Shown: positions 1 to 64,000 of the stretch, piece by piece
Position numbering within the stretch: the stretch's first letter is position 1
How the letters are laid out: the number at the start of each line of letters is the position of its first letter
Assembly (NCBI GenBank): GCA_019635695.1
Contig: JAHBYZ010000003.1
Span: 1 to 64,000, forward strand
DNA: 64,000 bases
Reading direction: 5' to 3'
From: Rhizobiaceae bacterium
GTDB lineage: Bacteria > Pseudomonadota > Alphaproteobacteria > Rhizobiales > Rhizobiaceae
The notes under the pieces: model-generated
The model's database searches: none
Told to the model about the DNA's origin: nothing
What the model saw: the letters and a program-made list of their open reading frames with translations, nothing else
Translations under genes and position numbers: made by a program

Positions 1-451
1 GGGGCAGAAGAGCGCGCCCAATCTGGTGGCGTTGTTGTCCGACCCGGCGGTGACAAAAATCTTCCACTTCGGCCGTTTCGACCTCGCAGTGCTCTACCAG
101 TATCTCGGCGTGATGACGGGTCCGGTGTTCTGCACAAAGATCGCCTCGCGGCTGGTGCGCACCTACACCGACCGCCACGGCCTCAAGGACATCACGCAGG
201 AACTGCTCGGCATCACGCTGTCCAAGGTGCAGCAGTCATCCGACTGGGCGGCCGCCGAGCTGTCCAAGGACCAGCTCGAATACGCGGCCTCCGACGTGCT
301 GCACCTGCACGCGCTGAAGGCGAAGCTGGAGGAGCGCCTCGACCGCGACGGGCGCCGCGAGATCGCCGAAGCCTGCTTCACCTTCCTGCCGACCCGTGCC
401 AAGCTCGATCTGCTGGGCTGGGACGAGGAGGACATTTTTGCCCATAGCTGA
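1..451 (+). CDS. 3'-5' exonuclease domain protein (RNase D-like), 5'-truncated at window edge
   Basis: ORF continues from the window start in frame 2. The translation resembles the C-terminal half of short RNase D / DnaQ-like exonucleases (motifs ...YAASDVLHLHAL...). Confidence 0.55.
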   Translation, partial: GQKSAPNLVALLSDPAVTKIFHFGRFDLAVLYQYLGVMTGPVFCTKIASRLVRTYTDRHGLKDITQELLGITLSKVQQSSDWAAAELSKDQLEYAASDVLHLHALKAKLEERLDRDGRREIAEACFTFLPTRAKLDLLGWDEEDIFAHS

Positions 452-472
452 TCCCGCCCGGCGGGAGGCTGC

Positions 473-760
473 ATGTCTGTCGACAAGGACGAGGACGCCC
501 GCGCAGCGATCGCCGAGCTGCGCCGGCTGATCGCGCTGAAGATGGACAACATCGATGCGCCGGAACTGCTGGCGCTGGTCGACCGCGCCACGGGTCATGT
601 CGCGAACCCGGACAATCACAAGCGCCTGTCCGACGCGCTCGCTGGCGCGCTGACGGTGGTCCGCTTCGGCGAGATGTTCGGCACCGATCCGGCGCCGGCG
701 ATCGCGCAGGCCACCAAACTGCTCGAAGGGCTGGAGCAGTTGTCGCGGATGCCCGATTGA
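473..760 (+). CDS. hypothetical protein (95 aa)
   Basis: ORF with a GGGAGG RBS 5 nt upstream of the ATG. No recognised domain. Confidence 0.45.
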   Translation: MSVDKDEDARAAIAELRRLIALKMDNIDAPELLALVDRATGHVANPDNHKRLSDALAGALTVVRFGEMFGTDPAPAIAQATKLLEGLEQLSRMPD

Positions 761-773
761 GGTTTGACTGACC

Positions 774-1898
774 CTATTCGGCCGGCTGCACGGCTTCCTT
801 GCGCGCCGGCCGGTCGATATGCGCCCAGGCCGGCCGCTCGAACAGCCATTTGCCCCAGCCGCTCCACTGCACCAGCCCGTAGAGCACCACCGGCCCGGCG
901 ACCGCAGCCACCCAGGTGATGAACGAGATCGTGCCGATATCCGCGATGATGCCGAGCTTGAGCAGCACCGTGCGGGTGACCGCCATCGGCAGGAAGAAGG
1001 CGAGATAGACGACGATGGACCGGCTGCCGAGCCAGGTCAGCCAGCGGCTCCATGGCGCGCCGGCGACCAGCGAGGCAACGGCGATCACCACGCCGATGCC
1101 GGGGATCGCGAGCAGCAGGGAGATGAAAGGCAGCTCGGCGAGGCCGCCGATCGCGCCCGACGTGCCGATGTCGGGCTGCAGCCACGGCGCGATGTGCTCG
1201 GGGCAGGTGGTGAAGGCCAGCATGCCGTTGATCGGCGCCCACACCGCGATCCCTGCCAGCGTCTTGCCGGGATTGGCGCGCACCCAGGCGGCGAAGCGGA
1301 AGATCTGCGGCGCCAGCGCGTAGCCGGCGTAGAACCAGACGAAGCGGGCGCAGAATTCGTCGACGATGATCGAGCCGGTGTGCACCGGAAGGATTTCCAG
1401 CACCGCCGCCCAGCCGAGCACCATCCATGCCGGCAGCGGCTTCAGCACCCGCGCCACGATGAAGAAGATCGGCAGCAGATAGACGAACCAGAGCGTGCCG
1501 AAGGGCTGCACGAAGGCGAACAGATAGTTCTCCGCCGGCGCCAGCGCGCCCTCCTCCATCGCCATGCCGGGCGCCTTGAAGGCGAACTGGATGGTCAGCC
1601 ACAGCACGTAGAAATAGGCGAAGTGAACGACCTTGCGGTCGAGGTAGCGCCGCCACGGCCGGTCGATCACCAGAGCCAGGAACAGACCGGAGATCAGGAA
1701 GAAGTCGGGCATGCGGAACGGCCGCGCAAAGGTGACGGCCAGGCCGAGCCAGCCGGTCTCGCCCGCCGCCTCCTCCACGCCGAGCGCGGCGTGAACCATG
1801 ACGACCATGATGATGCAGATGCCCTTGGCCGTATCGACCCAGGGGATGCGCTCGTCCGAGCCGGTGCGGATTTCCGTGATCGCCTTCATGCAGCACAT
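774..1898 (-). CDS. acyltransferase family 3 membrane protein
   Basis: Multi-TM protein with the typical acyltransferase_3 N-terminal pattern (WVDTAKGICIIMVVMVH, FFLISG). An alternative start lies 9 nt downstream (MKAIT...). Confidence 0.7.
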   Translation of the reverse strand: MCCMKAITEIRTGSDERIPWVDTAKGICIIMVVMVHAALGVEEAAGETGWLGLAVTFARPFRMPDFFLISGLFLALVIDRPWRRYLDRKVVHFAYFYVLWLTIQFAFKAPGMAMEEGALAPAENYLFAFVQPFGTLWFVYLLPIFFIVARVLKPLPAWMVLGWAAVLEILPVHTGSIIVDEFCARFVWFYAGYALAPQIFRFAAWVRANPGKTLAGIAVWAPINGMLAFTTCPEHIAPWLQPDIGTSGAIGGLAELPFISLLLAIPGIGVVIAVASLVAGAPWSRWLTWLGSRSIVVYLAFFLPMAVTRTVLLKLGIIADIGTISFITWVAAVAGPVVLYGLVQWSGWGKWLFERPAWAHIDRPARKEAVQPAE

Positions 1899-2098
1899 CT
1901 GGGGGTATCCGGGTCACCATGCGGTTAATCCGGATTGCAACCGGTTCACGTTCCCGTCAGCCCTGACGCGTGGCTCGCTCGGTGTTAACCCGCTGATAAC
2001 CAACACTTTCCTGAGAATCAGACTTAACTTGCCCTTAAAGCGCCGCATCTAGCGTCTTTGCGACGCCGCAGGGACGCGGAACGCATGACGGGGACGAG

Positions 2099-4219
2099 AT
2101 GGCGCGCAGGAAGGCCGACCGGCGGATCGAGCCGCGTTTCGACGCGGCACATGACGATTCCGACGGCTTCGCGCTGAACGAGGAGGATCGCGTCCTGCCC
2201 GCGAGGCGCAAGAAGGCCAAGGCCGGCCCCGCATCCCGGGGCACCGGCTCGCGTGCCGGTGCGCGCAACAGGGCGAGACCGAAGCGCGGCTTCATCGGCA
2301 CCGCCATTCGCCGCCTCGTCTACTGGACGCTGGTTCTCGGCATCTGGGTCGGCATAGCCGGCGGCGCGCTCGTTGCCTGGTACGGCGCGCAGATGCCCTC
2401 GGTGGCGAGCTGGGAGGTGCCGGACCGCCCGCCCAACGTGCGCATTCTGTCCGTCGACGGCCAGCTCGTCGCCAATCGCGGCATGACCGGTGGCGAGGCG
2501 CTCGGCCTGCGCGACATGTCGCCCTGGATCCCGCAGGCTGTCATGGCCATCGAGGACCGCCGCTTCTATTCGCATTTCGGCGTCGACCCGATCGGGCTGG
2601 CGCGCGCGATGTTCACCAACCTGACCAGCGGCGGCTTCTCGCAGGGCGGCTCGACGCTCACCCAGCAGCTGGCCAAGAATCTGTTCCTCAAGCCCGACCG
2701 CACGCTGGAGCGCAAGGTTCAGGAGGTGCTGCTGGCGCTGTGGCTGGAGCATCGTCACTCCAAGGACGAGATCCTGGAGATGTACCTCAACCGCGTCTAT
2801 TTCGGCTCCGGTTCCTACGGCGTCGAGGCCGCCTCGCGCCGCTATTTCGGCAAGAGCGCCCGCGACGTGACGCTGGCGGAAGCCGCGGTGCTTGCCGGCC
2901 TGCTCAAGGCGCCGTCGCGGCTGTCGCCTGCCCGCGACCCGAAGGCGGCAGCCGAGCGCGCCGACCTCGTTCTCAACGCCATGCGCGAGCAGGGCATTAT
3001 CGACCGGGCACAGCTCGCCGGCGCGCTCGACGCCCCGCCGGCTCGCCCGGCGTCCTACTGGACCGGCTCCGAACACTACGTCGCGGACAAGGTCATGGAC
3101 GAGCTGCCCGGCCTCGTCGGCGAGATCGGCACCGACCTGATCGTCGAGACGACGATCGACCTGCACCTGCAGGAATTCGCCGAGCGCTCGATCCGCCGCC
3201 TGATCGACGAGAACCGGGAAAAGGCCAATGTCAGCCAGGGCGTGCTGGTGTCGCTCGACAACACCGGCGCGGTGCGCGCCATGGTCGGCGGCTACGACTA
3301 TGCCAACAGCCAGTTCGACCGCGCCACGCAGGCCAAGCGCCAGCCGGGCTCGGCCTTCAAGCCCTTCGTGTTCATGGCGGCGCTCGAGCAGGGGCTGACG
3401 CCCGACACGGTGCGCCGCGACGCGCCGGTCAGGATCGGCAAGTGGCAGCCGGCCAACTTCAACGACAAATATTATGGCGACGTGACGCTGACGCAGGCGC
3501 TGGCGAAGTCGCTGAATTCGGTCGCCGTGCGCCTCGTCGACGAGGTCGGCTACAAGCGCGTCATCGACGCCGCCTATCGCATGGGCATCGAGTCGGACCT
3601 GCAGAAAAACGCATCCATCGCGCTCGGCACGTCGGAGGTCACGCCGCTGGAGCTGACCGCCGCCTTCGTGCCTTTCGCCAATGGCGGCTTCCGCCCCTTC
3701 GTCCACTTCATCGAGAAGGTGTCGACGCCCTCGGGCGAGGTGCTGTGGCAGCGCCGCTCCGCCGGCATCCCGCGCGTCGCCAACGCCAACGTCGTCGGCA
3801 TGATGAACCGCATGATGTCCGCTACGCTGGAGGAAGGCACGGCCCGCAAGGCCGCCTTCGGCTGGCCCGCCGCCGGCAAGACCGGCACCACGCAGTCCTC
3901 GCGCGACGTCTGGTTCGTCGGCTACACGGCCAACCTGACCACCGGCGTGTGGTTCGGCAATGACGACGGCGCGCCGACGAAGAACCTCACCGGCGGCTCG
4001 CTGCCGGCCATCGCCTGGCACGACTTCATGCTGGCAGCCCACGAGGGCGTGGCGGTGCGCGGCCTGCCGGGCGCGACGCAGGCGCCGCTGCCGACCTTGC
4101 GCGACGGTTTCCCGGTCGCCGAGGACCACACCGCGTCCATCGGCGCCAACGACGCGGCGGCGCCCCCGCCGGAACCGCGCCGCGTGAATTCCATCCTCGA
4201 CGTGCTGATGGGCAACTAG
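2099..4219 (+). CDS. class A penicillin-binding protein (transglycosylase/transpeptidase)
   Basis: Glycosyltransferase-51 motifs (EDRRFYSHFGVD, GGSTLTQQLAKN) and transpeptidase SxxK (SAFKPF), SxN and KTG motifs. 706 aa. Confidence 0.85.
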   Translation: MARRKADRRIEPRFDAAHDDSDGFALNEEDRVLPARRKKAKAGPASRGTGSRAGARNRARPKRGFIGTAIRRLVYWTLVLGIWVGIAGGALVAWYGAQMPSVASWEVPDRPPNVRILSVDGQLVANRGMTGGEALGLRDMSPWIPQAVMAIEDRRFYSHFGVDPIGLARAMFTNLTSGGFSQGGSTLTQQLAKNLFLKPDRTLERKVQEVLLALWLEHRHSKDEILEMYLNRVYFGSGSYGVEAASRRYFGKSARDVTLAEAAVLAGLLKAPSRLSPARDPKAAAERADLVLNAMREQGIIDRAQLAGALDAPPARPASYWTGSEHYVADKVMDELPGLVGEIGTDLIVETTIDLHLQEFAERSIRRLIDENREKANVSQGVLVSLDNTGAVRAMVGGYDYANSQFDRATQAKRQPGSAFKPFVFMAALEQGLTPDTVRRDAPVRIGKWQPANFNDKYYGDVTLTQALAKSLNSVAVRLVDEVGYKRVIDAAYRMGIESDLQKNASIALGTSEVTPLELTAAFVPFANGGFRPFVHFIEKVSTPSGEVLWQRRSAGIPRVANANVVGMMNRMMSATLEEGTARKAAFGWPAAGKTGTTQSSRDVWFVGYTANLTTGVWFGNDDGAPTKNLTGGSLPAIAWHDFMLAAHEGVAVRGLPGATQAPLPTLRDGFPVAEDHTASIGANDAAAPPPEPRRVNSILDVLMGN

Positions 4220-4674
4220 CGCTCAGCCGCGGCCTTGGCCCGCGCGATTGCCCATGCCGGCCACTGCTCGCTGCGGCGGTAGAACTGCTTCATCACGGGC
4301 ACGCCCTCCGGGATGACCACCCAGGGCTGCTTGCTCTCGGTGAAGATGTGGATGTCCGGCGGGCAGGCGTCGGGGTCGTCCAGCGTGCCGACCCGCACGA
4401 ACATGAATTTCGGCCCGGCGCCGGAATAGGTGCTCCACACCGCCACCTTGCACGTCGGGCAGCGGCTGATCCTCTGGCCCTTGCCGCTTTCCGACGGCGT
4501 GTCGATGACGTCCGGCGTGCCGGTCACCTCGACGCATTCGGCCTCGATCAGCGCGTTCATCACGAAGGCCGAGCCGGTCTCGCGCTGGCACCAGCGGCAA
4601 TGGCAGCAATGGACGAAAAGCGGCCTGTCCTTCAGCCGGTAGCGGATCGTTCCGCAGGTGCATCGCCCGTCCAT
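4216..4674 (-). CDS. GFA family (CENP-V-like, glutathione-dependent formaldehyde-activating fold) protein
   Basis: Cys-rich pattern CTCG..., HCCHCRWCQRETG and CPTCK typical of GFA/CENP-V zinc-binding proteins. Confidence 0.75.
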   Translation of the reverse strand: MDGRCTCGTIRYRLKDRPLFVHCCHCRWCQRETGSAFVMNALIEAECVEVTGTPDVIDTPSESGKGQRISRCPTCKVAVWSTYSGAGPKFMFVRVGTLDDPDACPPDIHIFTESKQPWVVIPEGVPVMKQFYRRSEQWPAWAIARAKAAAER

Positions 4675-4791
4675 GATGGGCCTCCTTCCGTCCCGCGGAC
4701 GCTATCCGCGAGACGGTCCGGTTACAATCGCCGCCCGCGACGCCAACGAGCTGCAACCGCCATCTGCTGACGTCAAGGAACGAATCCTCCC

Positions 4792-5178
4792 TTGCGGCAT
4801 TTGACCCCGATGCGACGTCGCCATTCCCACTATTCCGAACCCCGCGCCGACGGCTTCGTCGTTGGGGGCCTTGCCCTGGTCGTCATGCTGACCGTCGGGG
4901 CTTTCGCCGCATCCGAGGCGTTCGTGACATTGGAAGCGCCCGTTGCCCGCGCGTATACGCTGTCGGCGCTGCCAAGCGCGCCGACCGACGAGGTGACAAC
5001 GTCGTCGGTCGCGGTGGAGGAGGTTGCGCCCGTTCCGGTTCCGGTTCCGGCTACGACGCGGCAGGCGCAGGCGCCGCTGTGCAACGTCGCCAAATGTGCG
5101 GCATCATATCGATCATTCAACGCGGACGACTGCACCTTCCAGCCCTTTGAGGGCGAGCGGCGGGTGTGTCCGTACTGA
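4792..5178 (+). CDS. BA14K-family secreted/membrane protein
   Basis: N-terminal hydrophobic segment, Pro/Val-rich linker and a C-terminal CAASYRSFNADDCTFQPFEGERRVCPY motif characteristic of the BA14K family of Brucella/Rhizobiales. Confidence 0.65.
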   Translation: MRHLTPMRRRHSHYSEPRADGFVVGGLALVVMLTVGAFAASEAFVTLEAPVARAYTLSALPSAPTDEVTTSSVAVEEVAPVPVPVPATTRQAQAPLCNVAKCAASYRSFNADDCTFQPFEGERRVCPY

Positions 5179-5181
5179 GGT

Positions 5182-6189
5182 CTACCTGACCAGGAACCCT
5201 CTGCCGAGCTCGTCGCCGTCCTCCAGCGTGAACTCGGCGCGGCCGCTGTAGAAGGCCCGCCCCTTCACCCGCACCACGATGCCCGCGCGGCCGTCGGCCA
5301 GCCTGGCGGCAAGCGCCACCGCTCCCTCGAACCGCGAGCCGACGACGCTCTCGAAAAGACGCGTGTCGCCCGGCGCGATCTCGCCCTTCGCGGCCATGGC
5401 CGCCAGCCGCGCGGTCACGCCCGAACCGGTCGGCGAGCGGTCGACCTCGGCGTCGGCGAAGACGCAGACGTTGCGGGTTGTCTCGCCGCCCGAGCCGTCA
5501 TGCCCGTCGGTCAGAATCGAGCCGTAGAGGAAGGCGAGGTCCGGCGAATCCGGGTGCGACAGCGGCACCATTGCCCGCGCCGCTTCCGACAGGGCCGTTG
5601 CGGCATCAACAAAATCGCGCGCCTTGCTGCGCCCGAAGGCGAGGCCGAACTGGCGGCAGTCGGCGATGGCGTAGAACGCCCCGCCATAGGCGAGGTCGAA
5701 GCGGATCGTGCCGAAGGGCGGCAGCTCGACCTCTGCGTCGCGCGCATGCAGGAAAGCCGGCACGCTCTCGAACGACACCGCACCCGCCTTGCCGTCCGTC
5801 ACTTCGACCGAGGCAACCACCATGCCGCACGGGCATTCGATATTGACGATGGTCAGAGGCTCGACAGCGGGCACCAGCCCCCGGTCCACCGCGTAGCGCC
5901 CGAGTGCGATCACCGCGTGGCCGCACATGGTGGAATAGCCTTCATTGTGCATGAACAGCACGGCGAGGTCGGCGCCCGGCAGGTCCGGCTCGACCAGCAG
6001 CGCGCCATACATGTCGTAGTGGCCGCGCGGCTCGAAGATCAGCAGCTTTCTGAGGTGGTCGAGATTGTCGCGCACCCAGGCGCGCTTTTCGAGGATCGTA
6101 CCAGACGGGATCGGCGGATAGCCGCTCTCGACGATGCGCACCGGCTCGCCGCCGGTGTGCATGTCGGTGACCGTCAGCGGCCCGCTCAT
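5182..6189 (-). CDS. proline racemase-family enzyme, Cys/Thr type (probable trans-3-hydroxy-L-proline dehydratase)
   Basis: Family motifs SGYPPIP, HNEGYSTMCGHAVIAL and DRSPTGSGVTARLA. The second catalytic position is Thr rather than Cys, as in the T3LHyp dehydratases. Confidence 0.75.
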   Translation of the reverse strand: MSGPLTVTDMHTGGEPVRIVESGYPPIPSGTILEKRAWVRDNLDHLRKLLIFEPRGHYDMYGALLVEPDLPGADLAVLFMHNEGYSTMCGHAVIALGRYAVDRGLVPAVEPLTIVNIECPCGMVVASVEVTDGKAGAVSFESVPAFLHARDAEVELPPFGTIRFDLAYGGAFYAIADCRQFGLAFGRSKARDFVDAATALSEAARAMVPLSHPDSPDLAFLYGSILTDGHDGSGGETTRNVCVFADAEVDRSPTGSGVTARLAAMAAKGEIAPGDTRLFESVVGSRFEGAVALAARLADGRAGIVVRVKGRAFYSGRAEFTLEDGDELGRGFLVR

Positions 6190-6983
6190 TTGCCCGAAAA
6201 GAGCTTCTGCAGCGGGCCGAAGGCGGCGACCTCGCCGGCAAAGGTGAAGGTGCCCTTGTCGAGCATCTCCCGCGCCGCCTTTTCCACCGCGCCGAACATG
6301 GCCTGCGTCAGCCGTGGTCCGGTCGAGATGCGGCGGATGCCGATCGCCGCCAGCGATGCGATCGACTGATCTTTCGGCGCGATCATGGAGACCGGCTTGC
6401 CGACCGCCTGGCAGATCGTCTTCAGCATCTGCGGGTCGGAGACGCCCGGGGCGAACAGCACGTCGGCGCCCGCCTCGGCGAAGTGCTGCAGGCGGCGGAT
6501 CGTGTCGTCTAGGTCGGTGCGGCCGTGCAGGAAGTTCTCGCTGCGCGCCGTGAAGACGAAGTCGCGCTTCAGCGCACGCGCCGCTTCGGCCGCCGCGCGC
6601 ACGCGGTCTACCGCATGCCCGAATTCATAGATCGGTTTCGTTTCGTCGCCCGAAAAATCCTCGATCGAGCAGCCGGCCAGCCCGGCGGCTTCCGCCGCGA
6701 AGATCGTCTGCGCGGCGCTGTCGGCGCTGTCGCCCTTGCCCTTCTCCAGATCGGCCGAAACCGGGATTCCGACCGCTGCCACCATCTCGCGGCAATGCGC
6801 GATCATGTCCTCGAAGCGCACCCCGCCATCAGGCAGCGCGCGGGTGAAAGCGTATCCGGCACTCGAAGTCGCCAGCGCCTTGAAGCCCAGATGCTCCAGC
6901 AGCCGCGCGGTGCCCGGTTCCGACGGGTTGGGCATGACGAAGGTTGCGTCATGCAGCTTGCGGAATGTTTCACCTTTTTCCAT
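6186..6983 (-). CDS. isocitrate lyase / PEP mutase family protein (2-methylisocitrate lyase-like)
   Basis: ICL/PEPM-family sequence (ATSSAGYA, ADLEKGKGDS, CSIEDF). The start at MEKGETF sits inside a longer ORF. A 4-nt overlap with the upstream gene suggests an operon. Confidence 0.7.
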   Translation of the reverse strand: MEKGETFRKLHDATFVMPNPSEPGTARLLEHLGFKALATSSAGYAFTRALPDGGVRFEDMIAHCREMVAAVGIPVSADLEKGKGDSADSAAQTIFAAEAAGLAGCSIEDFSGDETKPIYEFGHAVDRVRAAAEAARALKRDFVFTARSENFLHGRTDLDDTIRRLQHFAEAGADVLFAPGVSDPQMLKTICQAVGKPVSMIAPKDQSIASLAAIGIRRISTGPRLTQAMFGAVEKAAREMLDKGTFTFAGEVAAFGPLQKLFSGK

Positions 6984-7077
6984 CGCGGTCTCCGTCCGGG
7001 TGCGGGCGCTCAATGTCGCCGCAGTCGGGTCGCGGCACAACTGACAGTAGCGGGGCCAGCGCGGCGAGCCCGTTGGC

Positions 7078-7908
7078 TCAGAAGCGCTGCTCGTTTTCGG
7101 CAGCCAGCCGGTCGAATGCGTCGGAGTCCGCCTTGAAGTGCTGCGCCGCATCGTCCCAGCGATAGGTCACCGTGATCGAACGCTGCATCTCCGCCGGCCG
7201 CTCCAGCCCGTCGCACTGCTGCGTGTCGTCGTGGCTGACCGTTTCGGCGATGGTGGCGACGATATCGGCATAGCGCCGGTCGCCCCTGTCGCCCGCCGTG
7301 AAGGACGGGATTTGCGTCCATGAATAGCCGCAGCCGGTCTCGTCGAAGGTCCAGACCAGGTCGACCAGTTCCAGGCGGTCGCCGCGCGGCAGGATCAGCG
7401 CCTGCATGCCGTAACCCTGCCCGGCGTTGAAATGGCCGCTGCCGGTGATGATGAGATCGTCGCCGTCCGACAGGGCCAGGCTCGCCGGCTCCTCGAAGAA
7501 GACGAGGCGGTCGAACGCGACCTGCGCGGCGTCCAGCAGCTTCGGCGCCGGCGCGTCGTCGAACAGCGCCAGCACGGCCAGCGGCTCGACTGAATCGGCT
7601 GTCTCTTCCGGGTCGATCATCAATGCGTGCCGCGGCTTTCCGTCGATCCTGATCGCCACGACCGACAGGCTGGCGCGCCCGTACGCCGTCACCGGCTCGG
7701 TGGCGTAATCCGCACCGCCGATGTGGCGAAGCGGCATCATCTTCGCGCCGCCCGCATCGCCATAGTCGGGAAAGACCTGCCGCACGAGGTCGAGCCACGC
7801 CGTGCCGGGCGCCCCCGGCACCGCATCCGCCGTCTCCGGATAGGCAATGTCGGCGGCACGCGCGGGAGCTGACAGAACCAGCAGCGCGGCGAGCAGGCGT
7901 ATCAGCAT
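7078..7908 (-). CDS. secreted hypothetical protein (signal peptide)
   Basis: Internal Met followed by MLIRLLAALLVLSAPARA signal peptide. The upstream part of the 510-aa ORF overlaps the HAD gene and was discarded. Confidence 0.45.
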   Translation of the reverse strand: MLIRLLAALLVLSAPARAADIAYPETADAVPGAPGTAWLDLVRQVFPDYGDAGGAKMMPLRHIGGADYATEPVTAYGRASLSVVAIRIDGKPRHALMIDPEETADSVEPLAVLALFDDAPAPKLLDAAQVAFDRLVFFEEPASLALSDGDDLIITGSGHFNAGQGYGMQALILPRGDRLELVDLVWTFDETGCGYSWTQIPSFTAGDRGDRRYADIVATIAETVSHDDTQQCDGLERPAEMQRSITVTYRWDDAAQHFKADSDAFDRLAAENEQRF

Positions 7909-7982
7909 GAAGAGGGCGGAGCTCCGGGGTGCGCGCGCGAGACTATCATCGTCGTCGGCGCGGGCAATGGCCGCTTTGCGCC

Positions 7983-8651
7983 TCAGCGCAATCCAAGCAA
8001 CCCCGGCAGGACGCGCATGTCGTCGAACAGCACGCCGCCGGCCGCCGCCAGCCCGTCGCGGTCTGAATGCGGATCGCCGTGATAGGAGAAGACGCGCATC
8101 CCGGCGGCGATGCCCGCCTGCGTGCCCGGCACGCTGTCCTCGATCACCACGCAGCGTTCGGGCGCGTGCCCCATCCGCCGCGCCGCGTGCAGGAACAGGT
8201 CCGGAAACGGCTTGCCGCGCTCCACCATCGTGGCGCTGAACAGCACGTCGCGGAAATGGCGGATCAGCCCGGTGGCGCCGAGCGTGAGATGCATCTTGTC
8301 GAGCTTCGCCGAGGAAGCCACGCACCACGGCACGCCGGCCTCGCGCAGCGCCGCCACGACGGTCTCGATATGCGGCACGGCCTCGACCCGGTCGCGGAAG
8401 ATCTCGTCGAGCGAGGAATACCAGCGCTCGGTGAGCTCGAAGCCGAGCGTGTGGCCTGCCGCCTCGATCTCCGCCTGCACGCTCTTCATGCTGCGGCCAG
8501 AAAAGCGCCGCCGGCAGTCCTCGTAGGTCACGGGATAGCCCGCCGCAGTCAGCCAGGCGCACAGCACCTCGTTGGCCGTCCGCTCGGTATCGACCAGCAC
8601 GCCGTCGCAATCGAAGATGACCAGGTCCGGTGTCCTGGACGGCGGCTGCAT
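7983..8651 (-). CDS. HAD-superfamily hydrolase (beta-phosphoglucomutase-like phosphatase)
   Basis: DxD motif (VIFDCDGVLVDTE), a conserved S/T and a C-terminal VIEDS...G motif. Confidence 0.75.
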   Translation of the reverse strand: MQPPSRTPDLVIFDCDGVLVDTERTANEVLCAWLTAAGYPVTYEDCRRRFSGRSMKSVQAEIEAAGHTLGFELTERWYSSLDEIFRDRVEAVPHIETVVAALREAGVPWCVASSAKLDKMHLTLGATGLIRHFRDVLFSATMVERGKPFPDLFLHAARRMGHAPERCVVIEDSVPGTQAGIAAGMRVFSYHGDPHSDRDGLAAAGGVLFDDMRVLPGLLGLR

Positions 8652-9106
8652 CAGCCCGTGCCCGTCGAGCCGAAGCCGCCGGCGCCGCGCGTGGAAGCCG
8701 GCAGCACCGAGCGCTCGGCGATTTCCGCCCGGCTGACCGCGGCGATGACCAGCTGCGCGATGCGCATGCCGCGCGTGACGGAAAATTCCTCGTCCGACAG
8801 GTTGACCAGCAGCACCTTGAGCTCGCCGCGATAGTCGCTATCGATGGTTCCCGGCGTGTTGAGGCAGGTGATGCCGTGCTTGAGCGCCAGCCCCGAGCGT
8901 GGCCGGACCTGCCCCTCGAAGCCGGCGGGGATTTCCGCCATCAGCCCCGTCGGCACCAACGCGCGCTTGCCCGGCAGGATCATCAGCGGCCGGTCCTCGG
9001 CCACCGCCGCGCGCAGGTCCATGCCGGCCGCGCCCGCCGTTTCGTACGCAGGTAGCGGCAGCCCTTCCGAATGCGGCAGGCGGACGAAGGCAATGGTCGG
9101 CAACAT
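8651..9106 (-). CDS. dut: dUTP diphosphatase
   Basis: dUTPase motifs ([32 protein letters not shown]). Confidence 0.9.
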
Positions 9107-9168
9107 GCCGAAGCTATCGGCGCGACCGGCGCGCCGGTCAATTCACGGTTGGAGCCTATCCAAAGGAA

Positions 9169-9639
9169 TCACCGAACCTCCACCGGCACCACCGTCGTCT
9201 CCTTGATCTCCTCCATGACGAAGGAGGCGGAGACGTCGCTGAGCGGCACCTTGGCGATCAGCCGCTGGTAGAGCCGGTCGTAGGCCTTCACGTCGGCCAC
9301 GCGGGCGCGCAGCAGGTAGTCGAGGTCGCCGGACACGCGGTAAACGCCGGTGATCTCCGGAAACGACACCACCGCGTCGCGGAACTTCCGCAGCCAGTCC
9401 GGATCGTGGCTCGACGTGCGTACGATGACGAACACCGACAGCCCCAGCCCCAGCCGGTCGGCGTCGACCAGCGCCACGCGGCCGGTGATGACGCGCTCCT
9501 CCTCCAGCCGCTTCACCCGCCGCCAGCAGGCGTTGCGCGACAGGTTCACGCGCTCGGAGAGCTGGTCGACCGAGAGCGAGCCGTCGCGTTGCAGCTCGGC
9601 GAGGATGCGGCGGTCTGTTTCGTCCAGATCGTGGCTCAT
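9169..9639 (-). CDS. Lrp/AsnC family transcriptional regulator
   Basis: N-terminal HTH (DETDRRILAELQRDGSLSVDQLSERVNLS) and C-terminal RAM domain. Start at internal Met (MSHDLDE). Confidence 0.8.
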   Translation of the reverse strand: MSHDLDETDRRILAELQRDGSLSVDQLSERVNLSRNACWRRVKRLEEERVITGRVALVDADRLGLGLSVFVIVRTSSHDPDWLRKFRDAVVSFPEITGVYRVSGDLDYLLRARVADVKAYDRLYQRLIAKVPLSDVSASFVMEEIKETTVVPVEVR

Positions 9640-9744
9640 TGTTGGGATGATTGTCCCAACAGTTCTGGAAAAGCAAGGATAAGAGGGGACATTTCTCCCG
9701 CGAGAACGGGGCAAGATGGCCCCAATAGCGACAAGGGGAACCAC

Positions 9745-9984
9745 ATGGCCAATCCGTTCACCGACCATCCCGCCACCGTCGGCGAGACCTATTTCGGCCA
9801 TATGGCCTTCGCCGCCTGGTTCTCCTCGCGGCTGGCCATGGCCGCCGGTGCGGCCATCGTTCACGCTTTCTTGCCGTTTCTGTTCGAGACTACGGCCAGC
9901 CGCATCGTGCGCGAGCTCTACGAGCGCACGTCGAAGCGCGCCGCTCCCGCCGCAGGCAACGGGACCCGGCAGCCAGCCCACTAA
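9745..9984 (+). CDS. small hydrophobic hypothetical protein (79 aa)
   Basis: AAGGGGAA RBS before the ATG. Divergent from the Lrp gene. One or two predicted TM helices. Confidence 0.4.
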   Translation: MANPFTDHPATVGETYFGHMAFAAWFSSRLAMAAGAAIVHAFLPFLFETTASRIVRELYERTSKRAAPAAGNGTRQPAH

Positions 9985-10007
9985 GCGCCTGACGCGAGGT
10001 CTCGCGC

Positions 10008-10805
10008 ATGTGCCGCTGGGCGGCCTATCTCGGTAAGCCACTTTTCCTCGAGGAGATCGTCTCCGCGCCCTGCCATTCGCTGGTGGCGCAGAGCCACCAC
10101 GCGCGCGAGGGCAAGACCGCGACCAATGGCGACGGTTTCGGCGTCGCCTGGTATGGCGAGCGGCCCGAGCCCGGCCTCTATCGTGACATCCTGCCGGCCT
10201 GGTCCGATCCCAACCTGAAGAGCCTCGGGCGGCAGATAAGATCGCCGCTCTTCCTCGCCCATGTCAGGGCTTCCACCGGCGGCGCCACCAGCCGCGCCAA
10301 CTGCCATCCGTTCGCCCAGGGTCGCTGGGCCTTCATGCACAACGGCCAGATCGGCTGCTTCGACGCCATCCGCCGCAGGCTCGAATCCGGCCTCTCGGAC
10401 GCGCTCTACGCTGCGCGGCAGGGCACGACGGATTCCGAATTGTTCTTCCTCCTGATGCTGGAGGAGGGGCTCGACCACGACACGCACGGCGCCGTCGCCC
10501 GTGCCGCGGCCCGCGTGCTCGACGCGGCGCGCGCCGCAAGCGTCGCCCCCACCTTCAAGCTGACCGCCGCGTTTGCCGACGGCGAACGGCTGCATGCCGT
10601 GCGTTGGGCCAGTGCCGGCAACCCGCCTTCGCTCTATCTCGGCGGTTTTCGCGAGGCGGGCCGCTGCGTCGTCTCGGAGCCCTTCGACCGCGACGAGCCG
10701 AACTGGCAACCGGTCGCGCCGGGCAGCTTCGTCACCGTGACGCGTGACGCCGTTTCGATCTCCGCGTTCGCGCCCGAAGGGGCCCGGCTGGCGCTCGCCG
10801 GCTAG
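10008..10805 (+). CDS. class II (Ntn) glutamine amidotransferase, EgtC-like
   Basis: Mature N-terminal Cys (MCRW...) and the GATase2 pattern (GDGFGVAWY, HVRASTGG, NCHPF, HNGQI). Confidence 0.7.
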   Translation: MCRWAAYLGKPLFLEEIVSAPCHSLVAQSHHAREGKTATNGDGFGVAWYGERPEPGLYRDILPAWSDPNLKSLGRQIRSPLFLAHVRASTGGATSRANCHPFAQGRWAFMHNGQIGCFDAIRRRLESGLSDALYAARQGTTDSELFFLLMLEEGLDHDTHGAVARAAARVLDAARAASVAPTFKLTAAFADGERLHAVRWASAGNPPSLYLGGFREAGRCVVSEPFDRDEPNWQPVAPGSFVTVTRDAVSISAFAPEGARLALAG

Positions 10806-11290
10806 CCGCCTGCCCGCGAAAACCGCATCACCCAGTTCTTTTCCCAGGTCCTGCCGCCGTCGGCCGACATCGACTGTTCCCACACCGGCCGTTCGCCGCC
10901 GGTCCAGTCGAAACGCACCTTCACGGGCTGACCCGCCTCGACATCGTCGCCGAGGAACACGCCGCGCCCGTCCTCGAAGCGGCCAACGGTGGGTGGAAAC
11001 AGCCGGTGGCTCCTGGTGTCGGACCAGTAGATCGACCACAGGCCGGTCGCGGGATCGTAGAGCCGCAGCGTCATGCCGGTGAAGCCCGCGCCCGTGGCCG
11101 CTGAGGGCGGCACGACCATCTGGTCGAGATTGCCGCCGAAAACGCCGTCCGGTCCGCGCATCACCTTCTCGACCCGCGACGTCGCGTCGAACTGCTTCCA
11201 GTCGGTCGCGCCGGCGAGGCGCCTGCTCAGGAATTCGTTTGCAACCGTCCAGTCGCCGATGAGGAAATCGAAGTCGTCGAATCCGGCCAT
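10802..11290 (-). CDS. conserved hypothetical protein
   Basis: ORF with GGGGAG RBS before the internal Met (MAGFDDFDF). No assignable domain. Confidence 0.5.
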   Translation of the reverse strand: MAGFDDFDFLIGDWTVANEFLSRRLAGATDWKQFDATSRVEKVMRGPDGVFGGNLDQMVVPPSAATGAGFTGMTLRLYDPATGLWSIYWSDTRSHRLFPPTVGRFEDGRGVFLGDDVEAGQPVKVRFDWTGGERPVWEQSMSADGGRTWEKNWVMRFSRAGG

Positions 11291-11398
11291 GTCCGCTGCT
11301 CCCCGATATGCGGTCCGGTAATAGCTGACGCCTCCTGACATGGTAGCGGCAGGAGATGCGGAACCGCGCTGCTTGACTCGTTGGACTGCACATAGTAG

Positions 11399-11430
11399 AT
11401 AACCGGCAAGTTAATTAACCGGTCGGTTAT
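11399..11430. promoter_or_regulatory. candidate ArsR operator (inverted repeat ATAACCGG...CCGGTTAT with inner TTAATTAA)
   Basis: Imperfect palindrome immediately upstream of the ArsR-family gene start. Approximate coordinates. Confidence 0.3.
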
Positions 11431-11434
11431 TGAA

Positions 11435-11797
11435 TTGGCTCTCGACCCGCTCTCGCAGACGCTCTTCGCGCTCGCCGACCCCACCCGCCGCGCCATCGTG
11501 CAGAGGCTGTCTGCGGGCGAGGCGACCGTGAACGAGCTGGCGCAACCGTTCGAGATGAGCGTGCCGGCGATCTCCAAGCACCTGAAGGTGCTGGAGCGCG
11601 CCGGGCTGGTCGAACAGGGCCGCGAAAAACAGTTCCGGCCGCGCAAGCTGCGCCCCGAGCCGTTCCGCGAGCTGGCCGGCTGGCTCGACGGCTACCGCCG
11701 CTACTGGGACGAGAGCCTCGACCGGCTGGACGACTATCTCAGGGAACTTCAACGCAACGAAGGAGTGAACGATGAGCCAGAGCGCAAGGCGGATTGA
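11435..11797 (+). CDS. ArsR/SmtB family transcriptional regulator
   Basis: HTH pattern LADPTRRAIVQRLSAGEATVNELA...SKHLKVLERAGLV. Apparent TTG start. Confidence 0.8.
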   Translation: MALDPLSQTLFALADPTRRAIVQRLSAGEATVNELAQPFEMSVPAISKHLKVLERAGLVEQGREKQFRPRKLRPEPFRELAGWLDGYRRYWDESLDRLDDYLRELQRNEGVNDEPERKAD

Positions 11798-12737
11798 CCC
11801 GCTGCCCCACCTGCATTTCACCCGCACCTTCGACGCGCCGAAGGCGCTGATGTGGGACATCTGGACGAAGCCGGAGCACATGCGCCGCTGGTGGGCGCCG
11901 CACCATTTCACCGTGCCGCTTGCCGAGTTCGAGGCGCGGGTCGGCGCGCCGCTGCGCATCGACTTCCGCGCGCCGTCCGGCCACGTCTTCGCCAACTACG
12001 GCGAGGTGACGGAGGTCGTGCCGACCGACCGGCTCGCCTTCACCACGGAATATCGCGAGAACGGCAAGCTGCTTGTCGTCAACCTCTTCACCGTGACTTT
12101 TCACGACGAAGGCAGGAAGACCCGGCTGGAGATCGACGCGAAGATCACCTTCGCCGAGCCCGAGGCCGCCGAGAGCCTCGGGGGAATGGAGCAGGGTTTC
12201 GGCGAGCAGTTGGAGAAGCTGGAGCTGGAAGCGGTCTATGCCGCCAAGGACGATCCCAAGAAGCTCGCGGTCGCCTGTCCCGCCGGCTCGCCGGTCATCC
12301 TCATGCAACGCCTGCTCGACGGCCCGCGTGAGCTGGTCTGGGCGTACATGACGACGAAGGAGCATTTTTCGACGTGGTGGGGGCCGCGCTCCTACACCAA
12401 CGAGATCACCGATTTCGATGTGCGCGAGGGCGGCAAATGGCGTGTGATCCAGCGCGACCCCAAGGGCGACGAGTTCATCTTCCGCGGCGTATTCAAGGAA
12501 ATCCAGAAGCCGGACCGGCTGACCTGGACTTTCGGCATGGAGAACATGTTCGAGGGCATGGAGGCCGTGGAAACCTACATCCTCGAGGATCTCGGCAACG
12601 GGCAGACGCGCTATTCCGCCATCTCCGTCTTCCCTTCGGTCGAGGCCCGCGATGGCATGGCGGCCACCGACATGGAGTGGGGCGCCGGCGAGACTATGGA
12701 CCGGCTGGACGAACTGCTGGCGCAGCTGAAGGGTTGA
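11772..12737 (+). CDS. tandem SRPBCC (AHSA1/Aha1-like) domain protein
   Basis: Two Aha1-like domains. Overlaps the ArsR stop. Classical ArsR-AHSA1 pairing. Confidence 0.7.
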   Translation: MSQSARRIDPLPHLHFTRTFDAPKALMWDIWTKPEHMRRWWAPHHFTVPLAEFEARVGAPLRIDFRAPSGHVFANYGEVTEVVPTDRLAFTTEYRENGKLLVVNLFTVTFHDEGRKTRLEIDAKITFAEPEAAESLGGMEQGFGEQLEKLELEAVYAAKDDPKKLAVACPAGSPVILMQRLLDGPRELVWAYMTTKEHFSTWWGPRSYTNEITDFDVREGGKWRVIQRDPKGDEFIFRGVFKEIQKPDRLTWTFGMENMFEGMEAVETYILEDLGNGQTRYSAISVFPSVEARDGMAATDMEWGAGETMDRLDELLAQLKG

Positions 12738-12869
12738 TCGGCGACGCTCCGGCGATGTGGCATCTCGAAAGATAGAGTGATCCGCCGACCTCATTGTCGC
12801 CGCCAACGGACGGAACATCGGGGCAGGGACGTCATTGAGGTGGCGACGGGGCTCGAGAAAGGACTAGAG

Positions 12870-13427
12870 ATGATCACCTATCGCTCGCTTGCAGCTGTGC
12901 TGCTCGCCACATCGCTCGTTTCGGCTCCTGCCTTCGCTCAGGGTAACAGCGGCAATGCACCGGGCCATTCGGGGGAGGCTCCGGGAAATTCCGGAAACGC
13001 CCCGGGCCACGCGGACGGCGCGCCCGGCAGATCCGGCGAGGCTCCCGGCCATATGGGAGGCGGATTCATCTTCTCGCCAGGCAAGAGCGCGGAGGCTCCG
13101 CGCGGAGAGCGCGTCGACCGCACCAGTACAGCCGCGATTGGCCAGAAGAACTTCGGCACGGTGATCTCGTCGATACGCGCCGGCAAGAGCGACCTTTCGG
13201 GTCTGATCGACGGTGCCGCGGTGAACGTCGTGGACGTCGACACGCTCATCCAGGGCGCCAACCGCGTGGCGCTCGAGAATGCGCTTCGCGACAACGGTGC
13301 TGAGATCGATTCCCTTCGCGACGAACTCGCCGCGCTCGATCTTGTCGGCGTGGACGATGCCACAGTTGACGCGGTCGTCGCCGCCCGCGTCGAGGCCGAC
13401 GGCAGCCTGACGCTCTACGTCGACTGA
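12870..13427 (+). CDS. secreted Gly/Asn/Pro-rich repeat protein
   Basis: Signal peptide (MITYRSLAAVLLATSLVSAPAFA) followed by repeated GNSGNAPGHSGEAPG units. AAAGGA RBS. Confidence 0.5.
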   Translation: MITYRSLAAVLLATSLVSAPAFAQGNSGNAPGHSGEAPGNSGNAPGHADGAPGRSGEAPGHMGGGFIFSPGKSAEAPRGERVDRTSTAAIGQKNFGTVISSIRAGKSDLSGLIDGAAVNVVDVDTLIQGANRVALENALRDNGAEIDSLRDELAALDLVGVDDATVDAVVAARVEADGSLTLYVD

Positions 13428-13491
13428 TCGCGAGGTCTCCTGACAGATTCCGGCGGCGGGTTCGTGTAGACCCGCCGCTGGAGGCTTTTGC

Positions 13492-14595
13492 ATGACTGAC
13501 ACGACACAGGCCGCGCCGGCGCTGAAAGAGATCTTCGACCGCGCGCGGCTGAAGTATTTTGCCAGCGAGACGAAGGCGATCTGGCCCCCATTCGACGAAA
13601 AACGTTTCGTCGCGCTGGCGACGGACGGGCTGGACGATCTCGGCATCATGCAGCGGATGCGGCTGGCGGCGGAGGCGTTCGGCGCGACGCTGCCGCAGGA
13701 TTTCGGCAAGGCCGTAGACATCCTCGCGGACCTCGCCCCGCGCATTCGCCACGGTTTCGCGTCGATCACGCTGAGCGAGTTCGTGGCGCTCTATGGGCAG
13801 AAGCACTTCGACCGCTCGATGGCGGCGCTAAAACTGTTCACGACATACGGCTCGGCGGAGTTCGCCATCCGCCACTTCCTCGCCGCCGATTTCGACCGCA
13901 CGCTGGCCGTCATGCGCGGCTGGGCCGAGGACGACAACGAGCACGTCCGCCGTCTTGCCAGCGAAGGGTCGCGCCCGCGCCTCCCGTGGTCGTTCCAGCT
14001 GAAGAACCTGATCGCCGACCCGTCGCCCACCCTGCCGATTCTCGAGCGGCTCAAGGCCGACGACGCGCTCTATGTCCGCAAGTCGGTGGCCAATCATCTG
14101 AACGACATCGGCAAGGACCACCCGGATGTGCTGGTCGACACTGTCTCGCGCTGGGACCGTGCCGATCCGCGCACCGGCTGGATCGTGCGCCACGCCCTGC
14201 GCACGCTGGTGAAGAAGGGCGATGCCCGTGCGCTCGCCATCGTCGGCGCCAGCGGCGAGGCCGACATACGGGTGAACCGCTTTGCCGTAACGCCGGCGAA
14301 GGTCCGGTTGGGCGACCGTATCGCCATAGAAGGCGAGATCGTTTCGACCGGCGCCGGGCCGCAGCGCCTCGTGGTCGACTACGCCGTCCACTATGTGAAG
14401 AAGCTGGGGAAGACCTCGCGCAAAGTCTTCAAGCTGAAGGAGCTTTCGCTGTCGCCGGACGAAGCGGCGAGGCTGTCGATATCGCAGATGATCCGCGACT
14501 TCACCACCCGCACCCACCAGCCGGGGCACCATGCGGTCGAGCTTCTGGTCAACGGACAGGCGCTCGCGCGGTCGGGCTTCGAGATCGTCGCGTAG
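13492..14595 (+). CDS. DNA alkylation repair protein (AlkD-like HEAT-repeat)
   Basis: Similarity to the DNA_alkylation family (HEAT-like repeats, conserved W/R positions). Confidence 0.7.
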   Translation: MTDTTQAAPALKEIFDRARLKYFASETKAIWPPFDEKRFVALATDGLDDLGIMQRMRLAAEAFGATLPQDFGKAVDILADLAPRIRHGFASITLSEFVALYGQKHFDRSMAALKLFTTYGSAEFAIRHFLAADFDRTLAVMRGWAEDDNEHVRRLASEGSRPRLPWSFQLKNLIADPSPTLPILERLKADDALYVRKSVANHLNDIGKDHPDVLVDTVSRWDRADPRTGWIVRHALRTLVKKGDARALAIVGASGEADIRVNRFAVTPAKVRLGDRIAIEGEIVSTGAGPQRLVVDYAVHYVKKLGKTSRKVFKLKELSLSPDEAARLSISQMIRDFTTRTHQPGHHAVELLVNGQALARSGFEIVA

Positions 14596-14768
14596 GGGCT
14601 GCCGCCGCCGCAAAGTCCAATATTGCCCTTGCGTCAGCCGCAATCGACCTCTATACGCCCGCTCCCCGGTCGGAAATCCGACGCGAGCACAACGGCTGGA
14701 GTTCGTGAACTCCGCCCGTGCGGGTGGCCTTGCCTCCCCGCATACGGCGCCGCGACGGAGGATCGGTC

Positions 14769-14842
14769 GAGGCCGTAGCTCAGTGGCAGAGCGCCGGGCT
14801 TATGCCCGGAGGTCGGGGGTTCGATTCCCTCAGGCTTCTCCA
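14769..14842 (+). tRNA. tRNA-like gene with non-canonical 6-nt anticodon loop (possible pseudogene)
   Basis: Canonical acceptor stem (GAGGCCG / AGGCUUC, 6 of 7 pairs), D arm GCUC-AGUGGCA-GAGC, variable loop AGGUC, T arm GGGGG-UUCGAUU-CCCUC and encoded CCA. The anticodon arm is CCGGG-CUUAUG-CCCGG, a 6-nt loop. Confidence 0.45.
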
Positions 14843-14912
14843 TGGATAGCTCATTGGGTAGAGCATCAGACTGATAATCTGACGGTCGAAGGTTCGACTC
14901 CTTCTCCACGCC
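14840..14912 (+). tRNA. tRNA-Ile(GAU)-like gene whose 5' acceptor strand overlaps the CCA of the upstream tRNA
   Basis: Perfect D arm (GCUC..GAGC), anticodon arm UCAGA-CUGAUAA-UCUGA (anticodon GAU) and T arm GAAGG-UUCGACU-CCUUC. The acceptor stem has 2 mismatches (CCAUGGA vs UCCACGC) and there is no encoded CCA. Confidence 0.4.
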
Positions 14913-15209
14913 GGCCTCAAAAACCGGCCACAGCCCTCCAAGCTGTTCCAGACTTCCGGGCCGGGGACCGGAATGCCGGGACTTCGAGCGCGCCGAGCCT
15001 TCGGGCGGAGTGCGCGAAAGGTCTCCGGCCATGCGCGTGTCGCCCGGCAGCGGGTGAAGGCGAAGATGCGTCCGCGCCGGCAACCGGGATCTCCCCGGCG
15101 CCCGCCGTATGCCTCGACGCCCTCTCCCCGCGACCCGCGGCGCATGCATGCCACCGGTCCCCGGTTCATTCGACCTTGGGCAACGAGTGTACGAGCAAAG
15201 GCAACTTCC

Positions 15210-16367
15210 ATGACGATCTTTGCGGATTTCCTCACACCGCACCGCCGCTTCACGGTGATGCAGAACCAGCGCGCCGTCGCGGAGAACCGCGGCAAGGTGC
15301 TCGGCATCTTCGGACCGGGCGAGCATGCGCTGCCGAACCACCGCAACAGCCTGTCGGTCGAGTTCTGCGACATCGTCGGCGATCCGGTATTCCGCTCGAA
15401 GCTTGAAAAGGCGCTGTTCGAGGCCAAGCCCGACGACGCGGCCAGGCACCTGACGGTGTTCCGCACCGGCCGCGCCGAGGTGGCCGTGGTCGAACGCGAC
15501 GGCCGCGTCTTCGACGTGATCGGCCCCGACCAGAAGCTGGTGGTGTGGAACGACGCAGGCCCGTGGAAGGCGACCGTCGTCGACGTCTCGGCCGGCATGC
15601 GCGTCGAGCCGGACCTGCTGCGCCGCCTCACGCTGGCCGGCAAGACCGCGCTCTTCACCGTCACCACGGTGCAGGAGGGGCAGGCCTGCCTGCTCTTCGC
15701 CGACGGCGCCTATGTCGAGACGCTGGGCGCGGGCCTGCACGGCTTCTGGAAGGCCGGCCGCAACGCCACGGTGAAGATCATCGAGACGAAGCGGCAATCG
15801 CTCGACGTGGCCGGGCAGGAGGTGCTGACGAAGGATCGCGTGACGATCCGCGTCAACATCTCGGCCGAGTACCGCGTCGTCGACCCGCTGCTGGCGCATT
15901 CGGCGGTGAAGGATTTTGCCGACGCGCTCTACCGCGCGCTGCAATACGCCTTCCGCAAGACGCTGGGTGCGCTGTCGCTCGACCAGATCCTTGAGAAGAA
16001 GGTGACGGTCGACGAGGAGGCCGCGGCGAAGGTGAAGGCCGACATGGCCGCGATCGGCGTCGAGGTATCGGACATCGCGCTCAAGGACGTGATCCTGCCG
16101 GGCGAGATGCGCGAGATCCTCAACCAGGTGGTGGCGGCGGAAAAGCAGGCCGAGGCCAATGTCATCCGCCGCCGCGAGGAGACGAACGCGACGCGTTCGC
16201 TGCTCAACACGGCGAAGGTGATGGCCGAGAACCCGGTGATGCTGCGCCTGAAGGAGCTGGAGGCTCTGGAGGCCATCGCCGGCAAGGTCGAGCGGCTGAC
16301 GGTGCACAACGGCACCGGCGGCCTGCTCAACGACCTCGTGCGCCTGCGCGACGAGCCGAAGAAGTGA
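15210..16367 (+). CDS. SPFH/band-7 domain protein (slipin-like)
   Basis: SPFH domain with the typical coiled-coil Ala/Glu-rich segment. Start at internal Met (MTIFADFL). Confidence 0.75.
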   Translation: MTIFADFLTPHRRFTVMQNQRAVAENRGKVLGIFGPGEHALPNHRNSLSVEFCDIVGDPVFRSKLEKALFEAKPDDAARHLTVFRTGRAEVAVVERDGRVFDVIGPDQKLVVWNDAGPWKATVVDVSAGMRVEPDLLRRLTLAGKTALFTVTTVQEGQACLLFADGAYVETLGAGLHGFWKAGRNATVKIIETKRQSLDVAGQEVLTKDRVTIRVNISAEYRVVDPLLAHSAVKDFADALYRALQYAFRKTLGALSLDQILEKKVTVDEEAAAKVKADMAAIGVEVSDIALKDVILPGEMREILNQVVAAEKQAEANVIRRREETNATRSLLNTAKVMAENPVMLRLKELEALEAIAGKVERLTVHNGTGGLLNDLVRLRDEPKK

Positions 16368-16464
16368 GGCCAGGGGTCGCCCTCGCGGGCGGCCCCACAC
16401 GCCCGGGCGTCTTCCCCCGCCGGTACGATGCCTATATAGCGCCCGGGAAAGCAGAGACCCCTTC

Positions 16465-18054
16465 ATGGCCGAGACTATCGAACAGGCGGTGGCGCGCCGC
16501 CGCACCTTCGCGATCATTGCCCACCCGGACGCCGGCAAGACGACGCTGACGGAGAAGCTGCTGCTGTTCGGCGGCGCGATCCAGCTCGCCGGCGAGGTGA
16601 AGGCCAAGAAGGACCGCATGAACACGCGCTCCGACTGGATGAAGATCGAGCGCGAGCGCGGCATCTCCGTCGTCACCTCGGTGATGACGTTCGAATACGC
16701 CGACAACGTCTTCAACCTGCTCGACACGCCCGGCCACGAGGACTTCGCCGACGACACCTACCGCACGCTCTCGGCGGTCGACTTCGCCGTCATGGTCATC
16801 GACGGCGCCAAGGGCATCGAGCCGCGCACGCTCAAGCTGTTCGAGGTCTGCCGCCTGCGCGACATTCCCATCGTCACCTTCATCAACAAGATGGACCGCG
16901 AAGCGCGCGACACCTTCGAGATTCTCGACGAGATCGAGGCCAAGCTGGCGCTCGACACCGCGCCGATTACGTGGCCCATCGGCCGCGGCAAGACCTTTTC
17001 CGGCACCTACCACCTGGCCGAAAACGCTGTGCGCCGCTCCGACGACGAGGTCGAGCGCACCAAGGTCAACGGCCCGGATTCCAACCGCGTCGCCGGACTG
17101 CTGCCGGAGAACGAACGCGAGGCCTTCATCGAGGAGCTTGAGCTGGCGCGCGAAGCGTGCAGGCCGTTCGACCTCGAAGCCTTCCGCGAGGGGCACCTGA
17201 CACCGGTTTTCTTCGGCTCGGCGCTGCGCAATTTCGGCGTGCGCGACCTGATCGAGGCGCTGGGCGCATGGGGACCGAAACCGCGCGGTCAGGAGGCAGA
17301 CCGCCGCGAGGTCGAGCCGACGGAAGCCAAGATGACCAGCTTCGTTTTCAAGATCCAGGCCAACATGGACCCCAACCACCGCGACCGCATCGCCTTCGTG
17401 CGCGTATGCTCGGGGCGGCTGGAGCGCGGCATGAAGGCCAAGCTGGTGCGCACCGGCAAGCCGATGTCGCTCAGCGCGCCGCAGTTCTTCTTCGCCCGCA
17501 CCCGCACCACCGCCGACGAGGCCTATGCAGGCGACGTCGTCGGCATTCCCAACCACGGCACGCTCAGGATCGGCGACACGCTGACCGAGGGCGAGGACCT
17601 GCTGTTCCGCGGCGTGCCCAACTTCGCGCCCGAGATCCTGCGCCGCGTGCGTCTCGGCGACGCCATGAAGGCCAAGAAGCTCAAGGAAGCCCTCCAGCAG
17701 ATGGCCGAGGAGGGCGTGGTGCAGCTGTTCCAGCCGGAGGACGGCTCGCCGGCCATGGTCGGCGTCGTCGGCGCGCTGCAGCTCGACGTGCTCAAGGAGC
17801 GGCTCAACGTCGAATACACTTTGCCCGTCGATTTCGAGGTGGCCCGCTTCACCATCTGCCGCTGGATCTCGGCCGACCGCCGCGACGAGCTGGAGCGCTT
17901 CATGGCAGCGCATCGCGGCGACATCGCCCGCGATCTCGACGGCGACCCGGTGTTCCTCGCCCCGCACGAGTTCGGCCTGCGCTACGAGGCCGAGCGCTGG
18001 AAGGACATCCGCTTCGACGCGATCAAGGACTATCAGGTGCGCGAGGCGGCTTAG
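16465..18054 (+). CDS. prfC: peptide chain release factor 3
   Basis: GTPase motifs (AIIAHPDAGKTTLTE, DTPGHEDF, NKMD) and the RF3 C-terminal domains. 529 aa. Confidence 0.9.
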   Translation: MAETIEQAVARRRTFAIIAHPDAGKTTLTEKLLLFGGAIQLAGEVKAKKDRMNTRSDWMKIERERGISVVTSVMTFEYADNVFNLLDTPGHEDFADDTYRTLSAVDFAVMVIDGAKGIEPRTLKLFEVCRLRDIPIVTFINKMDREARDTFEILDEIEAKLALDTAPITWPIGRGKTFSGTYHLAENAVRRSDDEVERTKVNGPDSNRVAGLLPENEREAFIEELELAREACRPFDLEAFREGHLTPVFFGSALRNFGVRDLIEALGAWGPKPRGQEADRREVEPTEAKMTSFVFKIQANMDPNHRDRIAFVRVCSGRLERGMKAKLVRTGKPMSLSAPQFFFARTRTTADEAYAGDVVGIPNHGTLRIGDTLTEGEDLLFRGVPNFAPEILRRVRLGDAMKAKKLKEALQQMAEEGVVQLFQPEDGSPAMVGVVGALQLDVLKERLNVEYTLPVDFEVARFTICRWISADRRDELERFMAAHRGDIARDLDGDPVFLAPHEFGLRYEAERWKDIRFDAIKDYQVREAA

Positions 18055-18122
18055 GCCGCAAGCTCAATTGCGGCTACAATGCCGCTGCGGCGCGCACGAG
18101 CGCGCCCCGAAAGGCATGAACA

Positions 18123-20018
18123 ATGGCTGACTTTCCCGGCGTCGTTGCGCCGCTGGCGCGTGCTCTCGACAAGCGCGGATACACCGAGCTGACGCAGGTT
18201 CAGCAGGCGGTGCTCGGTCTCGAACCGGCCGGCGCCGATGCGCTCGTGTCGGCGCAGACCGGCTCCGGCAAGACCGTCGCGTTCGGCATTGCGCTGGCGC
18301 CGACGCTGCTCGGCGGCGACGAGAGCTTCGGCCCTGCCGCGCTACCGCTCGGCCTCGCCATCGCACCGACACGCGAGCTCGCCATGCAGGTCAAGCGCGA
18401 GCTGGAATGGCTCTATGCGGAGACCGGCGCACGCGTCATCTCCTGCGTCGGCGGCATGGACATGCGCTCCGAGCGCCGCCTGCTGGAGCAGGGCGCACAT
18501 GTCGTCGTCGGCACGCCGGGCCGGCTGCGCGACCACATCACGCGTCATGCGCTCGACCTGTCGGACCTTCGCGCCGTCGTGCTCGACGAAGCCGACGAGA
18601 TGCTCGACCTCGGTTTTCGCGAGGACCTCGAATTTATCCTGGGCGCCGCACCGGCAGAGCGGCGCACCTTGATGTTCTCGGCCACCGTCTCCAAACCGAT
18701 CGCGGCGCTGGCGCGCAGCTACCAGCGCGACGCGGTGCGGCTGTCGACGGCAGCCGAGCGCGAGCAGCATCTCGATATCGAATACCGCGCGCTGACGATC
18801 GCCGGCAGCGACCGTGAGAACGCCATCATCAACGTGCTGCGCTACTACGAAGCCAAGAACGCGCTGGTGTTCTGCTCGACCCGCGCGGCGGTGAACCACC
18901 TGACGGCGCGCTTCAACAATCGCGGCTTCTCGGTCGTCGCCATGTCGGGCGAGCTCAGCCAGAGCGAGCGCACCCATGCGCTGCAGGCCATGCGCGACGG
19001 GCGCGCCCGCGTGTGCATCGCCACTGACGTCGCCGCGCGCGGCATCGACCTGCCCAATCTGGAGCTGGTCATCCACGCCGACCTGCCCTCGAATCCCGAG
19101 ACGCTGCTGCACCGCAGCGGCCGCACCGGCCGGGCAGGGCGCAAGGGCGTCAGCGTGCTGGTCGTGCCCGCACCCGCGCGCCGGCGGGTCGAACGCCTGC
19201 TGGCCTCGGCAAACGTGGTCGCGACCTGGGCGCGGCCGCCCTCCGCCGAGGAGGTGATCCAGCGCGACGACGAGCGCATCCTCGCCGATCCAGCCTTCGC
19301 GACTGAACCGACCGAGGACGAGATGGCGATGGTGCGCCAGCTCATCGAAGCGCACGGCGCGGAGCGCATCGCCGCCGCCTTCGTGCGCAATGCGCGTGGC
19401 AGCCGTTCCGCGCCGGAGGAGCTGATCGAGATCGCCTCGGCGCAGTTCGCGCCCCGTCCTTCAGAGAAGCGTTCCCACGACGCTGCGGGCGGCGAGCGGC
19501 CCGAACGCCCCCGCCGCGAGGAGTTCGGCGAGAGCGTGTGGATCTCGCTGTCCATCGGCCGCAACCAGCAGGCCGAGCCGCGCTGGCTCATTCCCATGCT
19601 GTGCCGCAACGGCGGGCTGACCAAGCGCGACATCGGTCAGATCAAGCTTATGCCTGAACACAGCCTCGTGCAGCTCGAGGCCGGCGCGGGAGAGCATTTC
19701 CTGAAGACAATCGGCAAGCGCACGCTGGAGCGCGGCATCACCGTGACGCGGCTGGAAGGGACGCCGGACCTGAGCCGCGCCGGGCAGCGGTCCATGCGCG
19801 ACGACGCGCGCACGCCGGCCCAAAAGCCAGCGCGAAAACCGCATCGCGGCCAGGCCGAGGCGGGTGCCTGGCAGGCCAAGCCGAAGCGCGATTTCGGCGG
19901 ACGCGCCGCTGGCGACTTTGACACTCGGCCGCCGCGGGGCGACCATCCCGGTGCAAGGACGAAATTCGCCGGCAAGCCGAAGCCTCGTCCGGGCAGGAAG
20001 AAGCCGCCGCGCGATTGA
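18123..20018 (+). CDS. DEAD-box ATP-dependent RNA helicase with C-terminal RNA-binding domain and Arg/Lys-rich tail
   Basis: Q motif, motif I (AQTGSGKT), DEAD (VLDEADEML), SAT and HRSGRTGRAG motifs. Confidence 0.85.
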   Translation: MADFPGVVAPLARALDKRGYTELTQVQQAVLGLEPAGADALVSAQTGSGKTVAFGIALAPTLLGGDESFGPAALPLGLAIAPTRELAMQVKRELEWLYAETGARVISCVGGMDMRSERRLLEQGAHVVVGTPGRLRDHITRHALDLSDLRAVVLDEADEMLDLGFREDLEFILGAAPAERRTLMFSATVSKPIAALARSYQRDAVRLSTAAEREQHLDIEYRALTIAGSDRENAIINVLRYYEAKNALVFCSTRAAVNHLTARFNNRGFSVVAMSGELSQSERTHALQAMRDGRARVCIATDVAARGIDLPNLELVIHADLPSNPETLLHRSGRTGRAGRKGVSVLVVPAPARRRVERLLASANVVATWARPPSAEEVIQRDDERILADPAFATEPTEDEMAMVRQLIEAHGAERIAAAFVRNARGSRSAPEELIEIASAQFAPRPSEKRSHDAAGGERPERPRREEFGESVWISLSIGRNQQAEPRWLIPMLCRNGGLTKRDIGQIKLMPEHSLVQLEAGAGEHFLKTIGKRTLERGITVTRLEGTPDLSRAGQRSMRDDARTPAQKPARKPHRGQAEAGAWQAKPKRDFGGRAAGDFDTRPPRGDHPGARTKFAGKPKPRPGRKKPPRD

Positions 20019-20059
20019 GCGGACCCGGTCCGGGCGGCATGAGCGCGCTGGGAGAGAGC

Positions 20060-20449
20060 ATGGGCGGCAAGGTGGCTGCGGAGGTGGAAGCCTATATCGA
20101 ACGCGTCGAGCCGCCCGAATTCCGCCGCGCGCTGGAAGCGCTGAGGGCGCTGATCCGCCGCGAGGCGCCCGATGCCGACGAGGTCATCAGCTACGGCCAG
20201 CCGACCTTCCGGCAGGACGGCCACCTCGTCGCCTACGCCGCCTTCAAGCGGCACCTGTCGTTCTTTCCGATGAGCTCGACGCTGATCGCGGCGCACGCCG
20301 AAGCGCTTTCCGCTTTCAAGACATCTGCCGGCACGGTGCAGTTTTCGCCGGACAAGCCGATCCCCGACGCCATCGTGATCGCCATGGTGCGCGCGCGCCT
20401 GGCACAGAACGCCGGGATCGCCGCGGAGCGGAAGTCCAGGAGGCGCTAG
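20060..20449 (+). CDS. DUF1801 (YdhG-like) domain protein
   Basis: GGGAGAGAGC RBS before the ATG. DUF1801-like sequence. Confidence 0.55.
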   Translation: MGGKVAAEVEAYIERVEPPEFRRALEALRALIRREAPDADEVISYGQPTFRQDGHLVAYAAFKRHLSFFPMSSTLIAAHAEALSAFKTSAGTVQFSPDKPIPDAIVIAMVRARLAQNAGIAAERKSRRR

Positions 20450-20491
20450 GCAACGCTTGCGCCCACGACGCATGCATCTTCGGCACGTCCA

Positions 20492-20507
20492 TTGTGCAAC
20501 TGCACAA
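20492..20507. promoter_or_regulatory. perfect palindrome TTGTGCA-AC-TGCACAA in AT-rich leader of the GGDEF-EAL gene
   Basis: 16-bp inverted repeat about 110 bp upstream of the start codon, next to an AT-rich stretch (ATTATCCAGCAAAATCAAGGTATTAGTTTATTTAGAAG). Confidence 0.3.
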
Positions 20508-20614
20508 TAGGAAGGCATTATCCAGCAAAATCAAGGTATTAGTTTATTTAGAAGATCGCGATATCTGTTCCCGCGGGACTGGCTGCTCCGGCGGCTTCAT
20601 GCGGGTGGGACGCG

Positions 20615-22702
20615 ATGCTTCTTGATGTCAGCGAAGGCGCCGGCCGGCGCGCCAGCGTGAGCGATGACGACTTCCGCGTCCTGTTCGAGACGCACCCGAC
20701 GCCCATGTGGGTCTACGATCCCGAGACGCTGCGTTTCGTCACCGTCAACGAGGCCGCCATGCGGCTCTACGGCTACACGCCGGCCCAATACGCCGCCATG
20801 ACCGTTCTCGACATCCGCCCCGAGCGCGAGCGCCAGCGCATGCTCGCCGCCGTGCGCGCCCGCTCGGATCTCGGCCGGCCGGAGCGCTGGCAGCATTTGA
20901 AGGCCAATGGCGAGACCATGGAGGTACTCACCTACGGTCGCAACGTGCGTTTCGACGGCCGCGACGCCATCCTCGCCATCGTGACCGACCGCACCGAGGT
21001 CAACCGCGCCTACCGCCAGGCCAGCGACACCCGCTCGCTGCTCGACTCGATCGTCGCCAGCCTGCCCATCGGCGTGTTCGTCAAGGACATGGAGGATGGT
21101 GGCCGCTACATCCTCTACAACGCCGCCTGTGGCGAGATCGTCGGCTTCGAGCCGGCGCAGATCGTCGGACGGCTCGACCGCGAGATCTTCACCGCCGCGC
21201 AGTCCGAGGCCTTCGTGGCGCAGGACATACAGGCCATGCAGGAAGCGCGCACGTTTTCGATGGAAGAAGCCGTCGAGCGCTCCGACCGCAGCACCCGCAC
21301 CATCCACACGGTCAAGCGGGCGATCCCCACCGTGGACGGCTCCAAGCCGCGCTACCTCGTCGGCATCTCGCAGGACATCACCGAGCGCAAATCCTACGAG
21401 GAGCGCATCGCCCATATCGCCCACCACGACGCGCTGACCGGCCTGCCCAACCGCAAGGCATTTTCCGACCACATGGCCACGCTGCTCGGCGGTTCCGAGG
21501 TCGAGCCGTTCGCGCTGCTCTATATCGACATCGACCACTTCAAGCACATCAACGATTCGATGGGTCATCCGGCCGGCGACGCCCTGCTGGTCGAGGTGGC
21601 CCGCAGGCTCCGCTCACTCGTGCGGAGCTGCGATATGGTCGCGCGGCTCGGCGGCGACGAATTCGCGTTGGTCGTGATGCTCGACGGTTGCGATCCGGTG
21701 GCCGTCTCCCGCACCGTGATGGATGCTTTTGAGAGGCCTTTCGCGCTCGATGGCGCCGAGGAATATGTCGCCTGTTCCGTCGGTGTGGCGCTGGCGCCGC
21801 GTGACGGTTCCGACGTCACCGTTCTCCAGCGCAACGCCGATCTGGCGCTCTACGCCGCCAAGGCCGACGGCCGCTCGACCAGCCGGCTCTACGAGGCCGC
21901 GATGCGCCTTCACGCCGAGCGCCGCCACGACCTGACGGTGGAGATGCGGCAGGCGCTGGCGGCGGGCGATTTCGAGCTGCATTTCCAGCCGCTGATGTCG
22001 CTCTCCGACGACCGCATTTCCGCCTTCGAGGCGCTGGTGCGCTGGCGCCATCCGCAGCGCGGGCTGCTGCCGCCGGCCGATTTCATCCCGGTGGCCGAGG
22101 AGACGGGCCTGATCTCCGCGCTCGGTGAGTGGGTCATCCGTGAGGCTTGCGCCGCCGCGGCGACATGGCCGGGCGAGATCAAGGTCGCCGTCAACCTGTC
22201 GCCCTGCCAGTTCCGCGACGTCTCGCTGCTCGCTACCGTCGTCTCGGCGCTCGACCGTGCCGGCCTGCATCCGAGTCGGTTGGAGCTGGAAATCACCGAA
22301 TCGGTGCTGCTGTCGGAGAACGGCCAGAACCTGCAGTTGCTGCACGCCCTGCGCGAGCTCGGCGTGCGCATCGCCATGGACGATTTCGGCACCGGCTACT
22401 CGTCGCTGAGTTACCTGCGCGCCTTTCCCTTCGACAAGATCAAGATGGACCGTTCCTTCGTCTCCGGCATCGAGACCGATCCGGGCACGATGGCGATCGT
22501 GCGCGCCGTCACCGGCCTCGGCTCGGGCTTCAACCTCACCACCACCGCCGAGGGCGTCGAGACGCCCGAGCAGCTTGTCCGGCTGCGCCGCGAGGGTTTC
22601 GGCGAGGTGCAGGGCTACCTCTTGGCCCGTCCGATGCCACGCGCCGAGGTCGACGCCTTCTTGGCGCGGCGAGGCGGCGGGCCGCAAGCCGACGCTGCTT
22701 GA
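20615..22702 (+). CDS. PAS-PAS-GGDEF-EAL signalling protein (diguanylate cyclase/phosphodiesterase)
   Basis: Two PAS-like regions, a GGDEF domain (RLGGDEFAL) and an EAL domain (EALVRW, DDFGTGYSSLSYL). Confidence 0.85.
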   Translation: MLLDVSEGAGRRASVSDDDFRVLFETHPTPMWVYDPETLRFVTVNEAAMRLYGYTPAQYAAMTVLDIRPERERQRMLAAVRARSDLGRPERWQHLKANGETMEVLTYGRNVRFDGRDAILAIVTDRTEVNRAYRQASDTRSLLDSIVASLPIGVFVKDMEDGGRYILYNAACGEIVGFEPAQIVGRLDREIFTAAQSEAFVAQDIQAMQEARTFSMEEAVERSDRSTRTIHTVKRAIPTVDGSKPRYLVGISQDITERKSYEERIAHIAHHDALTGLPNRKAFSDHMATLLGGSEVEPFALLYIDIDHFKHINDSMGHPAGDALLVEVARRLRSLVRSCDMVARLGGDEFALVVMLDGCDPVAVSRTVMDAFERPFALDGAEEYVACSVGVALAPRDGSDVTVLQRNADLALYAAKADGRSTSRLYEAAMRLHAERRHDLTVEMRQALAAGDFELHFQPLMSLSDDRISAFEALVRWRHPQRGLLPPADFIPVAEETGLISALGEWVIREACAAAATWPGEIKVAVNLSPCQFRDVSLLATVVSALDRAGLHPSRLELEITESVLLSENGQNLQLLHALRELGVRIAMDDFGTGYSSLSYLRAFPFDKIKMDRSFVSGIETDPGTMAIVRAVTGLGSGFNLTTTAEGVETPEQLVRLRREGFGEVQGYLLARPMPRAEVDAFLARRGGGPQADAA

Positions 22703-22853
22703 GAAGCGGACGGGAATTCCATTTCGCAGTCAACCGACCGTCCGGAATCGTGTTCTAATGCTGCGCCGAAGTTGGGCGGCCGGTTCCCTGCGTCCTGGCG
22801 CGGCGATCCCTATATTGGCGGCAGCAATGAGCACTATCGCCAAGGACAATGAT

Positions 22854-23513
22854 ATGGGCCTGCGCATCAACGACACTGCCCCCGATTTCACTGCCGACAC
22901 CACGCACGGCAGGATCGGTTTCCACGAGTGGATCGGCGACGGCTGGGCAGTGCTGTTCTCGCACCCGAAGAATTTCACGCCCGTCTGCACGACCGAACTC
23001 GGCAGCGCTGCGAAATATGCGCCTGACTTCGCCAGGCGCGGCGTCAAGGTCATCGGCATCTCGGTCGACCCTGTCGAAAGCCATGACAAGTGGAAGGCCG
23101 ACATCAAGACGGCCACGGGACAGGACGTGAACTATCCGCTGATCGGCGACCGCGATCTCAAGGTCGCCAAGCTCTACGACATGCTGCCGGCCGATGCCGG
23201 CAATTCGTCGGAGGGCCGCACACCTGCTGACAACGCCACGGTCCGTTCGGTCTACGTCATCGGGCCGGACAAGAAGATCAAGCTGGCGCTGACCTACCCG
23301 ATGACCACCGGCCGCAACTTCGCCGAGATCCTGCGCGCCATCGACTCCATCCAGCTGACGGCGAAGCACAAGGTGGCCACGCCCGCTGACTGGAAGCAGG
23401 GCGAGGACGTCATCATCACCGCCGCCGTGTCCGACGAAGAGGCGACGCAGAAGTTCGGCACCTTCGAGCGTGTGCTGCCCTACCTGCGCAAGACCCGGCA
23501 GCCGTCGGCCTGA
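22854..23513 (+). CDS. peroxiredoxin (1-Cys/Prx6-like)
   Basis: Peroxidatic Cys motif FTPVCTTE. 219 aa. An alternative ATG lies 27 nt upstream. Confidence 0.8.
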   Translation: MGLRINDTAPDFTADTTHGRIGFHEWIGDGWAVLFSHPKNFTPVCTTELGSAAKYAPDFARRGVKVIGISVDPVESHDKWKADIKTATGQDVNYPLIGDRDLKVAKLYDMLPADAGNSSEGRTPADNATVRSVYVIGPDKKIKLALTYPMTTGRNFAEILRAIDSIQLTAKHKVATPADWKQGEDVIITAAVSDEEATQKFGTFERVLPYLRKTRQPSA

Positions 23514-23573
23514 GGGCAATCTTCACTAAACCGTCCGGTTGACAATCGCGGCGCAGGGCCTTAGTTCAACCGT

Positions 23574-23939
23574 ATGGTTGAACAGCAGCCTGCGGCGCTC
23601 GATCGTCTCTTCCACGCCCTTTCGGACGGCACGCGGCGCGCCATGATCGCGCGGCTGGCCGATGGCGAGCGCAGCATCGGCGATCTCGCCATGCCCTTCG
23701 CCATGAGTTTCGCCGGCGCGTCCAAGCACGTGCGCGTGCTGGAGGATGCCGGCATCGTGCGCCGCCGCCGCGCCGGGCGCGTGCACTATTGCAGCCTCGA
23801 CGCGGCCCGTCTTGCCGAGGCGCAGGCATGGCTCGCCCGCTACGAGCGTTTCTGGAACGACAGGCTCGATGCGCTGGCGGTGCTGCTGCGCGCCGAGGAC
23901 TCCGCGGCGGAGGCTACGCCAGAAGGAGCCGGACCGTGA
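23574..23939 (+). CDS. ArsR/SmtB family transcriptional regulator
   Basis: HTH pattern (LSDGTRRAMIARLADGERSIGDLA...SKHVRVLEDAGIV). Confidence 0.8.
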   Translation: MVEQQPAALDRLFHALSDGTRRAMIARLADGERSIGDLAMPFAMSFAGASKHVRVLEDAGIVRRRRAGRVHYCSLDAARLAEAQAWLARYERFWNDRLDALAVLLRAEDSAAEATPEGAGP

Positions 23940-24379
23940 CCGTCACGAAGAACCCCGAAGTCAGGATCACCAGGCGCTTCGACGCGCCTGCCGAACGCGT
24001 CTTCGACGCATGGCTTGACCCCCGCCTTGCCGTCCGCTGGCTTTTCAGGTCGCCGGACGGCGAGGAGGTGACGGCCGCGATCGACGCCCGTGTCGGCGGC
24101 CGCTTCCAGGTGGTCGCCCACCGGCCCGACGGCCCTATCACCCACGTCGGCGAATACCGCGTCATCGAGCGGCCGACAAAACTGGTCTTCACCTTCGCGG
24201 TTCCGCAGTTCAGCCCTGAACACGACCTCGTCACGATCGCGATCAGGCGCCTCGACAAGGGTTGCGAGCTGACGCTCGTCAACGAAATGTCGCCGGCTAT
24301 CTTCGCCGAATGGGGGGAAAAGACACAAGAGGGCTGGGGACAGATGCTGGACGGTCTGGCGACCGCCTTGGAGGCATAG
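23936..24379 (+). CDS. SRPBCC (AHSA1-like) domain protein
   Basis: GTG start overlapping the ArsR stop (GTGA), preceded by AGGAGCC. Aha1-like domain. Confidence 0.65.
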   Translation: MTVTKNPEVRITRRFDAPAERVFDAWLDPRLAVRWLFRSPDGEEVTAAIDARVGGRFQVVAHRPDGPITHVGEYRVIERPTKLVFTFAVPQFSPEHDLVTIAIRRLDKGCELTLVNEMSPAIFAEWGEKTQEGWGQMLDGLATALEA

Positions 24380-24952
24380 ATGCCGGCGCGCACTGGCGCC
24401 GAGCTGGGCCGCATCGTCGCGCCGCAGACCGTGCGCGTCGAGCGTTTCCTGCCTGCGCCGCCCGATCGCGTCTGGCAGTACCTGACCGAGTCCGGGTTGC
24501 GCCGTCGCTGGCTGGCGGGGGGCCTCATGGAGCCGCAGGCCGGCGGCAAGGTCGAGCATCTGTTCCGCCACGCCGAACTGTCGGCCGAGCCCAACCCGCC
24601 CCGTTATGCCGGCTTCGCCGACAGCCCGGCCATGCCCGGCAAGGTTACCGTCTGGGAGCCGCCGCAGCGGCTGGCCTACAGCTGGCCCGGCGACGGCGGC
24701 GTCAGCGAGGTGGTCTTCGAGCTGTCGCCGGATGGCGCCGGCACGCGGCTGGTGCTCACCCACGTCCGCCTCGCCGACCGCGACACAATGGTCAGCGTCG
24801 CGTCGGGCTGGGGCGCGCATCTCGGCATCCTCGACGACGTGCTTGCTGGCCGACCGCCGCGCGGCTTCTGGAGCGAGCATGCGCGGCTCGAGGCGCTGCA
24901 CGAGGCGGCTTTTGCGCCGGCCGCCGATACCGCAAGGGAGACGTCGCCATGA
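24380..24952 (+). CDS. SRPBCC (AHSA1-like) domain protein
   Basis: Aha1-like domain. Directly follows the previous gene. Confidence 0.65.
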   Translation: MPARTGAELGRIVAPQTVRVERFLPAPPDRVWQYLTESGLRRRWLAGGLMEPQAGGKVEHLFRHAELSAEPNPPRYAGFADSPAMPGKVTVWEPPQRLAYSWPGDGGVSEVVFELSPDGAGTRLVLTHVRLADRDTMVSVASGWGAHLGILDDVLAGRPPRGFWSEHARLEALHEAAFAPAADTARETSP

Positions 24953-25335
24953 TCCGCTGCACCCTCTCCTCCATCCTCGTCCACGACCAGCAGGTCGCCG
25001 AGGACTTCTACGTCGGCAAGCTCGGTTTCCGGAAGGAGAAGGACTTTCCCGCCGGCGGCGCGCGCTGGCTGACGGTGAAGGCGCCGGACGGCTCCGGCGC
25101 CGAGATCCTGCTGGAGCCCTCGGGCTTCGACTTCTCGGTCGCCTGGCAGAAGCAGCTCTACGACCGCGGCATCCCGCTCACCATGCTCGCCTGCGACGAC
25201 ATCGATGCCGAGCATGCGCGATTGGCCGGCCTCGGTGTGACCTTCCGTTCCGGCCCGACGAAAGGCGACGGGTTTTCCAATGCGATCTTCGAAGACACCT
25301 GCGGCAACCTCATCATGCTCACGCAGGCGCATTGA
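24949..25335 (+). CDS. VOC (glyoxalase/bleomycin-resistance fold) family protein
   Basis: ATGA overlap with the upstream stop. VOC-like sequence. Confidence 0.65.
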   Translation: MIRCTLSSILVHDQQVAEDFYVGKLGFRKEKDFPAGGARWLTVKAPDGSGAEILLEPSGFDFSVAWQKQLYDRGIPLTMLACDDIDAEHARLAGLGVTFRSGPTKGDGFSNAIFEDTCGNLIMLTQAH

Positions 25336-25344
25336 AGAAGCCGG

Positions 25345-25881
25345 CTAACCGGCCGCGGTCGAAACCGCCCGGCGCCAGATGACGGTCTGCTTGCCGCGAT
25401 AGTGCGCATTATCGGATTCGGCGAAGCCGAGCTTTGCCGCCAGCCGCTGCGAGGGCGCATTCTCGGGCGCTATGATGCAGGCGACGCGCCGGCCCGGCCG
25501 TTCGCGATCCGCCCATGCCAGCACCGCGCGCACGGCCTCGTCGGCCAGACCTTTTCCATGTGCGGCGGGCACCAGTCCCCACCCGCATTCGAGCGTGCCG
25601 CCGAGGCCCGGCGCCATCTCGCGCTGCATGTCCTGGAGACCCGCCTCGCCGATCAGCGCGCCGCTCGCGCGCTCCTCGATGACCCAGAAGCCGAAGCCCA
25701 GCGATGCCCACATGCCGCGATATTGCAGGATGCGCGCCCAGCTCTGCTCGCGGCTCAGCGGCACGCCGCCGATGTGGCGCACCACGCGTTCATCGGCCCA
25801 CATCGCCGCATAGGCGTCGAGGTCGGAAGGCCGGTGCTCGCGCAGTCTGAGCCGCGTCGTGTCGAGCACGGGGATATTCAA
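25345..25881 (-). CDS. GNAT family N-acetyltransferase
   Basis: GNAT motifs (GFWVIEE, LIGEAGL, HGKGLADEAVRAVLAWA). Start set at TTG (LNIPVLD) to avoid a 70-nt overlap with coaBC. The ATG at 25947 is the alternative. Confidence 0.6.
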   Translation of the reverse strand: MNIPVLDTTRLRLREHRPSDLDAYAAMWADERVVRHIGGVPLSREQSWARILQYRGMWASLGFGFWVIEERASGALIGEAGLQDMQREMAPGLGGTLECGWGLVPAAHGKGLADEAVRAVLAWADRERPGRRVACIIAPENAPSQRLAAKLGFAESDNAHYRGKQTVIWRRAVSTAAG

Positions 25882-27113
25882 GCCAGTCTGTCCGCGACGA
25901 GACGCGCCAGCCGCGCGGCGACCTCGTCCTTGCTCATCTCCGGCCAATCCTCGACGCCGCCGGCCGAGACGATGCGCACGCGGTTGCGGTCGCCGCCCAT
26001 GACGCCGCCCGCATTGATGCCGCTGTCGTGCGAGACGTCATTGGCGACGATCAGATCGGCGCCCTTCTTCTCGAGCTTCTTGCGCGCATTGGCGACAAGA
26101 TCCTGAGTCTCGGCCGCAAAGCCGATGACCAGTTCCGGCCGCTTGGCGTGGTGCCCGACGGTCGCAAGTATGTCGGGGTTTTCGACCATCCTGAGCGATG
26201 GCGGCCCCTCGCCCGCCACCTTCTTGATCTTCTGCCCGGCTTCGCCTTCCGTGCGCCAGTCCGCGACGGCGGCGACGAAGATACCGGCATCGGCCGGCAG
26301 CAGGGATTCGACGGCGGCCAGCATCTGTCGCGCCGACTCAACCCGGGTCACCGTCACGCCGGCCGGATCGGCGAGGCCGACCGGCCCCGACACCAGCTGC
26401 ACGTCGGCGCCCAGACTCGCCAGTGCCGCGGCGATGCCATGCCCCTGTTTGCCCGATGAGCGGTTTGCGATGTAGCGCACCGGGTCGATCGGCTCGTGTG
26501 TCGGGCCGGAAGTGATGACAATCCGTTTGCCGGCTAACGGAAGTGCCGAGGGCGCGAGTATCGCCTCCACAGCCGCTGCGATTTCCAGCGGTTCCGCCAT
26601 GCGTCCTTCGCCTGCCTCGCCGCTTTCGGCCATCTCGCCCTTGGCAGGGCCGACGAAGCGGATGCCATCCTTCGCAAGCCTCGTGCGGTTGCGGCGCGTG
26701 GCGGCGTGCGACCACATCTTCGGGTTCATCGCGGGCGCGACGAGCACCGGCCGGTCGGTGGCGAGCAGCACTGCCGAGGCGAGGTCGTCGGCCAGTCCGT
26801 GCGCCATCTTGGCCATCAGGTCGGCGGTCGCGGGAGCCACCACGATCAGGTCGGCCTCGCGCGCCAGCCTGATGTGGCCGACGTCCTGTTCGTCCTGGCG
26901 GTCGAACAGCTCCGTGAAGACGTGGTCGGCCGACAGCGCGCCGGCCGCCAGCGGCGTGACGAAGTGTTGCGCGGCGGAAGTCATCACCACCCGCACCTTG
27001 GCCCCGCGCTCGCGCAGCCGGCGGATCAGGTCAAGCGACTTGTAGGCGGCGATGCCGCCGCCGATGACGAGCAGGATGCGCTTGCCGCTTAGTGACTTGC
27101 CCACCAGTGACAT
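25878..27113 (-). CDS. coaBC: bifunctional phosphopantothenoylcysteine decarboxylase / phosphopantothenate-cysteine ligase
   Basis: N-terminal flavoprotein domain (GKRILLVIGGGIAAYKS) and C-terminal CoaB domain. 411 aa. Confidence 0.9.
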   Translation of the reverse strand: MSLVGKSLSGKRILLVIGGGIAAYKSLDLIRRLRERGAKVRVVMTSAAQHFVTPLAAGALSADHVFTELFDRQDEQDVGHIRLAREADLIVVAPATADLMAKMAHGLADDLASAVLLATDRPVLVAPAMNPKMWSHAATRRNRTRLAKDGIRFVGPAKGEMAESGEAGEGRMAEPLEIAAAVEAILAPSALPLAGKRIVITSGPTHEPIDPVRYIANRSSGKQGHGIAAALASLGADVQLVSGPVGLADPAGVTVTRVESARQMLAAVESLLPADAGIFVAAVADWRTEGEAGQKIKKVAGEGPPSLRMVENPDILATVGHHAKRPELVIGFAAETQDLVANARKKLEKKGADLIVANDVSHDSGINAGGVMGGDRNRVRIVSAGGVEDWPEMSKDEVAARLARLVADRLA

Positions 27114-27126
27114 TCTGGCCCCGCTC

Positions 27127-27555
27127 TCAGGCCGGCTTCAGCGCCGGAACGATGTCGGTATGGACAAAATCGTCGCCCTTGAAAAGCAGCGGCAGGCCGC
27201 GCGTCTTGGCCAGCGCATAGGCGAAGCAGTCGCCGAAGTTCAAACCTGCCGGATGGCCGGAACCACGGCCGAAGCGTTCATACCCGCTACGGGCCATCAG
27301 GAACTGCTCGACGTCGAAGGGCACAAGCTCAGGCTCTATAAGATCAAGAAGCCGGTCAAGCTCGGGAACAAGTTCCTGAAGATCCTTCCTCCGCAGCACC
27401 GAACAGGTCTCGAACAGCGTCGCAAGACTGAGGCAGGGATCCAGTTCCACATCGAGGTAGGTGCGGAAACTCTCCGCATCCACCTCATGTCGGAGCACCG
27501 ATATTATCGCCGAGGTGTCGAGGACGAAGGCGGCCAAGCGAGACCCTCTTCCCAC
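27127..27555 (-). CDS. vapC: type II toxin VapC (PIN-domain ribonuclease)
   Basis: PIN N-terminus (FVLDTSAII) with conserved acidic residues. Start is a GTG or TTG inside a longer ORF and is uncertain by about 18 nt. Confidence 0.65.
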   Translation of the reverse strand: MGRGSRLAAFVLDTSAIISVLRHEVDAESFRTYLDVELDPCLSLATLFETCSVLRRKDLQELVPELDRLLDLIEPELVPFDVEQFLMARSGYERFGRGSGHPAGLNFGDCFAYALAKTRGLPLLFKGDDFVHTDIVPALKPA

Positions 27556-27785
27556 ATTTCGTCGGACACCTTTTTCAGATCGAACGGTTCGGTCTGCTTG
27601 ATCCCGATGGCGCGCAGGTCTTCCAGTATCGATGCGCGCCTCTTGCGGGGCGCGACCGGCTCGGCCAGCACGCGAACCAAGGCATCGCGTGCAAACTGCT
27701 CCATCGAAACGCCATGCTCCGCCGCCCGCAGCCGCAGCGCGCGCTTCACGTCGTCGTCGAGGTTCCGGATCGTCAGGGCACCCAT
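27504..27785 (-). CDS. type II antitoxin (FitA/VapB-like ribbon-helix-helix)
   Basis: MGALTIRNLDDDVKRALRLRAAEHGVSMEQFARDAL is the typical RHH antitoxin N-terminus. Lies immediately upstream of and overlapping vapC. Confidence 0.6.
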   Translation of the reverse strand: MGALTIRNLDDDVKRALRLRAAEHGVSMEQFARDALVRVLAEPVAPRKRRASILEDLRAIGIKQTEPFDLKKVSDEMWEEGLAWPPSSSTPRR

Positions 27786-27853
27786 GACGGCCTCCGGTTG
27801 ATTGCATTGCTATCAATGTAAGCATTGACAGCAATGCTGTCAAAAACGCGCCG

Positions 27854-29422
27854 TCAGTCGAAAGCCATGATGAGAAGGGCGATCGCGATCACCCAAAGCG
27901 CGACGCGCCCCCAGCGCCCATGCCGTGCCTCGGCGCGGCCGATGGCCTCGGCGGTCTGCGCGTCGAAGCGCAGCCCTTTCTCGGCCATGGCGTCGATCTC
28001 GCGCGACAGCCGCTCCGTACGCGCGGCAAGGTCCGGCGCCTGCCGCGCCAGCGAAAGCACGGCGGAAACGCCGTCGCGCGCGTCGTCCAGCATTCCGCGC
28101 GGGCCGAGATTGCCGCGTATCCAGTCGCCGACCACAGGTTCGGCCACCTTCCACATGTTGAAGCGCGGATCGAGGGACCGGCACACGCCTTCCACCACGA
28201 CCATGGTCTTCTGCAGCATCAGCAGCTCGGTGCGCGCCTGCATGTCGAAGATCTCGGTCACCTCGAACAGCAGCGTCAGCAGCCGCGCCATCGAGATCGT
28301 GTCGGCCGACTGGCCGTGGATCGGCTCGCCGATGGCGCGGATGGCCTGCGCGAAGGCGCGCACGTCATGCGTGCGCGGCACATAGCCGGCCTCGAAATGC
28401 ACTTCGGCCACGCGGCGGTAGTCGCGGGTGATGAAGCCGTAGAGGATTTCGGCGAGGAAGCGCCGCTCCTTCTTGCCGAGCCGCCCGGTGATGCCGAAAT
28501 CGACCGCCACCAGCGTGCCGTCGGCTTCCACCATCAGGTTCCCGGGGTGCATGTCGGCGTGGAAGAAGCCGTCGCGCAGCGCATGCCGCAGGAAGGACTG
28601 CATCAGCGTTGCAGACAGCGCCACCGGATCGTGCCCGGCGGCCCGCACCGCGCCCATGTCCGAGAGCTTGGCGCCGTCGATCCACTCCATGGTGACGACG
28701 TCGCGGCCTGTGCGCTCCCAGTCGATCCACGGCACCCTGAAGCCGGGATCGTCGGCGACATTCTCCCCCATCTCCGAGATGGCGGCGGCCTCCAGCCGCA
28801 GATCCATCTCGATGCGCGTGGTCTGCGCCAGCAGCTTCGTCACCTCGACCGGCTTCAGCCGCCGCGACGAAGGCACGAAACGCTCCTGCAGCCTGGCGGC
28901 GAGGAAATAGGCTTCCAGGTCCTGGTTGAAGCGCGTCCGCACACCCGGCCGGATCACCTTCACCGCGACCTTCGCCTCGGTGCCCGCGCGCTCGGTGCGA
29001 GCCGGATGCACCTGCGCGATCGAGGCGGCGGCCACCGGCTCGCCGAACTCGTGGAACAGGGCACCCAGCGGCCGTCCGAGCGATTCCTCGATCGTGCGCG
29101 CCGCTTCCTGCGTCGGGAAGGTCGCCATGCGGTCCTGCAGTGCGGCGAGGTCGCGCGCCAGTTCGGCACCCACCACATCCGGGCGCGTCGCCAGGAACTG
29201 CCCGAGCTTGACGTAGGACGGCCCGAGCCGCTCGACCGCCTGGGCGATGCTTTGCGTGCGCTCCCGGCTGCGCGAGCGCGGCCGCGCAAGCAGGTTGGCG
29301 ATGCGCCATGCGGCACGCGGCGGCCCCTCGAACTGGTCGCCCGGCAGCGCCGCGACCACCCCTTCGCGCACCATCACCCAGCCCGCGCGGGCCAGCCGGA
29401 ACCATGCGGCGAGGGTGCTCAT
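27854..29422 (-). CDS. ubiB: ubiquinone biosynthesis protein UbiB (ABC1 kinase-like)
   Basis: ABC1/UbiB motifs (SIAQVH, VAVKVIRPG, HADMHPGN) and C-terminal TM helices. Confidence 0.9.
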   Translation of the reverse strand: MSTLAAWFRLARAGWVMVREGVVAALPGDQFEGPPRAAWRIANLLARPRSRSRERTQSIAQAVERLGPSYVKLGQFLATRPDVVGAELARDLAALQDRMATFPTQEAARTIEESLGRPLGALFHEFGEPVAAASIAQVHPARTERAGTEAKVAVKVIRPGVRTRFNQDLEAYFLAARLQERFVPSSRRLKPVEVTKLLAQTTRIEMDLRLEAAAISEMGENVADDPGFRVPWIDWERTGRDVVTMEWIDGAKLSDMGAVRAAGHDPVALSATLMQSFLRHALRDGFFHADMHPGNLMVEADGTLVAVDFGITGRLGKKERRFLAEILYGFITRDYRRVAEVHFEAGYVPRTHDVRAFAQAIRAIGEPIHGQSADTISMARLLTLLFEVTEIFDMQARTELLMLQKTMVVVEGVCRSLDPRFNMWKVAEPVVGDWIRGNLGPRGMLDDARDGVSAVLSLARQAPDLAARTERLSREIDAMAEKGLRFDAQTAEAIGRAEARHGRWGRVALWVIAIALLIMAFD

Positions 29423-29440
29423 GCCGTGGCTCCTCCCCCG

Positions 29441-29490
29441 TTCACGGGGGAGGGGGACCGCCGAAGGCGGTGGAGGGGGCGGTGTCGTGA
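29441..29490. repeat. REP-like GC-rich palindromic element (copy A)
   Basis: CCTCCCCCGTTCACGGGGGAGG hairpin plus GGGGGACCGCCGAAGGCGGTGGAGGGGG, in the ubiB-ubiE intergenic region. Approximate. Confidence 0.6.
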
Positions 29491-29513
29491 AAGCGCCATC
29501 CGGACGGTCGCGC

Positions 29514-30290
29514 CTACAGTTTCCAGCCGGAATGCGCGGCGGCGATGCCGCCCGAATAGTCCCGCCACGTCACGCGCGAGAAGCCGGCGCGCTCGATCAT
29601 GGCGGCGAAATCGCGCTGGCGCGGAAACTTGCGGATCGACTCAACCAGGTAGCGATACGGTTCGCCGTCCCCCGTCACCATCTGGCCGATGCGCGGGATG
29701 GCGTTGAACGACCACGCCTCGTAGACCCGGTCGAGCAGCGGCACATCTACTTCCGAGAATTCGAGGCAGAGGAAACGTCCGCCGCGCTTGAGCACGCGGA
29801 ACGCTTCCGCGAGTGCGGTGTCGATATGCGGCACGTTGCGGATGCCGAATGCGATCGTGTAGGCGTCGAAGCTGGCGTCGTCGAACGGCAGCTTCTCGGC
29901 GTTGGCCTCGACGAAGTCGACCCTTTCCGACAGCCCGCGCTGCTGCGCCCGCTCGCGCCCGACCGCCAGCATCGAGGCATTGATGTCGCTGACGGTGGCG
30001 CGCCCATGCCCGCCGCTCGCCTCCACGGCGCGGAAGGCGATGTCGCCGGTGCCGCCGGCCATGTCGAGCAGGCTCCAGCCGGAGCGCTTGGGCGGGGCCA
30101 GCCACGCCACGGCCGCGTCCTTCCACAGCCGGTGCAGGCCGCCGGACATCAGGTCGTTCATCAGGTCGTAGCGGTTGGCGACGCGGTGGAACACCTTGTC
30201 GACCAGTCCCTGCTTTTCGCCGTCCGCCACCGCCTGGAAACCGTAGGAGGTCTCCATGCCGCCGGCGGCCGTCGTGCGCGTGTCGCTCAT
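29514..30290 (-). CDS. ubiE: ubiquinone/menaquinone biosynthesis C-methyltransferase
   Basis: SAM-binding motif (LDMAGGTGD) and the UbiE family pattern. Upstream of ubiB in the same orientation. Confidence 0.9.
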
Positions 30291-30406
30291 GCTTCAACTT
30301 CCCGACAAAATGCGAGGCGGACCATAGCCCATCGAAAATCCCGCGGCTATTCTTCGATCCCGCGGTGAACGGACGCGGTGAACGGACGCGGGAGGACGGC
30401 GGAACG

Positions 30407-31390
30407 ATGGTGCCGAAAGCGGAGCTTCACTGCCATATCGAAGGCGCTGCCGCACCCGATCTGGTGATCGCTCAGGCGCGCAAATACGGCGCCGACACCA
30501 CGGCCTTCATCCGCGATGGCTCGTTCGTCTGGAGCGATTTCACCAGTTTCCTCGCCGCCTACGACTTCTCCGCCGACCTGTTCCGCGACGAGGAGGATTA
30601 CGCCCGGCTGGCCGACCACTACCTGACCAGCCTTGCCCGCGACGGCTGCATCTACTCCGAGGTATTCACCTCGCCCGACCACGCCCGCCGCGCCGGCCTG
30701 TCGCCGCAAGCCTATACCAACGCGCTTGGCGAGGGCATGGAGCGGGCCAGGGCCAAGACCGGCATCGAAGGGCGCATGATCGTCACCGGCGTGCGCCATT
30801 TCGGCGTCGAATCGGTCGAGGCCGCCGCCCGCTTCGCTGCAAGGTGCGGCCACCGGCTGGTCACCGGCTTCGGCATGGCCGGCGAGGAGCGCTTCGGCGA
30901 GGTCGAGGACTATGTGCGCGCCTTCGAGATTGCGCGCGAAGCCGGATTGGGCATCACCGTCCATGCCGGCGAACTTGCCGGCTGGGAGAGCGTCGACGCG
31001 GCGCTGACCCACATCCGCCCGTCGCGCATCGGCCACGGCGTGCGCGCCATCGAGAACCCCGACTTGGTGAAGCGCATCGCCGATGCCGGCGTCGTGCTCG
31101 AGGTCTGCCCGGTGTCCAACATCGAGCTGAAGGTGTTCCCGGACTTCGCCGCGCATCCGTTCCCCAAGCTGCGCGCCGCCGGGTGCAAGGTCACGCTCAA
31201 TTCCGACGATCCGCCCTATTTCTGGACGACGCTGAAGCGGGAATACGATGTGGCGGCCGAGCATTTCGGCCTGTCGACGAAGGAACTCGCCGCGGTGACG
31301 CGCACGGCGCTGGATGCGGCCTTCGTCGACCGCAAGACCCGCGCGGAACTGATCGCGCGCGCCGACAGGATGGCTGCCGCGAAGGCCTGA
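30407..31390 (+). CDS. add: adenosine deaminase
   Basis: Metal-binding HCHIEG..., HAGE and SDDP motifs. GGAGGA RBS. Confidence 0.85.
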
Positions 31391-31393
31391 AAT

Positions 31394-32011
31394 CTAGTCG
31401 ACTGCCCCGACCAGCATGTTCTGGTCGGCGAGCAGGTTCACCCAGCGCCCGGTATGGTTGCTGGCCTGCCGCTTCAGGAACTTGTAGCCGGTGTGGTGCC
31501 AGGGCTTCACCTTGTCCGACAGATTGTCGAGGATGAAGTCGCCGCGATCGGTGCGCACGGTCAGCACGGCATGGCCTTCGCCGTCGGGCTTGCGTACCAC
31601 GGTGATCAGGAGATTGGACAGCGAGACGCCGTCATCGCGATTGAGGATGCGGCGCTTCTCCAGGACGTAGTCCTCGCAGTCGCCGACGCCGGCGTCCGGA
31701 TAGGTCCAGACCTCGTCGATGCCGTAAATGTCCTTGTCGCTCATCGGCTTCACCGCGGCGTTGACCGCGAGGTTGACCTCGTCGAGCCGGGCCGAGAGCC
31801 GCTCGGTCAGGCGCTCCGGGCCGACATCGAGCGGCCGGATCCTGCACTCGGCCGGATTGGCCTTGCAGAACTCGTAATGGCCGATCGGCTGCGAGGTCTG
31901 GCGCCCGACGATCATCGAGCCGTCGGCACCGGCATACTGGACGCCGGACAACACCATCACGGAAGCGGCGACGGCCAGCAGCCCGTGCTTCACCCCTCGC
32001 CGATGCGCCAT
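31394..32011 (-). CDS. periplasmic transglutaminase-like cysteine peptidase (BTLCP family)
   Basis: Signal peptide and a Cys-containing motif (YPDAGVGDCEDYVLEKRRIL) typical of the BTLCP family. Confidence 0.65.
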   Translation of the reverse strand: MAHRRGVKHGLLAVAASVMVLSGVQYAGADGSMIVGRQTSQPIGHYEFCKANPAECRIRPLDVGPERLTERLSARLDEVNLAVNAAVKPMSDKDIYGIDEVWTYPDAGVGDCEDYVLEKRRILNRDDGVSLSNLLITVVRKPDGEGHAVLTVRTDRGDFILDNLSDKVKPWHHTGYKFLKRQASNHTGRWVNLLADQNMLVGAVD

Positions 32012-32158
32012 TCAGCCGGTTCCCCGCGCCCGTGTTTCGCCCGTTAACGAACTGTTAAGGTGCGGTGCGGCGGAAAGTCAATTGACGCATGAACCATCAT
32101 TGCCGCGATGGTTAGCGTCGGCGACCGAATGTTGCGCGATCGCTACGCTTTTGCGCGG

Positions 32159-33439
32159 CTAACTCTTTCGTGAGGCGACGACGCGAGGCTTCTCGTAGCG
32201 CGCGTTCTTCGGGTTCGAGCGGATGAAGTCGGTGATTCGCGGCACCACTTCGGAGCGGAAGCGCGAGCCGTTGAACACGCCGTAATGGCCGACCTTGGGC
32301 TGCATGTAATGGACCTTGCGCGCGGCCGGGATGTTCGGCGTCAGGTCGTGCGAGGCCTGCGTCTGGCCGAGCCCGGAAATGTCGTCGTTCTCGCCCTCGA
32401 CGGTGAGCAGCGCCGTGCCGCGGATGGCCGAGGGGTCGACCTTCTCGTCGCGGAACATCATCGTGCCCTTGGGCAGGGCGTGGTCGACGAACACGGTCTC
32501 GACCGTCTGCAGGTAGAATTCGGCGGTCAGGTCCATGACGGCGAGATACTCGTCGTAGAACTCGCGGTGTTTTTCCGCCGAATCGCCGTCGTTCTTCACC
32601 AGATGGAAGAAGAAGTCCTTGTGCGCGGCGATGTGGCGGTCGAGGTTCATCGACATGAAGCCGGAGAGCTGCAGGAAGCCCGGATAGACGTCGCGGCCGA
32701 AGCCGGCCAGCGGCCACGGCACCTGCATGATGACGTTGTCGCGGAACCAGCCGATGCCCTTCTCCTCGGCGAGCTTGTTGACGGCGGTGGGGTTGCGGCG
32801 CGTATCGATCGGCCCGCCCATAAGCGTCATGGAGGCCGGCGAATTGGGATCGTTGCGCGCCTCCATCACCGAGACGGCGGCGAACACCGGCACCGCCGGC
32901 TGGCAGACGCCGAGCACGTGCGTGTCGGGGCCGAGATGGGCCAGCATCTCGATCAGGTAGTCGATGTAGTCGTCGAGGTCGAAGCGTCCGGCCGCCAGCG
33001 GCACGGTGCGCGCGTCGGCCCAGTCGGTGATGTAGACCTCGAACTTCGGCAGGAAGGCCTCCACCGTGCCACGCAGCAGCGTGGCGTAGTGGCCCGACAT
33101 CGGCGCCACGATCAGCATCTTGGGATCGTTGCGGCGCTTCGCAGAGGCAGGGATGTCGCGGCGGAAATGCAGCAGGTCGCAGAACGGTTTCGACCAGACG
33201 ATCTCCTCGACCACCGGCACCTTGACGAAATCGACCGTCGTCTCGGTGAAGCCGAAGGCCGGCTTGCCGTAGCGCCGCGTGGTGCGCTCGAACAGCTCGG
33301 CCGCGCCCGCGATCGAGCGGCCGAAGGCCGTGCGCGTCAGCGGGTTGAGCGGGTGGGTGTAGATCAGCCTCACCGCATCCGCGAAGGCGCGCGAGGGCTG
33401 CAGCGCAGCATGGTTCATCTCGTAGAGCTGGTAGAACAT
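32159..33439 (-). CDS. phaZ: intracellular polyhydroxyalkanoate depolymerase
   Basis: PhaZ family sequence (MFYQLYEMNHAAL..., lipase-box-like region). Start at internal Met. Confidence 0.8.
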   Translation of the reverse strand: MFYQLYEMNHAALQPSRAFADAVRLIYTHPLNPLTRTAFGRSIAGAAELFERTTRRYGKPAFGFTETTVDFVKVPVVEEIVWSKPFCDLLHFRRDIPASAKRRNDPKMLIVAPMSGHYATLLRGTVEAFLPKFEVYITDWADARTVPLAAGRFDLDDYIDYLIEMLAHLGPDTHVLGVCQPAVPVFAAVSVMEARNDPNSPASMTLMGGPIDTRRNPTAVNKLAEEKGIGWFRDNVIMQVPWPLAGFGRDVYPGFLQLSGFMSMNLDRHIAAHKDFFFHLVKNDGDSAEKHREFYDEYLAVMDLTAEFYLQTVETVFVDHALPKGTMMFRDEKVDPSAIRGTALLTVEGENDDISGLGQTQASHDLTPNIPAARKVHYMQPKVGHYGVFNGSRFRSEVVPRITDFIRSNPKNARYEKPRVVASRKS

Positions 33440-33600
33440 CGCGGCCCCGTCGCGGACGGCCCGTGGGAAACGGGTCAACGCCGCGCCTTTGTTATGCGGC
33501 AAAACGTATCAACGTTTTGTTGCAATGCAATACGCGGCGAGGCCGGAGGTTCCGCGACGCTGGGGCAGGGCGGGGCCCTTGGGCGCGACCGGCAACCGCC

Positions 33601-33739
33601 AGAACCCCCTCTCCGTCACGCTTCGCGTGCCACCTCTCCCCCATTTCATGGGGGCGAGGAACTCGGCCGCAACGTCTTCGCAGTTCCTCGCCCCCGCAAC
33701 GCGGGGGAGAGGTGGCACGCGAAGCGTGACGGAGAGGGG
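33601..33739. repeat. long near-perfect palindrome (about 35-bp arms, REP-related, copy B)
   Basis: CTCTCCGTCACGCTTCGCGTGCCACCTCTCCCCC ... GGGGGAGAGGTGGCACGCGAAGCGTGACGGAGAG with an inner palindrome. Approximate. Confidence 0.6.
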
Positions 33740-33746
33740 CCTTCTT

Positions 33747-34058
33747 TCACCGCCCCTCCTCAACGAAGCGGCGCAGAAAGTGGCGCGCGGCATAGGCCAA
33801 ATCGTCGACCCAGTCGGGCATCGGCACGCTGCACAGGCCGGTCGCGGCCGCGTTCATGCAGCGGCCGTGCTGGCGACAGAGCCGCGCCGGGCATTTGCCG
33901 GCATTGCCGATCATGGTGGCGAACAGCGCGAAGGCCAGCTTCTCGGCCTGCATGGCGGACTCGAAGTCGGCGACCGACAGGCCGGCGACGGTCGTGGGCT
34001 CGGGTGCCGGCTTCGGTGCCGGCTGGGCTTGCGGCTTGGCTTTGGCCTTCTGCGGCAT
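33747..34058 (-). CDS. small hypothetical protein (Lys/Pro/Ala-rich N-terminus, Cys-containing C-terminus)
   Basis: ORF starting at internal Met (MPQKAKAKPQ...). No known domain. Confidence 0.4.
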   Translation of the reverse strand: MPQKAKAKPQAQPAPKPAPEPTTVAGLSVADFESAMQAEKLAFALFATMIGNAGKCPARLCRQHGRCMNAAATGLCSVPMPDWVDDLAYAARHFLRRFVEEGR

Positions 34059-34379
34059 GGCGTGCTCCTGCTGACATGGGGGTTCGTCGCCGCGCTCGCT
34101 TCGAGGGCGGGTGGGAAGCGGGCGCATGGCTCAGCGTCCTAAAAGAATGCTGCTATGACGCCTCGCCATGCGCCCGCCGGTGTTCTTGTCCCGCGGCGAG
34201 GGTGTACCGGCCTGACTGGGACCCGGACCTGAGGGCTCAACACCCAGGCGGACTACCGTCGCCCGCCCGATCCGGCACCGGCGCCCTCACGAAAGGTCGG
34301 TGGCCTTCCGTTTCCCGTGAGAGCAGCAGGGCGGATTATGGGGGAGGTGGAGAGGGTGGGGATAGATTTCGGCGGGAAT

Positions 34380-34680
34380 GGCGGATTTGTGCGTGGTTAG
34401 GCGCGGATTTGTCCCGCAGAAAGTGGCAGCGACCCCTTCTCCCCTCGTGGGGTCCGAAGGGGCGGATGAGGGGTGTTGGCCGGATCGCCAACTTCTCATT
34501 CCTTCCAGCACCCCTCATCCGTCTCGGCGCTGCGCGCCGATCCACCGCCCGGGGTGCATTCGCACCCGTCCTTCGGACCCCACGAGGGGAGAAGGGGTCG
34601 CGTCCCTCTCCGCTTCGTCATCCCGGAAGACGCTGCGAACGGAGTGAGCGGCGGCTATCCGGGATCCATGCCGTGATGTC
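34380..34680. repeat. composite MITE-like repetitive element (copy C) with 30-bp perfect terminal inverted repeats
   Basis: GACCCCTTCTCCCCTCGTGGGGTCCGAAGG at about 34431-34460 and its exact reverse complement at about 34561-34590. Direct repeats GCGGATTTGT x2 and CCCCTCATCCG x2. Confidence 0.55.
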
Positions 34681-34785
34681 TCAGGACTCCCACCGCCGTG
34701 GCCGTTCCGATGGGGAGGCATGGATTCCGGATAGACATCCGGCGCTGACGCGCCGCCGCCAGTTAGCCCCAAACACTTTCGACGT

Positions 34786-36036
34786 CTAAAGCAAGCCACC
34801 CATCGCGTAGCTGGGTTCTGTTAAAATCTGCGTATGAATTTTCTCTAGCTTTGCCTTGTCGCCGGTAGGAGCCGATGTTGACCGCAATACAGATTGAATC
34901 ATTAGAAATTTATCGTGTCCACACTTAAGGGGAAGACTATCGTTCTTTGCGTGCAGTATCGATTTGAATCTACTATATCCGGTGCTGACCGTAGCGATAT
35001 CCAAATGGAACTCTAGGAGGCTCTGACCCTTCGGCAGTAGTCGGTTTCGAAGATAATTCGCGGCCTTCGGCGCAAGCGTCTTGTCCTCGGCCAGTCGCGG
35101 CCACAACCCTGCAACTAACCGCGACAGCGTCTCGTCATTCATCCAAATGCGCTCACATCGAGTGATTGCCGAGAATAAGGTCGTGGGCAGTCCATAGCGG
35201 GATAGCAGCCAGAGTGCGCCGTAGGCCGGCGCCATTTCGTCAAGTGGGAAGACGTCAAGGATTCCCTTTAGCGAGGCGACCTCTGTGCCGTCGTAGTGGA
35301 TCTTGGCCTCGACTAGCCGCTTCGCCAAAACCATTCGAAAATAGTCGTCACAGACCAGGCCGAGCCTAAAGACGCTGTCGACTGCCTGAAATTCTTCCCG
35401 TCGAAACCCACAAATAGACGCGTTGCGAAGTGCCGAGTCTCGCAAGTTCGGGTGAAGTCGTACCACCGCCGCGAATAAAGCGTCGGGAAGCCGAAAGCTA
35501 TACTTGTTAAGTATACCAATTGTTCTCTTGAGTATCTTCTCTCCATTACCGTTCTTAAAGTAGCCTTGGCTATACTTTTTATCAACAGCGCGAGCGAAGA
35601 TAGACAGGGCGCGATCGGCTGCAGGCGCGCCTTTTGGCAACGAATCAAGATAACTTTCAATCTTATCGAGAACCCGAGTATCGCGCACGCGAAAGTGTTG
35701 AAAAGCTTCAATTGCGCTTAGTATCTTAGTTTTCCCTGCGTTCAAGCGCAGGCTACGCGACTGAAGCACAAGATCCGTATCTCTCAGTAGTCTCTTTGCC
35801 TCTTCAATCGTATCGGTGCCGGCATCAATGTCGTCCATAAAGCGGGCGTAATTCTTCTGGGACCTCTGCTCCATAAATCGATCAAGCTCAAACAAATAAC
35901 AGTGAGCGAGCAGTCGGGGTGCATCTAGGTCCATCTGAGGCAGGCCGATTTGCCTAGGAGGCATGAAGTCCGGGCGCCAAGACAGGGCGGTCACTATATG
36001 CAACAGAAAATCAAATAGCGGCTCCTGCACTTTCAC
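34786..36036 (-). CDS. reverse transcriptase, C-terminal part (RT motifs B, C, D plus a roughly 270-aa extension), in AT-rich island
   Basis: Motif B GLPQMDLDAPRLLAHCYLFELDRFM, motif C YARFMDD and motif D LRLNAGKTKIL. GTG start. Local GC is about 45% against about 66% in flanking DNA. Confidence 0.55.
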   Translation of the reverse strand: MKVQEPLFDFLLHIVTALSWRPDFMPPRQIGLPQMDLDAPRLLAHCYLFELDRFMEQRSQKNYARFMDDIDAGTDTIEEAKRLLRDTDLVLQSRSLRLNAGKTKILSAIEAFQHFRVRDTRVLDKIESYLDSLPKGAPAADRALSIFARAVDKKYSQGYFKNGNGEKILKRTIGILNKYSFRLPDALFAAVVRLHPNLRDSALRNASICGFRREEFQAVDSVFRLGLVCDDYFRMVLAKRLVEAKIHYDGTEVASLKGILDVFPLDEMAPAYGALWLLSRYGLPTTLFSAITRCERIWMNDETLSRLVAGLWPRLAEDKTLAPKAANYLRNRLLPKGQSLLEFHLDIATVSTGYSRFKSILHAKNDSLPLKCGHDKFLMIQSVLRSTSAPTGDKAKLEKIHTQILTEPSYAMGGLL

Positions 36037-36047
36037 AAAAGAAGTAA

Positions 36048-36323
36048 TTACGTTGCGAAGTTGTATAAGTCGATAAAATCATAGTAATTAGCAATATCTG
36101 TAACTACAATAGATTTGTTCTCTTTATTAAATCTAAGGATTTCCGACTGAAAAGCTTTCCACGATCTGAAAGTTCCATATTCTTGTTCGTCTACGGGTCT
36201 AAAGCTGTGATCTCGTGGTTCGAAGAAGGCATTCTTTGATGGCGACTGGCGTTTAAGGTCACCATACAATTTATCGGAAAGGCATTGGAGAATTATCGCT
36301 ACCTCAACGGTCGGCTGAACCAT
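36048..36323 (-). CDS. reverse transcriptase, N-terminal part (motifs 1/2 and A), different frame from downstream part
   Basis: PRDHSFRPV (motif 1/2) and SIVVTDIANYYDFI (motif A, DxxxF/YxxI pattern). Ends 11 nt before the GTG of the downstream RT ORF, in another frame. Confidence 0.5.
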   Translation of the reverse strand: MVQPTVEVAIILQCLSDKLYGDLKRQSPSKNAFFEPRDHSFRPVDEQEYGTFRSWKAFQSEILRFNKENKSIVVTDIANYYDFIDLYNFAT

Positions 36324-36715
36324 TAGGCGACAGAGACCAAGTGTCTTCTCAACCTGATATCGATTCGGGGGGTCGATTGTGAATTTCCAGCGCGAATATC
36401 TGTTCGTATTCGCGAGATAACCTGATCGATTCTCGCTTGAGTATCCAGATGGCCAACTGGATCGGGGAAAAGCTGACGCCGAAGATCATAGCGCGTCTTC
36501 TTTCTCCACTTTTCCTCTAATCGCTTGGCGCTAAGGTAGCGGAGGATGTAGCGCGCCCGAAGTTCATATTTCGGAGAGTGTTGAGACACAGGAAAGTCTC
36601 TTGTTTGCAAATCGAAGAGTTGCGGGAAAGCGGATTCTTGATCCCAACATATCCCTATTCGGTATGGTGCCAAGGTTGGCAGACTAACAACCCGGCCGAC
36701 GTCGCGGGCGATCAT
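36323..36715 (-). CDS. hypothetical protein, first ORF of the RT island (possible N-terminal segment of the same fragmented gene)
   Basis: ORF whose TAA overlaps the ATG of the next ORF (TAATG). No recognisable motif. Confidence 0.35.
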   Translation of the reverse strand: MIARDVGRVVSLPTLAPYRIGICWDQESAFPQLFDLQTRDFPVSQHSPKYELRARYILRYLSAKRLEEKWRKKTRYDLRRQLFPDPVGHLDTQARIDQVISRIRTDIRAGNSQSTPRIDIRLRRHLVSVA

Positions 36716-36803
36716 CTTGAGAGAATGAGAAGGCGCTGGTCGCGCGCCTTCGGCAGCTCACCCACCCGAACTTTCGCTCCCGTGAGACCTCTGCGCGAAG
36801 CCG

Positions 36804-36860
36804 CCCCCTCCACCACGCTTCGCGCGGTCCCCCTCCCCCGCTTCGCAGGGGAGGATCCCC
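36804..36860. repeat. REP-like GC-rich palindromic element (copy D)
   Basis: CCCCCTCCACCACGCTTCGCGCGGTCCCCCTCCCCCGCTTCGCAGGGGAGGATCCCC, between the RT island and the lepA stop. Approximate. Confidence 0.6.
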
Positions 36861-36864
36861 GGCG

Positions 36865-38679
36865 CTAGCTCTCACCCATCTTCAGCGCCTCGATAAACGC
36901 CGCCTGCGGGATCTCGACCTTGCCGAACTGCCGCATGCGCTTCTTGCCTTCCTTCTGCTTTTCCAGAAGCTTGCGCTTGCGGGTGGCGTCGCCGCCGTAG
37001 CACTTGGCGGTCACGTCCTTGCGCAGGGCCGAGATCGTCTCGCGGGCGATGATGCGGCCGCCGATGGCCGCCTGGATCGGGATCTTGAACATGTGCTGCG
37101 GGATCAGTTCCTTGAGCTTCTCGCACATGACGCGGCCGCGCTTTTCGGCGCGCGAGCGGTGGACCAGCATGGAGAGCGCGTCGACCGGCTCGTCGTTGAC
37201 CAGGATCGACATCTTGACGAGGTCGCCCTCGCGATAGTCGGTGAGCTGGTAGTCGAAGGAGGCGTAGCCCTTCGAGATCGACTTCAGCCGGTCGTAGAAG
37301 TCGAACACCACCTCGTTGAGCGGCAGGTCGTAGACCAGCATGGCGCGCTTGCCGACATAGGAGAGGTCGACCTGCACGCCGCGGCGCTCCTGGCAGAGCT
37401 TCAGGATCGAGCCGAGATAGTCGTCGGGCGTGAGGATGGTGGCGCGGATCCACGGCTCCTCGATATGGGCGATCTTGACCACGTCGGGCATGTCGGCGGG
37501 GTTGTGCAGCTCGCGCGTGGTGCCGTCGGTGAGCGCCAGGCGGTAGACCACGCTGGGCGCGGTGGCGATGAGGTCGAGGTCGAACTCGCGCTCCAGCCGC
37601 TCCTGGATGATCTCCAGATGCAGCAGGCCGAGGAAACCGCAGCGGAAGCCGAAGCCCAGGGCCGCGGACGTCTCCATCTCGAAGGAGAACGAGGCGTCGT
37701 TGAGGCGCAGCTTGCCCATGGCGCCGCGCAGATCCTCGAAATCCGCGGCGTCGACCGGGAACAGGCCGCAGAAGACAACGGGCTGCGCCGGCTTGAAGCC
37801 CGGCAGCGGGGCGGCGGTCGGCTTGCGGTCCTCGGTGATGGTGTCGCCGACACGGGTGTCGGCCACCTCCTTGATGGAGGCCGTGATGAAGCCGAACTCG
37901 CCGGGGCCGATCTGGTCGGCCTGGATCATCTTGGGCGTGAAGAAGCCGGTGCGCTCGACGTCGTACTTGGCGCCGGTGCCCATCATACGGATGGTCTGGC
38001 CCTTCTTCAGCACGCCGTCGATGACGCGCACGAGCACGATGACGCCGAGATAGGCGTCGTACCAGGAGTCGACCAGCATGGCCTTGAGCGGCGCGGCCGC
38101 GTTGCCTTCCTTCGGGGGCGGCAGCTGCTTGACGATGGCCTCCAGCACGAGGTCGATGCCGATGCCGGTCTTGGCCGAGATCATGACGGCCTGCGAGGCG
38201 TCGAGGCCGATGACCTCCTCGACCTGCTCCTTGATGCGCTCGGGCTCGGCGGCGGGCAGGTCGATCTTGTTCAGCACCACCACGATCTCGTGGTTGGCGT
38301 CGATGGCCTGGTAGACGTTGGCGAGCGTCTGCGCCTCGACGCCCTGCGAGGCGTCGACCACAAGGAGAGAACCCTCGCAGGCGCGCAGCGAGCGGGAGAC
38401 CTCGTAGCCGAAGTCGACATGGCCGGGCGTGTCGATGAGGTTGAGGATGTAGTCCTGCCCGTCGGCGGCCTTGTAGTTGAGGCGCACGGTCTGCGCCTTG
38501 ATGGTGATGCCGCGCTCGCGCTCGATGTCCATGTTGTCGAGCACCTGCTCCTTGCCGGCCATCTCGCGCGCGTCGAGCCCGCCGGTCATCTGGATGAGCC
38601 GGTCGGCGAGCGTCGATTTGCCATGGTCGATATGGGCGACGATGGAGAAGTTGCGGATGTTCTTGAGCGGAGTCGTCAT
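36865..38679 (-). CDS. lepA: elongation factor 4 (LepA)
   Basis: GTPase motifs ([22 protein letters not shown]) and the LepA C-terminal domain. 604 aa. Confidence 0.9.
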
Positions 38680-38874
38680 GGGCGCGGGCTTTATCAGGGG
38701 CCGCAGGGGCTAACAAGCGCGGGGCGGGACCGGCGTTGCGGTGCGGCGCTTATGGGCGTATTGTTTTTTCCGACAAGCGCGACGCATGTCTGAATCGGCT
38801 GCCGGGATGGGCCCGGAGGCCGGCGTCGGGGCTCCCCGGGGTTGACCGGGGTTGAGTGGACCAGGCCGAGCGGA

Positions 38875-39249
38875 ATGGCTGAGCGGACACAGACGATGGG
38901 GAAGGCGGTGGCCGCGCTGGCGCGGCGGCTGCTTCTCGTCGCGCTGTTCGCGTTCGGCCTCGGCGAAGCGCCGTTCGGCGGCGACGCCGCGACGCGCGCC
39001 GCGCTCGAAGCCGACCGCGCGCTCGCCCATCTGGCCGGCGATACGCCGCCGCCGACCCAGTTCCTCGAGGAGGCCGATCGCGGCCATGCCGCCAAGGCCG
39101 GCTTCAGTGGCGAGGATTCGCGGCCGCTCGGCTTCGCCGGCGACCTGTTCTTCGCCCAGATCAAGACCGCGCACGCCCTGCCCGACCGCAGGCCGGCCGC
39201 TGCACCCGAATACGGCTTCTCCTCGCGCGCCCCGCCTTCCTTCGCCTGA
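38875..39249 (+). CDS. hypothetical protein with N-terminal hydrophobic segment
   Basis: ORF with several possible starts (TTG 38842, ATG 38875, ATG 38896). Contains AVAALARRLLLVALFAFGLG. Confidence 0.35.
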   Translation: MAERTQTMGKAVAALARRLLLVALFAFGLGEAPFGGDAATRAALEADRALAHLAGDTPPPTQFLEEADRGHAAKAGFSGEDSRPLGFAGDLFFAQIKTAHALPDRRPAAAPEYGFSSRAPPSFA

Positions 39250-39334
39250 CGCTTCGCATTTGCAACGTCAACCGGCGCCAGCACGGCCAGCCGAAACGGC
39301 GACAAGCCGCCGGCGCCCAGCCAGGAGGAAGACC

Positions 39335-39508
39335 ATGGCAAAGACCAACCCGCTCGGTTTCCGCATCGAACCGGAACTGAAGGACGCGCTCGTGCGCGCC
39401 GCCCGCGACGACCGCCGCTCCGTCTCGTCGATGGTGGAGATCATCATCGAGCAGTGGCTGACCGAGAAGGGCTACCTCGCCGCCGAAGAGCGCCGCAACG
39501 CCGCCTGA
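39335..39508 (+). CDS. small ribbon-helix-helix (Arc/CopG-like) protein, 57 aa
   Basis: AGGAGG RBS. MAKTNPLGFRIEPELKDALVRAARDDRRSVSSMVEIIIEQWL is an RHH-type fold pattern. Confidence 0.5.
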   Translation: MAKTNPLGFRIEPELKDALVRAARDDRRSVSSMVEIIIEQWLTEKGYLAAEERRNAA

Positions 39509-39786
39509 AATCGGGCCGCCTGAAATCGGGCCGGGGCGCCAGCGCCCCGAACGCCCCCCGACTTTCCAGCACGAGGGCGCGCCCGGCCGGGCGCGCCCCC
39601 CGGCGCCGCCGAAAGGGCGGCCTGCCCCTCCGGCGTAGGCGTTTCACCTACAAAGTTGAATATTGCACTCATCTATTGCCAGCCCGGCGTGCCGCGACTA
39701 GGGTTTTGGCCGTCGACAGGGCGAGCACGGCGTTCTCGCGCGTGTCTCGAAATCGCGGGCCACCGGGCCCGACGGAGAGGCTTTCC

Positions 39787-41055
39787 ATGAATTTCAGAAC
39801 TCTGCTCGCAGCCGGCGCGCTCGGCGCGCTCCCGCTTTCCGCTGGTTCAGCCTCGGCGGCCGATCCGGCCGCGGTGCTGAAAACCTATGCCGACATCGCG
39901 CTCGCGGGCTATGAGGACAGCCTCTCCACCGCCAAGGCGCTGGATGCGGCGGTCGACGCGCTGATCGCCAAGCCTTCGGAGGACACGTTGAAGGCGGCGA
40001 AGGCGGCATGGCTGGCGGCGCGCGCGCCCTACCAGCAGACCGAGGCGTTCCGCTTCGGCAACGTCATCGTCGACGAATGGGAAGGCCGCGTGAACGCCTG
40101 GCCGCTCGACGAGGGGCTGATCGACTATGTCGACGCCGGCTACGGCACCGAGAGCGACGCCAACGCGTTCTACACGGTCAACGTGATCGCCAACGCCAGG
40201 GTTTCGGCGGGCGGCGAGGAGATCGACGCCACCACCATCACGCCGGCGCTGCTGCAGTCGCTGCAGGAGGTGGGCGGCATCGAGGCGAACGTGGCCACCG
40301 GCTATCACGCCATCGAGTTCCTGCTGTGGGGGCAGGATCTGAACGGCACCGGCCCGGGCGCCGGCAAGCGGCCTGCGACCGATTTCGACACGGCCAATTG
40401 CACCGGCGGCAACTGCGACCGCCGCGCCGCCTATCTGGCCGCCGCTTCGGACCTTCTGGTCGCCGATCTCGAGGAGATGGTGGCGAACTGGACCGCCGAC
40501 GGCGCGGCGCGCAAGGCGCTCGCCGACGGCGATCCGAAGGCCGGCCTGTCCGCCATCCTGACCGGGCTCGGTTCGCTCAGCTATGGCGAACTGGCGGGCG
40601 AGCGCATGAAGCTCGGCCTGCTGCTGCACGATCCGGAGGAGGAGCACGACTGCTTCTCCGACAACACGCACAACTCGCATTTCTATGACGTGACCGGCAT
40701 CTCCAACGTCTACAACGGCAGCTACACGCGTATCGACGGCTCGAAGGTCGAGGGCGATTCGCTTGCGGCGCTGGTGCGCGAGAAGGATGCCGGCATTGCC
40801 GCCGAGACCGAGGGCAAGATCGCCGACACGCTGAAGGCGGCCGCGGCGCTCAAGGCGCGGGCCGAAGGCGGCGAGGCCTACGACCAGATGATCGGCGAGG
40901 GCAACGCGGCCGGCAACGCCGCGGTGCAGGCCGTGATCGACGGGCTGGTGGCGCAGACGCGTTCGCTGGAGCGGGTGATCGCCGCGCTGGAGCTGCCCGA
41001 CGTGACCATCGAGGGTTCCGATTCGCTCGACGCGCCCGACAAGGTGTTCGAATAG
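39787..41055 (+). CDS. imelysin family protein (peptidase M75 / IrpA-like) with signal peptide
   Basis: Signal peptide (MNFRTLLAAGALGALPLSAGSASA) and an imelysin-like helical sequence. First gene of the four-gene cluster. Confidence 0.75.
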   Translation: MNFRTLLAAGALGALPLSAGSASAADPAAVLKTYADIALAGYEDSLSTAKALDAAVDALIAKPSEDTLKAAKAAWLAARAPYQQTEAFRFGNVIVDEWEGRVNAWPLDEGLIDYVDAGYGTESDANAFYTVNVIANARVSAGGEEIDATTITPALLQSLQEVGGIEANVATGYHAIEFLLWGQDLNGTGPGAGKRPATDFDTANCTGGNCDRRAAYLAAASDLLVADLEEMVANWTADGAARKALADGDPKAGLSAILTGLGSLSYGELAGERMKLGLLLHDPEEEHDCFSDNTHNSHFYDVTGISNVYNGSYTRIDGSKVEGDSLAALVREKDAGIAAETEGKIADTLKAAAALKARAEGGEAYDQMIGEGNAAGNAAVQAVIDGLVAQTRSLERVIAALELPDVTIEGSDSLDAPDKVFE

Positions 41056-41092
41056 GCGCAGTGACGCATGGGCGGCCGCCCACGACCGCCCT

Positions 41093-42625
41093 ATGATGGG
41101 CCGTGACGAACGGCTTTCCGCGATCGTGAGACTGAAGACCGCCGCGGCAGGCGCCGCGCTCATCGCCCTGATCGGCGCCGCCTGGGCGGGCGACGCCGGG
41201 GTCTTGCGCGACGACCTCTCGCCGGAGGATCTGGCGCGCGTGCAGGCCATCACCGCACCGGCGACCGACTTCACGAAGGCCGAGCGCTTCGAGGCGCTGC
41301 CGGGCGGCGCGGCCACGACGAAGAAGACCGGCGACGCCAATGCGCTGTCGCACCCGTCCGCCAATCTCGGTTTCGAGGACCAGCAGCGCTTCCTCGTCGG
41401 CAACGGGCTGTTCCGCAAGGAGTGGGCGACGGCGCCGTCCTCGACGCAGGCCTCCGACGGGCTCGGTCCGCTGTTCAACGCCCGCGCCTGCCAGTCCTGC
41501 CACATCAAGGACGGCCGCGGCCATGCGCCGGCCAGCGTTGGCGGCGACGCCTCGTCGCTGCTGGTGCGGCTGTCGGTGCAGCCCGACGCCGACGCGGCGC
41601 GTCTGATCGAGGCAGGAGCGCTGCCCGCCGCGCCCGAGCCGGTCTACGGCCTGCAATTGCAGGACAATGCCGCCGCCGGCCTCCCGGCCGAAGGCAAGGT
41701 TGTCATCGACTATGCCGACGTGCCGGTGACGCTCGCCGGCGGCGAGACGGTGACGCTGCGCCGGCCGAAACTGTCGATAGAGAAGTCCGGCTTCGGCCCG
41801 CTTGCCCACGGCACCATGATATCGGCGCGCGTCGCGCCGGCCATGGCCGGCATGGGCCTGATCGAGGCGATCCACCCCGCCGACATCATCGCCCGGGCCG
41901 ACCCGGACGACCGCGACGGCGACGGTATCTCCGGTCGCGCCGCAATCCGTGGCGATGGCAGGCTGGGCCGTTTCGGCTGGAAGGCGCTGGCGCCCGGCGT
42001 CGCGGCCCAGAGCGCCGACGCGTTCGCCGGCGACATGGGGCTTTCGACGCCTCTGAAGACGGACCACTGGGGCGAATGCACGGCGGCGCAGGCGCCATGC
42101 CGCGACATGCCGCACGGCGCGCAGGAGCGGCTCGGACCGGTGGAGGTTCCGGCCGACCTGTTCGACCTCGTGGTGTTCTATTCGGAGAATCTCGCGCCGC
42201 CGGCACGTCGCAAGGTCGGCGACGCCGAGGTTCTCGCCGGAAAACGCGCCTTCTACGAAGCCGGCTGCGTGGTTTGCCACACGCCGAAATTCGTGACGAG
42301 CCGCGCGGCGGCCCATTCGGCGCAGCGTTTTCAGCTGATCTGGCCCTACAGCGACTTCCTGCTGCACGACATGGGCGAGGGGCTGGCGGATGGACGCCCG
42401 GAGGGAGCGGCCGACGGCAGCGAATGGCGCACGCCGCCGCTGTGGGGCATCGGGCTGGCCGGGCAGGTCAGCGCCGAGGCGGGCTTCCTGCATGACGGCC
42501 GCGCGCGTACGCTGGTCGAGGCCGTGCTGTGGCACGGCGGCGAGGCGCAAGCCGCGCGGGACCGCTTCGCGGCCATGGAGAAGGCCGAACGCGACGCGCT
42601 GATCGCGTTTCTGGAGTCGCTGTGA
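41093..42625 (+). CDS. di-haem cytochrome c peroxidase-like protein (DUF1111 family)
   Basis: Two CxxCH haem motifs (CQSCH, CVVCH) and a signal peptide. Confidence 0.8.
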   Translation: MMGRDERLSAIVRLKTAAAGAALIALIGAAWAGDAGVLRDDLSPEDLARVQAITAPATDFTKAERFEALPGGAATTKKTGDANALSHPSANLGFEDQQRFLVGNGLFRKEWATAPSSTQASDGLGPLFNARACQSCHIKDGRGHAPASVGGDASSLLVRLSVQPDADAARLIEAGALPAAPEPVYGLQLQDNAAAGLPAEGKVVIDYADVPVTLAGGETVTLRRPKLSIEKSGFGPLAHGTMISARVAPAMAGMGLIEAIHPADIIARADPDDRDGDGISGRAAIRGDGRLGRFGWKALAPGVAAQSADAFAGDMGLSTPLKTDHWGECTAAQAPCRDMPHGAQERLGPVEVPADLFDLVVFYSENLAPPARRKVGDAEVLAGKRAFYEAGCVVCHTPKFVTSRAAAHSAQRFQLIWPYSDFLLHDMGEGLADGRPEGAADGSEWRTPPLWGIGLAGQVSAEAGFLHDGRARTLVEAVLWHGGEAQAARDRFAAMEKAERDALIAFLESL

Positions 42626-43686
42626 TGGCTGGTCTGCACTTCCCGGTTTACGCACTTGCCGTATTGGTGAGCTCGACCCCCGCCCTCGCCGGCTCCGGCG
42701 CCAACGTCGCCGACAACTTCGCGCGGCCCGCCTTGCAGGATTTCGAGAGCGCCGCCATCAAGCTGACGCTGGCCACACAAGGCCTGTGCGCCGTGCCCGG
42801 CGCGGCGACGCTGGCTGCGGCGCGCAGCCTGTTCGTCGAGACGGCGGGCGCATTCGGGCGCGTTTCGGTGCTGCGGTTCGGCCCGCTGGCGGCCGAAAAC
42901 CGGTTCGAAAAACTGTTCTTCTGGCCCGACCCGCGCGGCATCGCGCTGAAGCAGGTGCAGGCGGCGCTGGCGCAGAAGGACGAGACGCTGGCCGACGTCG
43001 CGGTGCTCGCCGGCAAGAGCGTGGCGCTGCAGGGGCTGCCGGCGCTGGAATTCGCGCTGTTTGGCTCCGGATCGCATGAGCTGGTTTCGGCCCCGGCCGA
43101 TTTCCGCTGCCGCTTTGCCGCCGCGGTGGCGGCCAACATCGCCTTCGTCGCTGGCGAGGCGGTGGCCGGCTGGCGCGTGGATACCCCCTTTGCCGCCTCG
43201 TTCACGGACCCGAAGCCCGATGGCGAGCCTTACCGCTCGGCGGCCGAGGTCGACGGCGAGATCGTCAAGGCGCTGGCCACCGTCCTGCAGTTCATCCGCG
43301 CGGCCGAACTGCAGCCGCCCCTCGGCGACGACAGTGCCGGCGCCAACGGCCGGCTGGCGCCGCTGTGGCGCAGCGACGCGACCTTCGGCCTCGTGACGGC
43401 GCAGATCGCCGGCGCCCGCGACCTGCTGCTGGCCGCCGGTTATGCTGAGACCCTGCCGGCCGACCAGAACTGGCTGCCGGGGCAGGTCCGCTTCAGCCTC
43501 GACGCGGCGCGCCGTGGTCTCGAGCAGATCGCGTCGCCGGCCGAGAAGGCCTTCGCCGACGCCGACGACCGGGGCCGTGTCGAATTCGCCGAAGTTGCGC
43601 TCGACGGCGCCGGCCACGATATTTCGGAAAAGTTGTCGGCCGCGTTGGGCCTGACCATGGGATTCAACGCGCTCGATGGCGATTGA
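42625..43686 (+). CDS. imelysin-like protein (second paralogue)
   Basis: ATG overlaps the upstream TGA. Signal peptide. Imelysin-like. Confidence 0.7.
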   Translation: MAGLHFPVYALAVLVSSTPALAGSGANVADNFARPALQDFESAAIKLTLATQGLCAVPGAATLAAARSLFVETAGAFGRVSVLRFGPLAAENRFEKLFFWPDPRGIALKQVQAALAQKDETLADVAVLAGKSVALQGLPALEFALFGSGSHELVSAPADFRCRFAAAVAANIAFVAGEAVAGWRVDTPFAASFTDPKPDGEPYRSAAEVDGEIVKALATVLQFIRAAELQPPLGDDSAGANGRLAPLWRSDATFGLVTAQIAGARDLLLAAGYAETLPADQNWLPGQVRFSLDAARRGLEQIASPAEKAFADADDRGRVEFAEVALDGAGHDISEKLSAALGLTMGFNALDGD

Positions 43687-43695
43687 GGCACGCGG

Positions 43696-44787
43696 GTGAG
43701 GAAGCAGATCGACCGCCGCACCTTTCTCGGTCTGCTCGGGCTGGCGGCGGTGGCGCCGGCCGGCGCGGGCGAGGACGAGGCGCTGTGGCTCGGCGCGCGG
43801 CTTGCCGCCGGCGGCGGCTTCGAGGTGGCGGTCATCGACGCGCGCGGCCGCGACCGGCTGGTGCTGCCGCTTGAGGCGCGCGGGCACTCGTTCGCCATCG
43901 ACGCGCCGCGGCGAAGGGCGGTGGCCTTCGCCCGCGCGCCGGGGCGCTTCGCGGTCGCTTTCGGCATCGACGGGGGGACGCCGCCGTTCGCGATCGCCGC
44001 AGCGGAGGGGCGGCATTTCTTCGGCCACGGCGTGTTCACTGCGGATGGCCGGCTGATGCTGGCCAGCGAGAGCGACTACGAAGCCGGGCAGGGCGTGACC
44101 GGGGTCTATGATGTCGCCGCCGGCTTCCGTCGCATCGGCGAGTTCTCGACCGGCGGCATCGGCCCGCACGAGATCGTGCTGATGGGCGACGGGCGCACGC
44201 TGTGCATCGCCAATGGCGGCATCCTGACCCATCCCGACTACGAGCGGCTGAAGCTCAACCTCGACGCCATGAAGCCGAGCATTGCCTATATCGACGTGGC
44301 GAGCGGCGAACTGGTCGAGCAGGTGTTTCTCGCCGAGGCGCTGCACCGGCTGTCGATCCGCCACATGGCGCTGGATGCCGCGGGCGACATCTGGTTCGGC
44401 TGCCAGTGGGAAGGCGAGCCGGGCGAACGGCCGCCGCTGGTCGGCCGCCACCGGCGCGGCCGCGAACCGGAGCTGTTTCCCGGACCCGCGGCGACGTTGC
44501 GCGGGCTGGACAACTATGTCGGCGCGCTGGCCGTCGACGCATCGGGCGGCGTGGTGGCCACCTCCTCGCCGCGCGGCGGCATCATAGCGTTCTGGGACGC
44601 CGCGACGGGACGCCATCTGGGCGACCGCGAACTCGCCGACGGCTGTGGCGTCGCCCCGATGGGCGAAGGCCTGGTGCTCGCCAGCAGCGGTCGCGGCGCG
44701 CTGGCCGAGCTGTCGGCGCAAGGCGAACGCGAGATCGTCGCAGCGAGGCCGGCGCCGTCATGGGACAATCATCTGAGAAGGGTGTGA
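43696..44787 (+). CDS. DUF1513 domain protein with Tat signal
   Basis: GTG start. Twin-arginine motif (DRRTFLGLLGLAAV). DUF1513-like sequence. Confidence 0.7.
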   Translation: MRKQIDRRTFLGLLGLAAVAPAGAGEDEALWLGARLAAGGGFEVAVIDARGRDRLVLPLEARGHSFAIDAPRRRAVAFARAPGRFAVAFGIDGGTPPFAIAAAEGRHFFGHGVFTADGRLMLASESDYEAGQGVTGVYDVAAGFRRIGEFSTGGIGPHEIVLMGDGRTLCIANGGILTHPDYERLKLNLDAMKPSIAYIDVASGELVEQVFLAEALHRLSIRHMALDAAGDIWFGCQWEGEPGERPPLVGRHRRGREPELFPGPAATLRGLDNYVGALAVDASGGVVATSSPRGGIIAFWDAATGRHLGDRELADGCGVAPMGEGLVLASSGRGALAELSAQGEREIVAARPAPSWDNHLRRV

Positions 44788-44794
44788 CGGCCGG

Positions 44795-44980
44795 ATCCTC
44801 CCCTGCGTAGCGGGGGAGATGGCGCGAAGCGCCGGAGGGGGGCGGCCTTGCTCGGCCCTCAGTCAGGGAAATGAGATAGAGTGGGGCAGCGACAGGCCCG
44901 TGGAGGTCGGCACAACTCCGCCCCCTCCACCACGCTTCGCGGGGTCCCCCTCCCCCGTTGCACGGGGGAGGATGAGCGTC
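44795..44980. repeat. REP-like GC-rich palindromic element (copy E, two modules)
   Basis: CCTCCCCTGCGTAGCGGGGGAG module and CCCCCTCCACCACGCTTCGCGGGGTCCCCCTCCCCCGTTGCACGGGGGAGG module. Approximate. Confidence 0.55.
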
Positions 44981-44989
44981 GCGCCCGTC

Positions 44990-46378
44990 CTAAAATTCCC
45001 GCGTCAGCACGACGTTGGCGGAGTGGGTTTCGCGGCGCTGGAAGGTGATGGTCGAGAACTGCCGCGTGTAGGCATATTCGAAGCGCGGCATGAAGCCCAT
45101 GAAGTTGAGCTTGCGGTGGGAGAGCGCAATGCGCGCGCCGACCTCGATGTCCTCGCGCCGTACGCCGAAGGCGGGGTCGATGCCGCGGAAACGGCGCAGC
45201 GTCACCGACGGTTCGACATAGGTGATGAAGCCGCCGTTCCACTCGCGGCCGTAGCCGACGAAAGTGCGCAGCGCGTCGCTGTCGAGATGATTGGCGGTGG
45301 TGCGCTCGAAGGTGAAGCTCATGCCGGTGGTCAGCGACTGGCCCGGCCCGAGCGCATGGCCGACGACGACGCCGACGGATGCCGCCGGGCCGTTCATCTG
45401 CGGGAAGTCGGCGAAACGCTGGTACATCAGGCTGGTCGAGACCAGCAGATGCGTCGCCGGCCCCATGGCGCGGCCGACCTCGAATTCGAAGCCCGCCGCG
45501 TCGCGATAGGGCTTCCAGCCGAGCATGGAATACTCCGCCACGACGCCGCCGCCGACCGTGGTGTCGCCGAGCTTCTTGCGCACATGCGCGCCGGCGCGCG
45601 CCGATATGCGGTCGAACTGGCTGTCGACATATTTCACGGCGTCGAGGCGGCCCGACAGCGAGACTGTGATGTCGTTGGACAGGAAGAAGTGGCGTTCGCC
45701 CGAGATGCCGCCGGTCAGGCCGATGCCGGACGCGGCGCGCGATCCCTGGTCGATGACGAACTCGCAGCGACCGCTCGGATCGAACGGACAGTTCTCGATG
45801 ACGATGACGTTTTCGGTGGTGCGTCCGTTGATGTTGGTGGACGGCGCCAGCGACAGGTAGCCGCCGACGCGCCACGGCCGCTCGCGCTTGATGGCGTCGA
45901 GATAGGCCTCGAAGTTGCGCCGCAGATCGTCGCTCTCGGCGGTGCGGGCGAGATCGCGCAAATGGTAGGAGGCGGCCTCGGGATCGCCGGCCAGATAGAG
46001 CGCGTTGGCGAGCTCGACGCGCACGCGGGTGAAGCCGGGATTGTCGGCGATGAGCCGGCGGAAGATGGCGATGGCTCCCTGCAGGTCGCCCTCGGCCTTG
46101 GCCTTCATGCCGCGTATGAAATCGAGGCGCGCCGCCCGGTTCGGCGTATCGGGACCCCAAGCGCGCTCGGCCAGCGCCAGCGCCCCGGCATAGTCGCCGT
46201 TCTGCATCAGCTGGTTGATCTGGGCGTCGATGGCGACGGCTGCGGCGGCGGGGGCGACGGCCTGCGCCCGGGCCGGCGTGGCGGCGGGAACGGCGAATGC
46301 GGCGCAGGCGAGCGCCAGCGCTGCCGCGGCGCGGGCCAGCCCGCCAATCCAGAAACTACCCGAGCGCCGCAATTCCAC
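44990..46378 (-). CDS. Slam-like outer-membrane protein (N-terminal TPR region plus C-terminal DUF560 beta-barrel)
   Basis: Signal peptide, TPR-like helical region, then a beta-barrel with amphipathic strands ending in the C-terminal aromatic ...VVLTREF. Confidence 0.6.
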   Translation of the reverse strand: MELRRSGSFWIGGLARAAAALALACAAFAVPAATPARAQAVAPAAAAVAIDAQINQLMQNGDYAGALALAERAWGPDTPNRAARLDFIRGMKAKAEGDLQGAIAIFRRLIADNPGFTRVRVELANALYLAGDPEAASYHLRDLARTAESDDLRRNFEAYLDAIKRERPWRVGGYLSLAPSTNINGRTTENVIVIENCPFDPSGRCEFVIDQGSRAASGIGLTGGISGERHFFLSNDITVSLSGRLDAVKYVDSQFDRISARAGAHVRKKLGDTTVGGGVVAEYSMLGWKPYRDAAGFEFEVGRAMGPATHLLVSTSLMYQRFADFPQMNGPAASVGVVVGHALGPGQSLTTGMSFTFERTTANHLDSDALRTFVGYGREWNGGFITYVEPSVTLRRFRGIDPAFGVRREDIEVGARIALSHRKLNFMGFMPRFEYAYTRQFSTITFQRRETHSANVVLTREF

Positions 46379-46433
46379 TACGCGAAACCTTGGAGACGGA
46401 CGGGCCGGCCGAGACCGGCCCGTGCCTGCATTG

Positions 46434-47360
46434 TTACTGGTTGCCGCCGAACGAGCCGACGGCCTCGACGTCCTGGATGCCGGCGCTGGTCGCCACGCCG
46501 GTGGCCTTTAGATGGAACGTGCCGGCCGTGCCGCTGGCGTCGGAGCTGTAGAAGCCGCCCTGATAGTTGCCGGAGGACGATGCCGCGCCGACAAGCGTGG
46601 CCGAGCCGTTGTAGCTGTTGCCGCTGATGGCGCTGTTGGCCATGTTCAGCTGCAGACCCGTCTGCGCGACGCCGTCGACGGTGATGTTCTTCACCGTGCC
46701 GTTCACGACGCCGCCGCCGGGGGCGAAGGTGGCGACGATCTGCGAGTCGCCCTTCGCCGTACCCTTGCCGCTGCCCGACGCGAACCACGTGCCGTTGGCA
46801 TGGCCATTGAAGGTCGCCACGCCGGCCGTCGGCATCTTGGCGGTGTCGGTGCGCACGCCGCCGACCACGTAGCCGTGGAAGACCGTGTCGCCCTGCTTGG
46901 CCTCATAGCGCAGCGCGACGAAGCCGTTGCCGTCGTCGACCCGCTGCAGGAAGGAATCGCTGTCCGAATATTTGACCGACTCAAGGTCGGCGGTGAGGTC
47001 GCCGCCGGCGATCGCCTTGTCGGCGAGGCTGCTCGGCGCCTGCATGCGGCCGGTGTTCGGGATCGTCGCGCCGCTGTCCATCTTGCCGTTGAAGGCGAGT
47101 TCCGCGCTGGTCGGCACTTCGAGGCCGCTGAACGGCACCTTGGCCATATAGATGGTGGCGGTGCTGTCGACGCCATTGCTGGTGCGGTCGCTTACGGTGT
47201 TGCCGATGGTGCCGTTGCTGGCGGCGCCCGAAACGACGTGCGCGCTGACCTTCGCCGCCTGCGGCGTCGCGCCGCCGTCGAGCGACGACACGACCGCCGC
47301 GCCGCAGCCTCCAAGGAGCGTGGTGCCCGCCATCGCGGCGAATACCAAAGAAATCCTCAT
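46434..47360 (-). CDS. surface lipoprotein paralogue 1 (lipobox LLGGC, TbpB-like C-terminal barrel)
   Basis: Lipobox. Gly/Ser/Thr-rich beta sequence. Conserved C-terminus GTFHLKATGV...VGSFGG shared with the two paralogues. GGGGGAA RBS. Confidence 0.6.
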   Translation of the reverse strand: MRISLVFAAMAGTTLLGGCGAAVVSSLDGGATPQAAKVSAHVVSGAASNGTIGNTVSDRTSNGVDSTATIYMAKVPFSGLEVPTSAELAFNGKMDSGATIPNTGRMQAPSSLADKAIAGGDLTADLESVKYSDSDSFLQRVDDGNGFVALRYEAKQGDTVFHGYVVGGVRTDTAKMPTAGVATFNGHANGTWFASGSGKGTAKGDSQIVATFAPGGGVVNGTVKNITVDGVAQTGLQLNMANSAISGNSYNGSATLVGAASSSGNYQGGFYSSDASGTAGTFHLKATGVATSAGIQDVEAVGSFGGNQ

Positions 47361-47574
47361 GTCATTCCCCCTGATTTGCTTGAGCGAATCGGCCCGCCGA
47401 CGACGGTAGCCGATCAGTTACGACGCGCGATCGAACAACTTCCCGCCAGGAACGTTGATTCGACCGGAACCCTCCCAATACGCCCTCGCGACAGCAGGAA
47501 AACCGCGATGGCCTGCGGTGTCAACCTGCATTGGCTCACTGAACGTTCAATTCCGGCGGAGTGTGGCGCAATGG

Positions 47575-48465
47575 TTACCTGGATGCGCCGAAACCGCCGA
47601 CGCCCTGGACGTTTTCGGTTCCGCCGCCGGGCAGCGGCACGCCGGCAGCGCCAATGGTGAAGGTGCCGGCCGCGGCCGACGCACCCGCTCCGTAGAACAC
47701 GCCCTGCCAGTCCCCGGAATAGACCGCCGCGCCGGAGGCGCCCCCGCCGGCACGCTCGACGGCCATGCCGCCGCCGAGGAAGTTGTTGGTGTCGATCGCC
47801 GCAGGATTGAGCACCAGCTCGTAGCCGACCGGCTGGCCGGCCGCCACGAGCTGGTCGAGCCGCCCGCGGACGTTGCCGTTTGCGGGATCGAATTCCGCGA
47901 CCAGTGTGGAGCGGCCGGACACGTCGCGCGCGCCGGTCGCCGAACCGAACATCAGTGCGTGGGCGACGCCCGTGTAGGTGGCGGTTCCGGAGCTGGGCAT
48001 GTTGGGCGCCAGCGTCATGTCGCCGGCGACGCGGTAGCCGACGAACAGCTTGTCGCGGGTGCGGTTTCGCACGCTGTAGCGACCGAGCGCGAAGCCGCTG
48101 CCCTCGCCGACCTGCTCGAGGAAGCCGTCATTCGAGAAGACGGTGCGCATCGGGTTGAGCGGGGCGTCGGGATCGGGGACGAGCCCGTCGAGCGGCGGGA
48201 TCGACGAGCCGCCGGGCAGGAAGCCCGCGACCCAGGCCGAGGTAGCGGTGCGCTGCGAACCGTCCTTGTATTCCAGCACGGTCATAATCTCCGGCAGGAT
48301 CGAGCGGTCGGAGACGGAGGTCTTGTTGCCGGCGGCATCCTCGTTGAGCACGATCATGTGCGTGAGCGAGACGCTGGGCACGAGCGTCACCGGATTGCCG
48401 GAACTGCTGGTGCAGCCGGCGAGCGCCGCCGCGGCGAGCGCGGCCGTGGTCAGTTCCAGCTTCAT
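47575..48465 (-). CDS. surface lipoprotein paralogue 2 (lipobox LAGC)
   Basis: Lipobox. C-terminal GTFTIGAAGV...VGGFGA. GGGGAGG RBS. Confidence 0.6.
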   Translation of the reverse strand: MKLELTTAALAAAALAGCTSSSGNPVTLVPSVSLTHMIVLNEDAAGNKTSVSDRSILPEIMTVLEYKDGSQRTATSAWVAGFLPGGSSIPPLDGLVPDPDAPLNPMRTVFSNDGFLEQVGEGSGFALGRYSVRNRTRDKLFVGYRVAGDMTLAPNMPSSGTATYTGVAHALMFGSATGARDVSGRSTLVAEFDPANGNVRGRLDQLVAAGQPVGYELVLNPAAIDTNNFLGGGMAVERAGGGASGAAVYSGDWQGVFYGAGASAAAGTFTIGAAGVPLPGGGTENVQGVGGFGASR

Positions 48466-48522
48466 TGCCGCCTCCCCGGGAGTTGCCTCCCGCTCTGCGG
48501 CCGGCGACGGCGCCTGGCCGTG

Positions 48523-49392
48523 TTATTTCGCGGCGCCGAACGAACCGACGCCCTGCAGGCTCTGCGTGCCGCCGGCCGGGTTGGGCACGTTCTGCGCGCC
48601 GAACTGGAAGGTGCCGGCGACCTCGCCCGCTCCGCCGCCGAAGAACGAGCCCTGATAGTCGGAGCCGGTGAGGTTGCCGACATTGGCATTGGTGCCGGCC
48701 GTGACAAGGCTCAGCTCGCCGTTCTGGAAATTGGAGCCCTGGATCGACCGCTGGTTGAGCAGGATGTCGGTGCCGTAGAGCGGGCCGTCGAGATTGTAAA
48801 GGCGCCCCTGAATGGTGCCGCCGCCGCCCAGGAAATTGGCGGTCAGGTGGGCGCTGCCGGTGACCTCGGCGGACTGCGAAGCCGAGCCGAAGACCGTTGC
48901 GCTGGTGGAACCCGTATAGGTGGCGCTGCCGGTGGACGGCATGTTGCCGGTCTTGGTGCCGCCGACCAGGAAGAAGGTATGCTGAAGGTTGTCCCTGTTC
49001 ACGGTGTAGCGGTCGGCCGTGTAGTTGGCGCCGCTCTTCACCCGGGTCAGGAACGTGTCGCCGTTGCGGAACGTGCTCAGATTGCCCGAATCGACCTTGA
49101 GATTGCTGGTATCCGGCGTGTCGGTATTGCCTTCCATGCGGTCCTGGATGTCGACATTGACGCTGGTGGCGATGCCGTTGGACAGCGTGGTGACGAGCGA
49201 ACCGCCCTGGGAGCCGTCGGACCGGTCGTAGACGCCGTTGATGGCGCCGGTCGCGCTGCGGTTGAGCGCCATGCCGTGGCCGCGCACCGACACCGTCTGC
49301 GTGGTCAGGTCGGGCTGGTTGGCGGAGTTGCCGCCGCAGCCGGCCAGCAGCGCGAGCGCGGCCGCGGATGCCAGTCCTGCAAGATGCTTCAC
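48523..49392 (-). CDS. surface lipoprotein paralogue 3 (lipobox LLAGC)
   Basis: GTG start after a GGAGGAA RBS. C-terminal GTFQFGAQNV...VGSFGAAK. Confidence 0.55.
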   Translation of the reverse strand: MKHLAGLASAAALALLAGCGGNSANQPDLTTQTVSVRGHGMALNRSATGAINGVYDRSDGSQGGSLVTTLSNGIATSVNVDIQDRMEGNTDTPDTSNLKVDSGNLSTFRNGDTFLTRVKSGANYTADRYTVNRDNLQHTFFLVGGTKTGNMPSTGSATYTGSTSATVFGSASQSAEVTGSAHLTANFLGGGGTIQGRLYNLDGPLYGTDILLNQRSIQGSNFQNGELSLVTAGTNANVGNLTGSDYQGSFFGGGAGEVAGTFQFGAQNVPNPAGGTQSLQGVGSFGAAK

Positions 49393-49566
49393 GGGTGTTC
49401 CTCCGCCTGCGGCACAATTCCGGATGATTCGTCCGGCATTTTGCCCGCGCACCTGTCCATGCGGCAACCGAAGGTGGAACGCGCGGCAAGCCTCGCGCAA
49501 GGTCTGTCGCGGCGAGCCTCCATCACTTTTGGTGACATGGAGCAGCGCCAATCATGGCCTGCGCGC

Positions 49567-50568
49567 TCAGTCGTAACGCAGCTCGCCGGCTTTCCCGCCG
49601 AACACGCGATAGGCGAAGAACGAGTAGCCGACGATGACCGGCAGCACGAAGGCGGTGCCGATCAGGATGATGGCGAGGCTCTCGGGCGCGGCGGCGGCCT
49701 GCCAGATCGTCAGCCGGTCCGGCACCACGAAGGGATAGAAGGAATAGGCGAGCCCGGCGAAGCCTAGCGCGAAGATCGCCGCCAGCGCCAGGAACGGCGT
49801 CAGCGCGTGCCGGTCGCCGGCCGCCGGCAGCCGGAAGGACAGCAGCCACAGCCACACGAACAGCAACGCCGAGATCACCGGCAGCGGCGCCAGCCAGACG
49901 ACCTGCGGCCAGTCGAACCACTTCTCGAAGATGCGCGGCGAGGCGAAGGGCGTGGCAAGCGAGACGGCGGCCATGCCGAGCGCGGTGGCGACCAGAGTGA
50001 AGCGCAGCCAGCGCACCGCCTTCTTCTGCAGCTCCCCTTCGGTCTTGTAGATCAGCCAGGCGGCGCCCATCGCCGCGTAGGCGGCGGCGAGACAGAAGGC
50101 CACGAGCAGGCCGAAGCCGAACACCGCCCAGGAGAGCTCCAGACCCATCACGTAGACGCCGAGCATGTAGCCTTGCGCCAGCGAGGCGAGGAGCGACCCG
50201 GCGGCGAACAGCTTGTCCCAGCGATGCTTGCGGTGGACTGGAACCTTGGCGCGGAAATCGAAGGCGACGCCGCGCAGGATGAGGCCGACGAGCAGCACGA
50301 AGACCGGCAGATAGAGCGCGGTGAGGATGATGCCGTGCGCGATCGGGAAGGCGACCAGCAGCAGGCCGACGGCGAGCACCAGCCAGGTCTCGTTGGCGTC
50401 CCAGAACGGCCCGATGGCCGCGATCATGGTGTCCTTCTCGTCGTCGGTGGCGGCGGAAAACAGGATGCCGATGCCGAGGTCGAAGCCATCGAGCACCACG
50501 TAGATCAGAATCGCGAGGCCCATGAGGCCGGCGAAGATGAGGGGCATGAGGGTAGGCCAGTCGGTCAT
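49567..50568 (-). CDS. cydB: cytochrome bd-type ubiquinol oxidase subunit II
   Basis: Multi-TM CydB/CioB sequence (FWDANETW, YLPVF...). Start at internal Met. Confidence 0.85.
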   Translation of the reverse strand: MTDWPTLMPLIFAGLMGLAILIYVVLDGFDLGIGILFSAATDDEKDTMIAAIGPFWDANETWLVLAVGLLLVAFPIAHGIILTALYLPVFVLLVGLILRGVAFDFRAKVPVHRKHRWDKLFAAGSLLASLAQGYMLGVYVMGLELSWAVFGFGLLVAFCLAAAYAAMGAAWLIYKTEGELQKKAVRWLRFTLVATALGMAAVSLATPFASPRIFEKWFDWPQVVWLAPLPVISALLFVWLWLLSFRLPAAGDRHALTPFLALAAIFALGFAGLAYSFYPFVVPDRLTIWQAAAAPESLAIILIGTAFVLPVIVGYSFFAYRVFGGKAGELRYD

Positions 50569-51227
50569 GGTCGAGATTTCTCCAATCTCGATGGAGAAGT
50601 AGAAACACCCCCTCCACCACGCTTCGCGTGGTCCCCCTCCCCCGTAAACGGGGGAGGAACCGGCGTTGCGGCCGGTCGCGACCTCGGTTCCTCCCCTGCG
50701 AAGCGGGGGAGGGGGACCGCCGAAGGCGGTGGAGGGGGTGTTTTGCGACTGATCAGTCGCGGGGCTTCGTATCCGTCGGGTATTCTTCCAGTCGCGGCGG
50801 TCAATGCGATGACCCGGAGGACGCCCTCGAAAAGGTGGTCGTCCAGAATGTCCCTGGCCGCGATGCGCAGTACCTGGATACCTTCTGTTGCGAGCCAATC
50901 GTCTCGTCGATTGTCAGCTTTCATCTGCCTTTCGAGATCATGGTGCGATCCATCGACCTCGACGGCCAGGCGGGCGGTCGCGCAGTAGAAATCCAGCACG
51001 TAGGGGCCAACGGGATGTTGCCGCCTGAAGCGCGGGCGATCCAGGCGCGCGCCGCGCAATTGCTCCCAAAGAAGCGACTCCGGCAAAGTGAACTCGCGCC
51101 TCAGGCGTCGCGCATTTGCAATCGTGCGTTCGGGTGCTCGCAGACCCACGGGACTACCCCTCCTGCGCCATCGGCTGCGCGGCCACTCGGTCCTCGACGC
51201 CGGGCATCGGCGAGGTGTCGCCGTCAT
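50565..51227 (-). CDS. DUF559 (Vsr-like endonuclease fold) domain protein, reading through REP copy F
   Basis: DUF559 pattern (ARRLRREFTLPESLLWEQLR...QHPVGPYVLDFYCATARLAVEVDGSHH). The start is uncertain. The ATG at 51227 overlaps the cydA 3' end. The last roughly 55 codons translate the REP element. Confidence 0.45.
   Translation of the reverse strand: MTATPRRCPASRTEWPRSRWRRRGSPVGLRAPERTIANARRLRREFTLPESLLWEQLRGARLDRPRFRRQHPVGPYVLDFYCATARLAVEVDGSHHDLERQMKADNRRDDWLATEGIQVLRIAARDILDDHLFEGVLRVIALTAATGRIPDGYEAPRLISRKTPPPPPSAVPLPRFAGEEPRSRPAATPVPPPFTGEGDHAKRGGGGVSTSPSRLEKSRP
50604..50742. repeat. REP-like GC-rich palindromic element (copy F; forward and inverted modules form a long hairpin)
   Basis: CCCCCTCCACCACGCTTCGCGTGGTCCCCCTCCCCCG ... 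CCTCCCCTGCGAAGCGGGGGAGGGGGACCGCCGAAGGCGGTGGAGGGGG. Approximate. Confidence 0.6.
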
Positions 51228-52524
51228 GGGCGGCTTTTCGCGCGAGGTGGACCAGCACGCCGAGATAGACGACCAGCAGCACCGCGTAGAGAAAGAGATA
51301 GGCGGCTAGGGTGAGCGCGACGTGGCCGCCGGGCACCGGCCCCAGCGCCTCGTGGGTGCGGAGCACGCCGGTGACCAGCCAGGGCTGGCGGCCGATCTCG
51401 GTCGTGTACCAGCCGGCCAGCGTGGCGACCCAGCCCGACAGCGCCATCGGCACCAGCGCATAGGCGATCGGCTGCGGCAAGGTGCGGCGGCGGAACAGGA
51501 ACCACGCGGTGACCCACGACACCGCCAGCATGAGCAGGCCGGTGCCGACCATGACGCGAAAGCCCCAGAAGACGGGCAGAACCGGCGGGTGGTTGCCCTC
51601 GAACTCGTTCAGGCCGGGCACGACGGCGTCGAGGCTGTGCCCGAGGATCAGGCTGGCGCCGTTGGGAATGCCGAGCTCGAAATGGTTCTCGCGCGCGGCC
51701 TCTTCGGGCCAGGCGAACAGGATCAGCGGCTTGTTCGGCCCCGTCTCCCAGTTGGCCTCCATCGCGGCGACCTTGGCGGGCTGGTGTTCGAGCGAGTTCA
51801 GCCCGTGCTGGTCGCCGGCGAAAATCTGCAGCGGGATGAGGATGGCGGCGGCGCCTATGCCCGTGCGCAGCGCTTTCCACATCGAGTCGGAGCGGTCGCC
51901 GGACACGAAGCGCAGCGCCGAAAGACCGGCGACCAGGAACGACACGGTCAGCCCCGAGGCAAGCAGCATGTGCACGAGGCGGTAGGGGAAGGACGGGTTC
52001 CAGACGATGGCGAACCAGTCGGTCGGGAAGGCGACGCCGTCGCGCATCTCGAAGCCGGCAGGCGTCTGCATCCACGAATTGAGCGCCAGGATCCACACCG
52101 CCGACATGGTGGTGCCGAAGGCGACGAGGAAGGTGGCCGTGGTGTGCAGCCGGTTCGACACGCGGCGGAAGCCGAACAGCATGATGCCGAGGAACACGGC
52201 TTCCAGGAAGAACGCCGTCAGCACCTCGTAGGCGAGCAGCGGCCCGGCGATGTTGCCGACCTTTTCCATGAAGCCCGGCCAGTTGGTGCCGAACTGGAAG
52301 CTCATGGTGACGCCCGAGACGACGCCGAGCGCGAATGAGAGGGCAAAAACCTTCACCCAGAAGAAATAGGCGCGCATCCAGGCGAGGTCGCCGGTGGCCT
52401 GATAGCGCAGCTTGAAGAACAGCAGCACCCAGCCGAGCGCGATGGTGATGGTGGGGAACAGGATGTGGAACGAGATGTTGGCCGCGAATTGCGCGCGCGA
52501 CAGGATGAGCGGGTCGTATTCCAT
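51154..52524 (-). CDS. cydA: cytochrome bd-type ubiquinol oxidase subunit I
   Basis: CydA/CioA sequence including the Q-loop region. 456 aa. Confidence 0.9.
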   Translation of the reverse strand: MEYDPLILSRAQFAANISFHILFPTITIALGWVLLFFKLRYQATGDLAWMRAYFFWVKVFALSFALGVVSGVTMSFQFGTNWPGFMEKVGNIAGPLLAYEVLTAFFLEAVFLGIMLFGFRRVSNRLHTTATFLVAFGTTMSAVWILALNSWMQTPAGFEMRDGVAFPTDWFAIVWNPSFPYRLVHMLLASGLTVSFLVAGLSALRFVSGDRSDSMWKALRTGIGAAAILIPLQIFAGDQHGLNSLEHQPAKVAAMEANWETGPNKPLILFAWPEEAARENHFELGIPNGASLILGHSLDAVVPGLNEFEGNHPPVLPVFWGFRVMVGTGLLMLAVSWVTAWFLFRRRTLPQPIAYALVPMALSGWVATLAGWYTTEIGRQPWLVTGVLRTHEALGPVPGGHVALTLAAYLFLYAVLLVVYLGVLVHLARKAAHDGDTSPMPGVEDRVAAQPMAQEG

Positions 52525-52613
52525 GATCGGCCGCCTCGTTCTTCATCGACAAGGTAGGGCGAGGCCGCGGCGAGGTCAAAGCGGCGGCGGGCCGCGCGGC
52601 AGCCTGTCGCGGA

Positions 52614-53063
52614 TCAGCTGCCCTGGTTCGGAAAGCAGACCTGCGAGGAGATCGTGGGGCCGACGCCGAGGGCGTCGAACAGGATCGGGATCGCCGAGGA
52701 AAAATTGTAGCTGATCGCCACGGTGGAGAAGTTCGGCAGGCCCGAGCAGGTGGCGGAACGGCTGATGGTGAGGTCGTCCGTCTCTATGGCGAGGCCCCAG
52801 GATGACGCCTCGGCGGTGATGAAGCTGCGCGCCCTGGCCGCATCGTAGGCGGTGCCCGTCATGCAGTCGGCCTGCGGGATGGCCATGCAGCGCGCGCCGA
52901 CGGTGGCGGTTTCCTCCAGCGCCTGGCGCAGCCACATCAGCCGGCCGAACTCGATGGTGCCGAACAGGAGCAGCAGCAGCGGCCCGGCGACCATGGCGAA
53001 CTCCACCGCGGTCGCGCCGCGGCGGTCGCCGATCAGGCGCGATAGCGGCCGCGTCGCCTTCAC
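52614..53063 (-). CDS. TadE-like pilus assembly protein
   Basis: GTG start overlapping the upstream stop (GTGA). N-terminal GATAVEFAMVAGPLLLLLFG TadE-like motif. Confidence 0.6.
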   Translation of the reverse strand: MKATRPLSRLIGDRRGATAVEFAMVAGPLLLLLFGTIEFGRLMWLRQALEETATVGARCMAIPQADCMTGTAYDAARARSFITAEASSWGLAIETDDLTISRSATCSGLPNFSTVAISYNFSSAIPILFDALGVGPTISSQVCFPNQGS

Positions 53064-53635
53064 TGGCCCTGTACCACGGCCGATACGGTGATCTGGTCGG
53101 ATTCGGTGAAGCCGTAGCCGCCGAACATCGGCGCGTAGGGCTTGCTGATCGAGATCAGCACGAACTTGCCGGCGACGCCGCCGCCGGCGCAGACGCTGCC
53201 GCAGGTGGCGGCCGAGCCCCACGCCACGCTGCCGTCGGTCTTGGTCGGGCAGTAGCAGGCGTCGCCATTGCCCGGCAGGGAGGAGGTCGTGGCGACGCCG
53301 CCGGTCATCTGCACCTGCTCCGCATTGTTGACCACAACGGTCGAGCTGCCCGAGGCGGAAGCCTGCTCGCCGGCCAGAACGCGGGCGATGTTGAGCGCCA
53401 GATCGGCGCCCTCGTCCTCGGATATGTCCTGACCGTTGACCAGCGCGTAGTTCGATCCGGCGGCAATCGCCGAATTCAGCCGGTACTTGGTGTGCAGCAG
53501 CGAGCCGATGTCGACGACGCCGGCGAGGATCAAGAGGAAGACCGGCGCCAGCAGCGCGAACTCAAGCGCGGAGGCGCCGGAGCGGTCGCGGCGAAAGCGG
53601 CGAAGGATCATGCTGGCGAAAGACGGGAGGGTCAT
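53060..53635 (-). CDS. TadE/TadF-like pilus assembly protein
   Basis: N-terminal GASALEFALLAPVFLLILAGVVD TadE-like motif. ATGA overlap with the upstream gene. Confidence 0.6.
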   Translation of the reverse strand: MTLPSFASMILRRFRRDRSGASALEFALLAPVFLLILAGVVDIGSLLHTKYRLNSAIAAGSNYALVNGQDISEDEGADLALNIARVLAGEQASASGSSTVVVNNAEQVQMTGGVATTSSLPGNGDACYCPTKTDGSVAWGSAATCGSVCAGGGVAGKFVLISISKPYAPMFGGYGFTESDQITVSAVVQGQ

Positions 53636-55581
53636 TTCACGAGGCTCACATTGGTGGAACTGCCGCTGCCGCCGGCGGTGGCGATGCATTCGGACGCGGC
53701 GGCCGTGCCGCCCGACATGGTGATGCGCGCCGCGACGATCTGCAGGCAGCCGCCGGTGACGCCGCCCATGCTGGCTCCGCCGGAGAATTGCATGTGCGCG
53801 TTGGGGAAATAGAAGGCGCCCGAAATCTGGCCGTTCGAGCCGCCGCCCATCAGGTTGACGCCGGCCGAGCCGGATTGCGGGCCGATGACGGCGAGCCCGG
53901 CCATCGTGCCGGTCGCGGGCGAGGTGAGCAGGATGTTGGAATAGCCATTGGCGACGCAGTAGACCTGGCCGGCGCAGTTGCCGGACCCGGGCGTCGCGCT
54001 GCCCGAGAGCACCAGCGACACGTTGAGCGCCTTGAGGCTGACGGTCGAGCCGTCGCAGGCCGAGCCGCCGCCGCCGTTCTCGCCCATCGCCAGATAGCCG
54101 TCGACCGTCCAGATTCCGGCGCCGAGGATCAGCGCGCCGGCGATCGAGATGTTGCCGTCGACATCGGCCTGCGCCACCGCGGGAAGCTTGAGGCAGGAGC
54201 CGCCGCCGGTGAGCGTGTTGCCTTTGGCCTGGAACACCTTTCCGGAGCCCGAAACGTCGTAGAGCAGCGTGGTCGAGCCGCCGCCGGTGTTGAAGGCGTA
54301 GCCGGTCGAGGACGGCCCGATCTTGTAGGAGTTGGTCGAGCCGCTGCCCAGCGTGAGCTGCTGCGTGTTGAAGACGCCGCTGTTGAGCTCGAAGGTGCTG
54401 GGACCGGCGAAGGTGAGCGCCGAGGCGTTACAGATCGAGTAGTACTGGTTGGCCCAGTTGCACTGGGCGGTCTGGCGGCCGATGCGGAAGGTGCCGGAGC
54501 CGAAGCTGGTGGTCGAGCCGCCGGCCGTCGAGATGCCCTGGGCGATGTTGAACGTGCCGGACGGAAAACGCACGACCGCGCCGGTGTTCGAGATCGAGCC
54601 CTTGAAATTGTAGGTGACGCTTGCCGCGCCGGTCATGTTGAAGTCGACGTTGATGCCGCCTTGCACCGTCATGTTGCGCAGGTTGACCGTCGCGCCGGCG
54701 CAGGTGAGCGTCCATTTGCTCGTGGTGCTGTTGAAGCTCGCCGTGCAACCGATCTGGCTCGCGGCGTTCTGGGTCTGGCCCGCGTTCCAGCCGAAGTCGA
54801 TGTCCTTGTTCTGGCCTGCGGTGGGAGCGGCCGGCGCCGCCAGCGCGTTGACCGTGGCGATGCGCGAGACGGCGCTTGCGATCGCCGCATTGCCGGCCAG
54901 CGGGTCGGCCGTCGCCACCTTGACCAGCGGCGCCGGCGTGCCGGCCTGAGTCCTGATCTCGTTGCAGGGCTGATAGGGCGCCGTCGCCGAATCGTAATTG
55001 AGCGTGATCGTGGTGATGTGCGTGCCGCAGGGCACCGAGACGCCGGCATTGGACGACACGGTGCAGGACGGCGCGTTGATGCCGACGCCGCCCGAAAGTG
55101 TGATGCCGCCGGCCCCGGCCAGCGCGAGGATGCAGCCGGGCGTGGCGGTGTCGGCAATGCCGACCTCGGCGAAGGCCGACGAGCTGACGTCGAGGGCGGC
55201 GCGGTCGGACACGAAGCGCGACAGCACCAGCGCGTGCCGCGTCTCGATCGTCACGCCGACGGCTTTGGCGCCCGCGGTCTTGGGCGAGTCGACCAGCACC
55301 ACCGAGACGCCGGAGGGGTCGATGCCGTTGAGCGACGCCACGCTGCGCGCGGCCGCCGTCATCGACGATTCCGAATCGGTCGCGCCGTAGGCGATGGCGC
55401 CCGCATAGGAGGCGAGGTCGGCGATGCGCTGGTTCTCGGCCTTGGCCAGCACGCCGTTGCCGTATTCGAGCGTCAGCGCGCCAACGCCCAGAACGACCGG
55501 CAGCGCCAGGGCGCCGATGATGAGGGTGTTGCCCGAGCGGTCGCGCGCAAAAGCGGCGAGGCCCGCGCGGACGCGAGCCAT
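53632..55581 (-). CDS. TadG-like large pilus-associated protein (Gly/Ser/Thr-rich)
   Basis: N-terminal GNTLIIGALALPVVLGVGALTLEYG is a TadG-type pseudopilin-like leader. Roughly 600 aa of low-complexity, beta-rich sequence. Start at internal Met (MARVRAG). Confidence 0.55.
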   Translation of the reverse strand: MARVRAGLAAFARDRSGNTLIIGALALPVVLGVGALTLEYGNGVLAKAENQRIADLASYAGAIAYGATDSESSMTAAARSVASLNGIDPSGVSVVLVDSPKTAGAKAVGVTIETRHALVLSRFVSDRAALDVSSSAFAEVGIADTATPGCILALAGAGGITLSGGVGINAPSCTVSSNAGVSVPCGTHITTITLNYDSATAPYQPCNEIRTQAGTPAPLVKVATADPLAGNAAIASAVSRIATVNALAAPAAPTAGQNKDIDFGWNAGQTQNAASQIGCTASFNSTTSKWTLTCAGATVNLRNMTVQGGINVDFNMTGAASVTYNFKGSISNTGAVVRFPSGTFNIAQGISTAGGSTTSFGSGTFRIGRQTAQCNWANQYYSICNASALTFAGPSTFELNSGVFNTQQLTLGSGSTNSYKIGPSSTGYAFNTGGGSTTLLYDVSGSGKVFQAKGNTLTGGGSCLKLPAVAQADVDGNISIAGALILGAGIWTVDGYLAMGENGGGGSACDGSTVSLKALNVSLVLSGSATPGSGNCAGQVYCVANGYSNILLTSPATGTMAGLAVIGPQSGSAGVNLMGGGSNGQISGAFYFPNAHMQFSGGASMGGVTGGCLQIVAARITMSGGTAAASECIATAGGSGSSTNVSLVK

Positions 55582-55750
55582 CACAGCGGACACCGGATCG
55601 TTTCGATACCACCCCATGGATACAGCTTGCATCAGCAGCGCCTAAACTTGCGTTAGAGGCGATGGTTAAGACGGGTCTAACGCGATGCGGCCTTGACCCG
55701 GCGCGCGCCGCCGGTCATCACGCCGAGAACGGTGCCGGCGGAGGCTTTGC

Positions 55751-56089
55751 ATGACGTGGTGGGGTCTGGGACAGCTCGGCGCGTCGACGGTGATCTTCAT
55801 CTTCGCGGCCAGCGCGGCCAAGTGGTGGACGCTGGCGCCCAGCCACTGGCGGCTGGCCCTCGTGCTCGTCCTGTATACCGCCGGCAACCTGATCATGCTG
55901 CGGCTCATCCGCGACTTCGGCATGGGCGTGGCGCTCAGCCTGTCGGCGGTGATCCAGTTGGTCGCCGTCAACGTCGTCGCCTTCGCCTGGTTCGGCGAAC
56001 GGGTCGGCACCTATGAGGGCATCGGCATCGCCGTGGCCATCGTCGCGGTGATGCTCATCACCATTGGGCCATATCTCGCATCGCGCTGA
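55751..56089 (+). CDS. small 4-TM membrane protein (SMR/DMT-like)
   Basis: 112 aa with four hydrophobic segments. Confidence 0.45.
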   Translation: MTWWGLGQLGASTVIFIFAASAAKWWTLAPSHWRLALVLVLYTAGNLIMLRLIRDFGMGVALSLSAVIQLVAVNVVAFAWFGERVGTYEGIGIAVAIVAVMLITIGPYLASR

Positions 56090-56199
56090 CGCAGCGGCAG
56101 GTAAACAAGTCATAACAATGTATTGAGGCGCGGAACCCTGTTGCGCGGCCGCCCCGGTCCCATGTTCGGGGCGGGGGTTGCTGAGACAGGAGTTCGACC

Positions 56200-57381
56200 A
56201 TGACGATGAAGACGCTGGCGCTTGCGGCAGCTCCGGTGGCGCTGTTGGCCGCCTCACCCGCACTTGCGGTCGACGAGACCTTCGACACTCGCGCGGGACA
56301 GATCCGCGTGCAGACCTTCGCCGGCGGCCTGGTCAATCCGTGGGCGATCGCGTTTCTGCCGCCGGGCCTGCCGCAAGGCGGGCTGCTGGTGACGGAGAAG
56401 CAGGGCAATCTGCGCCATGTCGGCGAGGACGGGGCGCTCGGCGAGCCGATCTCCGGCGTGCCCGAGGTCGACGCGCGCGGCCAGGGCGGCCTGCTCGACG
56501 TGACCCTCGATCCCGACTTCGAGCAGAACCGGCTGGTCTATCTGAGCTATGCCGAGGCCGGCGACGGCGGCACCAACGGCACGGCCGTCGCGCGCGGCGT
56601 ACTCAATGCCGACATGACCGCGCTGGAGAATGTCGAGGTCATCTTCCAGCAGCAGCCCAAGGTGGCGAGCAACCTGCATTTCGGCTCGCGGCTGGTGTTC
56701 GACGGCCAGGGCCATCTCTACGTGACACTCGGCGAGCGCTCGCAGGCGCAGTTCCGCCCGCAGGCGCAGGATCTGGGCTCGCATCTCGGCAAGATCGTGC
56801 GCATCAACCCGGACGGCACCGTGCCGGAGGACAACCCGTTCGTCGGGCACGACGGGGCGCTGCCTGAAATCTACGCCTACGGCATCCGCAATTCGCAGGC
56901 CGCGGCGATCAACCCGGCCAGCGGCGCGTTGTGGGAGATCGAGCACGGGCCGCGCGGCGGCGACGAGCTGAACATCGTCGCGGCCGGCCGGAACTACGGC
57001 TGGCCGCTCGCCACGCTCGGCATCGAATATAGCGGCGACCCGATCAACGGCGCGGTCGAGCGCAGGGACGGCATGGTCGACGCGATTCATTCGTGGACGC
57101 CGGTGATCGCGCCGTCGGGCATGATCTTCTACGACGGCGACGCCTTTGCCGACTGGCAGGGCGACCTGTTCGTCGGCGGGCTGGCATCGACCGCGCTGGT
57201 GCGGCTCGACGTCAATGGCGACAGCGTCAGCGGCGAGGAGCGCCTGCTCGAATCGCTCGGCCTGCGCATCCGCGACGTCGCGCAGGGCCCGGATGGCGCG
57301 ATCTATGTCGCAACCGACGAGGACAATGGCGAAATCCTGCGCATCGCTCCCGCTGACGGGACGACCGGCGCGACGAAGTAG
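56200..57381 (+). CDS. PQQ-dependent soluble sugar (aldose/sorbosone) dehydrogenase, beta-propeller
   Basis: Signal peptide. YliI/Asd-type motifs (HFGSRLVF, GKIVRINPDG, AYGIRN, GRNYGWP). Confidence 0.8.
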   Translation: MTMKTLALAAAPVALLAASPALAVDETFDTRAGQIRVQTFAGGLVNPWAIAFLPPGLPQGGLLVTEKQGNLRHVGEDGALGEPISGVPEVDARGQGGLLDVTLDPDFEQNRLVYLSYAEAGDGGTNGTAVARGVLNADMTALENVEVIFQQQPKVASNLHFGSRLVFDGQGHLYVTLGERSQAQFRPQAQDLGSHLGKIVRINPDGTVPEDNPFVGHDGALPEIYAYGIRNSQAAAINPASGALWEIEHGPRGGDELNIVAAGRNYGWPLATLGIEYSGDPINGAVERRDGMVDAIHSWTPVIAPSGMIFYDGDAFADWQGDLFVGGLASTALVRLDVNGDSVSGEERLLESLGLRIRDVAQGPDGAIYVATDEDNGEILRIAPADGTTGATK

Positions 57382-57487
57382 AGCTCCAGGAACGGAAACG
57401 GCGGCTCCGTACATCCGGGAGCCGCCGCCCTATTGCCCGCGAGCCGCCTCATTCAGCAGGAAGAGGGCCGCGGGCAAATTCGAAGTG

Positions 57488-59377
57488 TCAGACGCCGATC
57501 TTGCCACCGCCCTGTTTCGTTATTGCGACAACCGCCGGGCGCACCGGCATGTCGGGCCTGAAGTCGGGCCAGCGGGTCGACAGGTCCTCGTAGTAGGACG
57601 GACGGCCGAAGGCCTCCCAGTCGGTGCCGCCGTCGCCGGGGTGCTGCACGGCGACGAAGGCGGTCTGGTCGTCGGGCGTGAACACCGGGCCGCACAGTTC
57701 GCCGCCCGCGGGCACGCGGTAGAACAGTTTTGATGTAGCGCGCGCCTCGCCTTCAGTGTCCACGGCCCAAAGGCCGTCGGTGCGGCCGGTGGCCTTCGGG
57801 TTGTTGCCGTCGGTCGAAACCCACAGGCGGCCAGCCGCGTCGATGGCGCAGTTGTCGGGCATACCGAACCAGCCATTGGCCGTGGTGGCGGTGGAGAATG
57901 AGGCGCCGACCTCCGCGACCGACGGGTCGCCGCACTTCAGCAGCACTTCCCACTTCGCGGACGTGGCGGTGAAGTCGCCGCCCTCGTCGATCTCGATGAT
58001 GTGGCCGAAGGCGTTCTTGACGCGGGGGTTGGCGCCGTCGACCTCCTCGCGGCGGGTATTGTTGGTCAGCATGACGTAGACCTTGCCGTTCGTGCCGTTG
58101 GGCTGCACGTCCTCCGGACGGTCCATCTTCGTGGCTTCCAGCAGGTCGGCAGCGCGGCGCGGCTCGATGACGATGTCGGCCTGGCTGTTGAAGCCGTTGG
58201 CGGCGATCAGCGGCCCTTCACCGTGAGCCAGCGGCAGCCACGCCATGGTGCCGTCCTCGGCGAATTTGGCGACGTAAAGCGTGCCGGCGTCGAGCAGGTC
58301 CATATTGGCGGCGCGGTCGTCGGGGTTGAACGTGCCCGCCGTCACGAACTTGTAGACGTAGTCGAAACGCTCGTCGTCGCCGAGATAGAAGACGACTCGG
58401 CCGTCCTTCGCCACGATGGACTCCGCGCCCTCGTGCTTGAAGCGGCCGAGCGCGGTGCGCTTCTTCGGCACCGAGTTCGGGTCCATCACGTCGACCTCGA
58501 CGATCCAGCCGAAGCGGTTCGGCTCGTTCGGCTCCCTGGCGAGGTCGTAGCGGTCGTAATGCGCCGCCCACTCGTAGCCGCTCTCCGGTACGCCGAGGCG
58601 CTTGTAGTTGGCCGTCTCGGGATGGCCGGCCGGCAGCTCGCCGGAGAAGTAGCCGTGGAAGTTCTCCTCGGCCATGATGTAGGTGCCCCACGGCGTGACG
58701 CCGCCGGCGCAGTTGTTGACTGTGCCGATGACCTTGGTGCCGCTCGGATCGGCATTGGTCTTCAGGCGGTCGTGGCCGGCCGCCGGACCGGTCAGCTCCA
58801 TTTCGGTCGTCGCGGTGATGCGGCGGTTGAAGCGGCCGTCGCGCACGACGCGCCATTTGCCGCCCTCCCTGCTGATCTCGACGATGGTGCCGCCATGGGC
58901 GGCGAGCTCGATGTCGACCTGTTCCTTCGTCAGCGCCGCCTGGCTGATCTTGCCCTCGACGATCTGCACGATGCCGGGGAACATCAGATGCGGGTTGGTG
59001 TATTCGTGGTTGACCACCAGCAGGCCGTGCTCGGCCGAGCCGGCGAGCGGGATGAAGCCGACATAATCGTTGTTGTAGCCGAACTGCCGCGCCTGGGCGG
59101 CGGCCGTCTGCCTGGTCGGGTCGAATTCGGGTGAGTCGGCAAACAGCGCGTCGCCCCAGCGCAGCAGCACGTCGGCGTCGTAGCCCTCGGCGACGTGGTG
59201 GTTGTCGTCCACGCCGGCCTCGACCTCGGGGAAGGAGAACGCCGATGCGCCGGCGGCCTGCGCCTTCTCGGCGGTCAGCAGCGCGATCGGGCTGACGGTG
59301 GCGGCGATGGCCGAGACGGCGAGCGAGCCGCGCAGAAAACCGCGGCGGGAGAAGCGGCGCGAGATGATCTCGCCCAT
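57488..59377 (-). CDS. phoX: PhoX-family alkaline phosphatase (DUF839) with Tat signal
   Basis: Twin-arginine motif SRRGFLRGS. PhoX/DUF839 beta-propeller sequence. An alternative start lies 90 nt upstream (MNQFT). Confidence 0.75.
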   Translation of the reverse strand: MGEIISRRFSRRGFLRGSLAVSAIAATVSPIALLTAEKAQAAGASAFSFPEVEAGVDDNHHVAEGYDADVLLRWGDALFADSPEFDPTRQTAAAQARQFGYNNDYVGFIPLAGSAEHGLLVVNHEYTNPHLMFPGIVQIVEGKISQAALTKEQVDIELAAHGGTIVEISREGGKWRVVRDGRFNRRITATTEMELTGPAAGHDRLKTNADPSGTKVIGTVNNCAGGVTPWGTYIMAEENFHGYFSGELPAGHPETANYKRLGVPESGYEWAAHYDRYDLAREPNEPNRFGWIVEVDVMDPNSVPKKRTALGRFKHEGAESIVAKDGRVVFYLGDDERFDYVYKFVTAGTFNPDDRAANMDLLDAGTLYVAKFAEDGTMAWLPLAHGEGPLIAANGFNSQADIVIEPRRAADLLEATKMDRPEDVQPNGTNGKVYVMLTNNTRREEVDGANPRVKNAFGHIIEIDEGGDFTATSAKWEVLLKCGDPSVAEVGASFSTATTANGWFGMPDNCAIDAAGRLWVSTDGNNPKATGRTDGLWAVDTEGEARATSKLFYRVPAGGELCGPVFTPDDQTAFVAVQHPGDGGTDWEAFGRPSYYEDLSTRWPDFRPDMPVRPAVVAITKQGGGKIGV

Positions 59378-59589
59378 GGTGGGATTCTCGGTCGGGTTGA
59401 CGCCCGGACCGTCATTTTCCTCGAGCAGGCTGGTCGGGAACGCCGCGTGCGGCGTGAACTGGTTCATTGCCTTGACCTCTCGTCTGGGTTCGAGAGGCAA
59501 CTAGCAATGGCGCATCACAGGCCGATGACAGCAGCCGGCCAACGCAAAACGCCGCCCCGGAGGGCGGCGTTCGCGTGTGCTGAGCGAAC

Positions 59590-60237
59590 TCAGTTGGTGG
59601 ATTCGAACGCGCCGTTCACAGCGCTTTCGCTGTTGAGAAGCAGCTCCGACTGGTCGCCACCCTCGTGCGTCGAAATGATCGCGCCGGTGGTGTTGCGCAG
59701 GTCGATTTCGCCGGAAGCCGAGTCGTCGTCATCGTCGGTCGAGCCCGATGCCGAAGCGGCCAGGTCCGTGTTCAGGCTGCCGGAAGCCGAGTCATCGTCG
59801 TCGCCGGACGAACCGGCCGCGGCCACATTGCCACCGACGGTCAGGTTGCCGCTCGACGAATCGCCGTCATTGCTGCTCGATCCTGAGGCGGCCACGCCGA
59901 CGCCGACGTCGAGGCTGCCATTGTTGGAGTCGCCATCGTCGGTCGACGAACCGGCCGCGGCCACGCCGGCATCGATGCTCAGGCTGCCGCTGTTGTTGTC
60001 GCCGTCATCGCTGGAGGCGCCCGAAGCGGCGATACCTGCGCCAACGTCGAGGCTGCCGCTCGAGGAATCGCCATCGTCATGGCTGGAGCCGGAAGCAGAA
60101 ATTCCGAGGTCTATACCGATCGAGCCGGAAGACGAATTGTCGTTGCCGCCGAGTATTCCGCCCAACAGGCCGTCGGCCGACGCGGTACCGGTCATCAATG
60201 CGAGCGCAAAGCCCGCGACGATCATCTTGTTTCGCAT
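59590..60237 (-). CDS. secreted acidic Asp/Gly/Ser-rich tandem-repeat protein
   Basis: Signal peptide (MRNKMIVAGFALALMTGTASA) then about seven repeats of roughly 20 aa (DDGDSSSGSLDVGAGIAASGSS). AAGGAG RBS. Confidence 0.55.
   Translation of the reverse strand: MRNKMIVAGFALALMTGTASADGLLGGILGGNDNSSSGSIGIDLGISASGSSHDDGDSSSGSLDVGAGIAASGASSDDGDNNSGSLSIDAGVAAAGSSTDDGDSNNGSLDVGVGVAASGSSSNDGDSSSGNLTVGGNVAAAGSSGDDDDSASGSLNTDLAASASGSTDDDDDSASGEIDLRNTTGAIISTHEGGDQSELLLNSESAVNGAFESTN
59690..60130. repeat. tandem DNA repeats of about 60 bp (about 7 copies) inside the acidic repeat-protein gene
   Basis: Recurring GCCGSAAGCCGAGTCATCGTCGTCGCC...GAGGCTGCC units. Approximate. Confidence 0.5.
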
Positions 60238-60405
60238 GATATTCTCCTTGGGAGGCAGTCGGTTTCTGTTCTTCCGGCTGCAGGCCAAACCGCTCGAGGC
60301 GGGAGAGGTTCCAAAGAAAAATCAATGCGATATTTGAAACTTTCGACGGCTGACCACGTATCGCGGGCGTGCGGTTAGCTGTCGCCGCACCTGGCGACCG
60401 GCAGT

Positions 60406-60753
60406 TCAACCGAGGCGGATCGTCGTGTTCCTGTCGCGCTCCTTGCCGCCGGCCTTGAGCCAGGCGGAAAAGCGATGCGTGGCGGCGGCGAACGAGATCT
60501 TCATCTCGCGCGCCACGGAGTAGCGCGACTTGCCCTCGTCGAACATGTGGTAGCAGCACTCGACGCCCTTGTCGGAGAGCTTGCCGTCGCAGGTCTTGTT
60601 GCGGGGGTCGCCGGGATTGAACTCGCCGAGCTGCGGCTCGACCAGCCCGCGCAGGCGGTCGAGATCGGCCTGGATCGTCTCGATGAGCTGGAGGATGAGC
60701 TTGGGGTCCGCGGCGGCGGGGCCGTTCGCGCTGTTGGTATCGGCCTTGGCCAT
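60406..60753 (-). CDS. hypothetical protein (115 aa)
   Basis: ORF with Cys/His-containing middle region (KTCDGKLSDKGVECCYHMFDEGKSRY). No assignable domain. Confidence 0.45.
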   Translation of the reverse strand: MAKADTNSANGPAAADPKLILQLIETIQADLDRLRGLVEPQLGEFNPGDPRNKTCDGKLSDKGVECCYHMFDEGKSRYSVAREMKISFAAATHRFSAWLKAGGKERDRNTTIRLG

Positions 60754-60832
60754 CCGCCCGCTCCATCCTAGGCTAACTTGAGCCTATATAAGCCCTGTAT
60801 GCGGTTGTGCAACGGCGGAGCCGGAACAAAGA

Positions 60833-60870
60833 AGCCCGCCGCGTCACGGAGGCGCGGCGGGCGAGCGGCA
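60833..60870 (-). terminator. putative rho-independent terminator (GC hairpin GCCCGCCGCG...CGCGGCGGGC followed by TTCTTTGTT on the minus strand)
   Basis: Hairpin plus T-rich tail, read on the minus strand. Approximate. Confidence 0.3.
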
Positions 60871-61349
60871 CTCTCGCGGGAGTGCGCTCCTTGCGACCGC
60901 TCTATTCGGCGGCCTGGAGGACTGCTTTCCGATTTGCGCAACAACCCGCGAAGCGCGCGGGCGTTCCCGCCTGAAACAGGAAGTGATGACCCGCGCGTGT
61001 GTCGGATTCGCCACGACGGGGGCAGCCCCGATGCTGCGCCGCACAATCACCGCGCCATCCGCACGATTTCGCCATGATTCGAGGGCGATACGCCCGAAAC
61101 TTAACAGCGCGTTCACGGAAGATTCAGAACCGCTTGGTAGTATGGCGACATCAAGGGACGTTCCTAGCCGGAGAACACATCCGGCGGGATCATAGGGACT
61201 GGCGAAAATGAACTTCTGGTCGACGATCAGGCGGGCCGCATTTGCCGTGCGCGAATTCGTGGCCCCCACCTACCGCCCCGAGCGGCACTACATGCGCGGC
61301 CCCGGCCCCGCCTGCGCGCGGCGCATGGGCGTGAGCTTCCAGTAGGCGC

Positions 61350-61751
61350 CTACTCGCAGGGCTCGATGATGATGGGGTCGCCGCTGGCGGCCCCGATTTC
61401 GTTGCAGCCGGCTTCGCCGCACAGCGTCCAGCCGGACGCGGTTGCGCCGGAACTGGCGAGCACGAGGCGCGGTAGCGTCGGCAGCGCCGGGACATAGATC
61501 CACCAGCCATCCTTCAGGACAGAACCTTCGGGCGGCTCCATGCCGGCGCCCGAGCCCTTCACGCGGGCTTCGACGAGCTGCAGGCCGGCGGGGGCGAGCC
61601 GCCAGTCCTCGCGCCATTCGGTCTTCTGCACGGAATGCGTCCATGACAGCGTGAAGGCGGATATCGCGACGGCCGTGGCCTTGCCGGCGGCGATCAGGCA
61701 GATGGCGCTCACGCCGCAGCGGCCACGCGCCTGCCGCGCCACCACAGCCAC
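61350..61751 (-). CDS. DUF1850 domain protein (TAXI-TRAP accessory)
   Basis: DUF1850-like sequence downstream of the fused TRAP permease. The start may be internal, since the ORF overlaps the permease 3' end by 43 nt. Confidence 0.6.
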   Translation of the reverse strand: MAVVARQARGRCGVSAICLIAAGKATAVAISAFTLSWTHSVQKTEWREDWRLAPAGLQLVEARVKGSGAGMEPPEGSVLKDGWWIYVPALPTLPRLVLASSGATASGWTLCGEAGCNEIGAASGDPIIIEPCE

Positions 61752-63802
61752 GCAATCAGGATGACGGCGAGCGCGAAGCCGATCTCGTCGGTGAGCGGCA
61801 GCGCGGTCACGAGCGTGAAGGCCGCCGCTGCCGCGAGCGCACGCTCCCAGATGGCGAGCCGGTCCCTGCCGAAGCCGATGACGGCGGCGCCCCAGAGGCC
61901 GATGGAAAGCACGGTCTTGGCCACGATGTAGGCGACCGCGGGCAGATAGCCGATGGAAGTGGCCAGCGCGCCGCCGTCCTGCAGCATGAGTGCCGGCGTG
62001 TAGACCGCCATGAACGGAATGACGAAGCCGGCGGCCGAAATCTTGATGGCCTCGAGCGAGATCTTCAGCCCGCTCTCGCGCGCGATGGGCGCGGCGGCGA
62101 AGCAGGCCAGCGCCACGGGCGGCGTCAGGTCGGCGAGGATGCCGAAGTAGAAGACGAACATGTGGCTGACGAGCAGCGGGACGCCGAGGTCAAGCAGGGC
62201 CGGGCCGGCGATGGTGGAGGTGATGATGTAGTTGGGGATGGTCGGAATGCCCATGCCGAGGATCAGGCAGGTGACCATCGTCAGCAGCAGCGACAGGAAC
62301 AGCGAGCTTTCGCCGACCGAGACGATGTACTGGCCGAAGGTGTTGGCGATGCCCGTCAGCGTCATGGTGCCGATGATGATGCCCACGACGGCGCAGGCGA
62401 CGCCGACCGGCAGCGCCGACTTGGCGCCTTCGGCCAGCGCGTCGCGGCAGGCGGCGAGCGTATCGCGTCCACCTGCGACGACCAGATTGGCGGCGATCAG
62501 CACCGCGGCGGCGATCAGCACGACGTTGATGCCGAAGCGGAAGAAGCTCGCGGCGATCAGTCCGAGCGCGATCCAGAACACGTAGCGCAGCATCATGCTC
62601 GGCAGTCCGAGCGCCACCGAAGCCCCGAGGATGAGCAGCACCGTGAAGGCAAGGCCGACGGTTCCCGCAAACAGCGGCGTGTAGCCGGAGAACAGCAGGT
62701 AGACGAGCGCCGCCAGCGGCAGCAGCAGGTACCAGCCTTCGCGCACGGCGCGCAGCGGCGACGGCAGTTCGGAGCGCGGAAGCCCGTCCAGCCCGCGCTT
62801 GCCGGCTTCGAGGTGGACCATCCAGAAGGTCGAGCCGAAATAGAGTAGCGCAGGGATGATAGCCGCCTGCACGACCTCGTAATATTCGATGCCGAGGGTC
62901 TCGGCCATGATGAAGGCGACCGCACCCATCACGGGCGGCATGATCTGGCCGCCCATAGAGGCGGTCGCCTCGACGCCGCCCGCGAATGCCGCGCGGTAGC
63001 CGAACTTCTTCATCAGCGGGATGGTGAACTGGCCCGTGGTCACGACATTGGCGACGCCGGAACCGGAAATCGTGCCCATCAGGCCGGACGAGATGACTGC
63101 CACCTTGGCCGGGCCGCCGCGGGCATGGCCGACCAGCCCCAGGGAGACGTCGGTGAACAGCTTGATCATGCCTGCGCGCTCAAGGAAGGCGCCGAACAGG
63201 ATGAACAGGAAGATGTAGGTAGCCGAGACGTAGATGGGGATGCCGTAGATGCCCTCGGTGCCGTAGGCCATGTGGTCGATGACCTGCGACAGGTCGTAGC
63301 CGCGATGGTTGAGCGGGCGCGGCAGATACTGGCCGAACAGGCAGTAGGCGAGGAACAGGCCGGAGATGATCGGCAGCGCCGGTCCCATGATGACCCAGGC
63401 CGCGGCGAACACCGTGGCAAGCGCCACGACGCCGATCACCAGGTCGCGCGTCAGCGGGAAGCCCGAGCGCTGGATCAGCGGCACGTACTCCCACCACTGG
63501 TAGAGCGCCACGGCTGCGCCGGCGAGGCCCGCGGCCCACGCAACCGCCCGCCAGGCCGGCGAGCGCCCGGTCATGGCGGCGACCAGCGGGAAGCATAGAA
63601 GCATCAGGAAGCCGACGTGGAACGCCCGCATGACCTGGCTGGAGAAGTTCACCAGATGCGCCGCCGAGGCGATCTGGAACAGCGAGAAGGCCACCGCGAT
63701 CCAGAACAGCACCTTGCCTTCCACCGAGAGCGGAAAGCTGCCGTGGGTCGGGTCGTGGATGGCGGCGGAAGCCTCCGCCGCGGGTGTGGGAGACGTGGTC
63801 AT
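61709..63802 (-). CDS. TRAP transporter fused permease (TAXI-type, DctQ-DctM fusion)
   Basis: 697 aa, about 16 TM helices, DctM-like core. Confidence 0.85.
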   Translation of the reverse strand: MTTSPTPAAEASAAIHDPTHGSFPLSVEGKVLFWIAVAFSLFQIASAAHLVNFSSQVMRAFHVGFLMLLCFPLVAAMTGRSPAWRAVAWAAGLAGAAVALYQWWEYVPLIQRSGFPLTRDLVIGVVALATVFAAAWVIMGPALPIISGLFLAYCLFGQYLPRPLNHRGYDLSQVIDHMAYGTEGIYGIPIYVSATYIFLFILFGAFLERAGMIKLFTDVSLGLVGHARGGPAKVAVISSGLMGTISGSGVANVVTTGQFTIPLMKKFGYRAAFAGGVEATASMGGQIMPPVMGAVAFIMAETLGIEYYEVVQAAIIPALLYFGSTFWMVHLEAGKRGLDGLPRSELPSPLRAVREGWYLLLPLAALVYLLFSGYTPLFAGTVGLAFTVLLILGASVALGLPSMMLRYVFWIALGLIAASFFRFGINVVLIAAAVLIAANLVVAGGRDTLAACRDALAEGAKSALPVGVACAVVGIIIGTMTLTGIANTFGQYIVSVGESSLFLSLLLTMVTCLILGMGIPTIPNYIITSTIAGPALLDLGVPLLVSHMFVFYFGILADLTPPVALACFAAAPIARESGLKISLEAIKISAAGFVIPFMAVYTPALMLQDGGALATSIGYLPAVAYIVAKTVLSIGLWGAAVIGFGRDRLAIWERALAAAAAFTLVTALPLTDEIGFALAVILIAWLWWRGRRVAAAA

Positions 63803-63847
63803 CGTGCGTGAGGCGGCGGCGCGGAGGTCCGCGCCGCCGGCATGGAC

Positions 63848-64000
63848 TTACATCAGGCCCTTTTCCTTGTAGTAGCGCTCCGCGCCCGGATGCAGCGGGA
63901 TCGGCAGGCCCTTGGCGCCATTTTCCGCCTTGATGGCCTTGGCGGCCGCATGTGCGGCGACCATGTCGTCGAGATTCTCGAACAGCTGCTTGGTCATCTC
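63848..64000 (-). CDS. TAXI-family TRAP solute-binding protein, C-terminal end only (gene continues beyond window)
   Basis: The reverse-strand translation ends ...GLPIPLHPGAERYYKEKGLM-stop, the characteristic TAXI C-terminus. Confidence 0.55.
   Translation of the reverse strand, partial: EMTKQLFENLDDMVAAHAAAKAIKAENGAKGLPIPLHPGAERYYKEKGLM

What the first reader, a model, noticed from the sequence alone, without database searches (positions are those of the whole stretch)
34786..36715. AT-rich island encoding a reverse transcriptase split over three consecutive ORFs, flanked by REP palindromes
This is the only strongly AT-shifted stretch in the window. Three minus-strand ORFs in three different frames together carry a complete RT catalytic core. 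ORF-B (36048-36323) has motif 1/2 (PRDHSFRPV) and motif A (SIVVTDIANYYDFI). ORF-C (34786-36036, GTG start 11 nt after the ORF-B stop) has motif B (GLPQ..APRLLAHCYLFELDRFM), motif C (YARFMDD), motif D (NAGKTKI) and a roughly 270-aa non-RT C-terminal extension. ORF-A (36323-36715) ends with TAATG overlapping the ORF-B start. Summed length is about 637 aa, the size of Abi-type (AbiA/AbiK/Abi-P2) or DRT defence reverse transcriptases rather than group II intron or retron RTs. There is no maturase or endonuclease motif and no obvious msr/msd room. The locus is wedged between a hypothetical gene and lepA and bounded by REP-like elements. Possible explanations are a defence-associated RT inactivated by frameshifts, a genuinely multi-ORF RT system, or homopolymer sequencing errors in AT-rich DNA (TTCTTTT at the B/C junction).
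Basis: partly seen in the sequence, partly recalled or inferred. Interest (0 to 1): 0.85.

Follow-up and report, generated by a model that had tools for sequence, protein, structure and literature searches.

The report
Recently broken UG13a defence-type reverse transcriptase gene
The three ORFs are the pieces of one 601-codon reverse-transcriptase gene of the uncharacterised UG13a group, recently broken by two single-base deletions, in a variable slot just downstream of the housekeeping gene lepA; it is an ordinary pseudogene in an informative location.

Summary
Three minus-strand ORFs in three frames lie in the only AT-shifted stretch of the window, and together they carry a reverse-transcriptase (RT) core.

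They are one gene, GTG 36589 to TAG 34786. It maps end to end onto the PADLOC RT_UG13a profile. About 235 homologues are mostly single ORFs of roughly 600 aa.

A public contig, L089, carries the intact allele. Over 2,262 nt it differs from the window at three positions only: A4→A3 at 36386-36384, T3→T2 at 36068-36067, and Phe→Ser at 36112. A second assembly, L001, shares all three but differs elsewhere.

The predicted fold is an RT plus a helical C-terminal domain, like AbiK, AbiA and DRT4. By analogy, the intact protein would be a stand-alone, protein-primed, untemplated DNA polymerase. The window copy is dead.

No ncRNA and no conserved partner gene were found. In Mesorhizobium and Phyllobacterium the same lepA-downstream slot holds two UG13a lineages only about 40% identical, or, in a 90%-identical relative, an unrelated ATPase cassette.

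This is a known family, so interest is low to moderate.

The parts
34786..36589 (-). UG13a reverse-transcriptase pseudogene (ancestrally 601 codons; GTG start 36589, TAG stop 34788-34786)
   Evidence: Collinear match of all three ORFs to PADLOC RT_UG13a. The intact allele L089 differs at three positions. GTG or ATG starts at the homologous MSQ/MTQHSPK position in L007, L008, L091 and L092.
36384..36386 (-). Frameshift 1: AAA run where the intact allele has AAAA (GGAAAATTC)
   Evidence: Three-way DNA alignment of the window, L089 and L001. The same single gap appears against the 80%-identical homologue L002.
36111..36113 (-). Codon TCT (Ser) where the intact allele has TTT (Phe); five residues before the catalytic Asp of motif A; aromatic or hydrophobic in all aligned homologues
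36067..36068 (-). Frameshift 2: TT where the intact allele has TTT (GACTTTATAC)
36323..36715 (-). ORF-A as listed. Only codons 43-111 (36589 to about 36384) are native RT sequence. The first 42 codons are probably 5' leader, and the last 19 are out of frame.
   Evidence: The PADLOC match starts at aa 45.
36048..36323 (-). ORF-B: native residues about 91-175 (RT motifs 2, 2a and A), then a short out-of-frame tail
34786..36036 (-). ORF-C: native residues about 186-601 (RT motifs B-E, thumb, and a helical C-terminal domain of about 300 aa). NCBI annotates only its last 350 aa as hypothetical protein MBX3529541.1.
35830..35841 (-). Motif C catalytic FMDD
   Evidence: Read from the sequence. Invariant M252-D253-D254 in alignments A1 and A2.
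36096..36098 (-). Motif A catalytic Asp (VVTD)
   Evidence: Invariant D165 in A1 and A2.
34415..36794 (.). Variable segment: everything between the two blocks that align with the syntenic relative L086 (about 90% identical), which carries a different cassette here
   Evidence: blastn of the window against L086. Gene content of L086.
36590..36794 (-). 5' leader of the RT gene inside the variable segment. It has no significant structure and is not conserved in homologues. One chance-level sigma-70-like site lies at 36673-36646.
   Evidence: Fold z-score -0.24. No upstream conservation. Promoter scan. Rfam negative.
36795..36864 (.). Host REP-like repeat directly after the lepA stop; shared with L086
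   Evidence: At least six further copies in the window: 29423-29482, 33691-33738, 44793-44846, 44918-44973, 50608-50661 and 50686-50738. Aligned with L086.
34429..34601 (.). Perfect 32-nt inverted repeat with a 109-nt spacer, downstream of the RT stop and inside the variable segment. Both Logan contigs end inside its second arm.
34655..34734 (.). Second palindrome (18-nt arms, 94% complementary)
36865..38679 (-). lepA (elongation factor 4), the conserved upstream flank of the slot
   Evidence: Exact match to MBX3529542.1. lepA sits directly upstream of UG13a RT genes in 11 other loci.
33747..34127 (-). 126-aa hypothetical gene, the conserved downstream flank shared with L086
   Evidence: No Pfam or PADLOC hit.

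Best explanation
**What it is.** The locus is a single-gene UG13a reverse transcriptase: a UG/Abi "Class 1" architecture, with an RT domain fused to a helical C-terminal domain of about 300 aa. It sits in a variable slot immediately downstream of lepA. Two 1-nt deletions have very recently inactivated it, and there is also a Phe-to-Ser change next to the catalytic Asp.

**Shown.**
- It is one ancestral gene.
- The exact lesions are known.
- A near-identical intact allele exists.
- It belongs to UG13a.
- Its predicted fold is AbiK/AbiA/DRT4-like.
- There is no conserved ncRNA or partner gene.
- The slot is variable.

**Inferred for the intact protein.** By analogy with solved and assayed Class 1 relatives (AbiK, Abi-P2, AbiA, DRT4), it would act alone as a protein-primed, template-independent DNA polymerase. 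Its ssDNA product would become toxic when a phage factor stabilises it, giving abortive infection.

**Consequence for the window allele.**
- Translation from GTG 36589 stops after 88 codons.
- RT motif 1 is not translated in any ORF.
- Motif A and motif C lie on different fragments.
- No active polymerase can therefore be made.

**How the cassette got there.** It carries no integrase or transposase. It is most likely exchanged by homologous recombination through the conserved flanks.
For: **One gene, known lesions.**
- PADLOC RT_UG13a matches all three ORFs collinearly.
- The intact allele P0146 scores E 2.3e-179 over profile positions 1-583 of 589. The next family, UG21, scores 1e-30.
- 235 homologues were found; most are single ORFs of about 600 aa.
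- Against the 80%-identical L002, the window has exactly two 1-nt gaps.
- L089 (SRR30566754) equals window 36831..34572 except for the two indels and C/T at 36112.
- L001 (SRR12908345) shares all three changes and differs at 35678, so it is a separate haplotype.

**Still looks like a working gene otherwise.**
- The repaired protein has the consensus residue at all 64 columns that are invariant across A1, which includes it. The one known exception is Asn305, invariant in A2, which is Thr here.
- The family is under purifying selection: pN 0.125 against pS 0.87, and dN/dS 0.04 for L091 against L092.

**Fold.**
- AlphaFold model of P0001: pLDDT 92.5, pTM 0.91, helical from residue 293 to 596.
- Foldseek gives full-length hits to AbiK 7r07/7z0z, AbiA 8oz7, UG15/DRT4 9l9s/9vdo, DRT6 9wy8 and Abi-P2 7r08.

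**Mechanism of relatives.**
- DRT4 shows untemplated synthesis with tyrosine priming (PMC12783706).
- Class 1 systems perform untemplated synthesis (PMC13174585 abstract).

**Stands alone.**
- No partner gene is conserved across the 80 loci.
- There is no upstream structure or conservation.

**Variable slot.**
- L086 carries an ATPase cassette between the same flanks.
- lepA lies upstream of UG13a in 11 other loci.
- LepA proteins 96-99% identical go with RTs about 40% identical.
- In Mesorhizobium the same 170-aa gene lies downstream of both RT lineages.
Against: - The window is a metagenome-assembled genome and reads could not be inspected. I could not establish whether L001 comes from an independent sample.
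- Defence activity of UG13a has never been shown, and the one systematic study rated its defence association inconclusive.
- Foldseek TM-scores to AbiK and DRT4 are moderate (0.4-0.55). The fold class is shared, but domain orientation or detail differs.
- Both the intact allele L089 and the window carry Thr at an Asn that is invariant in the 89-sequence alignment A2 (35679-35677). Even the "intact" allele may therefore be impaired.
- The priming residue and the product are unknown.
Confidence: 0.85

Rival explanations
1. Assembly or sequencing artefact: the gene is intact in the organism and the two 1-nt deletions are consensus errors in a metagenome-assembled genome.
For: The source is a MAG. 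Both lesions are length changes in homopolymers (A4 to A3, T3 to T2). An intact, otherwise identical allele exists.
Against: - The runs are only 3-4 nt long.
- A second assembly from a named SRA run, L001, has both deletions and the Ser codon, yet differs from the window at 35678. It is therefore not simply the same consensus.
- A base substitution accompanies the deletions.
- Seven flanking genes (lepA, phaZ, a C93 peptidase, an adenosine deaminase, ubiE, ubiB, dfp) have the same lengths as in L086 (phaZ differs only in the called start) or match NCBI proteins exactly. The contig shows no general indel problem.
Confidence: 0.07
2. A functional recoded or split system: programmed -1 frameshifting at both sites, or three polypeptides made by translational coupling (TAATG overlap; GTG 11 nt after the ORF-B stop) that assemble into an active RT.
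For: Both shifts are in the -1 direction. The ORF junctions resemble coupling signals.
Against: - There is no X XXY YYZ slippery heptamer and no long A/T run at either true shift site.
- The homologues, including the near-identical allele, are single ORFs.
- Motif 1 (EKxxGLCR, invariant) lies in a stretch that has no start codon in its frame and cannot be translated.
- Catalytic motifs A and C would be on separate chains.
Confidence: 0.02
3. Reversible on/off switching (phase variation) of a costly RT through homopolymer slippage.
For: Both lesions are homopolymer length changes, and both states exist in public data.
Against: Tracts of 3-4 nt slip far too rarely for phase variation. Two independent tracts and a missense change would all have to revert. 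Homologues do not conserve these tracts.
Confidence: 0.02
4. A different RT class: a retron, group II intron, DGR or CRISPR-associated RT remnant.
For: By sequence alone, the best solved-structure hits to the RT domain are group II intron and retron-type RTs.
Against: - Rfam finds no intron, retron or other RNA.
- There is no structured upstream RNA.
- There is no TR/VR-like repeat pair.
- PADLOC scores other RT families 150 orders of magnitude worse than UG13a.
- The C-terminal domain matches AbiK/AbiA/DRT4 and not a maturase.
Confidence: 0.01

Closest known systems
UG13a group of UG/Abi reverse transcriptases (Mestre et al. 2022, PMC9226505; PADLOC model PDLC03749)
   Same: The profile matches full length and collinearly: E 2.3e-179 for the intact allele, and all three window ORFs map in order. 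The length is about 600 aa and the gene stands alone.
   Different: The window copy is frameshifted twice. The group has no assigned function, and its defence association was rated inconclusive.
DRT4 / UG15 (single-gene Class 1 defence RT; PDB 9vdo, 9l9s)
   Same: Single protein; RT plus helical C-terminal domain; full-length structural alignment with TM 0.47-0.55; no ncRNA.
   Different: Only 13% identity, and the PADLOC Drt4 score is weak (E about 1e-8). The trigger, oligomer, priming tyrosine and product are untested for UG13a.
AbiK, AbiA and Abi-P2 abortive-infection polymerases (PDB 7r07, 8oz7, 7r08)
   Same: These are the best full-length Foldseek matches: E 7e-9, about 600-670 aligned columns, RT plus alpha-repeat domain.
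   Different: 11-13% identity and TM only 0.4-0.45. The PADLOC AbiK and AbiA models score about 1e-6 to 1e-8. Those genes are from Lactococcus plasmids and P2 prophages; this one is chromosomal and next to lepA.
Defence or variable-gene hotspots between conserved core genes (general concept)
   Same: The flanks are fixed: lepA on one side, and a conserved small gene on the other (the 126-aa gene here and in L086, a 170-aa gene in Mesorhizobium). The low-GC cargoes alternate, and no integrase is present.
   Different: Here the usual cargo is one gene family with two deep lineages. I found no description of a lepA-linked slot in the searched library.

Membership tests
UG13a (UG/Abi RT group) | Full-length match to the group's profile, clearly better than to any other RT group | tested here: met
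   PADLOC RT_UG13a: 596 bits, E 2.3e-179, profile positions 1-583 of 589 for the intact allele P0146. The next group, UG21, scores 105 bits. The window ORFs A, B and C map collinearly.
UG13a (UG/Abi RT group) | Intact RT catalytic core in one polypeptide (motifs 1-7, YxDD-type motif C) | tested here: not met
   All motifs are encoded, but two frameshifts split them. Motif 1 cannot be translated, and motifs A and C lie in different ORFs. The locus is a pseudogene member.
Class 1 UG/Abi RTs (AbiK, AbiA, Abi-P2, DRT4, DRT6 ...) | RT domain fused to a C-terminal alpha-helical repeat (alphaRep, HEAT-like) domain | tested here: met
   The model of the 80%-identical homologue (pLDDT 92.5) is all-helical from 293 to 596. 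Full-length Foldseek hits go to AbiK, AbiA, UG15/DRT4, DRT6 and Abi-P2. The definition is from PMC9226505.
Class 1 UG/Abi RTs | Protein-primed, template-independent DNA synthesis | not testable with these tools
   This is biochemistry only. An invariant Tyr138 at the end of the only disordered loop (129-138) and a near-invariant Tyr70 are candidate priming residues. That is inference.
Anti-phage defence system (DRT) | Protection against phage that depends on the RT active site | not testable with these tools
   The literature calls the UG13a defence prediction inconclusive. Indirect support found here: a variable slot, deep allelic lineages, persistent low GC, and replacement by an ATPase cassette.
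ncRNA-dependent DRTs (DRT2, DRT3, DRT9) and retrons | Conserved structured ncRNA adjacent to the RT gene | tested here: not met
   No Rfam hit. The 211-nt leader folds no better than shuffled sequence, z -0.24. Upstream and downstream regions are conserved only between near-identical loci.
Group II intron RT/maturase | Intron RNA domains, maturase X domain and/or endonuclease domain | tested here: not met
   No intron RNA in Rfam. Similarity to intron RTs is limited to profile positions 14-290, the RT domain.
Diversity-generating retroelement | Template and variable repeat pair plus an accessory Avd gene | tested here: not met
   No such direct-repeat pair around the gene, and no conserved neighbour.
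Mobile genomic island | Integrase or transposase, flanking direct repeats or att sites | tested here: not met
   The 2,380-nt variable segment holds only the RT gene and palindromes. UG13a is rare on viral contigs (4 loci) and on plasmids.

The most novel reading that the evidence does not exclude
The lepA-downstream slot may be a long-lived conflict locus in Mesorhizobium, Phyllobacterium and related Rhizobiales. Two deeply diverged UG13a lineages (about 40% identity) and unrelated cassettes are swapped between genomes that are nearly identical in the flanks. That would be the first population-level evidence that UG13a is an immune or conflict gene.

Within this population the RT may be being actively discarded. 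All four polymorphisms seen over 2.26 kb are damaging: two frameshifts, Phe160Ser, and Asn305Thr at an invariant residue. None is synonymous or intergenic. This suggests selection against a costly or autotoxic polymerase rather than neutral decay.
Probability: 0.3. Interest if true: 0.5.

Novelty: new member of a known kind. Interest (0 to 1): 0.3.

Why it matters
**On its own the locus matters little.** It is a dead copy of a catalogued but uncharacterised RT group. GenBank annotates it only as a 350-aa hypothetical protein.

**Three things make it useful.**
1. It supplies a matched pair of alleles, intact and broken, only three mutations apart, for a group with no experimental data.
2. It shows that UG13a sits in a fixed slot next to lepA across Mesorhizobium-like genomes. 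There, highly divergent alleles and other cassettes alternate. This is the signature expected of an immune gene, and it may explain why island-based "guilt by association" scoring left UG13a inconclusive.
3. The high-confidence model places UG13a among the untemplated, protein-primed polymerases (AbiK, DRT4). That gives a concrete, testable mechanism.

Tried and rejected
- **Pfam alone.** It barely detects the RT: 24 bits on ORF-C, below the gathering score. It passes only on the intact allele, at 32.6 bits.
- **Exact look-up of the window's LepA for contigs.** Nothing was found. The syntenic relative was reached through a PhaZ cluster member instead.
- **The genome-contig scan.** It did not return the window's own species (best RT hit 59%). 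Orthologous loci had to come from the protein-cluster route.
- **Two metagenome contigs pattern scans across the two frameshift sites.** These allowed either tract length and found nothing. Allele frequencies could not be estimated.
- **Search for an ncRNA.** All negative: Rfam, folding z-score, and upstream and downstream conservation across 65 loci and the closest homologues.
- **Search for a conserved partner gene.** Only flank genes emerged: lepA, uvrA, a 170-aa gene and a Phd antitoxin. The 170-aa and 169-aa neighbours have no Pfam hit.
- **RT remnants in RT-less relatives L083, L085 and L086.** None.
- **Sequence-profile search of the PDB.** It saw only the RT domain. The AbiK/DRT4 relationship needed the structure model.
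- **The promoter scan.** It is at chance level and was not used as evidence.
- **Programmed frameshifting.** Rejected for lack of slippery sites at the true shift positions.
Full report
**1. The observation**

Their start coordinates fall in three different frames. Each step from one ORF to the next is a -1 shift.

The region is the only AT-shifted part of the window. GC is 0.43-0.49 at 35501-36500 and 0.57-0.60 beside it. Every other 500-nt bin is 0.61-0.74.

Pfam sees only a sub-threshold RVT_1 match on ORF-C. PADLOC places all three ORFs collinearly on a single profile, RT_UG13a:
- ORF-A aa 45-122 to profile positions 1-78.
- ORF-B aa 1-87 to positions 88-176.
- ORF-C aa 2-411 to positions 187-583 of 589.

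**2. One gene, two single-base deletions**

A search of 5.8 billion proteins returned 235 relatives. Most are single ORFs of about 600 aa, and the closest is 80% identical (P0001, 601 aa). Their N-termini (MTHHSPKY, MSQHSPKY, MTQHSPKY) line up with codon 43 of ORF-A, which is a GTG at 36589. Several homologues also start with GTG at that position. The gene is therefore 36589..34786, and it would be 601 codons long if repaired.

The DNA alignment with the P0001 locus (L002) shows exactly two gaps in the window, each of 1 nt.

The 90%-identity protein cluster of ORF-C contains a 643-aa member, P0146. Its contig L089 (Logan assembly of SRR30566754) equals window 36831..34572 except at three positions:
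- The window has AAA instead of AAAA at 36386-36384.
- The window has TT instead of TTT at 36068-36067.
- The window has C instead of T at 36112. This gives Ser instead of Phe, five residues before the motif A Asp. All aligned homologues have an aromatic or hydrophobic residue there.

**3. Are the frameshifts real?**

The window comes from an NCBI metagenome-assembled genome labelled "Rhizobiaceae bacterium", on a 191.5-kb contig. GenBank annotates only the last 350 aa of ORF-C, as a hypothetical protein.

A second assembly, L001 (Logan, SRR12908345), carries both deletions and the Ser codon. It differs from the window at 35678, where it has AAT (Asn) against ACT (Thr). At least three haplotypes therefore exist, and two of them share the lesions.

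The seven genes flanking the locus either have the same lengths as in a 90%-identical relative (phaZ differs only in the called start) or match NCBI proteins exactly. The contig shows no general indel problem.

I could not inspect reads. About 7% probability remains for an assembly artefact.

**4. Consequences for the protein**

- Translation from GTG 36589 ends after 88 codons.
- The invariant motif 1 (RYQVEKTLGLCR) lies after the first frameshift but before the first start codon of its frame, so no ORF translates it.
- The motif A Asp (36098-36096) and motif C FMDD (35841-35830) fall in different ORFs.
- Neither true shift site has a slippery heptamer or a long A/T run.

Recoding, or a functional split enzyme, is therefore very unlikely.

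Apart from these lesions the gene is pristine. The family is under strong purifying selection: pN 0.125 against pS 0.87 for the window allele against L002, and dN/dS 0.04 for L091 against L092. The inactivation is recent.

One oddity remains. Both the window and the intact L089 allele carry Thr at an Asn that is invariant in the 89-sequence alignment A2. All four polymorphisms seen in this allele group are therefore damaging or non-conservative, and none is silent.

**5. What kind of RT it is**

The intact allele scores E 2.3e-179 on RT_UG13a. The next-best groups (UG21, UG22, UG19, UG13b) score about 1e-30 to 1e-23. AbiA, AbiK and Drt4 score about 1e-6 to 1e-8.

Mestre et al. 2022 (PMC9226505) define UG13a and list its defence prediction as inconclusive. 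They define Class 1 UG/Abi RTs by a C-terminal alpha-repeat domain. No other paper in the searched library mentions UG13a.

An AlphaFold model of P0001, built with 89 homologues, has pLDDT 92.5 and pTM 0.91. It shows an RT domain followed by an all-helical domain from residue 293 to 596. It has a single disordered loop (129-138), which ends at an invariant Tyr.

Foldseek against the PDB gives full-length matches to AbiK, AbiA, UG15/DRT4, DRT6 and Abi-P2. It gives RT-only matches to group II intron and DGR RTs.

The locus shows none of the features of other RT classes:
- There is no Rfam family.
- The leader has no significant fold, z -0.24.
- No upstream or downstream sequence is conserved beyond near-identical loci.
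- No partner gene is conserved across 80 genomic loci.

**6. Likely mechanism (inference)**

DRT4 is a single-gene system. It makes random ssDNA without a template, primed from a tyrosine. It kills the cell when a phage DNA-binding protein shields that ssDNA from exonucleases (PMC12783706). Class 1 systems in general perform untemplated synthesis (PMC13174585 abstract).

UG13a shares the architecture, stands alone and lacks an ncRNA. The most likely mechanism for the intact protein is therefore protein-primed, untemplated DNA synthesis used for abortive infection. This is analogy and not a test. The window allele cannot do it.

**7. Genomic setting**

A syntenic metagenome contig, L086, is about 90% identical in DNA and has a 97%-identical LepA. 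It aligns with the window up to 36795 on the lepA side and from 34414 on the other side. Between these points the window has the RT segment (2,380 nt). L086 instead has a different low-GC cassette (GC 0.43-0.59). That cassette encodes a 520-aa P-loop ATPase (ORC/CDC6-like or KAP; weak PADLOC mad8 match) and a 222-aa protein of unknown function. More distant relatives have neither cassette.

lepA is the immediate, same-strand upstream neighbour of UG13a genes in many other loci:
- Eight loci from the genome scan, mostly Mesorhizobium.
- The three closest named homologues: Phyllobacterium sp. A18/5-2, Mesorhizobium sp. LNHC221B00 and a Mesorhizobium MAG.

Those RT genes have GC 0.44-0.47 in hosts of GC 0.64.

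Genomes whose LepA proteins are 96-99% identical carry RTs that are only about 40% identical; for L031 against L091 the figures are 99% and 41%. In Mesorhizobium the same 170-aa gene follows both RT lineages.

The slot is therefore fixed and its content is exchanged, most simply by recombination through the flanks. No integrase is present. UG13a is rare on viral contigs and plasmids. In five sphingomonad-type loci the neighbour is uvrA instead. This argues for lineage-specific slots rather than a functional tie to LepA.

**8. The repeats**

The 70 nt after the lepA stop (36795-36864) belong to a REP-like family with at least six other copies in the window, and L086 shares them. The perfect 32-nt inverted repeat at 34429-34601 and the palindrome at 34655-34734 lie inside the variable segment and are single-copy here. 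Both Logan contigs stop inside the 34570-34601 arm, which suggests that this sequence is repeated elsewhere in those genomes.

**9. Verdict**

The locus is a recently pseudogenised member of a known but uncharacterised RT group, which makes it a new member of a known kind.

Its value lies in the matched intact and broken alleles, and in the lepA-linked variable slot with two deep UG13a lineages. That slot gives indirect support for a conflict or defence role. Interest is 0.3.

Noticed in passing
L004-L009, L016, L031, L090-L092 (lepA at e.g. L092 36-1841, RT 2311-4110): lepA is the same-strand upstream neighbour of UG13a RT genes in 11 other loci (Mesorhizobium, Phyllobacterium, Rhizobiaceae MAGs). 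Two RT lineages only about 40% identical occupy the same slot in genomes whose LepA is 96-99% identical.
   Followed up: partly
L086 4467-6955: A 90%-identical syntenic relative carries a different low-GC cassette in place of the RT. It encodes a 520-aa P-loop ATPase (ORC/CDC6-like or KAP; weak PADLOC mad8 hit, E 3.8e-6) and a divergently oriented 222-aa protein with no family hit. This may be an uncharacterised two-gene system.
   Followed up: partly
window 35677-35679 (and L001, L089): The window and the intact allele L089 have Thr (ACT) at an Asn that is invariant in 89 homologues. The frameshifted contig L001 has Asn (AAT). The three haplotypes are not explained by a simple linear order of mutations, so recombination, recurrent mutation or a contig error is needed.
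   Followed up: partly
L022, L026, L028 (first 315 nt upstream of the RT start): UG13a loci of Nitratireductor sp. B36, Paracoccus aurantiacus and a Mesorhizobium MAG share 98-99% identical upstream DNA. This suggests very recent transfer between genera.
   Followed up: no
L011, L023, L032, L035, L036: In Erythrobacter- and sphingomonad-type genomes and an Opitutales MAG, the UG13a gene lies next to uvrA. The 984-aa neighbour has UvrA domains and also hits PADLOC mad3 and mad8.
   Followed up: no
window 29423-29482, 33606-33739, 36795-36864, 44793-44846, 44918-44973, 50608-50661, 50686-50738: A REP-like intergenic repeat family with a GC-rich palindromic core (CCCCTC...GCTTCGCG...GGGG), present singly or as inverted dimers.
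   Followed up: partly
L002 1930-2166; L009 7982-8212; L004 4580-4690: A Phd/YefM-type antitoxin gene lies just downstream of the RT in loci carrying either RT lineage. The window has no such gene.
   Followed up: no
L086 13753-14405 versus window 27114-27853: The relative has a FitA-like/PIN toxin-antitoxin pair between ubiB and dfp. The corresponding 740-nt interval of the window was not examined.
   Followed up: no
window 34786-35838: GenBank annotates only a 350-aa "hypothetical protein KF849_02975" (MBX3529541.1) starting at MDDID. The RT nature and the pseudogene status are absent from the public annotation.
   Followed up: yes
L094-L097 (IMG/VR): Four viral-contig loci encode UG13a relatives (32-42% identity). 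Their context was not examined.
   Followed up: no
window 38592-38664 (+): Sub-threshold Rfam hit to AsrC (32.6 bits against a gathering score of 111) inside lepA on the opposite strand. It is probably a conserved-coding-sequence artefact.
   Followed up: no
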